Under the pieces are notes generated by a model. That model was not told where the DNA came from, did no database searches, and saw nothing but the letters and a program-made list of their open reading frames with translations. Below, in pieces: positions 1 through 39,186 of a stretch of DNA of 39,186 nt (position 1 is the first letter of the stretch; each line of letters opens with the position of its first letter). The stretch is taken from the IMG/VR virus record IMGVR_UViG_3300008110_000512, positions 1 to 39,186 of that record; one strand, given 5' to 3'. This stretch comes from a virus (Duplodnaviria; Caudoviricetes). The position numbers and the translations under genes are program-made.

Positions 1-1422
1 GGTCTGGAGACTAGTCACGTCGCTGATGGCGTGGGTATGCGCCGTCGGGGTACGGGCATCCGACAGGCGGGAGTCGTCGGCGCGGACAGCCTTGGTCGAA
101 CTGGTCGTTCCGCTCGCCGCAAAGTCGACGGCGAACGATCGACTCGCGCTCAGGTCGCCACCGCCAGACAATCCCGTTCCAGCCGTCAGGTTCAGGCTAG
201 CGTCGGCCTTGTTTGGGTCCGACACCGTGGCGATGTTCAACTGCGGCTTGCCGCCAGCAGTTCCCCACACGAATGACGCCGAGAGTTTGATCTCCTGTGG
301 ATCTCCGTTCGATGCTGGAGCACGACCAAGCAGGCTCGCCGCCTCGACGTCCTGCATCTTGGCGAACGTGACCGCGTTGGCGGCGATGGTTGGATCTGGG
401 TAGTTACCAGTCAGATCTCCGCCAGCGGGACCAGTAGGAGAACTACTTCCAGCAGGACCAGTCGGACCAGTCGGACCAGCAGCGCCGTCCGCTCCGTCCG
501 ATGCCATGATGGACCATGACGACGACGGCGGGGCGTCGTTGCTGTTCCCGATCTCGCAGATCCAAGTCTTGCCGTCGTACCTGACGACGTCGCCGATCGT
601 GTAGGTGTCGTTCGCGTCCCAAGTGCCCCGCCATCTGATGTTGCTGATGGCGGTGACTGGAGTCAGAGTGGCCCCTGAACAGGGCGGAACTGCATGTTCC
701 CGACGAAAGGGGCTCACGCGATTCGGGAGCAACCTCCCGTAGTCTCTCTGCTGTAAGCCGTCTTTTGTCGCCGCAGCACTGAAGATCGGCCCACTGTCGA
801 TCTCCATGAGTCTTGCGGTCAATCCCTCGTCTTCGTACGCCATTGCGAACGAACGTGCATACGCGATCAGCAGAGATTCCGCATATGCAGGGACGGGGAT
901 TATGAATGTCTCCTGAGTCGTGTCGGAGACGGTCTGCCATGACGCGCGGTAGCGCATCGTGATGGCGTCGGAAGCCGAAGCCTGTGGCGTCGGATAAAGT
1001 TCAAGCCTGACGGCGGGAAGCCCGCTTCCAGCGGTCAGTGGCGTCGTGTTGTTCGACTCGGCCCAAGGTCGCGACAGGGTGGCGTAGTACACGCCGTCCA
1101 TCAGCGCTGGCTCGGACATGTTCCTGATGATCTCCATGTGCTCTGGCGTCGTCAGTTCGACGCGCCATCCGAGCCCAGCCTTGGAGATCAAGGCGACGAT
1201 GTCCTCGACGTCGGTGGGAAGTGCCACCCACGACTGCTGCGCGACGGTGTTCAGGGGACGCGACGTGCGCTCCCTATACCGCCACGGCTTGGTGAACATG
1301 TACTGCCCAGCCTGATTGACGATCTCGGCGATTCGCTGGTCGCGAGTCATACCGCTCACGATCGACGGTTGACCGCCGAGCGCGAGAACGATGTGACTCT
1401 TGAGGTTGCCGTACGTCAGCAT
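1..1422 (-). CDS. Head-tail adaptor (tail tubular A-like) fused to CBM-like/collagen/tail-repeat fibre domain; 3' partial
   Basis: Not in the ORF track because it runs off the window. ATG at 1422 (MLTYGNLKSHIVLALGG...) stays open to base 1. The N-terminal ~230 aa look adaptor-like (VALPTDVEDI..., LELYPTPQASASDAITMRY). These are followed by WRGTWDANDTYTIGDVVRYDGKTW, Gly-X-Y (GAAGPTGPTGPAG) and DSRLSDARTPTAHTHAISDVTSL. Confidence 0.75.
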   Translation of the reverse strand, partial: MLTYGNLKSHIVLALGGQPSIVSGMTRDQRIAEIVNQAGQYMFTKPWRYRERTSRPLNTVAQQSWVALPTDVEDIVALISKAGLGWRVELTTPEHMEIIRNMSEPALMDGVYYATLSRPWAESNNTTPLTAGSGLPAVRLELYPTPQASASDAITMRYRASWQTVSDTTQETFIIPVPAYAESLLIAYARSFAMAYEDEGLTARLMEIDSGPIFSAAATKDGLQQRDYGRLLPNRVSPFRREHAVPPCSGATLTPVTAISNIRWRGTWDANDTYTIGDVVRYDGKTWICEIGNSNDAPPSSSWSIMASDGADGAAGPTGPTGPAGSSSPTGPAGGDLTGNYPDPTIAANAVTFAKMQDVEAASLLGRAPASNGDPQEIKLSASFVWGTAGGKPQLNIATVSDPNKADASLNLTAGTGLSGGGDLSASRSFAVDFAASGTTSSTKAVRADDSRLSDARTPTAHTHAISDVTSLQT

Positions 1423-1428
1423 GGAATT

Positions 1429-1456
1429 GGCTTGGCGGGGTTTCCCCCGCCAAGCC
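1429..1456 (-). terminator. Strong hairpin after the capsid/cement genes (attenuator or weak terminator)
   Basis: 12-bp perfect stem GGCTTGGCGGGG/CCCCGCCAAGCC with a GAAA loop on the minus strand. No U-tract; it ends 6 nt before the ATG at 1422. Confidence 0.55.
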
Positions 1457-1471
1457 GTTCAGTTGGTTGGA

Positions 1472-1969
1472 TCAGGCGGCGGTCGAGCCGATCACGAACC
1501 CGTTGAAGAGAACCTTTCGGCTCGCAGCAGTGACGGTGTTCGCGGCTTCAAGGAGAATTGCGACCGCTGGATTGCCAGCAGAAGCAGGGGCTCCAAGAAC
1601 GTTAGACGCGATCGGAGCAAGAACCTGACCAGCAGCCGTGCTTGCAGCGGTAGTGACCTTGGCATCGACAACGCCAGCGATGCAAACCGTGCAGCGGGAA
1701 CCCGCGGCAGCGGCCTCGGTCACGACACCCCAGACGCCGCCATCCTCTCCAGTTGCCGCAGCACCAGAAAGAACAACGACATTGAACCCGCAAGTCGGCT
1801 CGTCGAAGTTGACGAGGTTTGCGGCGTTACTAGAGGCGCTTGCGCACTGAATGTCGAACTTGACGATGTCTCCAACAGCAACGGCTGCGTGGGCGATGGG
1901 CTTGACGAGCACGGGCTGCGGGGTGAGAGCCGCGAGATTCCCAGAGGGAGTGATGAGTCCTGCGATCAT
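1472..1969 (-). CDS. Capsid cement/decoration protein
   Basis: 165 aa, Ala/Val/Gly-rich, directly after the MCP. Motifs VAVGDIV, GVWGVVTEAAAAG, AVAILLEAA. Confidence 0.65.
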   Translation of the reverse strand: MIAGLITPSGNLAALTPQPVLVKPIAHAAVAVGDIVKFDIQCASASSNAANLVNFDEPTCGFNVVVLSGAAATGEDGGVWGVVTEAAAAGSRCTVCIAGVVDAKVTTAASTAAGQVLAPIASNVLGAPASAGNPAVAILLEAANTVTAASRKVLFNGFVIGSTAA

Positions 1970-1990
1970 GTTGGTTGTTCTCCCTGTGGA

Positions 1991-3313
1991 TCAGGTGGTC
2001 GGGATGGGGGTGATGATGCCGTGGCGCTGGCGGCTGTTGCAGAACAGGTTGTGCCAGCAGTCGACGGGCATGACGTAGGTGAACGGCTGGTTCGGGTGAC
2101 GCAGCACCTCGTGCGTCTTGAAGTACCGCTTCGAGTGGAAGATCGGCGTGAGGTAGTTGCCGTTCACGAAGTAGAACCGCGGACCCTTGGCGATGGTGTT
2201 TGCGCCCATCTCGGTGCCGAACGCGGGGAACGCGCCGCTCGCCTGAATCTGACCGTCGTACGCATCAAACGTGTCCGCGACGCTGCTGCTGTCTGCGGCG
2301 AAGATCGCAGCCGTGTCAAGGTCGGAGCAGTAGGTGATGTCGATGCCCGAGTAGACGGGGTTGTTGTACGCCGCGTCTTGGTAGTTCACCAGCGTGTCGT
2401 TCGACAGACGGAGCAGTCGACGGTAGAACTGGACGCCCGCGCGCGAGGTGAGGATCATCTGGCGCGAGAGATTGTCGTTCTCGAAGTACTGCTGACGGGT
2501 CGCGGGAGCCTCGTACTTGAGGCGCATGAACATCGAGTCCAGCGCCGTGAAGAGCGAGTTGATGACGATGCTGCCAGCGCCTCCACCCTGAGCGAGCGTG
2601 TTGTTCTCCACTAACGTCTTTGAGGTTCCAGCGGATGACGGCTCGGTTCCGATGCCAACGCCCGCGTTGTAGCCGTACGGCTCGATGAGGTTGGACCAGC
2701 GCTGATCGACGGTCGGGTCGAGACCCATGACGGTCGAGGTGTTGGCCGCGCCCGTGAACGGACGGAGACCACGCAGGCCGAGCGCGCCGCCAAGGTTGCG
2801 ACCGAGTTCGGTGATGAAGAAGGGAAGCGAGTACGGAAGACGTCCCGACTCGACCTCCATCTGCGCGAGCGACGGGGGCGCCCACAGATCCTCCTCGAAG
2901 CCGTTGGTCATCGAGGTCCAGAGGCGCTGCTCCTTGATCTTCTTGAGGCGCTTGTAGGCGACCTTGGTGGAGCCAGCGCTCTCGCCCGTGTTGAGTTCGA
3001 CCTCGGCGTCGGTCCACGACATGTGGTCGATGCTGAAGCGCCACGGAGCCTTGATCGTGTCGGTTACCTGCGGGTTGCGCCAAGTGAACACGTCGTTCGG
3101 CTGGTAGTGGTCGTAGGTGCGCGAGTCATCGAACATGATGACGTCGCGGATCTCGTTGCCGCCCTGAACAGTGACCTCGCTGGCCTTGCTCTTCAGGAGT
3201 CGGGAGAATGCGTAGGTGTTCTTGACCGCCTCGTTGATGACGGCGTCGGCGCTGGTCAGGTAGGTCGGACCAGTCGTCTGCATGAAGTCGTTGAAGGTCT
3301 GGATCGAAGGCAT
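1991..3313 (-). CDS. Major capsid protein
   Basis: 440 aa, positioned after portal and scaffold. GGNEIR...F motif and C-terminal FYFVNGNYL...NLFCNSRQRHG are typical of HK97-fold podovirus MCPs. Confidence 0.85.
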   Translation of the reverse strand: MPSIQTFNDFMQTTGPTYLTSADAVINEAVKNTYAFSRLLKSKASEVTVQGGNEIRDVIMFDDSRTYDHYQPNDVFTWRNPQVTDTIKAPWRFSIDHMSWTDAEVELNTGESAGSTKVAYKRLKKIKEQRLWTSMTNGFEEDLWAPPSLAQMEVESGRLPYSLPFFITELGRNLGGALGLRGLRPFTGAANTSTVMGLDPTVDQRWSNLIEPYGYNAGVGIGTEPSSAGTSKTLVENNTLAQGGGAGSIVINSLFTALDSMFMRLKYEAPATRQQYFENDNLSRQMILTSRAGVQFYRRLLRLSNDTLVNYQDAAYNNPVYSGIDITYCSDLDTAAIFAADSSSVADTFDAYDGQIQASGAFPAFGTEMGANTIAKGPRFYFVNGNYLTPIFHSKRYFKTHEVLRHPNQPFTYVMPVDCWHNLFCNSRQRHGIITPIPTT

Positions 3314-3331
3314 GTTGCCCTCCGTGTTGGG

Positions 3332-4204
3332 TTAGCGGGAAAGGACTCTGCGGACATCGTCGCGTGTTCCACCAGAGAGCAGGATGTCGAGGGCCATGTC
3401 ATCCTTGTCGACCTCCTTGGTCGGACGGGATACATGGACTCCGACGCTCGGCTTGGCGATGCTGCGCGCATCCACCTTGCGGGGCTGTCCTGCGATCTTC
3501 GTGAACGCCGCGCGGATGATCGCGTCGACGGAGTCGTACGCAGCGGGATTGCTGCGTCCAAGTTCAGCCGCCTTCTCCAGAATCGCCTCGTAGGACGGTG
3601 CCTTCGCACCGTACTCCGAACGCATGTTCTGGTAGGCCATCTGCGACTCGTACTTGAGTTCGATCGCCTTGGTCTTCTCAAGGAGCGCCTGCTCCATCTT
3701 CTGCTGCATCGCGCGGATCGGCTTGGACGCCTCCTCGCCGAAGATCTCGGTGAACTCGGACAGCGGATCTGCATCCGCCTCCTTGTCATCGGTCTTGGCG
3801 CTGGCCTTCGGCGGTTCCGAAGGCTTCGGCGTCTCCTGCTTCTTGTCGGATGCGACCTTGGCACCGAATGCGTCAACGTCCGCCTGACGCTTCGCGGCCT
3901 TCAGACCCCACTCCTTCACCTTGGAAGGGCTGGCCTTGAGGGACTCGATGACGTCCGCGGGCACCCCATCGCGTTGCAGGGCACGAATCGCCTTGTCGTA
4001 CTCGGCGTCGTTCGCAATTGGCTCTGGGGTCGAGGTTTCCTGCGCTGACTCAGGGAAGTCGTTCGCGAGCAAACGGTCCAGAACGGCATCCATCTCGGCT
4101 TCGGAGTTGTCATCCACGGGCGTTTCGGCCTGTGGTGCTTCCTCGACCTCGGCAACTGCCTCGACCTTCGGCTCTTCTGTCTCTGGTGTGATGGGTTCTG
4201 TCAT
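3332..4204 (-). CDS. Capsid scaffolding protein
   Basis: 290 aa, acidic and helical/low-complexity, immediately upstream of the MCP. Confidence 0.7.
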   Translation of the reverse strand: MTEPITPETEEPKVEAVAEVEEAPQAETPVDDNSEAEMDAVLDRLLANDFPESAQETSTPEPIANDAEYDKAIRALQRDGVPADVIESLKASPSKVKEWGLKAAKRQADVDAFGAKVASDKKQETPKPSEPPKASAKTDDKEADADPLSEFTEIFGEEASKPIRAMQQKMEQALLEKTKAIELKYESQMAYQNMRSEYGAKAPSYEAILEKAAELGRSNPAAYDSVDAIIRAAFTKIAGQPRKVDARSIAKPSVGVHVSRPTKEVDKDDMALDILLSGGTRDDVRRVLSR

Positions 4205-4205
4205 T

Positions 4206-4499
4206 TCAGTCCTTCACATACCCGTGACGCGCCATGATCTCGCGCTCATGGCGTTTCGACTCCACGATCGGCTTGCCACCCTTCGCCGTCTTGCACCCCG
4301 CGAGATTCCGCGGAAGAGCCTGACTGACGTACGGGTACTGCGACCTGTTGGTCGCGGGATCGACCTGAACCGATAGACTCGGTACTCGGGTCAACCGCCT
4401 GCCTTCATGCTCGATAATACTCCCGATGCTGGGCGCTTCGCGCATCGGGTAGTCCAGTTCGATCAGATTTCCGTCCGAATCTTGAAACTCGTACTTCAT
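4206..4499 (-). CDS. Small protein between portal and scaffold (FmdB-like N-terminus without the Cys pairs)
   Basis: Likely start ATG 4499 (MKYEFQDSDG...) overlaps the portal stop as ATGA; 97 aa. Confidence 0.6.
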   Translation of the reverse strand: MKYEFQDSDGNLIELDYPMREAPSIGSIIEHEGRRLTRVPSLSVQVDPATNRSQYPYVSQALPRNLAGCKTAKGGKPIVESKRHEREIMARHGYVKD

Positions 4500-6265
4500 G
4501 CTCGGTTCGCCGCCGCCGCCAGTCCCGCCATGCTGCTGGCTGGGATCGGGGAGCGCTCTCCCATCTGGTTCATTCGCTGGTTGTCTGGCTGAGGAGGAGC
4601 CCCGATGCCCGCCATAGGGGCCATCGCTGGGTTCGGACCGCCGCCAGTGTCGATGATGTCCCCCAGATGGGGGATGTTCATGGCGTCGCCGACGATGGAG
4701 AGGATCTCCTTCCACTTGACGTTCGGCATCGCCATCGCCGCCTGCGCCACGGTTGTGGTGATCTGGAGCAGTTCGAGCGCCCGCTTCTGGACGAGGTTCT
4801 CGGACACCCGCTCCATGCTGTAGGAGTCGACGGCGATCTCCATGTCCTCCCACCCAGAGAAACCGACGCCGCCCTCGAAGACGGGTTCCGCCTCCAGAAG
4901 CGCGTTGACGCCCTCCTGACCGAGTGGGAGGAAGATTCGGTTGTCGTGCCACATGTACCAAGCCGTCTTGCGGCCCAGTTCGTCGACGGCTTCCTGAAAC
5001 TGGCGCTTCAGGTGGGCCATGCGCATGGTGGCGCTACTCTCGGCGACCGCGACCTCCGTGGCCGTGGCGGCTCCAGAGATGTTTCCGCGCATGGCGTCGT
5101 GGATTCCCGACACGCGGTCGAGTCGATCCTGCGCCATCTGGCTGTAGTTGACCTGCTGGGCGGTGATGCCGCCGATCTCAAGGTTGACCACGCGGTCCTT
5201 GTCCAGAGATTCGGACAGGACGATGTAGTCGTGGGGTCGGTCCTTCAGATCCTGCGCCAACTTGTGGTTGCGGCTGTCGACCATGACGAGCCGCTTGTAC
5301 GCGGCGGCGCTCGACCGCAGGCTGGTCAGGTGTGCGTTGAGATCCTCGACCTGCGACTGGATCGCGATCAGCGGCGACATGGGGTACGGATCGTCGGGGA
5401 TCGTGTACACGCCGAAGATGGTGTACGGACCCTGACGTGGACCGTAAAACGGGATCGGTCGGCGGATGTAGCCGCCCCACTTGGATCCAGAGGTAGCGCC
5501 CTTGACGATCGTGTAGATCGTTCCGTTCACCATGTTCGCGCCGAGCATGGTGTCGACGAGTTCCGCGGCGAGGTCGTCCACCTCGGGAACCCAGATCTCG
5601 TAGACGGTGATCTCCTTGCGGTCCTCGATGTGGCGACCGACGTCGTCGCGCGCCTCCTCGATGTCGGTGTTGACCGCGATGGCCTCGATCGCCTCCTCAT
5701 CCCAAGTGTCGTCCATGCGCGCCTTGGCGAGCAGGTCGGCCTTGTCGATGGCGTAGCAGTGCCCCATGTAGCGCGCGTCCTCCCAGTTCGTCGCCGCTGG
5801 GTCGAGGACGAAGCGCTCGGGGCTGATCCTGTACACGCGGGGAAGGTACGGCTCCTTGCCGTCCATCTGCCGCTTCTCGGCACGCGGTTCGTTGACCGTG
5901 AGGGCGACGCCCCACGCGAACAGCATGTCGGTCGCCACGCGCTCCAGAGTCCTGCGCAGGTTGGTCACGCGGGCCCACCTGTTCATCGCCACCTGAAGCC
6001 GCCTGCCGACGAGCATCTCCGCCATCGGACTACCCGATCGCACGCGGAACTTCGGGTTGTCGTGGATGATGCGCGGGAGCACCAGAGAGACGTACTCGTG
6101 CGAGAAGTTCTCTGGGTCGTCGTTGTGCATGTCGGACCTGTCGTCGCGGTACGCAGGTCCGTGGTACTTCTCGACCATCGACCGCATGCTGGAGAGATGC
6201 GCGTCGCGGAACTTCTCCGCGCCCTCCAGTTCGCGCCGCAGGTTGTCGAACGATGTGTCGAGCAT
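4496..6265 (-). CDS. Portal protein (P22-like podovirus type)
   Basis: 589 aa with NFSHEYVSLVLPRIIHDNPKFRV, RISPERFVLDP and ATATEV motifs; lies between terL and scaffold. Confidence 0.85.
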   Translation of the reverse strand: MLDTSFDNLRRELEGAEKFRDAHLSSMRSMVEKYHGPAYRDDRSDMHNDDPENFSHEYVSLVLPRIIHDNPKFRVRSGSPMAEMLVGRRLQVAMNRWARVTNLRRTLERVATDMLFAWGVALTVNEPRAEKRQMDGKEPYLPRVYRISPERFVLDPAATNWEDARYMGHCYAIDKADLLAKARMDDTWDEEAIEAIAVNTDIEEARDDVGRHIEDRKEITVYEIWVPEVDDLAAELVDTMLGANMVNGTIYTIVKGATSGSKWGGYIRRPIPFYGPRQGPYTIFGVYTIPDDPYPMSPLIAIQSQVEDLNAHLTSLRSSAAAYKRLVMVDSRNHKLAQDLKDRPHDYIVLSESLDKDRVVNLEIGGITAQQVNYSQMAQDRLDRVSGIHDAMRGNISGAATATEVAVAESSATMRMAHLKRQFQEAVDELGRKTAWYMWHDNRIFLPLGQEGVNALLEAEPVFEGGVGFSGWEDMEIAVDSYSMERVSENLVQKRALELLQITTTVAQAAMAMPNVKWKEILSIVGDAMNIPHLGDIIDTGGGPNPAMAPMAGIGAPPQPDNQRMNQMGERSPIPASSMAGLAAAANRA

Positions 6266-6272
6266 CAGTGCC

Positions 6273-6395
6273 TCACTTCTTCTTGCCGCCGCCCATGCCG
6301 CCGCCGTATCCGCCGCCCTTCGCGCCGCCCTTGCCGCCGTTCATGCCCTTGCGGCTACCTGCGTGGCACGAGCCCTTCTTGGTCGACTTCTTCAT
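6273..6395 (-). CDS. Small Lys/Gly-rich basic peptide (40 aa)
   Basis: MKKSTKKGSCHAG...GGGKKK; ATGA-coupled to the upstream gene. Confidence 0.55.
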   Translation of the reverse strand: MKKSTKKGSCHAGSRKGMNGGKGGAKGGGYGGGMGGGKKK

Positions 6396-6616
6396 CGCTT
6401 GCCTTTCTGTTGGTTGTCCACTGGCTTGACCGCCGTCAGCACCTGCTTGGCGACGACGGCGTTGACGAACATCATCAGACGCTGCGCGTCTGGCCCCTCG
6501 ATCTTGTCCATGTCGCGGGTGTCGGTGTACTTGACGTGCGCGCTGGTTCCGAAGAACGAGATCCGTTCGATTCGGTGGAGCGGCACGAAGACCTGTTCTG
6601 TGATCGGTACGAGCAT
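6392..6616 (-). CDS. Hypothetical protein (74 aa)
   Basis: MLVPITEQVFVPLHRIERISF...; TGATG-coupled to the upstream gene. Confidence 0.6.
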   Translation of the reverse strand: MLVPITEQVFVPLHRIERISFFGTSAHVKYTDTRDMDKIEGPDAQRLMMFVNAVVAKQVLTAVKPVDNQQKGKR

Positions 6617-7464
6617 CACCGTGCTCCGTTGAAGAAGTGCCTGACCCTGATCCAGTCGATGTCGAGTTTCGCCTCGCTGCCAGCGGATGCGGCGGAGCGT
6701 CCACGGAGCGTGACGCCGCTTCCGAGCGTTTCTCCCGAGACGGTGCCGTCTTGCAGCAATCCAACACCAGACCTCGTGTTGTATCTGGACGGGATGTACC
6801 GAGCGTCCGTCTCGCGGTGGACGATCTTCCCGTCGATCGTGAACGTGCAGATGTTCGCGGCGAGGTTGCAGTGGACGCCGAGCACGTTCCATCCACCGAG
6901 CGCGATGCCCGTGTCGACTTCCTTCCATGCTCCGCCATCCAATGCGCCGTTCGATGCGAGGACGACGATCCAGTTCTGCCGCGATCCCTGAGACACGAAG
7001 CATGCCGCGCAGTTGAAATCCGTAGGCGAACCAGTGTATGAAACATGCCCCTGCGAGAATCCGACGCGGGGAACCGAGAGACTGCTCGTGTCGGCGCTCT
7101 TGTCGAACCTGACGCGGGCGTAGCAGTCGCTCTCGAAGTCACCGAGCAGCAGCGTGCTGTTCTGCGCCTTCAACCTGTCCTGAATCCACTCTCTGGAGTT
7201 CGCGTTTGGAGCGGTGGCGGGCACCGTCATGCGCGTGTATCCGTGCACCGTGTCGGTGAACGCTGGAACCTGAACGACCGTGCCTCCAGATGTCGGATCC
7301 GTCGGCATCGTCAGGTTGAAATCGCCGCATCTCTGCTGGTTTCCGCTGTTTCCGACGCCAGATCCGCCGATTCCGTTGAAGAAGAACCGCGCGCAGAGCC
7401 GCGGATCGTACTCGCGCGGGTCTGGGGCGAGGAAATCGTTCGTGAAGAGGCGGGATCCAGCCAT
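6616..7464 (-). CDS. Beta-sandwich (ConA/LamG-like) virion-associated protein, paralog 2
   Basis: Start ATG 7464 (MAGSRLF), 282 aa, beta-rich. WNVLGVHC...FTIDGKIVH and LDIDWIRV resemble lectin-fold C-termini. Confidence 0.55.
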   Translation of the reverse strand: MAGSRLFTNDFLAPDPREYDPRLCARFFFNGIGGSGVGNSGNQQRCGDFNLTMPTDPTSGGTVVQVPAFTDTVHGYTRMTVPATAPNANSREWIQDRLKAQNSTLLLGDFESDCYARVRFDKSADTSSLSVPRVGFSQGHVSYTGSPTDFNCAACFVSQGSRQNWIVVLASNGALDGGAWKEVDTGIALGGWNVLGVHCNLAANICTFTIDGKIVHRETDARYIPSRYNTRSGVGLLQDGTVSGETLGSGVTLRGRSAASAGSEAKLDIDWIRVRHFFNGAR

Positions 7465-8213
7465 CACGCGCTCCTGTCGGTGAAGTATCGGAACTGCTGG
7501 AAGTCGATGTCCATCGTCGCGGCGGAGGAGATCGCTCCAGTCGCCAGCATCGACGTTCCAGCGCGGTAGTCCGTGGTCTGCGAGACGGAAAGAGGCATGT
7601 TTCCGTCCTGAACGTGGACGACGTCGTCGTTGATCTGGAAAACAGCCTTCTGTCCGTCGGCGGATGCCCAGATGGATAGCGTGTTCCACGCGGAATTGGA
7701 CACTCCAGTGTCCTTGGTGAACTTGTATCCAGCCGATCCAGTCCAGTTGGAGTACACGCCGACCTGCCAGTTGGCCTGAGCGCCGAACGTGAAGAAGCAC
7801 AAGGCGTTCCGCGAGTCGGGAAGGACGTTGGAGTCGTCGTAGAACCCGACTCGGACGAGGGTGTTCACGGCGCTTCCGCGCGTGTACTGGACCTTCGCCA
7901 TGAAATCGGCCTCGCAGACGCCTCCCTCAAGCGCTGGAGAGAGTCCAGATGCGCCATCTCGGACCTGAACGGTCGCGTTGATGACGCTGTCGGCTGGAAG
8001 GGTGAGCCTCGCGACCGCGGCGATCCTGTTCGTCTTCGAGAAGATCGACTCGAACGCGAGCGTCGGGGTCGTACCCGTCGCTCCAGCGGCGATGTTCGAC
8101 TGCCAGTCGCCCAGATTGCACATGTCGCTGAACTGTCGGAAGCACAACTCTGGGTTGTACTCCCTGACCTCAAGCGGGAAACTCTGGATCCTCTTCTGTC
8201 GCTGGATGCTCAC
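7464..8213 (-). CDS. Beta-sandwich (ConA/LamG-like) virion-associated protein, paralog 1
   Basis: Likely GTG start at 8213 coupled to the upstream stop. Motifs WNTLSIW...FQINDDVVH and MDIDFQQF. Confidence 0.55.
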   Translation of the reverse strand: MSIQRQKRIQSFPLEVREYNPELCFRQFSDMCNLGDWQSNIAAGATGTTPTLAFESIFSKTNRIAAVARLTLPADSVINATVQVRDGASGLSPALEGGVCEADFMAKVQYTRGSAVNTLVRVGFYDDSNVLPDSRNALCFFTFGAQANWQVGVYSNWTGSAGYKFTKDTGVSNSAWNTLSIWASADGQKAVFQINDDVVHVQDGNMPLSVSQTTDYRAGTSMLATGAISSAATMDIDFQQFRYFTDRSA

Positions 8214-8416
8214 GTCGCCTCCATCTGGCACTCGTCGCCGAGAAGCGGGGCCGCGCCCCGCATGATGTCCTCAAGACGCTCGGCCCTGAGCCTGAGCGCA
8301 ACGATCGTCCCTGCGGCCCTGTCGAGCAGGTCCGCGTCGCCATCGTAACCCAGTCTGCGGGCGGATTCGGAGTTCTGGCGAAGTTCCTCGACGATGTCCT
8401 CACTGCTGTGGGCCAT
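8210..8416 (-). CDS. Small helical phage protein (DIVxxLR...AAxxIxxLR type)
   Basis: 68 aa; shares its motif with 20164..20355. Confidence 0.55.
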   Translation of the reverse strand: MAHSSEDIVEELRQNSESARRLGYDGDADLLDRAAGTIVALRLRAERLEDIMRGAAPLLGDECQMEAT

Positions 8417-8582
8417 ACTTCCTCCTCTCGTAGTCGCGCATGAGCGACGTGATTCCCATCCTGACGATGTCCGCGACGCTGATGTGGCGCTTCCACTCCC
8501 CCGAATACTGGCGGGAAAGCCGCTTGAGGTCGTCGTGCGACGTCATGTCGATGCGGACGGTCTTGGTCGGCTTCCTCGGCAT
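8400..8582 (-). CDS. Ribbon-helix-helix-like DNA-binding protein
   Basis: MPRKPTKTVRIDMTSHDDLKRLS...SVADIVRMGI: alternating beta strand followed by two helices; TGATG-coupled. Confidence 0.6.
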   Translation of the reverse strand: MPRKPTKTVRIDMTSHDDLKRLSRQYSGEWKRHISVADIVRMGITSLMRDYERRKYGPQQ

Positions 8583-8803
8583 CAGCGCTTGGCCCTGTTG
8601 GCCGATCTGGAGACGACGCGCAGGTTGGACCTGCGGTTGTCCCGCGGGTTCCCGTTCCTGTGGTCGACGTCCTTGCCATCGCCCTTGGACACCCGACCCT
8701 CGCGCTCGGCCTCGCGGCGAACCTTGTTTCGGGAGGCGCGGTCCTTCTTGGACTTCTCGGAGGCGTGGAACTTGGCGTACTCCGCCTTGTAGTCGCGCGG
8801 CAT
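8582..8803 (-). CDS. HNH endonuclease-like protein
   Basis: MPRDYKAEY...KGDGKDVDHRNGNPRDNRRSNLRVVSRSANR: HNH-type DVDH..N..N motif. Confidence 0.8.
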   Translation of the reverse strand: MPRDYKAEYAKFHASEKSKKDRASRNKVRREAEREGRVSKGDGKDVDHRNGNPRDNRRSNLRVVSRSANRAKR

Positions 8804-9036
8804 CAGCACTTCCATCGCTTTCTCGCGGCGATGCCGCGCTCGCCAGTCCATCCAGCGGAACGGGCGCAGAACGACTTCTTCCGAGCGCCACCCTCGGGCT
8901 GGGGAGCCTTCAGGTTCGACCCAGTCTCGCGGTTGTACTTGGCCCGACCCTTCGCGGTCAGGCCAGCGCCCTTCGACACAGGCAGTTTCTCGCCACGTCC
9001 GACGGACAGGCTTGGACCGCGTTTCTTGGACGGCAT
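8803..9036 (-). CDS. Small basic phage protein (DUF6321-like)
   Basis: GLTAKGRAKYNRETGSNLKAP...RKKSFCARSAG...ARKRWKC signature. Confidence 0.7.
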   Translation of the reverse strand: MPSKKRGPSLSVGRGEKLPVSKGAGLTAKGRAKYNRETGSNLKAPQPEGGARKKSFCARSAGWTGERGIAARKRWKC

Positions 9037-9152
9037 CACTTGCCTCCGTTGGACTTGGACTTGGACTGGACTGGACTGGACTTGGACTTCGGCTTGGGCT
9101 TGTTCTTGTCCCAAGCCCACGGATGGGTCTTCTTCGGCTTGACGGCGGTCAT
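9036..9152 (-). CDS. Small Lys/Ser-rich peptide (38 aa)
   Basis: MTAVKPKKTHPWAWDKNKPKPKSKS...; ATGA overlap with the terL stop. Confidence 0.5.
   Translation of the reverse strand: MTAVKPKKTHPWAWDKNKPKPKSKSSPVQSKSKSNGGK
9051..9101. repeat. GGACT(T) tandem microsatellite
   Basis: GGACTT x2, GGACT x3, GGACTT x2, then CGGCTT and GGGCTT. Confidence 0.8.
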
Positions 9153-11230
9153 CGGAACACCTCTCCATGCTTGAGAAGGGCACCCAGCGTCTCTGGAGCG
9201 TATCCGCCGCCCTTCTCGCGCGGACCGACTCCCTCGTCGCACAGCATAAGCGCGCCCGCGAGCGCGATGACGCGGTCTCCGTGCGATTCCCGAGCGCCAG
9301 ATGAAAGATCCCGAACCGACGCCGCCTCGATCGCGCCGTCGTCCATGACGATGTACTCCAGCATCTCGGTCAGGGCTTCCTGACTCCTCACCACGACCTC
9401 GCCCTGCGCCAGAGCGCGGTTCAGCCCTCCGAGCAGGGTCCGCTTCGACCGACGGGTCGAGTGCCAGCCCACCTTGCCCGTCCTGTTCTCCGATGCCGTG
9501 CCGATGATCCGCTGGCGGTACACCTCCGTGTACCCGATCTTCTCGAAGTCATGGTGCATGGCCGCGCCAGCGCCGTTGACCTCCCACCCCACCAGAGGAT
9601 GCCGACGCCCGCGGTACACCGTCATCGCCGCCTCCACCATCTCGTTCGAGAGATCATGCGGGGGAATGTTCGGATCCGCGAACTCCGCCACCAGTTCACG
9701 ACTCTCCGCGTCCATCACCGCCACAGCCGAATTGGCCGCGCCAGTGCCGTACGCAGGGTCGGCGAACATCACATACTCCCTGTCCCGAGCACCCTCCCGC
9801 CAGACACGCCACCGCCCATTGACGTCGTCCACCATCTTTCCGCGCACCAGTTCGCAACGCCTCGGCATGTCCGCATGCTCGGCCATGTGCCGCGTCACCA
9901 CGCTCGGCGTGAAGAAGTTCTGCCCGCTGCCGACCTCGGTCGCGAACACGTTCTGCGCCATGTCCATCGTGTCGCGGCGGCTCCGCTGCTCCTCAAGCCA
10001 CGGCGTCCACCGATAGATCGACCCCACCGTCCCAGTCACCGTACCGTCCAGATCCTCCCGATCCTCGCCGCCAGCACCCTTCTCAGGATGCTCCGTGTAC
10101 AGCAACTCCACCAGACGGGGATCCCCCTTGTACCGCGCCTGACGCACCAGATTCGCATACTGCGTACCCGCACCAAGCGGAGTACTCACCGCGATCCGAC
10201 ACGCCGTCGCGTCCGCCGCAGACCGCCAAGCAGCCTCCGCATCGTCCATCGCCGCGAACTCGTCGAACATCACGAACGTCCGACGTCCACCACGCCCGAC
10301 GTGCGCCGTACTAGCCTGACCAGTAATCGTGGCTCCAGAGACAGGGTTCCGCAGCATCATGTGCTGCCGACAGTCGGAACCCCTCTTCACCAACCGCTCC
10401 GCAGGCGCTGGCAACAGCCACGGCGGCTGAGTCTCCACCAAGTAGTCCAACTTCCAGAACAGACTGTCAGGGTCGGACGGCTTGTCCACGCCATCCTCCA
10501 CACGACTCACAAGCAACCCCTGCCACCCGTGGAACAGCCACCCCCACACCCCCACCGCCGCCATCAGCCACGACGCACCCATGTCGCGGCTCTTCCGAAT
10601 AACCACATCCCGCCCCTCGCGCACCGCACCCACAACCTCCACCGCCGCACGCTCCTGACACGGCCACAAGACAAACGGATGGTTCGACCGAGCAGTCGGC
10701 ATCTCACGACCCGTCACAGGGTCCGTCTGCTTCACCCGATACGTCCACCCGCACATCTTCAGCCACAACCCGAAGTCGTCCGCAAACGCATCCCGAAAGT
10801 CAGCCTGAGCCTGCACATCCGACAAGGTACTCTCCAGAAACCTCTTCCGAAGAGCAACCACTCCACCCCCAGTACCACTACCCCCGCCTTGTGCATGTGC
10901 AGAACGGGATTCCACAGATGTGCATGTGGGAGAGGGAGAGACGGTACTCGCGATATATTCAACCTTTAGCGCGCGTTGCGCGGGCGTGTGCGCGCCCCCG
11001 CCCCCCCGCGCGTGTACCCCCGCGTCGTGCGCGTCATGCGCGTGCGTCGTGCGCGTAGCGTGCGCTGCGTGCGCCTCAGCGTCCGCGCGTAGCGTGCGTG
11101 CTGCGTCCGCTGCGCGTGCCTGCTCCTGCTCACGCTCTCGTGCGAGCACCTGCTCAGCCGCTGCGCGTGCTGCGCGCTCTGCGTTCGTGGGGCGCCCACG
11201 CTTGCGCGGTGGCGTGCTCACGCTTGCCAC
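9149..11230 (-). CDS. terL: Terminase large subunit with a low-complexity N-terminal extension
   Basis: Walker A-like VIRKSRDMGASW, Walker B FVMFDEFA, coupling motif VSTP, and nuclease motifs FADPAYG and HGDRVIA. Confidence 0.92.
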   Translation of the reverse strand: MASVSTPPRKRGRPTNAERAARAAAEQVLAREREQEQARAADAARTLRADAEAHAAHATRTTHAHDAHDAGVHARGGGGAHTPAQRALKVEYIASTVSPSPTCTSVESRSAHAQGGGSGTGGGVVALRKRFLESTLSDVQAQADFRDAFADDFGLWLKMCGWTYRVKQTDPVTGREMPTARSNHPFVLWPCQERAAVEVVGAVREGRDVVIRKSRDMGASWLMAAVGVWGWLFHGWQGLLVSRVEDGVDKPSDPDSLFWKLDYLVETQPPWLLPAPAERLVKRGSDCRQHMMLRNPVSGATITGQASTAHVGRGGRRTFVMFDEFAAMDDAEAAWRSAADATACRIAVSTPLGAGTQYANLVRQARYKGDPRLVELLYTEHPEKGAGGEDREDLDGTVTGTVGSIYRWTPWLEEQRSRRDTMDMAQNVFATEVGSGQNFFTPSVVTRHMAEHADMPRRCELVRGKMVDDVNGRWRVWREGARDREYVMFADPAYGTGAANSAVAVMDAESRELVAEFADPNIPPHDLSNEMVEAAMTVYRGRRHPLVGWEVNGAGAAMHHDFEKIGYTEVYRQRIIGTASENRTGKVGWHSTRRSKRTLLGGLNRALAQGEVVVRSQEALTEMLEYIVMDDGAIEAASVRDLSSGARESHGDRVIALAGALMLCDEGVGPREKGGGYAPETLGALLKHGEVFR

Positions 11231-11664
11231 TCTGCGAGCAGCATGCGCGCACGCGATGCGTCCCCGTCAAGCGCGATCGTCGTACGCTGGTCCACCTGCA
11301 CGCTCGACCGCTCGCGGTACACGTCGGGCCTGAGCGCCTTCAAGCGCAGCGTGAGCGCGCTCATCTGCGTTGGTGTGCCCTCGCGTTCGCCACGCGCGAT
11401 CTCGTCCGCGATTCTTTCCAATTCTGCCGAGATTCTGACTTCGTAATCTTTCCACCGTTCCGCGAAGTCATTATCGGTCCGACGCCACCGCGCGACTTCC
11501 GCGGGGTTCGCACCGCTCGCGTTGCAAGCCGTTTCCCAACCGTGCTTTAGGTTCGCGAGGAAGGCTTCCTGCTTCGCGCGTCTGCCTTCCGTTCGTGTGA
11601 ACTCAGGCGCAACGTGTGAGAAAGCCACCGCAGCGGAAATCGCAGAATTACCAACCTGTTGCAT
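11218..11664 (-). CDS. terS: Terminase small subunit
   Basis: Directly upstream of terL. HTH-like KQEAFLANL..ACNASG...RWRRTDNDFAERW and LKALRPDVYRER. Start ATG 11664 lies 7 nt after a -10 box. Confidence 0.75.
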   Translation of the reverse strand: MQQVGNSAISAAVAFSHVAPEFTRTEGRRAKQEAFLANLKHGWETACNASGANPAEVARWRRTDNDFAERWKDYEVRISAELERIADEIARGEREGTPTQMSALTLRLKALRPDVYRERSSVQVDQRTTIALDGDASRARMLLAEWQA

Positions 11665-11671
11665 GCTGTTG

Positions 11672-11700
11672 ATTCTACGCCACTTACGTCTCGAAGTCGA
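11672..11700 (-). promoter_or_regulatory. Leftward sigma70-type promoter for terS and the late operon (leaderless)
   Basis: Minus strand TCGACT (11700-11695), 17 nt, TAGAAT (11677-11672), then 7 nt to the terS ATG. Confidence 0.65.
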
Positions 11701-11731
11701 GAAATTTTTTTGGGATTCTCGCATTCTCTTG

Positions 11732-11760
11732 TTGACAGGCGTTGCAACCTGTGGCATACT
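11732..11760 (+). promoter_or_regulatory. Early promoter P1
   Basis: TTGACA, 17 nt, CATACT with TG extension; AT-rich upstream element. Confidence 0.8.
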
Positions 11761-11812
11761 GTGTCCATCGCCGCATCGGTCGGCACCGCACTCAGCACAG
11801 GAACGCAGCACC

Positions 11813-12124
11813 ATGATCCACGCCCTCACCGCTCTTGCCCTCCACGCCGTCACTCAGGACTGCACCCTCTCGCTCTTCTGCGATGGGTGCTGCGAGGTCA
11901 GGCGTACTCGTGACCACGAGGAGGTGCTCGACGCCGTCCGTGGGATCGACGGCACCTGCATGCTGCTCATTCGCAACGCAGCGGGTGAGGAGGTGGGGCG
12001 TGCATACGTCATGTGGCACGGTGAGGGCCTGTGCTCGCCAGACGAGACCGTCGTCGACTACCGCGGAGCGTTCATTGACGCATGGTGGAAGACGCATTTC
12101 AGCCACGAATGCGGCGACGAGTAA
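11813..12124 (+). CDS. Early hypothetical protein (103 aa)
   Basis: ATG after CACAGGAACGCAGCACC; first gene downstream of P1. Confidence 0.7.
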   Translation: MIHALTALALHAVTQDCTLSLFCDGCCEVRRTRDHEEVLDAVRGIDGTCMLLIRNAAGEEVGRAYVMWHGEGLCSPDETVVDYRGAFIDAWWKTHFSHECGDE

Positions 12125-12128
12125 ACGC

Positions 12129-12183
12129 CACGGATCCCCGCTACCTGCCGCGATGCGACCGCGGCAGGGTGCGAGCAACCGTG
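12129..12183 (+). repeat. Intergenic hairpin element H1 (ATGCGAC loop)
   Basis: Stem CCTGCCGCG/CGCGGCAGG around ATGCGAC (12153-12159), extended by an outer interrupted stem. Confidence 0.8.
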
Positions 12184-12216
12184 CTCACACAACGCAACAC
12201 CCACAGGAGTACACAC

Positions 12217-12324
12217 ATGTCCCGCCGCAACGCCACCTACCCGTCCCCGCTCGACGTCCTCATGGGCACCCTCACGTTCGTGATGCTGCTCGCCACCACG
12301 TGGTTCCTCGCATTCATCCTCTGA
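12217..12324 (+). CDS. 35-aa single-TM peptide, paralog A
   Basis: MSRRNATYPSPLDVLMGTLTFVMLLATTWFLAFIL; strong RBS CACAGGAGTACACAC. Confidence 0.7.
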   Translation: MSRRNATYPSPLDVLMGTLTFVMLLATTWFLAFIL

Positions 12325-12347
12325 CCCGCACCCACAGGAGTACAGCC

Positions 12348-12797
12348 ATGTCCTCGAATCACCCCACGTCCGACGCTGAGCGCATCAACCGCAGCACCGC
12401 ACACATCGACACCGTGCTAGACGGCTACTGCGTGGCCGCTCTGTGGTCCTCTTCCGACTGCGGCGATCCCGACTCCGATACCTCGCTTGAAGATCTTGGT
12501 TTCGCACCGTCCGATATCACGGACGAAACGCTCGCCGACATGCGGGCCACGGTCGAGCGGTTCGTTGCTGATAACTGGTCCGATATCGCGTCCCTGCTAG
12601 ATGACGGGTACACAGATTCGGACCTTGGGCACGACCTGTGGCTGAGCGCTCAGGGGCACGGAAGCGGTTTCTTCGACCGCGTCGGCAGCGGCCACCCGTC
12701 CCGCGATGCGTTCGACCGCTTGCAGGCCGCAGCGGACAGCGTGGGCGAAACGCACCTCTGCGTCACCGCAGACGGCGAGGGGGTGGAAGCCTTCTGA
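12348..12797 (+). CDS. Acidic early protein (AALWSS...GHDLWL...GHGSGFFDR family)
   Basis: 149 aa with RBS CACAGGAGTACAGCC; motif pattern recalled from other phage early proteins. Confidence 0.75.
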   Translation: MSSNHPTSDAERINRSTAHIDTVLDGYCVAALWSSSDCGDPDSDTSLEDLGFAPSDITDETLADMRATVERFVADNWSDIASLLDDGYTDSDLGHDLWLSAQGHGSGFFDRVGSGHPSRDAFDRLQAAADSVGETHLCVTADGEGVEAF

Positions 12798-12841
12798 TTT
12801 CCGCCAAATACAGAATCTTCGTGATTTCCTGTTGCAACCTG

Positions 12842-12894
12842 TTGACAGCGACCGAAACACCTGCCATACTCAACCCGTCGGCAACACCGCCGAC
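12842..12894 (+). promoter_or_regulatory. Early promoter P2 plus +1 hairpin
   Basis: TTGACA-17-CATACT, 6 nt, then GTCGGC-AACACC-GCCGAC. Confidence 0.85.
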
Positions 12895-12921
12895 CCCGCA
12901 CAACCCGAACGGATACAGCAC

Positions 12922-13479
12922 ATGAGCACCACTCACACCATCGACTGCGACCGCGCCGCCCTCACCGCCCACCTCACCGCCTGCCTCGAAGCCGACCGAA
13001 TCGAAACGAACGTCGCCCTCCTCGTGGCGAACGCAGTGCACGACTACCTGTCCGTGCAAGGCAAGCGCTTTGACAAGCGCGTCGCCGACCACGTCGGCCT
13101 CTGCCTTGCAAGCGCAGGTTTCGAGGGGGCGCAGGTCTGGTGGAAGAACTTCGAGGGTGTTACCAAGGAAGGCAACCGCTTCGAGGCGTGCTACCGCCTC
13201 AAGGGCACAGGCGAGTACAAGTCGTGCCGCGTCTACCGCAAGGGCACCACTGAGTACGGCGAGTGGTTCGAGAACTACAGCGATGGGCCGACGAAGTGCC
13301 ACGAGCGCCTGAATCGCATCGACGCCGCGGCGGACACGATCGACGCGATCGTCGACGGCATCATCGCGGTCCGCGTAGCCGAAGCCGCGCTCCGCTTTAC
13401 GCTCAACTACGATGGCCTGCACAACGAGATGCACCCGCTCGCCTATGAGGTCACAGAGGCCCGCGAGCGCCGACGCTGA
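12922..13479 (+). CDS. Early hypothetical protein (185 aa)
   Basis: MSTTHTIDCD... after GGATACAGCAC; consistent C-ending codon usage. Confidence 0.7.
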   Translation: MSTTHTIDCDRAALTAHLTACLEADRIETNVALLVANAVHDYLSVQGKRFDKRVADHVGLCLASAGFEGAQVWWKNFEGVTKEGNRFEACYRLKGTGEYKSCRVYRKGTTEYGEWFENYSDGPTKCHERLNRIDAAADTIDAIVDGIIAVRVAEAALRFTLNYDGLHNEMHPLAYEVTEARERRR

Positions 13480-13484
13480 GCGCC

Positions 13485-13541
13485 GACGGCAACCCGCTCG
13501 CCCTCCCCCCCACCCGTGGGGAGGGCCTGCGGGGGATCGTC
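13485..13541. repeat. Intergenic hairpin; inverted relative of H1/H3
   Basis: GCCCTCCCC/GGGGAGGGC stem. 13529-13541 is the exact reverse complement of 14767-14779. Confidence 0.7.
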
Positions 13542-13576
13542 CCCCACAACGCACAACCCGCACAGGAACACAGCAC

Positions 13577-14158
13577 ATGAGCAAGCCCGCATACAACCGC
13601 GCCTTCGAGATCGCCCACAGCACTGGCACCGCCGCCCACCTGCTCGCCACCCCGTGGGGCACGCCCAACACGGCCAAGGGGTCTCCTGTGTGGGTCGCCG
13701 ACGGCATCGTGTGGGTGACGACGCCATCGCACGGCGGCTACCTGCTCAGCCGCGAGCGCTTCATGTCCATGCCCGACACGCTCAAGGCGTTCTCGTTCGT
13801 CGGCACTGGCGCTCCGCAGGCGTTTGAAGAGGACTGCGCGTGGTGTGCCGTCCTACTCGCTTGGCCCTCACTGTTCGGCGCCTCGCAATTGTTCCACGCG
13901 GAACAGTGCGCCAAGCAGTGCAACCCGACGGAGTACGCGAAGTGGGTGGACGCGGGACGCCCGACCGCGGATCTCGATTGGGACGTGCACATCACCGCGG
14001 ACGAGATCCGCGCCATGGTCCGCGAGCAGGAGTACGACCTGACGCCCGCTCAGGCACAGGACGCCGCACGCCGCATCTCGTCCGCCCTGCTCGCCCTCAT
14101 CGCGAAGCACGCCGACGAGATCGCCGAAGCACAGGTGGCGCTTGTGGCCAATGCGTGA
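13577..14158 (+). CDS. DUF7007-like early protein with C-terminal helical extension
   Basis: TPWG...ADGIVWVTTPSHGGYLLSRER...FEEDCAW signature; 193 aa. Confidence 0.7.
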   Translation: MSKPAYNRAFEIAHSTGTAAHLLATPWGTPNTAKGSPVWVADGIVWVTTPSHGGYLLSRERFMSMPDTLKAFSFVGTGAPQAFEEDCAWCAVLLAWPSLFGASQLFHAEQCAKQCNPTEYAKWVDAGRPTADLDWDVHITADEIRAMVREQEYDLTPAQAQDAARRISSALLALIAKHADEIAEAQVALVANA

Positions 14159-14172
14159 CGTGACCCGCACAC

Positions 14173-14191
14173 AGGGCGATGCGACCGCCCT
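14173..14191 (+). repeat. Intergenic hairpin H2 (ATGCGAC loop)
   Basis: AGGGCG-ATGCGAC-CGCCCT followed by TTCCGTTT. Confidence 0.75.
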
Positions 14192-14241
14192 TTCCGTTTC
14201 CCGCCAATTTCAGAATCTCAACAGATTTCCGTTGCAACCTG

Positions 14242-14293
14242 TTGACACACCCCGAAACCGACGCTAGAGTGTGTCCATCGGCAACACCGCCGA
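14242..14293 (+). promoter_or_regulatory. Early promoter P3 plus +1 hairpin
   Basis: TTGACA-17-TAGAGT, GTGTCC, then A-TCGGC-AACACC-GCCGA. Confidence 0.85.
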
Positions 14294-14320
14294 GCACACA
14301 GCACACAAAGGAACACAGCC

Positions 14321-14764
14321 ATGCAGACCAACGCGAACTTCTCCGCCGCCCTCACCATGTTCAACCTCGCCGTCAAGCAGCACGCCATGTCGCAGGCCGC
14401 GTGGTCGATGGGCAACGACGCGAGTCAGGCGTGCGCCCACGTCAGCGATCTCGTGGACGTGCCATACGACACCGTGCGTCTCGCTTGCACCGAGTGCGCC
14501 CTCGTCTACCTCGACAAGCAGCGCCACGACGTGGCCCGCTCGACCTTCGGCGTGTGCCCTGCACTGCAAAACGTCAACGCTCCGACCGATACGATCGGCC
14601 ACCTCTTCCGCCGCTACCTGTTGGACGGACGGAATACCTCGTGGTCGACGTGGTTCGAGCGGAACCGCGCCGCCATCGCCACCGCCTACAGCGGCGTGGC
14701 AGGCGACGAACACGAGGACGCCGCATGGCTCGACGCGATCGGACGCACGTTGGCCTGCCGCTGA
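14321..14764 (+). CDS. Early hypothetical protein (147 aa)
   Basis: ATG after CAAAGGAACACAGCC. Confidence 0.7.
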   Translation: MQTNANFSAALTMFNLAVKQHAMSQAAWSMGNDASQACAHVSDLVDVPYDTVRLACTECALVYLDKQRHDVARSTFGVCPALQNVNAPTDTIGHLFRRYLLDGRNTSWSTWFERNRAAIATAYSGVAGDEHEDAAWLDAIGRTLACR

Positions 14765-14766
14765 GT

Positions 14767-14819
14767 GACGATCCCCCGCTACCCGCAGCATGCGACGCTG
14801 CGGGGTGCGGGCGACCGTC
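14767..14819 (+). repeat. Intergenic hairpin H3 (ATGCGAC loop)
   Basis: CCCGCAGC-ATGCGAC-GCTGCGGG, with outer flanks similar to H1. Confidence 0.8.
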
Positions 14820-14850
14820 GCCCACTATCACCAACGCAAAGGAACACAGC

Positions 14851-15195
14851 ATGATGCTTGCCACCGCAGACCTCACCGAAGATACCGAACTGGATCTTGC
14901 GATCGCATCCCGCAACCCCGTGATGGCCGAATGCGGCGCGATCGTGACGCACCCCGCGATCGTGCCCGACGCCAAGTACGCTGCGTGCCGCGTGGCCGCG
15001 GATGCGTGGCTCATGCAACTGGCTCGCGAGATGTCCGACCGCGGCAACTACGCCGCACAGGACGACAGCGTGCACATCGGGATCGCCCGTGTGGGCGACG
15101 CCTATCTCGCCACGTTCACGCAGGACGGCGAGCGCGTCGTGTCACTCGTCGGCATCAGCGCCGAAGCGTACGCCGCGTATCTGCCGCAGCGCTGA
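14851..15195 (+). CDS. Early hypothetical protein (114 aa)
   Basis: ATG after CAAAGGAACACAGC. Confidence 0.7.
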   Translation: MMLATADLTEDTELDLAIASRNPVMAECGAIVTHPAIVPDAKYAACRVAADAWLMQLAREMSDRGNYAAQDDSVHIGIARVGDAYLATFTQDGERVVSLVGISAEAYAAYLPQR

Positions 15196-15245
15196 TTCCG
15201 ATCCGAACCGATTTCAGAAACTTCACAGATTTCCGTTGCAAGGTG

Positions 15246-15298
15246 TTGACAGCACCCCAAACAGCCGATACAGTGTGTCCGTCGGCAACGTCGCCGAC
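15246..15298 (+). promoter_or_regulatory. Early promoter P4 plus +1 hairpin
   Basis: TTGACA-17-TACAGT, GTGTCC, then GTCGGC-AACGTC-GCCGAC. Confidence 0.85.
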
Positions 15299-15319
15299 AC
15301 AACCCACAGGAGTACAGCC

Positions 15320-15517
15320 ATGCAAGACAACGCCATCGTCATCACGGACCGCGAACTCAAGAGCACGCTCGCCATCGCCTCGAAGCGCCTTGGCTTGGTG
15401 CTCACCCACGAGCAGCAGGTCACGGCCATGCTTCATCTCGTCGCCGCTTGGGAGGACCTGATCTCCGAGAACATCAATCGTCTCGCTACCGAAGCCGTCA
15501 ACAAGACCGTCAACTAA
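15320..15517 (+). CDS. Early hypothetical protein (65 aa)
   Basis: MQDNAIVITDRELK... after CACAGGAGTACAGCC. Confidence 0.7.
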   Translation: MQDNAIVITDRELKSTLAIASKRLGLVLTHEQQVTAMLHLVAAWEDLISENINRLATEAVNKTVN

Positions 15518-15533
15518 CACAGGAGTACAGCAC

Positions 15534-15902
15534 ATGAGTCTTACCCCCATCCGCATCACCCCGACCACCGCATTCATCGACGCCGCGCTGCACAACGACC
15601 GCATCCGCCTCAAGCGCTACGGCTACACGATTGACCCTGCTAAGTTCATCCCCGCGGAAGACTGCTACGGCGACCGCATCAAGGTCCGCATCACGCAGGG
15701 ATCATGGTCCGCTGTGATTACCGCTGAGGACATCAGCGGCGCTGCCGACGGCGCTCCCGACTGGTACGCCGATGCCAAGGTCTGCTCGATGACTGCGGCG
15801 GGGGCCACGCTCGAAACCCTCAGCGACGACATCGAGGCGCTCACCCTGACCCGCGACGTGCTCCGCACCGTCTGCATCGCGATCGGCCAGAGCGTCGTCT
15901 GA
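15534..15902 (+). CDS. Early hypothetical protein (122 aa)
   Basis: ATG after CACAGGAGTACAGCAC. Confidence 0.7.
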   Translation: MSLTPIRITPTTAFIDAALHNDRIRLKRYGYTIDPAKFIPAEDCYGDRIKVRITQGSWSAVITAEDISGAADGAPDWYADAKVCSMTAAGATLETLSDDIEALTLTRDVLRTVCIAIGQSVV

Positions 15903-15916
15903 CCCACCCATTCACG

Positions 15917-15937
15917 GGGGGCGATGCGACCGCCCCC
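15917..15937 (+). repeat. Intergenic hairpin H4 (ATGCGAC loop)
   Basis: GGGGGCG-ATGCGAC-CGCCCCC. Confidence 0.75.
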
Positions 15938-15964
15938 GAACACACACAACACGAGAGAACACAC

Positions 15965-16072
15965 ATGCGCCGCTCCAACGACACCCCCACGACGCTCGAC
16001 CTCATCTGCGGCACGCTCTCGCTCGCCGCCCTGCTCGGTTCCTACTGGCTTCTCGCCGCCGTCCTCACCTAA
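15965..16072 (+). CDS. 35-aa single-TM peptide, paralog B
   Basis: MRRSNDTPTTLDLICGTLSLAALLGSYWLLAAVLT; absent from the ORF track; homologous to 12217..12324. Confidence 0.7.
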   Translation: MRRSNDTPTTLDLICGTLSLAALLGSYWLLAAVLT

Positions 16073-16097
16073 TTTCACACATTTCCACAGAATCCTG

Positions 16098-16150
16098 TTG
16101 ACACGGTAGCGATACCGCACTACAATCCCCCCATCGGCAACGTCGCCGAT
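16098..16150 (+). promoter_or_regulatory. Early promoter P5 plus +1 hairpin
   Basis: TTGACA-17-TACAAT, CCCCCC, then ATCGGC-AACGTC-GCCGAT. Confidence 0.85.
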
Positions 16151-16178
16151 ACAGCACACTCAGCAAAGGAATACCGCA

Positions 16179-17183
16179 ATGGCTCACGAGATCCGCAGCA
16201 ACGACACCGTTCTCCTCGCTCGCACTCAGGCTTGGCACGGCCTCGGCGTCGTGCTCCCCGACCAGTTCTCCCCCGCTGACGCCCTCCGCATCGGCGGGCT
16301 CGACTGGACCGTCGAGGAGAGCACGTCGCTCACCGCTACGTTCGTCGAGGCGGACGGGCAGGCCACCCGCAACATCGTGGACACCCACAAGACGCTCCGC
16401 CGCAGCGACGACAAGTCGGTCCTCGGCACCGTCGGCGCAGGCTACGGCATCGTGCAGAACAGCACGCTCGCCGACATCGCCGCCACGTTCAACACGGCGG
16501 GCAACGTCCGCTGCGAGACCGCGGGTAGCCTGTTCGGTGGCCGCAAGGTGTGGTTCCTGCTCGACGGGTCGACCGTCGACGTCGGCGGCAAGGGCGACAT
16601 CGTCAACCGCTACCTGATGCTGCACAACGCCCACGACGGCACGGCTTCGCTCGGTGCCGACATCGTGACGACCCGCGTCGTCTGCAACAACACCTACACT
16701 GGCGCTCTCGCCGAGAGCAAGCGCAAGGGGTCCGCGTTCTTCCGCTTCCGCCACACCAGTGGCATCTCGTTGCGCATCGACGACGCCAAGGCGGCTCTGG
16801 CGGGCTACGCCGCTCAGGCTCAGGCCGACGACGCCGCGATGCAGGCGCTCGCCGCCAAGCCGCTCAACCGCGCCGAGATCCAGAGCCTGTGGACGGACGT
16901 TCTCGTCGCCCTTGACGGCCCGATCGCGGCCAACCCCCGCAACGAGAGCGAGCAGCGCCGCCGTGAGAAGGCCATCGGCGAACTCGCCGCGATGAGCCGC
17001 GTGTTCGACGCTGAGGCCCGCCAGTACGGTGCGTCGGCTTGGGTCGCGGCCAACGCCGCCACCAACATCATCGAGCACCAGCGGGGCCGCATCCGCGGCG
17101 ACGCCCGCACCGCTGCCAACCTGTTCGGTGCCTACGCCGACGCCAAGCGCACCGCTATGACCAAGGCGCTCGCACTCATCTGA
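16179..17183 (+). CDS. DUF932 / TIGR03299-like phage-plasmid protein
   Basis: AWHGLG, LDWTV, VQN, ETAGSLFGGRKVW, NAHDG and TRVVCNNT motifs. Confidence 0.85.
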   Translation: MAHEIRSNDTVLLARTQAWHGLGVVLPDQFSPADALRIGGLDWTVEESTSLTATFVEADGQATRNIVDTHKTLRRSDDKSVLGTVGAGYGIVQNSTLADIAATFNTAGNVRCETAGSLFGGRKVWFLLDGSTVDVGGKGDIVNRYLMLHNAHDGTASLGADIVTTRVVCNNTYTGALAESKRKGSAFFRFRHTSGISLRIDDAKAALAGYAAQAQADDAAMQALAAKPLNRAEIQSLWTDVLVALDGPIAANPRNESEQRRREKAIGELAAMSRVFDAEARQYGASAWVAANAATNIIEHQRGRIRGDARTAANLFGAYADAKRTAMTKALALI

Positions 17184-17190
17184 CTCCGAC

Positions 17191-17233
17191 CGTCGGGGGG
17201 AGGGCATCCGCGTGGGTGCCCTCCCTTTCGACG
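17191..17233 (+). terminator. Long hairpin closing the early region (terminator or processing site)
   Basis: CGTCGGGGGGAGGGCATCC-GCGT-GGGTGCCCTCCCTTTCGACG; about 19 bp including G-U pairs. Confidence 0.55.
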
Positions 17234-17254
17234 ACAACCCACAGAAAGCAACGC

Positions 17255-17494
17255 ATGCCCAACATCACCCCCACATCGCGCTGTACGTCCATCTCAGTCG
17301 GGCGCAGCACCAAGGACCGACTCGACGCCATCGCCCTCGCAGGCAGGCGCTCCCGCACCGCAACGATCGACCTGCTCATGGATGCGTACCTGAGCGCGAA
17401 CCCGACGCTCGCGGGCATCGTGCAGGACGTGCTCGACCAGAGGCGTCTCACGAAACTCGTGCAGCAGCAGCAGCAGCAGACCGTCACCGCCTGA
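17255..17494 (+). CDS. Ribbon-helix-helix (Arc/CopG-like) regulator
   Basis: TSISVGRSTKDRLDAIALAGRRSRTATIDLLMDAYL; poly-Q tail. Confidence 0.7.
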   Translation: MPNITPTSRCTSISVGRSTKDRLDAIALAGRRSRTATIDLLMDAYLSANPTLAGIVQDVLDQRRLTKLVQQQQQQTVTA

Positions 17495-17499
17495 GCCCG

Positions 17500-17537
17500 A
17501 AAAAAAACGACGCCGAGCGGGTCGCGCTCAGCGTCGT
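17500..17537 (-). terminator. Rho-independent terminator on the antisense strand
   Basis: Minus strand stem ACGACGCTGAGCG/CGCTCGGCGTCGT followed by a T8 run (A8 at 17500-17507). Confidence 0.65.
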
Positions 17538-17568
17538 CGAGGAATACAGCGACCACAGGATAGCACAC

Positions 17569-18390
17569 ATGGACAACGGAATCCACCACATCACCGACCG
17601 CGAGTATTTCTCACTGGACATGCCATCGTCTAGCGGCACCAAGCCGTTGCTCACAGGCACCAATGCGCACCTCGCACACCAGCGCTCACAGCCACAGGAG
17701 GAGAGCGAGGCGTTCACGATCGGCGCGTACGTTCACGCTTTGTGCCTGAGCCCTGAGATCATCGGCACGGACTTCGTCCGCGTCGGCAAGATCGACCGCC
17801 GCACGACCGAAGGCAAGGCCAAGTACGCCGACATGCTTGCCCGCGCCGAGCGCACTGGTGCCCGCCTCATCACCGACGAGCAGGCGACTCTCGCTCAGGC
17901 TATGGCCGACGCCGTGCAGGCGCACCCCGCGTGGATCAACCTACAGCGCGTCGTGACGCAGCGCGAGGTAGTCGCGATCGGCACCGTCGGCGGGGTGCAG
18001 GCCAAGGCGAAGATCGACGCCGCCGACGCCGCGTTCACTATCATCGTCGACCTGAAGACGACGCAGTCGGCGGGGTTAGCCGACTTCGCCCGCAGTGCCG
18101 CCAATTTCGGGTACGCCCATCAGGCGGCGTGGTACCGCGCCGTGCTCGAATCGCTCGGGCACACCGTGCAGGACGTGGTGTTTGTCTGCGTGGAGAAGCC
18201 GCATCTCGTCGCCGCGTATCGCCTGAGTGATGCGGCCATCGAAGTCGCCGCGCGCCGCCTGCCCGATCTGGTGCGCCGTTGGTGCGCCGTCCGCGACGGC
18301 GACCGCAGCGGCTACCCCGAAACCATCCAAGATATCGACCTGCCCGCGTGGGCATACAGCACCGCAGAGAGGAACCAGACCAATGAGTGA
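17569..18390 (+). CDS. RecE/ExoVIII-like PD-(D/E)XK exonuclease
   Basis: [13 protein letters not shown]...IVDLKTT and [10 protein letters not shown] motifs; adjacent to Bet. Confidence 0.85.
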
Positions 18391-19348
18391 GACTACAGCG
18401 CTCGCCAAGCCAAGGCTTGGCACAGACCAGATGGATTTGATCTCCCGCACCATCGCTAAGGGCTGCACGCCCGACGAACTGCGCCTGTTCGCGCAGATCT
18501 GCGAACGGACGGGCCTCGACCCGTTCGCCCGCCAGATCTACGCCGTCAAGCGGTGGGACCGCAAGGAAGGGCGCGAGATCATGCAGACGCAGGTGTCCAT
18601 CGACGGCGCTCGCCTCGTGGCGCAGCGCTCGGGCAAGTACGCGGGGCAGGACGGCCCGTACTACTGCGGCGAGGATGGCGTCTGGAAGGACGTCTGGCTG
18701 TCGGCCAAGCCGCCCGCCGCGGCCCGTGTCGGCGTGTTCCACCGCGACTTCGCACAGCCGCTCTACGCGGTCGCCCTCTGGTCCGAATACTGCCAGACCA
18801 ACAAGGACGGCGGTCCGTCGCAGATGTGGGGCAAGTTCCCCACGGTCATGCTCGCTAAGTGTGCGGAAATGCTCGCGCTCCGCAAGGCGTTCCCCGCCGA
18901 ACTGAGCGGCCTGTACACGGCGGAGGAGATGTCGCAGGCGGACAGTGAGCCCGCGCCGAAGCCCGCTGCTCGGCCCGTGTCGCCCGCCACCCGATCGCTC
19001 AACGAGCGCCTGAAGCCCGCGGAGGTGGCGGCGCTCACGGACCCTACGCCCGTGGCGCAGCGGCCAGAGCCTACCGCTGCCGTGGCGCAGGAACCCGCAT
19101 CGTCGACTGCTCCGCCTGATGAGGGCATGCACGAGTGCCTCATCGACAACATCGAGGAGCACAAGGCGCGGTCGGGCGCGTCCGTCTGGAAGGTCACGGA
19201 CACCGACGGCAACATCTACGCCTGCAATGAGCAACTGCTCATCGCCGACATGGCTGAGGCGCGGAACGACGGACGCAACGTGATGCTCGACGTGCAGAAG
19301 CGCGGCGCTCGGCACGTCATCCTCGGGGTACAGGCGGTGGCCCAATGA
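18383..19348 (+). CDS. bet: Single-strand annealing recombinase Bet (Red-beta/RecT family)
   Basis: [25 protein letters not shown] and [26 protein letters not shown] motifs. Confidence 0.9.
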
Positions 19349-19749
19349 GAGCCACCGCCAACCTCGCGACTCGCACGGACACCAGCGACGCGGCCTACGC
19401 CGCCGCCCCTTCGGGGGCGGCGGCTCGCGTCCTCGAAGCCATCCGAAACAAGCCGCGCACGGTCGATGAACTGATGCGCGACCTGCACATGTCGCACAGC
19501 ACCTGCTCGGCATCGGCCAACAAACTGATGCGCGACGGGTGGATCGTCGACAACGGGATCCGCTCCGTGACGCGAACGGGGCGCTCGGCCATCGTGTGGG
19601 AGGCGGCGGTCACGCCGCGCCCGCTCCGCAGAATCGCGCCGACACGTCGGCAACTCATCGACCGAATCAACTCCGCGATATACGCGCTCGACCGATGCCT
19701 CGACCGCGCCACGATCCGCGACATCCTGAGAGGTGAAGCCGATGTCTGA
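19345..19749 (+). CDS. Winged HTH DNA-binding protein
   Basis: [45 protein letters not shown]. Confidence 0.7.
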
Positions 19750-19873
19750 CACCCCCATCGCATGGCTCGCGTTCTGCGGGTTTGCCGCGTTCATTTTGTT
19801 CTCAATTGGATATCTCGTCGGCGCATGGAACACCCTGCGCGAAATCAATCAGGAGGTCGACCGTGAAGACTGA
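19742..19873 (+). CDS. Small membrane protein (43 aa)
   Basis: [29 protein letters not shown]...; RBS GAGGTG; overlaps both neighbours. Confidence 0.55.
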   Translation: MSDTPIAWLAFCGFAAFILFSIGYLVGAWNTLREINQEVDRED

Positions 19874-20171
19874 GGGAAACAACACCACTGGAGAGATCCA
19901 CATCGTCCTCGACACGACCGATGTCGGTGATTCCGCTACGGGAATCACCAACGATCTCAAGGTCTGGCTCGGCGGCAACAGCATGGGCGAGGACAACGAG
20001 CCGACCGTCTGGCTTGTCGTCAACGACTCCCGTGACCGCCATCAGCGCACGACCGACGGCATGACCGACTGCATGTTCTCCGTTTCGACCAAGCGGCTGC
20101 GCCACATCTGCGACATGATTGACGCGATGCACAAGGTCGGAAACGACCAATGGGAGGCGTCCGATGAGTGA
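19863..20171 (+). CDS. Hypothetical protein (102 aa)
   Basis: GTG start after AGGAGG. Confidence 0.6.
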   Translation: MKTEGNNTTGEIHIVLDTTDVGDSATGITNDLKVWLGGNSMGEDNEPTVWLVVNDSRDRHQRTTDGMTDCMFSVSTKRLRHICDMIDAMHKVGNDQWEASDE

Positions 20172-20355
20172 TGACATCGTGGCGCGGCTGCGCGCTGTGC
20201 TTCACAACGACCGCAGCGTGGAACTGATGAACCGAGAAGCCGCCGACGAGATCGAACGGCTGCGTGCAGGTGGCTGCGCCCGCGGACAGACGACGACGCA
20301 GTTCTGCGCGGAGGCCGAGCGGCTGCTACAAGAGCGAGAAAGGGAGGTCCGATGA
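20164..20355 (+). CDS. Small phage protein (DIVARLR...EAADEIERLR)
   Basis: Recurrent phage motif; RBS GGAGG. Confidence 0.65.
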   Translation: MSDDIVARLRAVLHNDRSVELMNREAADEIERLRAGGCARGQTTTQFCAEAERLLQEREREVR

Positions 20356-20765
20356 ACGACAAGCGAGCATGGGTATTCGAGCGGTGCGACCGCGTGGCGC
20401 TCTGGGAGGGCTTGGACGACGCCCTCGTGGGACTGGTCACGCGCTGCGGTCAGGAGGATCCGATCGCCGTGTACGAGCGCAACGCGATCATCCGACTGCT
20501 GAGCAAGGACATGCCATTCGACGACGCCGTCGAGTGGATCGACGTGAACATCAACGGCGCATACATCGGCGAGCACACTCCGTTCCTGCTCGAAGTAGCG
20601 CCGCGGGTCAAGCGCCGACGGCCAGAGAAGAAGTTCGTGGTCGTCGAGGCTTCGCAGGAGGTGCAGCGCCTGCGCGCCGCCTTGCAGCAGATCGCCGAGA
20701 ACAAGGACGAGCCGTACGCCCGCGACTTCGCGGCGGACATCCTCGCCAGACGGGAGACTCCATGA
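20352..20765 (+). CDS. Conserved phage hypothetical protein
   Basis: GLDDALVG...AVY...AVEWIDVNINGAYIGEHTP motif; ATGA-coupled. Confidence 0.7.
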   Translation: MNDKRAWVFERCDRVALWEGLDDALVGLVTRCGQEDPIAVYERNAIIRLLSKDMPFDDAVEWIDVNINGAYIGEHTPFLLEVAPRVKRRRPEKKFVVVEASQEVQRLRAALQQIAENKDEPYARDFAADILARRETP

Positions 20766-21022
20766 CGCTCGACGAACTGGCGGGCATCGCCGACGCACTG
20801 GTGCCTGAGGTGGATGCCCGCACGCGGCTCAACGCGCACAGGTTCGCAGTGCAGTGCGGCATCCTGTACGAGATGCCACCGAATCGACCGAGCCTGCCTG
20901 AGATCGGGATGGCGCTCGGATGCGGCCATCCGCGCGTCTACTACGGGCTCCAGCGCTGGCGCGAACTGCCGTGGCGGGAGCGCCACGGGTGGCTGATGCT
21001 GGCTGAGGGGAGGGCGCGGTGA
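20762..21022 (+). CDS. DnaA domain IV-like HTH protein
   Basis: SLPEIGMALGCGHPRVYYGL resembles the DnaA C-terminal SLPEIG...DHTTV helix-turn-helix. Confidence 0.55.
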   Translation: MTLDELAGIADALVPEVDARTRLNAHRFAVQCGILYEMPPNRPSLPEIGMALGCGHPRVYYGLQRWRELPWRERHGWLMLAEGRAR

Positions 21023-21588
21023 AGCGACTCCCTTGGATGCCGCTGTACTGCGACGATCTGATCGGGAGCACCGCGGACATGAGCGCTGAGGAGTTCGGCG
21101 CTTACGTCCGCCTGCTGTGCCACATCTGGACGCGCGGGCCAGTGGAGATGGACGACGCCGTGTGCTGCCGCATCGCAGGCGTGAAACTCAAGGTGTGGCG
21201 TCGGATCCGCGGCAGGTTCGACACCTGCAAGCGCGACGACGGAAGTATCGGACTGTCGCACCCTCGTCTGGAACGAGAGAAAATGCACCGCATTTCCCAC
21301 TCGCAGGAACGAGCGTCTTCTGGGCGAAAAGGTGCCCTCACGCGCTGGAAACGCGGTTCTGCGGATGGCTCAGCCATTGGCTCAGCCTATGGCAAACCGA
21401 TGGCATGCCACAACCAGAGAATAGATACTAAGTCCACCGTGGTTCCAACGACAGGCGCGCGCGAGGCTGCGCCAGCGCCCGAAGGGGCTGGCTTGCCGCG
21501 GGTCAGTCTGGGGCTTGCCGAAGAGGCGGACGATGCGACCGCACGCAACCGCGCCTTCCTCGCGCAGTACCGCAGGCGGAACCCGTGA
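21019..21588 (+). CDS. DUF1376/YdaU-like replication initiator
   Basis: PWMPLYCDDLIGSTADMSAEEFGAYVRLLCHIW...HPRLERE...RASSGRKGALTRW. Confidence 0.8.
   Translation: MKRLPWMPLYCDDLIGSTADMSAEEFGAYVRLLCHIWTRGPVEMDDAVCCRIAGVKLKVWRRIRGRFDTCKRDDGSIGLSHPRLEREKMHRISHSQERASSGRKGALTRWKRGSADGSAIGSAYGKPMACHNQRIDTKSTVVPTTGAREAAPAPEGAGLPRVSLGLAEEADDATARNRAFLAQYRRRNP
21365..21433. promoter_or_regulatory. Putative replication origin (iterons plus A-rich stretch)
   Basis: ATGGCTCAGCCA / TTGGCTCAGCCT / ATGGCAAACCG / ATGGCATGCCA followed by CAACCAGAGAATAGATACTAAGT, inside the initiator gene. Confidence 0.55.
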
Positions 21589-22037
21589 ACGCCGTGCTCC
21601 TCCGCTGGCCGTCGCCCGTGCTGTCGCCGAACGCGCGGGCGCACTACATGACCAAGCACCGAGCGACTCGGTCGTACCGCCAGACGACGTGCATTATGGG
21701 GCGCGGTCAGAAACGGCTCCAGAATCCCGCCTGCGCCATTCTTCCTCTGGTGGCTACCCGAAGGCGTCGCGACCTCGACAACGTCCTAGCGAGCCTAAAA
21801 AGCGCCTTGGACGGGCTCACGGATGCAGGATGGTGGGACGACGACCACAAGATCGCTGGATACCATCTCGTTCCAGAGATCCATTGTAAGGAACTGGCGG
21901 AAAATAGAATCGTGATCCTCGCCGTCGAGGTCGAGGACATGCCCGCCATGACCGAAGCCGTGACGATGTTCCGCTCGGCCTGCTTGGCGGGAAACGCGGC
22001 CAACGCCGCGCGCGACCTGCTCGGCGTTATGCTCTAG
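21585..22037 (+). CDS. rusA: RusA-like Holliday junction resolvase
   Basis: PSPVLSPN, RRRRDLDNVLASLKSALDGL and DDD motifs. Confidence 0.75.
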   Translation: MNAVLLRWPSPVLSPNARAHYMTKHRATRSYRQTTCIMGRGQKRLQNPACAILPLVATRRRRDLDNVLASLKSALDGLTDAGWWDDDHKIAGYHLVPEIHCKELAENRIVILAVEVEDMPAMTEAVTMFRSACLAGNAANAARDLLGVML

Positions 22038-22050
22038 GCGCGCGATCTCT

Positions 22051-22190
22051 GGTCACGACAAGGCCCACGCATGGTGCGTGGGCCTTGTCGCTTCTGATCC
22101 CTAAGCATTTCTACGTTGCTGCGGATCGTGTCCCCCTGAAACGCCACCGCCCCGATTGCTCAGGGCGGCGCGCTGGGGGAAAAGATGACC
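22051..22190 (-). ncRNA. Candidate structured ncRNA or structured 3' UTR
   Basis: Three consecutive hairpins, one with a GCAA tetraloop; upstream TTGACT-16-TAGAGT on the minus strand. Confidence 0.3.
22056..22090. terminator. 16-bp perfect hairpin between the convergent operons
   Basis: CGACAAGGCCCACGCA-TGG-TGCGTGGGCCTTGTCG. Confidence 0.65.
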
Positions 22191-22202
22191 CCACTCTACA
22201 CA

Positions 22203-25200
22203 TCACTGCGGCGAAGTCAAGTTGCGTCGCTCATTTCTTCGGCGAATCACGTCGCGCATCAACTGCATGCGCATCTCTCGCAACTGCTCCTTCTCCTCTG
22301 GCGTCTGCGCGGACCTGATCGCATCGCGCAGGTTGCGCATCGCGCGATCGGTCGCGCGGATCTGCGTGCCTTCCTCCGCCACGTCGAGGTCGAGTTTGCC
22401 GAGATTGCGCTGTGCCGCGTCAGGAGAACGCATCGCCTGCAAGCGCGCCTGCTCCACGCCTGCCTCGCCCTTGATCTTGTTGTACTCGGAGACGACGAAC
22501 TTGTCGTTCTCCGCGCTGGTGCCCATGAAGTCGCGCCTGATCGGGAAATCCCCGCTTTCCATCTCGCCAGTGGAGATGCCGTGCAGGCGCTGGAGCGTGC
22601 GTCCGAATCCACTGAACATGAAGCCGACCATGTACTCCAGCGTGTCGGGATGAATGTCCATCGCCGATAGCGCTGGCGGGTCGATCTCGTTCGCTCCGCC
22701 CATCTCCGCGAGACCCTCCGCCAACTGGCGGTAGATCTCTGGCGTGTTCTCGAACGCCTTGAATGCCTGCGTGGTCTCGGGGCCAAACGGCTGCTCGGGA
22801 TGGATCGCCCGTCCAGCGAAGTCGCTGTTGAATGCGAGTTCGGGGAACCAACGCATCAGCGTCGGGAACGCGAACGACACCATGTTCTCCATGCCCTTGG
22901 TCACGCCGCTGCCGCCGAAGGCGTTCAGGTAGTTCAGGCTGTTGTCCACGAAGTTCGCGACCACGTCGCCTGCCGTGGTTCGATTGCCGAACACGGCGTC
23001 AGCGATGTCGCTGCCGAGCGTGGTGAACACGTTGAACCCGTACGCCTGCGGGCTGCGGACGTAGTTTCCGTTCTGCCGTGGATCGTACAGGTACAGGTAC
23101 GCCGCCTTGTCGTACGGCGACTCCATGTCCCATCGGTTCATGCCCGTCTCTTCGTCGTCGCCCGCGTTCAAGCGCGCGATGAGCGACTGCATGAATCCGA
23201 TGGCGACCAGAGTGGGGGCCAGTTCCTTGGCGGCACCGAGCGCCTTGAGCGTGTTCGTGCTGCCTTGGATGCTGGCATTCATGTAGAGGTGCGTGCGGTT
23301 CAGCACGCGCATCCACGCGCCCTTCTTGCCGAAGTCGACGGTGACGTCGCGAGCGCTCAGCGCCGCCTGTTCGTCGGTCATCGGTCCACCGCGCGCGAAC
23401 CTGCTCACGCGCTGGTTGAAGTGAGCCAAACGGGTCGCCGTCTCCGCCGCCTTGAACAGCGAGGGATACCAACCGACCGCGTAGCGGATCATGCTGGTCG
23501 CGTCTGGGTTGCGGTTGCGCACGCTGCGCTCGATGGCCTCGAACTGCTCGACCTTCTCGGTCAGGTCATTGCCACGGGCGAACGACATGTCTCCGCCTGC
23601 GTCGACGAACCGCTCATACGAACCAGTCGGGCCAGTGCCGCGCCACTCGTCGACCAGAATGCGGAAGAACGACGGCACCCAACGAACCGTCTGCGCCGTC
23701 GTGTCCAGAATCCCGTTGCGGGCGTAGTTCTGCAACGTGCCCGTGTAGAGGTCGCGGATCAGGTTCTTCGTGGCGAACGCTGGCGCGAGCAATCCAGTCG
23801 TCATGCTGCGGAACAGGTTGTTCGGCGCATTGAACACGTCCATCAGGCCAGTCAGATCCTGAGCCGCGATCATGCCGTCTGCCAGACGGCGGTTGTTGAT
23901 CTGGATGACCACGAGATCGCCCTGACGGTACTGCTCCCCGTCGATCATCATGTCGGCGTCGAGGAACAAGCCGAAGTTGCGCTTGCCCGCCTCGCCACTC
24001 ATCCAGTCGTAGTCGAACACGGGGCGCACTTCGCCATCGACGTTCACGCGACGGCTCGGTCTGATGACCTGAGCCATGCCGACGTCGTTCGTCGCGAGGA
24101 CCAGACGAAGGAAACGGTTCGCCACCCTGTTGCGCTCGACGCGGCGCACCGTGTCCTCGGCCACGAATCCGACCTGCGACGTGACCGCCTCGGCCCGCGA
24201 CTGACGTCCGAGCGCACGCGGCATGCCGCGCCCCTGCGTGGACAGGCCGCGACCGAATGCAGTCTGACCCTCGAAGTCCTCATCGAACGGCTCCGCGGGG
24301 CGACCGCGCAGCGGGACGTAGTGCTGGTAGGTGCTGGTCAGGCGGTCGTAGGTCGCCTGCGTAATGATCCCTGACACCAGACGGTCGAGGAGACCGTCGC
24401 GCAGGATCTCGCGCCACTCGGTGGCGTAGGCGTCCATGATGCCGAACGTTCCACCCGCCCTGTGGTTGGCGAGCAACAGGTCCGCGTCGGCGTTGGTCAT
24501 TCCAGAGCCCCCGTCGGGCATCGCGGGGTTGATGCTGGCGATGTAGGCGTTCCGCTCGCGCGCGTGCTGCGCCGTGAGGAACTGGTCCATCATGCCAGTG
24601 TCGATGCCCTGCTGGTTCATGCGGTAGATCAGCGAGCCGTAACGTCGTTCCAGACGGCCAACCTGAGCGCCGATGCGGGCGCTCATCACGCGCGATCCCT
24701 GATACGGGTTCAGCGCGTCGGGCATGTTGCCAGAACGGCGTCGGCGGTCCTGCTCCGTGTAGCGGCGCAGTTCGATCCGTTCGTCCGTGAACCGCTGGCG
24801 GATGGCGTCCGTCAAGCCGACCAATCCGCGGCGCATGCTGAACATCGGGTACAACTGGCCCGACTTCGCCGCCTCGATCAGCCTGTCGGACAGGATGACC
24901 TGCATGCGCGGCATGTCGCCGTACGGTCGGATGGGCTCGACGGGTTGGCTTTGCCCTTCTTCTGGCTTCCTCGGGATCTGGTAGGTTTCATACACGACTG
25001 GTGCGTCGAAGTCGCTGAAGAAGGACTCGGCGTACGAACGCAGCATGCCCTTCTCGTTCGCCTTCTTGGCGGCGATCGCCGCCTTGCGCCGTTCGATCGC
25101 AGGATCAAGTCGGGCTTTCTTCTTCGCAGTGCCGACTGTCTTCAGATACTCCATCGTCTCGACGACGTCCCAACCGTACAGGGAAGCCGCCTTGTCCGCG

Positions 25201-28200
25201 TCCATGTACGATGCGTTTGGCGTCTCCTCTGGTCTGGTGAACGCAATCCGATTTCCAGCCTGCGCCCCATTCGCCACCGCTTCCATGACGGCAGAGGACA
25301 GCACTGCGTACATCCAGTCGTTCGTCGGAACAAGACGCTGGTCCTTGTACGTCGATGCAAGAGGAGCGGCATACGGTCTGGCTCCTCCGATCTCCTTGTC
25401 AATCACCATGCCGAGAGTCGTCTTCTCGCGCATCGGTCCGTCTGGCGTTCCGAAAATATTATTCCACGTTGAATCCTCGAATGGCACTTTCCTATTGCCA
25501 TCACGGGCAAGATCAACGGTGTTGAAATGGGCCTTCGCGATATTCTTCATGTCCCGCGCGAAGTTCTCGGCGAATGCCGACGCTTGGGTATGGAATGCGG
25601 ATTGGGCCGCATGTATCTTCCGCTGTCGAACAAGTTCCCTTGGCGTCCTGTTACTGCCGACCTGCACGTCGATTGCGCCCTTGCCTCGAATCAACCCGTA
25701 CTCAAGCATCAGAACCTTGGCATCGTTGACATCGGTGACGGTGAACCTCGGGGACGTGATGCGACCATCAACGGACCTCTCCGCGATCGCCATCGCCACG
25801 AGCGCCCCGAAGTTCGCCCGATTGGCTGACAGTCTGGCCTTCGACTTCCTGCTGTTGATGTAGTTCCTAGCAACGGATCTGGCCGCGGATTCAATGGCGC
25901 GGGCGACGCCATTCAACGTGTCGTAGTCTTGGAAGTCGCGCGCCTCATCGAACCGAGAATAGAGAACGGCATCGACAGCATCGAACTCCAAAGCGAGTTT
26001 CTTCACGACTCCTCTGGTGTCAATGAACGGGTTGTCAAGATCAAGCGTCGTGTTTCGGTAGTTCCACTGGACGTCTCGGTCATACTTCCGTGCCAACTTC
26101 ACAGCGTCAGCCATCGCCTTTCTCTCTTTTTCGCTTAGGCTGTTGATGGCGATGTTCAGGATCGGATACGAAATGGAAACGTCGCGCTGGGGTTCCAGCC
26201 TGTTCGTTGCCGCCGCCTCTCTGCGCAGTTGCGTTGCGAGGTCTTGTTCAAGTTCGCCAAATTGAAAATCATCTGGAGCGACTGGGTTCAACTCCGATGC
26301 CGCGGTGTCAAATGCTTCCTGTAACGCATCGGTCTGCTCTCTGGTCAGATCTCCGATCGTATCCAGAACCGTTCCGCCAACCAATTCGGTTATCGCGTTC
26401 GCTTGCGATCCAAATGCGATCTCCGAAGACAACCTTTCCGCGAATGCCTTTGCAGCAGGCATCGCCTGATTGAACGTGTCGGCCTTGAGTTGCGCTGGTT
26501 CGTACGCAATCTGGTCCGTGGACGTCAGTTCAATGTCCCATGTGTTCAACTTGCTTCGCAAGAAATCTGACAGCGCGCTCTCAGTGAACATCGAATCCAG
26601 AGATCCACCAGCCCGCTCGACTGCTTCCTCGAACATTTGCGCGGCTGCGCCTGCCGCATTCATGCGGTAATTTGCATCCATCAAACTCTTGTGGTCCGCG
26701 CCAGACAACAGCGACTTATTACCGAGCGCGGCCTTCGCTTCATTCGCATGACCCATGCTCACGGTATTTGGGATGGATGTATCGAATGCCGAAAACTCCA
26801 TTGCTCGCTCGATGTAGTCGAACTCGGAAAGCCTGTCAGCGGCAATGCCTCTGGTAGCCATCTCGTTGTGCAGAATACTCTGCACCTCCTCGATGACCAC
26901 GTTCCTGCTCGGATCTGGAATACCGTCCTCGATCACCGCTCCCTGCGGTATCTGCTTGTCCATGTTCGGAAACGAAAGGCGGTAGTGCCCGACGATGTTT
27001 ACAACATCGAAGTGAGCACTTGGTGCCTCTATGTATAGCGGATCAGTGCGCGACACACGTTCCTGACGTTCACTCGCCCTCTGTGCCGTGATGGACGACT
27101 GCGCTGGACCGAATATGGTCGGACGGGAAGCCAACTCGGCTGCTTCCGTCGTTCCAACGGTCCCCGTCATTTGATTGAACGGGATCGGAGACGTGATGTC
27201 TCCGTAGTTCAATTTGATGCCGACCTCCGCGTAGTCGCGATTCTTTTCCTTGAAAGCATCTCCGCGGTACTCGGAAAACTTATCTCCGAGATCTGCGGTG
27301 ATCGACTCGATGGGAATGGCCGCATCCATCTCCGCGAGGAATTGGAGAGCGGTGAGTTTCGGTGCAGACGGAGATGCGACGGGCGCAGTCTCGAATCCGA
27401 GCGGATTCTTGAACAGCCACGGCATCAGGAAGCGCGCTTGATCCTTCGGAAGACCGCGAGTCGCCATCCACTGGGCCCACTCGTCCGTCGTCTGAATGTT
27501 CTTCGTCACGCCGACAATGGGCTTCTTGGCCGCAACGGCGTCGCGCAGTTCCTGCTTGAGATCGCCGAACCTGCTTCGGAACGGATTGTCTACTCCACGA
27601 GTATCAGTCGGGTCTAGGTTCCCGACGGTGAACCTCGGGTTGCCCTCCTGCGCGCCGCGCTGCGGGTTCAGTCGGATGTCGACCTGCGACGGCGGCTGCT
27701 GCTCGCGCATGGAGAACATCATGCGCGGATCGGCGGTCGGGTTCGCGTTGAAGTAGCCCTTGACTTGGTTCGGTTCAAAGGCGACATACACACCATTGCC
27801 CATGTCAACGCCGTCAAATCCCTGACGGCGCAACTTGTCGAAGACACGGGCCTGCGCGAGCGCGTAGTTCTGCGATGTTTCGAGTAACTTCTTGTCCTCT
27901 GTCGAGACATCCCTGTAGTAGTTGGCGGGGTTCTTCAGGTTGAGGACTGCGGGAATGACTCGCGATGCAGTATTGGTTCGGCGTGAAGCCCAAGGATCTG
28001 TTTGTGTCGGCTCTCTCTTGAATCCCATGCTGTCGTTCTGCATGGCATACATAGATGCGTCTTGAGGATTGGTTGTGAACCACGCCCCGCGCTTCCCGAT
28101 TCTGAACTTGTTGAAGTCCTTGTCCTTCGATGTTCCGTGATACACGGGAATGAGAGCGCCGTTCTCGTCCACAACCTTCGATCCAGCACTCCATGACTGC

Positions 28201-31200
28201 ATCGCAGGAGTCATCTCCTGCTGCGCGATCGGACGAAGGGAGAAGCGGGCGCCGCGGTATGGGGCTAGCCCTGCGACTCCCTTTTCCAGAGCCTCGAATG
28301 GAACGTCGTCGAACATGCGCCGTCCAGCGGTGTCTTCCACCGTGAACGACTGCCGCCAGACGGTTTCGCCTTCCGTCTCGTACAACTGGTCTGCCACGCG
28401 CCTGAGCGCCTCATCGCTGAGGGATGGGAACTGGAGGTTGTTTCCGAGAACTCGGACCCAACCCTTTGCCAGACCGTAGTCCCTGTTGTCGCGGAGTTGA
28501 CCCGTCACGGAGTCGATCATCAACTTGAACTGCGCGCGCTGGTCCTCAGACTGCTTCGCCGACTCCTTTTCCGACCACGCGGCAACGGCATCAATGTCCT
28601 TTCCAATGGCCTTGAGCGCCTCCTCGCGAACGCGAGAAGGATCAAAGCCACCGCCATCGTTGCCTTCGTCGACGAACTTGTCGAACTCCGCCGCGCGGAT
28701 CTTGAACGCCTTGCTCTTGGACTTCTCCGCCTTGCGAAGCAGGTAGTTCCTGAAGTCGTTCACGGCTTCGTTGGCCGCGATCATCTCGTGGTTCATGTCG
28801 CCGACATCTCCGTCAGCGAACTGCGGACCGTCCTGCGTCATCCACCACTCGCCGCGAAGATTCCGACGTGTGGAGAACATCGCCGTCGGTTCCTGCGGTG
28901 CAGCAGGCTGCTCCACAGGTGCCGTCTCTGCTTGCGGTACCGCCGATCCCTGCTGTGCTCGTGCACGGGCCTGCGGCTGCATCACCCCGCTGGGAATGAC
29001 CTGAGCGGAGACGCCTGCAAGCGCTTGAAGCGCGCTGACGGCGGTGGGAACGATAGCAGGGAGAGTCCCGCCAGCCTCTCCCTGATCCTTCTTCTCCTCC
29101 TCATCGGGAGGAACCGCGGCCTTTCCAGCCATAGCCGCCTGCTTCTCGGCCCCGCGCATGGATGCCGTCGCTCCTGCGGCCTGTGCGGAAGCCGCGGTGA
29201 CGGCGTCGCCTTCCTGCACACCCTGCTGTCGCAACTGAGCCTCGTACTCCGCCGCCTCGCGCATGTTCTTCTCGTACTGCGCCATCGCCGACTTGCGGTA
29301 CTGGGCGTCCAGAGTGAGGTTCGCCTCGCGCACGCCGCGCGCGCGCTGACCGAACATGTCGAGGACCGCCTTCGCGTGCTTTCCGAAGAAGCCACGCTTG
29401 TGAAGGGCATTCGACAGCCACGCGAGGAACTTGCGCGACTGCGCTCCCTCCGTCTGGCGGTAGGCGTTCTCATGCTCCGACGCGAGGGCGGTCGTCGTGC
29501 CCATCGTCTGCGTCGCGGTCTCGGCCACCGTCTCCTCGGCGAAACGCTCGACCACTGCCATCTCGCCCTGTGCTTGCTGGCGCGCCTCAGCCGTCTGCGT
29601 GGTGTCTCCGAGCACGCGCTGCGCGGCCTCGTACCGCGCGATCATGTCGTTGATGACCTCGGCATCGCTCGCGTTCGCGACCATCGGGTTGTAGCGCCGC
29701 CAGTAGGCGGCACCAGCGCGCAGCGAGAACACTGGGTCCATGTTGAACAGCAGGTTCATCCAGTGTGCGCCGCCTCGGCTGCGGTAGATGCCGCGGTGCA
29801 TGCCCTCGTGCGTCGCCGCGACGAATGCGCTGCGGAACGTCATGGCATCGCCGTTCTCTCGGATCAGGAAAACGCCATCGGCACTGGTCTGGCCGCTGTA
29901 GACTCCGTCCATCGGGATGTCGACGACCCGCGTTTCCCCGTTCTCCGTGATCTCGACGCTGCCATCGAGGATCGTCGCGGGGTTGCCAGCGTTCGCCAAC
30001 TGGCGCTCGCCTTCGCTCAGGTTCTTGGCCGAGACTGGCTTGAGATTGACCTTGACCTTTCCGCTGAACGGCGTCGGCGTGAACGTCTCGCCATTGGCTT
30101 CGGCCTCGGCCTGAGCCTGCTGCTGCTGCTGCTGGTGCTTCTCCATCAGCGCCCGCATGACGTGCGCCTGAATGTCGCCCTTCAGGTTCTGGACCGATGC
30201 CAGAACGTCTGGGCGTGTCGCCACGTTCGAGGTGCGAGGCTTTCCGCCTGCGTTCACCCTGTCGATGTCCAACTGGGCGTTGATCGTGTCGGACAAATAC
30301 TTGGAGTCCTGACTGGACACCTCGCCGACGGTCAGACCGCTCATGTTGGCGCGAGCCTCCAGAGCCGTGTTGACCGCATCCTTGTTCGCGCCGATGCCGT
30401 AGGGCACGATCTCCACGATCTGTCCACCAGCATTTCGGAGGACGAACGCGCCAGCAACGGCCTCGTTCGGTCCGACGTAGTTCGGGAGTCCTGTGATGAA
30501 CTGGGTGTTGCCAGTCTTCGCGGCCTCCATCACGTCGTTCGCCATCGCGTCCGCTGTGTAGTACAGCAGGTTGCCCTGACGGACTGGGTTCTTGACGTTG
30601 ATGCCTGCGGCATCCATGTCTGCCTTGACCTCGTCGGACAGCGTGACGTCGCTATGACGGGCGTCGACGATGACGGCCATGCGTCGGCCAGACCTGTAGT
30701 CCTCCAACTGCTGCTGGGCCATCGAAACGCCGAGCGCTGGCTGAGACATGCCGCTCAAGCGCTGGAGAGCGTTCTTGTCGGTGATCTGGTCAAGCACGCG
30801 CGTGACGATCGCCGCCGCCTTGGTGCGACCGATCTGGATGTCCTCTCCCTTGCGCTTGGCCTTCTGCGCCGCCATCGCGCCGACGCCAGTCACGCCGCCA
30901 GCGGCGAACGCCACGGGAGCGACCTCGATCGACTCGTTCCAGAACCGCGCCAAGGACGCATCGTCGTAGACCGTGTCGATCATCGCCGTCTGGGCGGCGA
31001 TGTTTCCGATCTCCTCAAGCGTCTCGACCGCGCCGACCTTTCCGATCGTGCCCGTCGCCTTGACCGCGCTGACGACGCCGCGCGTTCCGAGTGGCGAGGA
31101 CAATCCTTCAAGCATGTTTCGCGACAGGCGACCCGTGGTGTCCGCTCCGACAGCCGCGGCATGCTTGCCGCCACGCTGCGCCATGTTGGCCGCGCGCGAG

Positions 31201-32369
31201 CCCTTCGACGCGAGAATCGCCAACTCGAATGCGTTTCCGATGCCCTCGGACAGAGTCTCCGATACGGCACCCGTTCGTCCAGCGATGCGCTGCTGCGAGG
31301 CAGTCGGTGGCTTGGGCGCTTCCCTGCCCTCCATGCTCGCGCGCTGCTTCGCCTCCTCGTACCGCTGCTCAAGACGGGCTTGACCAGACTCGTAGCCCAT
31401 AGGGGCGAACATCGCCAGCCATGCGGGATTGGCCATCGCGGGCGCGGAGACGGCCACGGTTCCAGCCACGGTGCCCGCGAACTTTCCGACCCCGCTGCTG
31501 TCCTGAAGGACATCGCTCTTCAGGTTCCTGTTCATCGGATCGAATGGCTCCTCGAACTGGCTGACCGCGCCAACCAGACCTCCAGACACAGTCGGAGACG
31601 TCATCACCGCTGTGCGGTATGCGCCCATGACCGACCGCTGCACGCCTTCTCGGAACTCCTTGTTCTCCCCGAATCGCTCGGGCGCGTTCATGTAGTCGAT
31701 CTTCCGCTGGAGTTCCGCGGGGATCTCTGGCATGGGGTACGCCGCGTCGATCGCCGCGTCGTCCTTGTACTTGACGTCTTTCATCGTCCACGGCTTGCCG
31801 CGAACGGGATCGACGAAGTTCCTGCTCGCGAGATTGCGGATCCGCTGCTGCTGGCGACGCTCGGCATCGCGCAGACGCTGCGCTTCCTGACGTTGAATGT
31901 TGATGATGTCGAACTGATCCAGTTCCGTCTTGCTTGGGTAGTTCTCGTCCAACGCCGAACGGCTCTGGTCGAATACGAAAGACGCGGATCCTCCAATCAA
32001 GGATTGCGCCGCGCCTTCGATCACGCGGTACGTCCCGCCGACGAGATCGCTCATCTCGGCTTGGACAGCACCACGCTTGTTATTGCTCCAGTCGTCGAAC
32101 GACATGACTGGAAAGTCGTTGAGGTATGCCGACGCGCGGTATGACGCATATGCGTCTGGCCGACCAGCGGCAATCGCCTCTTCCCTCAGAATCCTGCGGC
32201 GTTCTGAGCGAATCTTGTCTTCAAGACCATCGAACGCCTTGCTCCAGTCTGGCGAATCGCGCATGACTCCACGCGACTCAAGCCACGACTGCGTGGCCTG
32301 AGCATTTCGGTCGATGTCCTTGTAGATGCCCTCGAACAGACCGTCGTCGATGAAGTCGTTGTTCTGCAT
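22203..32369 (-). CDS. Giant ejected polyvalent protein (zincin protease, ART-like, LPD38-like)
   Basis: 3388 aa, last gene of the ejection cluster. HEGMH...EETVAE; VYHGT...WFTTNP...LNLKNP...GFDGV...VAFEPNQVK; C-terminal DVTVDF...YMNASIQG region. Confidence 0.85.
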   Translation of the reverse strand: MQNNDFIDDGLFEGIYKDIDRNAQATQSWLESRGVMRDSPDWSKAFDGLEDKIRSERRRILREEAIAAGRPDAYASYRASAYLNDFPVMSFDDWSNNKRGAVQAEMSDLVGGTYRVIEGAAQSLIGGSASFVFDQSRSALDENYPSKTELDQFDIINIQRQEAQRLRDAERRQQQRIRNLASRNFVDPVRGKPWTMKDVKYKDDAAIDAAYPMPEIPAELQRKIDYMNAPERFGENKEFREGVQRSVMGAYRTAVMTSPTVSGGLVGAVSQFEEPFDPMNRNLKSDVLQDSSGVGKFAGTVAGTVAVSAPAMANPAWLAMFAPMGYESGQARLEQRYEEAKQRASMEGREAPKPPTASQQRIAGRTGAVSETLSEGIGNAFELAILASKGSRAANMAQRGGKHAAAVGADTTGRLSRNMLEGLSSPLGTRGVVSAVKATGTIGKVGAVETLEEIGNIAAQTAMIDTVYDDASLARFWNESIEVAPVAFAAGGVTGVGAMAAQKAKRKGEDIQIGRTKAAAIVTRVLDQITDKNALQRLSGMSQPALGVSMAQQQLEDYRSGRRMAVIVDARHSDVTLSDEVKADMDAAGINVKNPVRQGNLLYYTADAMANDVMEAAKTGNTQFITGLPNYVGPNEAVAGAFVLRNAGGQIVEIVPYGIGANKDAVNTALEARANMSGLTVGEVSSQDSKYLSDTINAQLDIDRVNAGGKPRTSNVATRPDVLASVQNLKGDIQAHVMRALMEKHQQQQQQAQAEAEANGETFTPTPFSGKVKVNLKPVSAKNLSEGERQLANAGNPATILDGSVEITENGETRVVDIPMDGVYSGQTSADGVFLIRENGDAMTFRSAFVAATHEGMHRGIYRSRGGAHWMNLLFNMDPVFSLRAGAAYWRRYNPMVANASDAEVINDMIARYEAAQRVLGDTTQTAEARQQAQGEMAVVERFAEETVAETATQTMGTTTALASEHENAYRQTEGAQSRKFLAWLSNALHKRGFFGKHAKAVLDMFGQRARGVREANLTLDAQYRKSAMAQYEKNMREAAEYEAQLRQQGVQEGDAVTAASAQAAGATASMRGAEKQAAMAGKAAVPPDEEEKKDQGEAGGTLPAIVPTAVSALQALAGVSAQVIPSGVMQPQARARAQQGSAVPQAETAPVEQPAAPQEPTAMFSTRRNLRGEWWMTQDGPQFADGDVGDMNHEMIAANEAVNDFRNYLLRKAEKSKSKAFKIRAAEFDKFVDEGNDGGGFDPSRVREEALKAIGKDIDAVAAWSEKESAKQSEDQRAQFKLMIDSVTGQLRDNRDYGLAKGWVRVLGNNLQFPSLSDEALRRVADQLYETEGETVWRQSFTVEDTAGRRMFDDVPFEALEKGVAGLAPYRGARFSLRPIAQQEMTPAMQSWSAGSKVVDENGALIPVYHGTSKDKDFNKFRIGKRGAWFTTNPQDASMYAMQNDSMGFKREPTQTDPWASRRTNTASRVIPAVLNLKNPANYYRDVSTEDKKLLETSQNYALAQARVFDKLRRQGFDGVDMGNGVYVAFEPNQVKGYFNANPTADPRMMFSMREQQPPSQVDIRLNPQRGAQEGNPRFTVGNLDPTDTRGVDNPFRSRFGDLKQELRDAVAAKKPIVGVTKNIQTTDEWAQWMATRGLPKDQARFLMPWLFKNPLGFETAPVASPSAPKLTALQFLAEMDAAIPIESITADLGDKFSEYRGDAFKEKNRDYAEVGIKLNYGDITSPIPFNQMTGTVGTTEAAELASRPTIFGPAQSSITAQRASERQERVSRTDPLYIEAPSAHFDVVNIVGHYRLSFPNMDKQIPQGAVIEDGIPDPSRNVVIEEVQSILHNEMATRGIAADRLSEFDYIERAMEFSAFDTSIPNTVSMGHANEAKAALGNKSLLSGADHKSLMDANYRMNAAGAAAQMFEEAVERAGGSLDSMFTESALSDFLRSKLNTWDIELTSTDQIAYEPAQLKADTFNQAMPAAKAFAERLSSEIAFGSQANAITELVGGTVLDTIGDLTREQTDALQEAFDTAASELNPVAPDDFQFGELEQDLATQLRREAAATNRLEPQRDVSISYPILNIAINSLSEKERKAMADAVKLARKYDRDVQWNYRNTTLDLDNPFIDTRGVVKKLALEFDAVDAVLYSRFDEARDFQDYDTLNGVARAIESAARSVARNYINSRKSKARLSANRANFGALVAMAIAERSVDGRITSPRFTVTDVNDAKVLMLEYGLIRGKGAIDVQVGSNRTPRELVRQRKIHAAQSAFHTQASAFAENFARDMKNIAKAHFNTVDLARDGNRKVPFEDSTWNNIFGTPDGPMREKTTLGMVIDKEIGGARPYAAPLASTYKDQRLVPTNDWMYAVLSSAVMEAVANGAQAGNRIAFTRPEETPNASYMDADKAASLYGWDVVETMEYLKTVGTAKKKARLDPAIERRKAAIAAKKANEKGMLRSYAESFFSDFDAPVVYETYQIPRKPEEGQSQPVEPIRPYGDMPRMQVILSDRLIEAAKSGQLYPMFSMRRGLVGLTDAIRQRFTDERIELRRYTEQDRRRRSGNMPDALNPYQGSRVMSARIGAQVGRLERRYGSLIYRMNQQGIDTGMMDQFLTAQHARERNAYIASINPAMPDGGSGMTNADADLLLANHRAGGTFGIMDAYATEWREILRDGLLDRLVSGIITQATYDRLTSTYQHYVPLRGRPAEPFDEDFEGQTAFGRGLSTQGRGMPRALGRQSRAEAVTSQVGFVAEDTVRRVERNRVANRFLRLVLATNDVGMAQVIRPSRRVNVDGEVRPVFDYDWMSGEAGKRNFGLFLDADMMIDGEQYRQGDLVVIQINNRRLADGMIAAQDLTGLMDVFNAPNNLFRSMTTGLLAPAFATKNLIRDLYTGTLQNYARNGILDTTAQTVRWVPSFFRILVDEWRGTGPTGSYERFVDAGGDMSFARGNDLTEKVEQFEAIERSVRNRNPDATSMIRYAVGWYPSLFKAAETATRLAHFNQRVSRFARGGPMTDEQAALSARDVTVDFGKKGAWMRVLNRTHLYMNASIQGSTNTLKALGAAKELAPTLVAIGFMQSLIARLNAGDDEETGMNRWDMESPYDKAAYLYLYDPRQNGNYVRSPQAYGFNVFTTLGSDIADAVFGNRTTAGDVVANFVDNSLNYLNAFGGSGVTKGMENMVSFAFPTLMRWFPELAFNSDFAGRAIHPEQPFGPETTQAFKAFENTPEIYRQLAEGLAEMGGANEIDPPALSAMDIHPDTLEYMVGFMFSGFGRTLQRLHGISTGEMESGDFPIRRDFMGTSAENDKFVVSEYNKIKGEAGVEQARLQAMRSPDAAQRNLGKLDLDVAEEGTQIRATDRAMRNLRDAIRSAQTPEEKEQLREMRMQLMRDVIRRRNERRNLTSPQ

Positions 32370-32378
32370 GTTGGCCTA

Positions 32379-33683
32379 TCAGATAGGGAGTCCGCTTCGG
32401 GAGGGTGCAGGCGCGGCGGGCTGACTGGAACGGGGAGCGGGCGCAGAAGGCGCTGGTGCCGTCGGAGAAATGCGTGGGTTGCGCTCAGCAGGTGTCGATC
32501 CGCCACCCTGTTCCTCTGGGCTCGGCGGAATCATTCCCTGCTGGAGAGCGACGTTTCCAGCCTGCAACTTCTGGGAGATCCAGTTGAACGCGGACTGCGT
32601 GCTCATGGCGTCGCTCGGTCCGTATCCGAAGTTCATCGCGAACAGCGATTGAAGCCGAGACATGTACTGCATCACGTCCTCTGGCTTCGACACGTTGATC
32701 GGGATGTCGACCGCCTGATCGCCCCACAGGTTCCTGTCGCTGGCGATCTGCATCGCCCACCAGATAGTCGGGTTTTCGCCGCCGTTGCCATCCGCTTCTA
32801 GCGTGATGTCGAACAATCCAGTGGTCTGCAACCCGCGACCTGCGCGCGAACGTCGCTTGTCTCCGCCGCCTGCAAAGAACTCCAAGGTGCCGAGCGCCGC
32901 TGCGTGACTGCTCTTTCCAGTAGCCATAGCCTTGGCGACAGCCTCGTCCCTGACGGACGGCATTGGGATTTCCGTGGCTCTGGTCAGAATCGCCATTTCA
33001 CGTTCCTGTGGATTGTTCATGTCCACAGGGCGGATCCGCTGCCCAAGGATGCGTGACGCGGTTGCCTGACCGAGCGTGTCCATCCGCAGAGCCTGCAACT
33101 CGTTGCCCTGACGCTTGCCTCCGTCGTACGCCATGTTCGCGCTCAGGCGGAACAACTGCTCCGCGACGAAGTCGGGGTAGTCGTTGGTCAGGCCGATCAG
33201 CGCTTCACGGGTGTCAGCGTTGACGTTTGGGTTCGCCCGAAGCGTCTTGTCCACCAGATCGGACGTACGCTGGACCTTCATCGCATGCTCCATGCGGCGG
33301 TCCATTTCGTCCCGTGTGGCGACGCGGGCGTTCAGCAGCGCCATCCACATCGACTGATCGACGGGAATCGCGCCGCCGTTGATGTTGATCGCAGGCGTTC
33401 CGTCGTCGAAGAACCCAAGATCGAACGTCTCCATTCCGACGGGATCGCCCTCGATGATGCCGCGCATAGCGAGGAACGGATCGCCGATGTCAGGGGCTCG
33501 ACCCTTCACCGCCGACTCGATCGCCTTGCGATCCTTGTCCTCTGGAGTCGCGATGCCCTGCGCGATGCCCTGCGTCGCCGAAGCGACGTCTGGGGATTTC
33601 TGCGGCATGTAGCCGCCGACCATGCCCGCTGTGTCGGGTGCGGTGTTATCTGGAGACAGAAGCGGGTCGTTGATTTCGCGCAT
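32379..33683 (-). CDS. Internal virion/ejection protein
   Basis: 434 aa, helical, located between the nozzle and the giant protein. Confidence 0.55.
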   Translation of the reverse strand: MREINDPLLSPDNTAPDTAGMVGGYMPQKSPDVASATQGIAQGIATPEDKDRKAIESAVKGRAPDIGDPFLAMRGIIEGDPVGMETFDLGFFDDGTPAININGGAIPVDQSMWMALLNARVATRDEMDRRMEHAMKVQRTSDLVDKTLRANPNVNADTREALIGLTNDYPDFVAEQLFRLSANMAYDGGKRQGNELQALRMDTLGQATASRILGQRIRPVDMNNPQEREMAILTRATEIPMPSVRDEAVAKAMATGKSSHAAALGTLEFFAGGGDKRRSRAGRGLQTTGLFDITLEADGNGGENPTIWWAMQIASDRNLWGDQAVDIPINVSKPEDVMQYMSRLQSLFAMNFGYGPSDAMSTQSAFNWISQKLQAGNVALQQGMIPPSPEEQGGGSTPAERNPRISPTAPAPSAPAPRSSQPAAPAPSRSGLPI

Positions 33684-33690
33684 GGCTTCC

Positions 33691-34215
33691 TCAGGTAATG
33701 GTTCCGCCGCCCCACGCCATCGTGGGCTGATTCTGTCCCCGTGGACTTCCTGCGTAGTTTGGTGCGTACTTGCCCACGGCTTCGTACAGCAGGTTGTCGA
33801 TGTTCATCGCGTTGAACTGGCCGCGCTCCGCGCGTAGGTCCGCGCGCTCGGACGCTTTCGCCCGACGCTGGATATCAAGGCTCTCGGTCAACTGGCGAAG
33901 GGCGCGTTCCACGGCGTTCTCCGCCTCTGATGCGGCGTACTGGCGCTCCTCGCGGATCATCTCCTTGCGGAAGTCGCGCTCCTCGCCGCGCTCCTCGCGC
34001 TCTGCCTCGCTCGACACCTCGTACTTGCGAAGCCAGTTCTGGTAGTCCGCTTCTGACTTCTTCGCCATCGACTTGTCCTCTTCGGACCGAGCCATGCCGC
34101 CAAGAATGGACGTTCCAAGACTCCGCATCGGGTTGTTGGGGTCGTACGACGCCATGCCCGCGCCGACTCCGCGCATCATGTCCGAGAAGAAATCGCCAGT
34201 GGAAGTATTCGCCAT
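33691..34215 (-). CDS. Internal virion/ejection protein
   Basis: 174 aa; Gly-rich amphipathic N-terminus plus a charged coiled coil. Confidence 0.55.
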   Translation of the reverse strand: MANTSTGDFFSDMMRGVGAGMASYDPNNPMRSLGTSILGGMARSEEDKSMAKKSEADYQNWLRKYEVSSEAEREERGEERDFRKEMIREERQYAASEAENAVERALRQLTESLDIQRRAKASERADLRAERGQFNAMNIDNLLYEAVGKYAPNYAGSPRGQNQPTMAWGGGTIT

Positions 34216-34225
34216 GTGTCACCTC

Positions 34226-35083
34226 TCAGAAACCACGAAGTTGCTGACGCTCTGCCAGTTGTGCCGCCGTAAGGCTAGCATCAGATCCGTTGCCGCCGAA
34301 CGGATTCGCGAAACCGCTTCCAGCCCAACTGCCGAGAGCAGAACCGCCGACGCTCATCAGCATTCCTCCGAACGCCGCCGTGGCCTGACCAGCCAACTGG
34401 GCCTGCGCCGTGCGAGCGCCGAAGTATCCAGACAACCCCATGCCGCGTGCCCCGAAGGACTGCTGCTGGCGGGCCATCTCGGCACCCGTGATCTGGGATC
34501 CATAGTTCTGGAACAGACCACTGGTGCCCTGAGCCATCTGGGCACCCATCTGGGCGATGCCCGTTCCGTACTGCATCGTCATCCCGCTCAGGCCAGCCGC
34601 ACGCTGGGCCTCCAGTGCGGACAACTGACTGGCGTACTGCTCGCGGACAAGACCCTCCTGTAGCGCTCCCTGCGTTCCGATGTTCGTCACATTGCGCTGA
34701 CCGAACGTCGTCATGCCAAGTCCACTGAAAGCCTGACGGGCGGTCGTCGCCTGCTGCTGGCGGGCGACGGTCTGGCGGAGCATCTCGATGGTCGACTCGC
34801 GGCCAGTCCGCATCTCGGTCAAAGCCTTGTCCATGCCCGTGCCGTACTGCTCCTGAGCCTGCCTGAAGGCGTCGCTGTACTGGCGCATCGAGGACTCAAG
34901 GTCCGTGCGGTAGCGACTGATGTTCTGCTCCCTGAACTGGGAGATCTGGGAGATGATCGGATCAAATGATCGCTCGATGTCGGTGGCGAACTGGCCGTAG
35001 CGGTTCATGTAGTCCTGCTTCAGCCGACCCATCGCCTTCTTCTTGCTGTCGCTGCCGAAGAATAGTTCTGTAAAGAACCCCAT
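34226..35083 (-). CDS. Ejection/pilot protein
   Basis: Start ATG 35083 (MGFFTELFFGS), TAATG-coupled. Gln/Ala/Gly-rich with a hydrophobic Gly-rich C-terminal segment. Confidence 0.6.
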   Translation of the reverse strand: MGFFTELFFGSDSKKKAMGRLKQDYMNRYGQFATDIERSFDPIISQISQFREQNISRYRTDLESSMRQYSDAFRQAQEQYGTGMDKALTEMRTGRESTIEMLRQTVARQQQATTARQAFSGLGMTTFGQRNVTNIGTQGALQEGLVREQYASQLSALEAQRAAGLSGMTMQYGTGIAQMGAQMAQGTSGLFQNYGSQITGAEMARQQQSFGARGMGLSGYFGARTAQAQLAGQATAAFGGMLMSVGGSALGSWAGSGFANPFGGNGSDASLTAAQLAERQQLRGF

Positions 35084-37353
35084 TAGGTCGCTCCTCTGCT
35101 CTTGCCGACCTGCGAGAGCAGGACGGACATGCGCTCGACGGACCAAGGACGCCCGTCGCTTGCGATTGTCAGGTACATGGCTTCCGATCGGACTCGGGCC
35201 TTGATCGCCTCGTTCCGACCCACGTTGAGTTCGCCGATTTCAATGATCTCTGCGTCCGAGAACGACGCACCAGACACCTCGGCGATGTCGCCCTTGTCGG
35301 TGGGCGGAGGGTTCTGGATCATGTTCGCCAACTGTCCGTTCGGCGTGGACGGGTCGCCGTTCTGCTTCTCGTACTCCGTCTCGTCGGAGATTTCGCCTTC
35401 CCACACGATCCGCCAAGCGGATGACGTGTACTCAAGCGTGTAGTCAGACGGTCCGTCGTAGACAGCCGCTGTCCCGCTCGTGAATGGGTTGGCCTTCGTG
35501 TACACGCCGAATGGGCGGGTGGCGAACCGACCATCCACGCGGCGATCCTGAGCGGTCGCGTCGCGGCTTCCGCCGTCGTACAGAATGAACGACGCAGGCG
35601 GAGTCCTGTCCTCGCCGTCGACGACCAGTTCGTTCAACTGCGAGACGAACAGGGCATCCGACCGAAGTCCGATCGCGCCCTGAGCCGTGTCGCCCTTGCT
35701 GACGGACAGGATGGGCGCGGTGCTCGGATCCGTCTCTGTGGACGGAACCTCGTACTGGTCCTCAGCGAGATCGACTCTGACTTCCTGAAGCAGCATGCGC
35801 TGCGCCAGAGGAGCGATGATCGGTCCGACCGTCAGGCTGTTCCGCACGAACTGCGTGCGCTTCTGCGTATCGGTCATTCCAGCCGTGTAGCCGTCGATGC
35901 CGATCGGATACCCGCGGTCGATGATGCTGATGCCGTCGGCACTGGCAAGGAACAACTTGCCCAGTTTGGACCTGCTCGAACCGACGTACAGGGCATTCGT
36001 CGGACCGTACATGTTCGGATCCGCCAGCCGCTGAGGCCAGAACGAGTCCGTCTTGACGTCATAGTACATGTGGATCGACTGCTGCTCTGACCCAGATACC
36101 GTGAGCAGGATCCACAGACCCTCTCGGTCTTCGTCCCAGACCAGCGTCGGGTAGACCTCTCCGTTGGTCAATCCACCGACAAGGGACTCGGCGACCTCCG
36201 CCGCCGAGATCTCGCCAGTGCTCGGCGATGGGTCGATGTTCTTGTTCGCGTCGAGGATGACCTTGCTGGCACCAGAACCACTACCGATCGACCGCAGGGT
36301 TCCGCCAGCCAGAACGCCGCTGCCGCCGATGACGGGGGCGCCGAAGTCCAGCCGAAGGAAGAACGAATCCAGACGTCCAGCGGAGATGCGGCTTCCGCGG
36401 TTGAAGTTGAAGTCGTTCGGGGTCAGGTAGTACAGGCCGTCGTTGGCGAGGACGTACGCCGCCTTCTCCTGACCGAAACACCAAGCGTTCGGGCCCGCGA
36501 TGCCGATCGACTTCGTCAGGCGCACGATCTGCGCCGACGCATCAAACTCTGGATCGCTGGTCATGTACTCGAACGAGTTGGTGCAGGCGAACATCAGGCC
36601 AGTCTGGCCGAACGGAAAGATGGCGACGATCGGGTCGCCCACGCTTCCGAACGCCTCTGTTCCCGTCGTGCCGCCAATGGCACCGATACCGCCGTTGGCG
36701 GGATTCCATCCGTCGGTCGACGATCCGCCATGAATGCTGTACGGAAGATCTGGAGCGCAGGCGAACCAGATTGTCGGGGCAATCTTGTACCCTGAAAGAA
36801 CAAGTCTGGCACCCCATTTGACGATCAGAGTAGCCCTGTCGCCAGCGGCGGCTCCAGTAGGATCGGTCCCATATGGACCAGTTCCTCCACCTGAAGTATC
36901 CCCCCACTGCGTAACGCCAGCAGCGCTTGTGCTTGTTCCAGTCGGGTCATCCAGATGCGCTTCTGCGTAGTTGGTTCCATCCACGAAGAAGAAGGCATCT
37001 GAATACTGAACACCCCTGACGATTCCAGTGGTGCTCAGTTTCGCAGTGGCCTGATTGGACATCAGTGTCCAACTGGGAGTCGAGGACTGAGGGTCGCCGT
37101 AGTAGACCTTGCCCGCGCGGACCATGATGAGGCGCTCGACGAGATTCGTGCCCTCGTAGATCCTGTACGAACCAAGGAACTGGACGCCAGTGGTGTCCCA
37201 GCGCTTGGATCCCTGACGGGTGCCGATGCGCGTCCGTCCGTTGAACACATCCACGGGCATCACGTTCAGGCATGACGGCGTCATGCCTTCTGGAACCGAA
37301 CTGTACGAGTTCTGCTCCGTGAAGCCCTTGAACGGAAGTTGGACGGGAATCAT
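35083..37353 (-). CDS. Tail nozzle / tail tubular protein B (P22 gp10/T7 gp12-like)
   Basis: About 756 aa, beta-propeller-like. MIPVQLPFKG...CLNV, FFFVDG and C-terminal YLTIAS..PWSVERM. Confidence 0.7.
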   Translation of the reverse strand: MIPVQLPFKGFTEQNSYSSVPEGMTPSCLNVMPVDVFNGRTRIGTRQGSKRWDTTGVQFLGSYRIYEGTNLVERLIMVRAGKVYYGDPQSSTPSWTLMSNQATAKLSTTGIVRGVQYSDAFFFVDGTNYAEAHLDDPTGTSTSAAGVTQWGDTSGGGTGPYGTDPTGAAAGDRATLIVKWGARLVLSGYKIAPTIWFACAPDLPYSIHGGSSTDGWNPANGGIGAIGGTTGTEAFGSVGDPIVAIFPFGQTGLMFACTNSFEYMTSDPEFDASAQIVRLTKSIGIAGPNAWCFGQEKAAYVLANDGLYYLTPNDFNFNRGSRISAGRLDSFFLRLDFGAPVIGGSGVLAGGTLRSIGSGSGASKVILDANKNIDPSPSTGEISAAEVAESLVGGLTNGEVYPTLVWDEDREGLWILLTVSGSEQQSIHMYYDVKTDSFWPQRLADPNMYGPTNALYVGSSRSKLGKLFLASADGISIIDRGYPIGIDGYTAGMTDTQKRTQFVRNSLTVGPIIAPLAQRMLLQEVRVDLAEDQYEVPSTETDPSTAPILSVSKGDTAQGAIGLRSDALFVSQLNELVVDGEDRTPPASFILYDGGSRDATAQDRRVDGRFATRPFGVYTKANPFTSGTAAVYDGPSDYTLEYTSSAWRIVWEGEISDETEYEKQNGDPSTPNGQLANMIQNPPPTDKGDIAEVSGASFSDAEIIEIGELNVGRNEAIKARVRSEAMYLTIASDGRPWSVERMSVLLSQVGKSRGAT

Positions 37354-37355
37354 TG

Positions 37356-38435
37356 TCACGATGTGCGCACCAGAACCGCGTGGAATGCAGTCGATAGGGT
37401 CGTCGGCGGACTTGCTCCGCCGCCAACCGCCGTTGCCGTGCAGTCGCTGGAGTTGACGTCGATCTTGGCGTAGTGGCCCGTCGACAGGGTCACGATTCCA
37501 GTCCACTGCCCCGCCGCAGCCCGCAGGTTGCCCAGACCAGCCGTTCCGCCAGACAGGGAGAAGAGTCCGCTCGTCGTCTTTCCAGCAACCTGTAGGCTGA
37601 TGCTTGTCCCGTTCACGATCAGGAGCGCGGTGACACCGACTCGGGTTCCGACCTCAAGGTAGTTGACCGTGACCGCTCCCTGCTGGCTACCAAAGACTGG
37701 GTCGTTGACGTTCGTAATAAATCCCGACGTCATGTTGAGGTCGCCGCCGACCTCAAGGTTCGACGACATCGTGACGCCGCCAGCAGCGCCGACAGTCACA
37801 CGGGTCGATCCAGCCGTTGCGATCGACAGTGCGTTGTCCGCGGAGAAGAAGATACCAGTGTCCGTATCTCCGTTATTCGTGATGGATGGCGCATTAGCCG
37901 TACCGTCCGCTGCGGAAATAATCCCCTTTGCGTCGAGGTTCGTGCAGGTGATGGCCGTTCCATTGGAGGCGTCAGCCGCCCAGTTGGTCACGGCGCTCCA
38001 CGCACGCCACGCAGCGGCACCAGTGTCGTAGACACGGACGTAGTGCTTGGACGGTACGGTCCCATTGCCCTCCGTGGACAGCCACTGGACGATCGTATCG
38101 TTCGTGGTCCCGAACACGTTGTTGAGGACCGTCACCTGACCGTCGTCGGCGACGAACGTGATCGGGGCGTTGGTCACGATCCCCGTTCCAGACGACCAGA
38201 CGTAGCGCCCCCGCAGGTTGGCCGAGTTCAGATCGGTGATGCCCGTGGAACTGCGCTCTGGAACCGTGCCCTGAAGGTAGTCGGTGTTGGTCCAAGTGCT
38301 GCTTCCGTCCTGTCGACCGATCTTGATGCCCTTGACGACGCCGCTCGCATCGAAGTCGACACCGACCTCGCCCGCGGCGAGCGTGTCGGTCCCGACCCAT
38401 GCGGCGTCACGGCGGAGTTGGATCTTGGCGCTCAC
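37356..38435 (-). CDS. Tail fibre / receptor-binding protein
   Basis: N-terminal KIQLRRD..W...LAAGEVGV...KIG (Mtd-N/hyaluronidase-N-like), and DGTANAPSITNNGDTDTGIF repeat. Confidence 0.75.
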   Translation of the reverse strand: MSAKIQLRRDAAWVGTDTLAAGEVGVDFDASGVVKGIKIGRQDGSSTWTNTDYLQGTVPERSSTGITDLNSANLRGRYVWSSGTGIVTNAPITFVADDGQVTVLNNVFGTTNDTIVQWLSTEGNGTVPSKHYVRVYDTGAAAWRAWSAVTNWAADASNGTAITCTNLDAKGIISAADGTANAPSITNNGDTDTGIFFSADNALSIATAGSTRVTVGAAGGVTMSSNLEVGGDLNMTSGFITNVNDPVFGSQQGAVTVNYLEVGTRVGVTALLIVNGTSISLQVAGKTTSGLFSLSGGTAGLGNLRAAAGQWTGIVTLSTGHYAKIDVNSSDCTATAVGGGASPPTTLSTAFHAVLVRTS

Positions 38436-38668
38436 TTGGTTTCCTCCTCGACGTACGAACTGGGAACGATGTACCAGCCCTCAGGCAGACCGATCTGGTT
38501 GCCGCTCAACACCCACTTGCCGTCGACGCGCACCCATACGCGGGCGCGGACGTCGGGACCGAGCCGCATCGGGCTGTCCTCTGGGACGAACACCGTGCGG
38601 TTATTTCCGCAGCCACTCGCGAAGCCGAGCACCAGCACGGCGAAGAGAATCGCGATCAGGATCGGCAT
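38432..38668 (-). CDS. Lipoprotein, o-spanin-like
   Basis: MPILIAILFAVLVLGFASGC lipobox; start lies inside the upstream ORF in another frame. Confidence 0.6.
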   Translation of the reverse strand: MPILIAILFAVLVLGFASGCGNNRTVFVPEDSPMRLGPDVRARVWVRVDGKWVLSGNQIGLPEGWYIVPSSYVEEETK

Positions 38669-38753
38669 CCACAGCGTTCTGGTCGGCTGATATTCGGCGA
38701 TCCAGCCACGCGATGAGCGCGACCGTGACCTGCGCGACGATGCGTTCGAGCAT
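38601..38753 (-). CDS. Small N-terminally hydrophobic protein, i-spanin-like (50 aa)
   Basis: MLERIVAQVTVALIAWLDRRISADQNAVDADPDRDSLRRAGARLREWLRK; RBS GGAG; not in the ORF track. Confidence 0.55.
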   Translation of the reverse strand: MLERIVAQVTVALIAWLDRRISADQNAVDADPDRDSLRRAGARLREWLRK

Positions 38754-38790
38754 GGAGCGTTCTCCGAGTACCAGTCGTCGTAGTCGTATG

Positions 38791-38991
38791 TCACTTGGCC
38801 CCCGCGGCCTCAGAAGTCACACCGTTGTCGCGGGCGAAGAGCAATCCAACGCCTGCGATGACCGCGGCAATGACCGCTCCCCAATCGGGAAGCGTCGCGG
38901 GATCGTTGTCGAACATCGCGGTCATGGCGCTTCCAGCAGCCACGAGAACCGCGCCGATGCCAGCCGCGCTCGTCTTCCAAGATCCGCTCAT
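38791..38991 (-). CDS. Holin-like two-TM protein
   Basis: SWKTSAAGIG...GLLFARD pattern; 66 aa with two hydrophobic segments. Confidence 0.65.
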   Translation of the reverse strand: MSGSWKTSAAGIGAVLVAAGSAMTAMFDNDPATLPDWGAVIAAVIAGVGLLFARDNGVTSEAAGAK

Positions 38992-39186
38992 TTGATCGTC
39001 CTCTCTAGGTTCTCCAGCCTGCGCTGGATGTCTTCCAGTGTCTTGCTGTGCGTGGCGTCCGCCACGGCGGCTGATGCCTGAGCACGGGCAAGGTCGTTCA
39101 CGACCGTCGCCAGTTTGTCCAGATCCGTCCGAGCCCTGTCCAACTGCTCCGTCTTTCCCCCGAACGTGAACAACACCGCCGCGATG
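38988..39186 (-). CDS. Membrane-anchored coiled-coil protein; 5' partial
   Basis: Frame open to the window end (..IAAVLFTFGG) followed by a heptad coil ending RLENLERTIK. Confidence 0.55.
   Translation of the reverse strand, partial: IAAVLFTFGGKTEQLDRARTDLDKLATVVNDLARAQASAAVADATHSKTLEDIQRRLENLERTIK

Follow-up and report, generated by a model that had tools for sequence, protein, structure and literature searches.

The 39,186-nt stretch of phage DNA analysed here (Caudoviricetes, IMG/VR record IMGVR_UViG_3300008110_000512; hereafter the window) carries four members of a hairpin element with an invariant AUGCGAC loop, which we found at ~120 distinct sites in uncultured phages, on the sense strand and after stop codons. 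Even if it should prove to be no more than a PeSL-like attenuator, the element would remain a new family of RNA motifs, with some 120 sites aligned. The reading we favour, at a probability of roughly 45%, is that of a PeSL-like hairpin that punctuates or stabilises messenger RNA, with a loop that a host factor probably recognises.

The four intergenic hairpins of the window (H1–H4), with their identical 7-nt loop and differing, perfectly paired stems, had been described in an earlier note on this DNA and were all confirmed (Table 1). The note had placed them 20–30 nt after a stop codon, and the loops indeed start 28, 20, 25 and 21 nt past the stop; the stems begin 19, 14, 17 and 14 nt past it, that of H1 following the ORF at 11813-12124, and a 35-aa ORF starts 27 nt after H4. 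The ATGCGAC heptamer by itself is not enriched in the window (8 observed vs 10.85 expected), and its remaining four occurrences have stems of at most two pairs. When any loop of 5–10 nt on stems of six or more pairs was allowed, none of 300 dinucleotide shuffles of the window yielded the same loop four times, the maximum being three, reached once. The stems had also been called fully covarying, which is overstated inside the window, where GCG/CGC is common to H1, H2 and H4 and five pairs are common to H2 and H4, but holds across relatives. Folding in context predicts the H1 stem with pair probabilities of 0.99-1.0; H2 is predicted to lose out to competing folds when the preceding 60 nt of coding RNA are free to pair, its own pair probability then being 0.04. 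The shared flanks of H1 and H3, earlier interpreted as outer arms, are real, but their 3′ part is better read as a separate hairpin, P3 (100% of cells paired, two of five pairs changed on both sides); in the outer-arm arrangement 69.7% of cells are paired. A sequencing run (X1), probably of DNA and no guide to expression, covers H1; six differences are listed upstream of the stem-loop, the covered part of which has none.

Table 1 Hairpins and promoter matches in the window
Feature	Position	Strand	Description
Five sigma70-like promoter matches	11732..16126	+	-35 at 11732, 12842, 14242, 15246, 16098
H1 long form	12139..12186	+	3-bp P1 (12139-12141/12171-12173), 2x2 internal loop UA/GU, P3
H1	12144..12168	+	9-bp stem CCTGCCGCG, AUGCGAC loop 12153-12159
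P3 of H1	12173-12186	+	hairpin GAGCA-ACCG-UGCUC
Long post-stop hairpin	13483..13542	+	lacks the loop; arms resemble H3 arms swapped
H2	14173..14191	+	6-bp stem AGGGCG, AUGCGAC loop from 14179
H3 long form	14777..14823	+	P1, 2x2 internal loop, P3
H3	14782..14804	+	8-bp stem CCCGCAGC, C-G closing pair, AUGCGAC loop 14790-14796
P3 of H3	14809-14823	+	hairpin GGGCGA-CCG-UCGCCC
H4	15917..15937	+	7-bp stem GGGGGCG, AUGCGAC loop from 15924
Long post-stop hairpin	17190..17231	+	lacks the loop; has G-U pairs; after DUF932

Across the family, stems measure 6-9 bp in 123 of 126 copies and lie 5-26 nt past the stop codon (median 10, n = 120), so that coding ends are never overlapped. Covariation was detected at all eight stem pairs in 24 hand-picked copies (0 of 500 shuffles), and 20 copies display 14 additional stems beyond the 17-mer used for searching. 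Stem turnover is complete while the loop survives, leaving ~7-11 identical nucleotides, and a search that left the loop free gave ATGCGAC in all eight family matches. In 20 whole contigs, every unselected post-stop ATGCGAC was flanked by stems of at least 5 pairs (6/6, four of which are H1 and H3 of the window and of the near-identical G034); the same was true of 0 of 71 occurrences within called genes and of 1 of 18 elsewhere between genes. Covariance-model scores display a clear gap, from at least 26 bits to at most 18, with one antisense look-alike at 23.8. Flank-only scans gave three loci, all on contigs already known and hence no independent addition; an apparent loop variant, ATTCGAC in G039, was dropped as it lies antisense, and GTGCGAC matches in L103 and L172 (43-45% GC) were treated as unrelated.

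Carriers include podophage-like, Mu-portal, PolA-type and large tRNA-bearing phages, and some carrier lineages have almost no proteins in common. No phage protein common to all carrier groups A–E was detected among 14 records (phmmer, E<1e-3), a comparison which very diverged small proteins could escape and in which one record, G002, is a fragment. Loop conservation in related phages, a further point of the earlier note, stands in part: the loop is kept over distant lineages but absent from the close relatives examined (G049, L004, L005; 80% terminase identity), which have other hairpins in place. That these relatives manage without the loop implies that it is either dispensable or host-specific. 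It follows only one of eight related DUF932 genes, the other seven being followed by different hairpins, and canonical CsrA-type ACGGAC loops occupy this site in four of the eight. Of the other loops seen after stop codons, TTCG (6 of 86) and GAAA (5 of 86) are the most frequent, and both are stable.

The Rfam search proposed in the note returned no family match: Rfam 15 gave no matches in the window, and the other matches are chance snoRNA hits (E 1.2 and 4.2) located off the hairpins or in their flanks. With its sequence-constrained loop and covarying stem, the element thus qualifies as undescribed, as had been suggested. In cultured phage DNA, six records were matched, all by the same 38-nt piece, which lies outside the hairpins. 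A scan of 185,579 bacterial and archaeal genomes (GTDB) with the 19-mer bearing the commonest stem found none in family context, although host copies of a loop with a host reader might be expected. The scan gave 14 scattered matches, judged by eye to be due to chance (one, L081, may be intergenic), and an origin from host REP or terminator sequences was rejected on this result for the commonest stem. Host searches returned no host. We found no description of an AUGCGAC loop in the literature, though one may be listed in motif tables supplementing comparative RNA surveys.

H1–H4 lie in an early cassette array delimited by the five plus-strand promoter matches; between 10500 and 23000, seven sigma70-like promoters were found vs 1.5 expected, five of them on the plus strand. 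A promoter follows the element in at least 13 of 126 copies, the regular expression used being strict, and is joined to the hairpin in one of the four window copies (H2); most copies precede a gene without a promoter of its own. By sequence comparison, the element is a gene-cassette boundary, with two gain/loss events mapping there (342 bp in L067 vs L047/L028 and 269 bp in L313 vs L358), either of which may be a gain or a loss. As a side effect, repeated copies would likely offer stretches of homology at which genes can be shuffled, in the manner of PeSLs.

The distance kept from stop codons argues for a role at the RNA level. The element likely marks and protects the ends of segments of early messenger RNA: its stem begins just past the expected position of a terminating ribosome and would hence remain folded during translation, where it would block 3′-to-5′ decay of the upstream cistron or weakly pause the polymerase, with most transcription running on into the next gene, usually promoterless. 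It counts against this reading that a plain stabiliser needs no invariant loop and that close relatives lack it. The loop, which is common to unrelated phages that have no common protein, points to a host reader or to an unrecognised stable loop fold, and, as the presence of the element is matched by that of no phage protein, a host-encoded reader appears probable. One possible fold would have an A.C pair and a bulged U beneath a GCGA (GNRA-type) turn. It is conceivable, though doubtful, that AUGCGAC is the putative binding site of a host RNA-binding factor (in decay, transcription or anti-phage activity) of an uncultured bacterial group, whose unrelated phages took it up separately and disseminated it as a mobile boundary of cassettes; it would then constitute a host-specific phage RNA signal without a phage-encoded partner. 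Both host reader and special loop fold can be tested directly with a 19-nt RNA, and the motif may offer a marker by which uncultured, mutually unrelated phages could be sorted according to host.

Should the element instead be a PeSL-type terminator or attenuator without a U-tract, its loop would owe its conservation to common descent and to gene conversion among copies and would have no reader, a view we regard as rather unlikely. Such activity has a precedent in a polyG/polyC PeSL stem-loop that lowered lacZ expression like a strong terminator (excerpt of PMC2839356), and is consistent with the pyrimidine-rich tails 3′ of the stems, the U-rich tail of H2 (UUCCGUUU, directly after the hairpin and ahead of a promoter; the only terminator-like tail in the window) and the position of copies at recombination junctions. 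However, at least five U in the 8 nt after the stem occur in only 21 of 126 copies, 2 of the 13 promoter-preceding copies and one of the four in the window, and most copies stand before a promoterless gene. Furthermore, the loop outlives complete stem turnover, the identical nucleotides left between copies are likely too few for conversion, and covariance-model searches found no decayed copies. A canonical intrinsic terminator was rejected on the same U-tract count. Antitermination, which the note had considered, would make the hairpin a boxB/put-like signal, or one for pause control, recognised by RNA polymerase or host Nus factors, and strikes us as improbable. The design is alike, an early operon carrying a short stem with an invariant loop, and proteins read the GNRA-like loops of boxB (excerpts of PMC2724277 and PMC12550061); long forms add an upstream UCC(U) motif (33/59 spacers of >=12 nt, from few lineages), for which anti-SD pairing is predicted in some long forms only. 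Yet boxA (consensus from an excerpt of PMC2724277) is found in 0 of 126 spacers even at one mismatch, and no N-like protein common to the carriers was found, so the lambda version of this role finds no support. Copies sit at gene ends rather than in leaders, and with five promoters in 4.4 kb of the window, little read-through would be needed. Read loops of the boxB type mostly have a partner protein encoded by the phage itself, whereas the AUGCGAC loop is common to unrelated phages, in which no cognate N protein was found.

A decoy for a host RNA-binding or defence protein, in line with the sponge proposed in the note, likewise seems hard to credit; its target could be an anticodon nuclease, for example, or a Csr-like protein that has diverged. 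The loop is invariant on strongly promoted early transcripts and resembles an anticodon loop reading GCG, having U as its second and a purine as its sixth nucleotide, but this weak match would arise about once in eight by chance, and copies number just 1-4 per contig, with one in a 156-kb record. The ACGGAC loops at the post-DUF932 site favour a Csr connection, and AUGCGAC similarly starts with A and ends in GAC; nevertheless, CsrA/RsmE sites require A(N)GGAX (excerpt of PMC4005645), and the CsrA version fails because the loop lacks GGA, its closing pair moreover being mostly G-C, not C-G. A part in readthrough or SECIS-like recoding was rejected, the stop codons (TGA 94, TAA 25, TAG 1) being close to background (585/193/68) and the next ATG lying in frames 0/1/2 in 38/24/29 cases, with no fixed in-frame extension. 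The note had left open RNA or ssDNA; the spacing from stop codons favours RNA, and a DNA hairpin (ssDNA or cruciform) serving as a recombination or polymerase signal is retained as highly improbable. Integron attC sites and N4 virion-polymerase promoters are DNA hairpins used in this way. The antisense strand, which closes to a triloop, is predicted to fold better (H1 -39.7 vs -31.9, H3 -44.2 vs -39.8 kcal/mol), and cassette junctions map to the element. The purely Watson-Crick stems, with no G-U pairs seen, and a copy (L423) whose sense C.A mismatch would be a wobble on the other strand keep the DNA reading alive. Against it, coding ends are never overlapped, no recombinase common to the carriers was found and the single ATGCGGC loop variant (n = 1) preserves U-G on the sense strand only. 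The 3388-aa protein of the window, a giant that most carriers lack, contains neither a DFDGD-type nor a complete single-subunit polymerase motif set by regular expressions, and has no PDB match; an N4-type promoter was rejected, as no phage-encoded virion RNA polymerase was found.

Among known systems, T4 intercistronic C(UUCG)G hairpins and GNRA-capped stabiliser hairpins likewise place a fixed loop on variable stems between genes, and TTCG, GAAA and GCAA hairpins are interchangeable at sites equivalent to those of the element; however, the AUGCGAC loop is of 7 nt, and its UGCG lacks the C-G closure needed by a UNCG tetraloop. T7 R1.1-type RNase III hairpins (excerpt of PMC1540722) resemble the irregular early intergenic helices of the window (H1/H3 long forms, 13483 and 17190), but differ from the short stems and invariant loop of the family. 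The same excerpt gives an 11-bp helix as the requirement of E. coli RNase III, whatever the loop sequence; short forms lack such a helix, and long forms have 11-12 pairs across the 2x2 loop. The likeness that supports our preferred punctuation or stabiliser reading is to the PeSLs of the T4-like phages RB49/phi1, PST/T4 and nt-1/KVP40, described in excerpts of PMC2839356 and PMC4122927 as recombinogenic, polyG/polyC post-stop stem-loops. The element shares with them G/C-run post-stop stem-loops among small early ORFans, repeated sigma70 promoters and SD boxes, and sites of gene excision or insertion. PeSLs, however, are composites of promoter and stem-loop with stems conserved inside one phage pair, whereas the AUGCGAC element mostly lacks an adjacent promoter and keeps an invariant loop on stems that turn over across unrelated lineages.

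In this 39,186-bp phage record, the four hairpins with ATGCGAC loops (H1-H4) are present as the earlier note described them. They lie in the early cassette array of the plus-strand arm (11.8-22 kb), where small ORFans are found together with DUF932, an exonuclease VIII-like gene, RecT and RusA; the matches to terminase, portal and major head protein are on the minus strand, and five sigma70-like promoter matches fall within 11732-16126. The heptamer itself is not over-represented in the window (8 observed vs 10.85 expected); one loop recurring four times on stems of at least 6 pairs was never attained in 300 shuffles. The stems, said to be fully covarying, are so only partially within the window, because the inner three pairs are identical in H1, H2 and H4. 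The outer arms ascribed to H1 and H3 had to be redrawn: with 8 long forms (hairpin with flanking P1 arm, 2x2 internal loop and P3) aligned, the 3′ arm pairs in 100% of cells as a separate hairpin, P3, and in 69.7% with the 5′ arm.

The H2/H4 17-mer matched 60 stretches in viral contigs and a 19-mer with the commonest stem 99 in metagenome contigs; after removal of duplicates and requirement of an open frame upstream and a G-poor tail, 120 to 126 distinct sites remained; many belong to related strains, so the sites do not stand for as many separate events. Twenty whole contigs can be divided into groups with few or no proteins in common: window-like podophages, ~35-kb phages with a Mu-type portal, ~53-kb PolA phages, and three contigs (G002, G003, G007) of 44-48% GC sharing 0-1 protein clusters with the rest. 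The widest protein cluster covers at most 12 of the 20, and when 841 small proteins of 14 records were screened with phmmer, none extended across all carrier groups. Some small genes are common to the first three groups, suggesting that these draw on one gene pool. Against GTDB genomes, the 19-mer had 14 scattered matches, none in family context as judged by eye, and cultured phages gave no match at the hairpins. One copy in the G002 lineage forms part of a conserved, larger multi-hairpin element; two more covarying-looking stems lie downstream of it.

Two-sided changes occur at all 8 stem pairs (24 copies, 63 cells; 0/500 shuffles), in a set chosen by hand to have diverse, pairing stems, which leans toward structure. 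Less biased is the test on unselected heptamers: stems are present for 6/6 after stop codons, four of these being H1/H3 of the window and of the near-identical contig G034, vs 0/71 in called genes and 1/18 elsewhere. Copies outside the search 17-mer carry 14 different stems. When loop positions 1-3 were freed, ATG occupied 36 of 91 distinct contexts, the second class (GCT, 17 contexts) was one coding family, and no single-base variant was seen in family context in the 55 of 64 parts scanned. Freeing positions 4-7 after TGAC returned ATGCGAC in 25 of 31 cases, ATGCGGC once (in family context) and five unrelated sequences; L292 has a further variant, AAGCGAC. A search that fixed the H1/H3 flanks alone gave nine matches, of which eight, G034 included, were family members, all with ATGCGAC, on new stems. 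Scores of the covariance-model searches fall into two modes and reveal no decayed copies. Judged from sequence, the hairpin is a genuine RNA motif of phages that has apparently not been described; its loop is unusually strict and its distribution wide but patchy.

Stems start 5-26 nt past the stop codon (median 10) and never overlap it, with no frame or stop-codon bias at family sites. Of 126 copies, 21 are followed by a U-tract and at least 13 by a strict promoter pattern, so that most copies run directly into the next gene, which argues against efficient termination. Across 145 hairpin contexts, which include chance matches, flanks of 88 types upstream and 79 types downstream occur in 99 combinations. 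Contig L067 has the order gene X, hairpin, gene Y, hairpin, gene Z; in L047 and L028, X is joined to Z with 342 bp missing, the junction lying within a ~31-nt overlap that contains the hairpin. L313 and L358, the latter a short contig end, show the same gain/loss pattern (269 bp). By these comparisons the hairpin appears to mark a cassette boundary where genes are gained or lost, misassembly across the repeat being possible. The window and G034 differ by an inserted gene, which lies at the SD box following H4 and outside the hairpin.

Conservation of the loop did not hold among close relatives: those at ~80% terminase identity lack the ATGCGAC hairpin, and G049 has no match in 40 of its 41.5 kb. 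In L004, whose early region shares synteny with that of the window, the long post-stop hairpins carry other loops, two of them with H1/H3-like flanks. The L002 (G049) early region has a different long post-stop hairpin four times, with GATCCAAC...CTGATC flanks and GCAA or TCGC (UCGC in RNA) caps. After DUF932, one of eight genes has the ATGCGAC type and the other seven different hairpins, four with a CsrA-type ACGGAC loop. The general feature is therefore a hairpin after the stop, of which the ATGCGAC loop is one lineage-spanning version; these findings count against a universal or essential element. Intergenic GGCC-ACGGAC-GGCC type hairpins fitting the CsrA consensus occur in G024, G027, G041 and G042 (after DUF932), and in G037 and G044. 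Between a stop and a promoter, L252 has a 12-bp stem whose sense loop is GTCGAAT and which resembles a tRNA T-arm minihelix.

Further elements were observed (see table). A second hairpin family directly follows four of the five window promoters, and intergenic GC-A...C-GC hairpins recur in other carriers (loops AGGTC 13, ATGTC 4); loops closed by A..C form the most frequent class of sense intergenic loops (65 vs 31 for the runner-up). A peptide similar to the window's paralogous 35-aa peptides precedes DUF932 in L004. The palindrome adjoining several -35 boxes is a possible repressor operator. The polyvalent protein has no PDB sequence match. Scanned proteins (a subset of ORFs) of the window, G024, G028 and G033 gave no endolysin family match, a possible sign of an unusual host envelope.

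Coordinates of hairpins and accompanying features
Feature	Record	Position	Strand
Hairpin family TCGGC-AACACC/AACGTC-GCCGA	window	12877-12894, 14278-14293, 15281-15298, 16133-16150	
35-aa hydrophobic peptides, immediately after H1 and H4	window	12217-12324, 15965-16072	
Palindrome GTTGCAAC	window	11742-11749, 12830-12837, 14230-14237	
3388-aa polyvalent protein (ART-PolyVal, LPD38; HExxH at 854)	window	22203-32369	-
G002-lineage multi-hairpin element	L010	6572	-
G002-lineage multi-hairpin element	L304	367	+
G002-lineage multi-hairpin element	L292	4954	-
G002-lineage multi-hairpin element	L351	2097	+
GTCGAAT-loop stem	L252 (G039 ~28690)	8675-8711	

Our leading reading, to which we give roughly 45%, is that the hairpin punctuates and stabilises mRNA and that its loop is read by sequence. 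Action at the RNA level would follow from its orientation and its clearance of the terminating ribosome, gauged by that ribosome's footprint. Interchangeability with TTCG/GAAA hairpins and promoterless downstream genes suggest that it would protect mRNA or pause weakly, and the lack of a phage protein common to carriers points to a putative host-encoded reader. Better folding of the antisense strand for H1 and H3 and the absence of G-U pairs from stems weigh against RNA reading and favour a DNA-level signal, which we nevertheless consider very improbable; the first pair below the stem (G-U 21, A-C/C-A 22) leaves the strand undecided. An attenuator of the PeSL type (the promoter-early stem-loop of T4-like phages) is unlikely, and a decoy less likely still, on a par with antitermination, against which stands the absence of boxA from all 126 copies. 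For the punctuation reading, it is a possibility that GCGA in the loop adopts a GNRA-type fold; the accessible portions of PMC12550061 show such folds in penta- and hexaloops and do not mention heptaloops.

Neither Rfam nor the main texts of the literature searched yielded a description of the ATGCGAC loop. Comparison extended to T4 UUCG hairpins, REP stalling, attC sites and N4 promoters. A CsrA site was rejected against the consensus in PMC4005645, and a nut site against the boxA given in PMC2724277. RNase III, by PMC1540722, is indifferent to loop sequence and has a minimum helix that the short form falls under. Closest in working, as PMC2839356 and PMC4122927 describe them, are the PeSL stem-loops, whose promoter-composite feature the ATGCGAC hairpin lacks. 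Early-region intercistronic hairpins are an already known kind; the ATGCGAC loop appears to be the new part.
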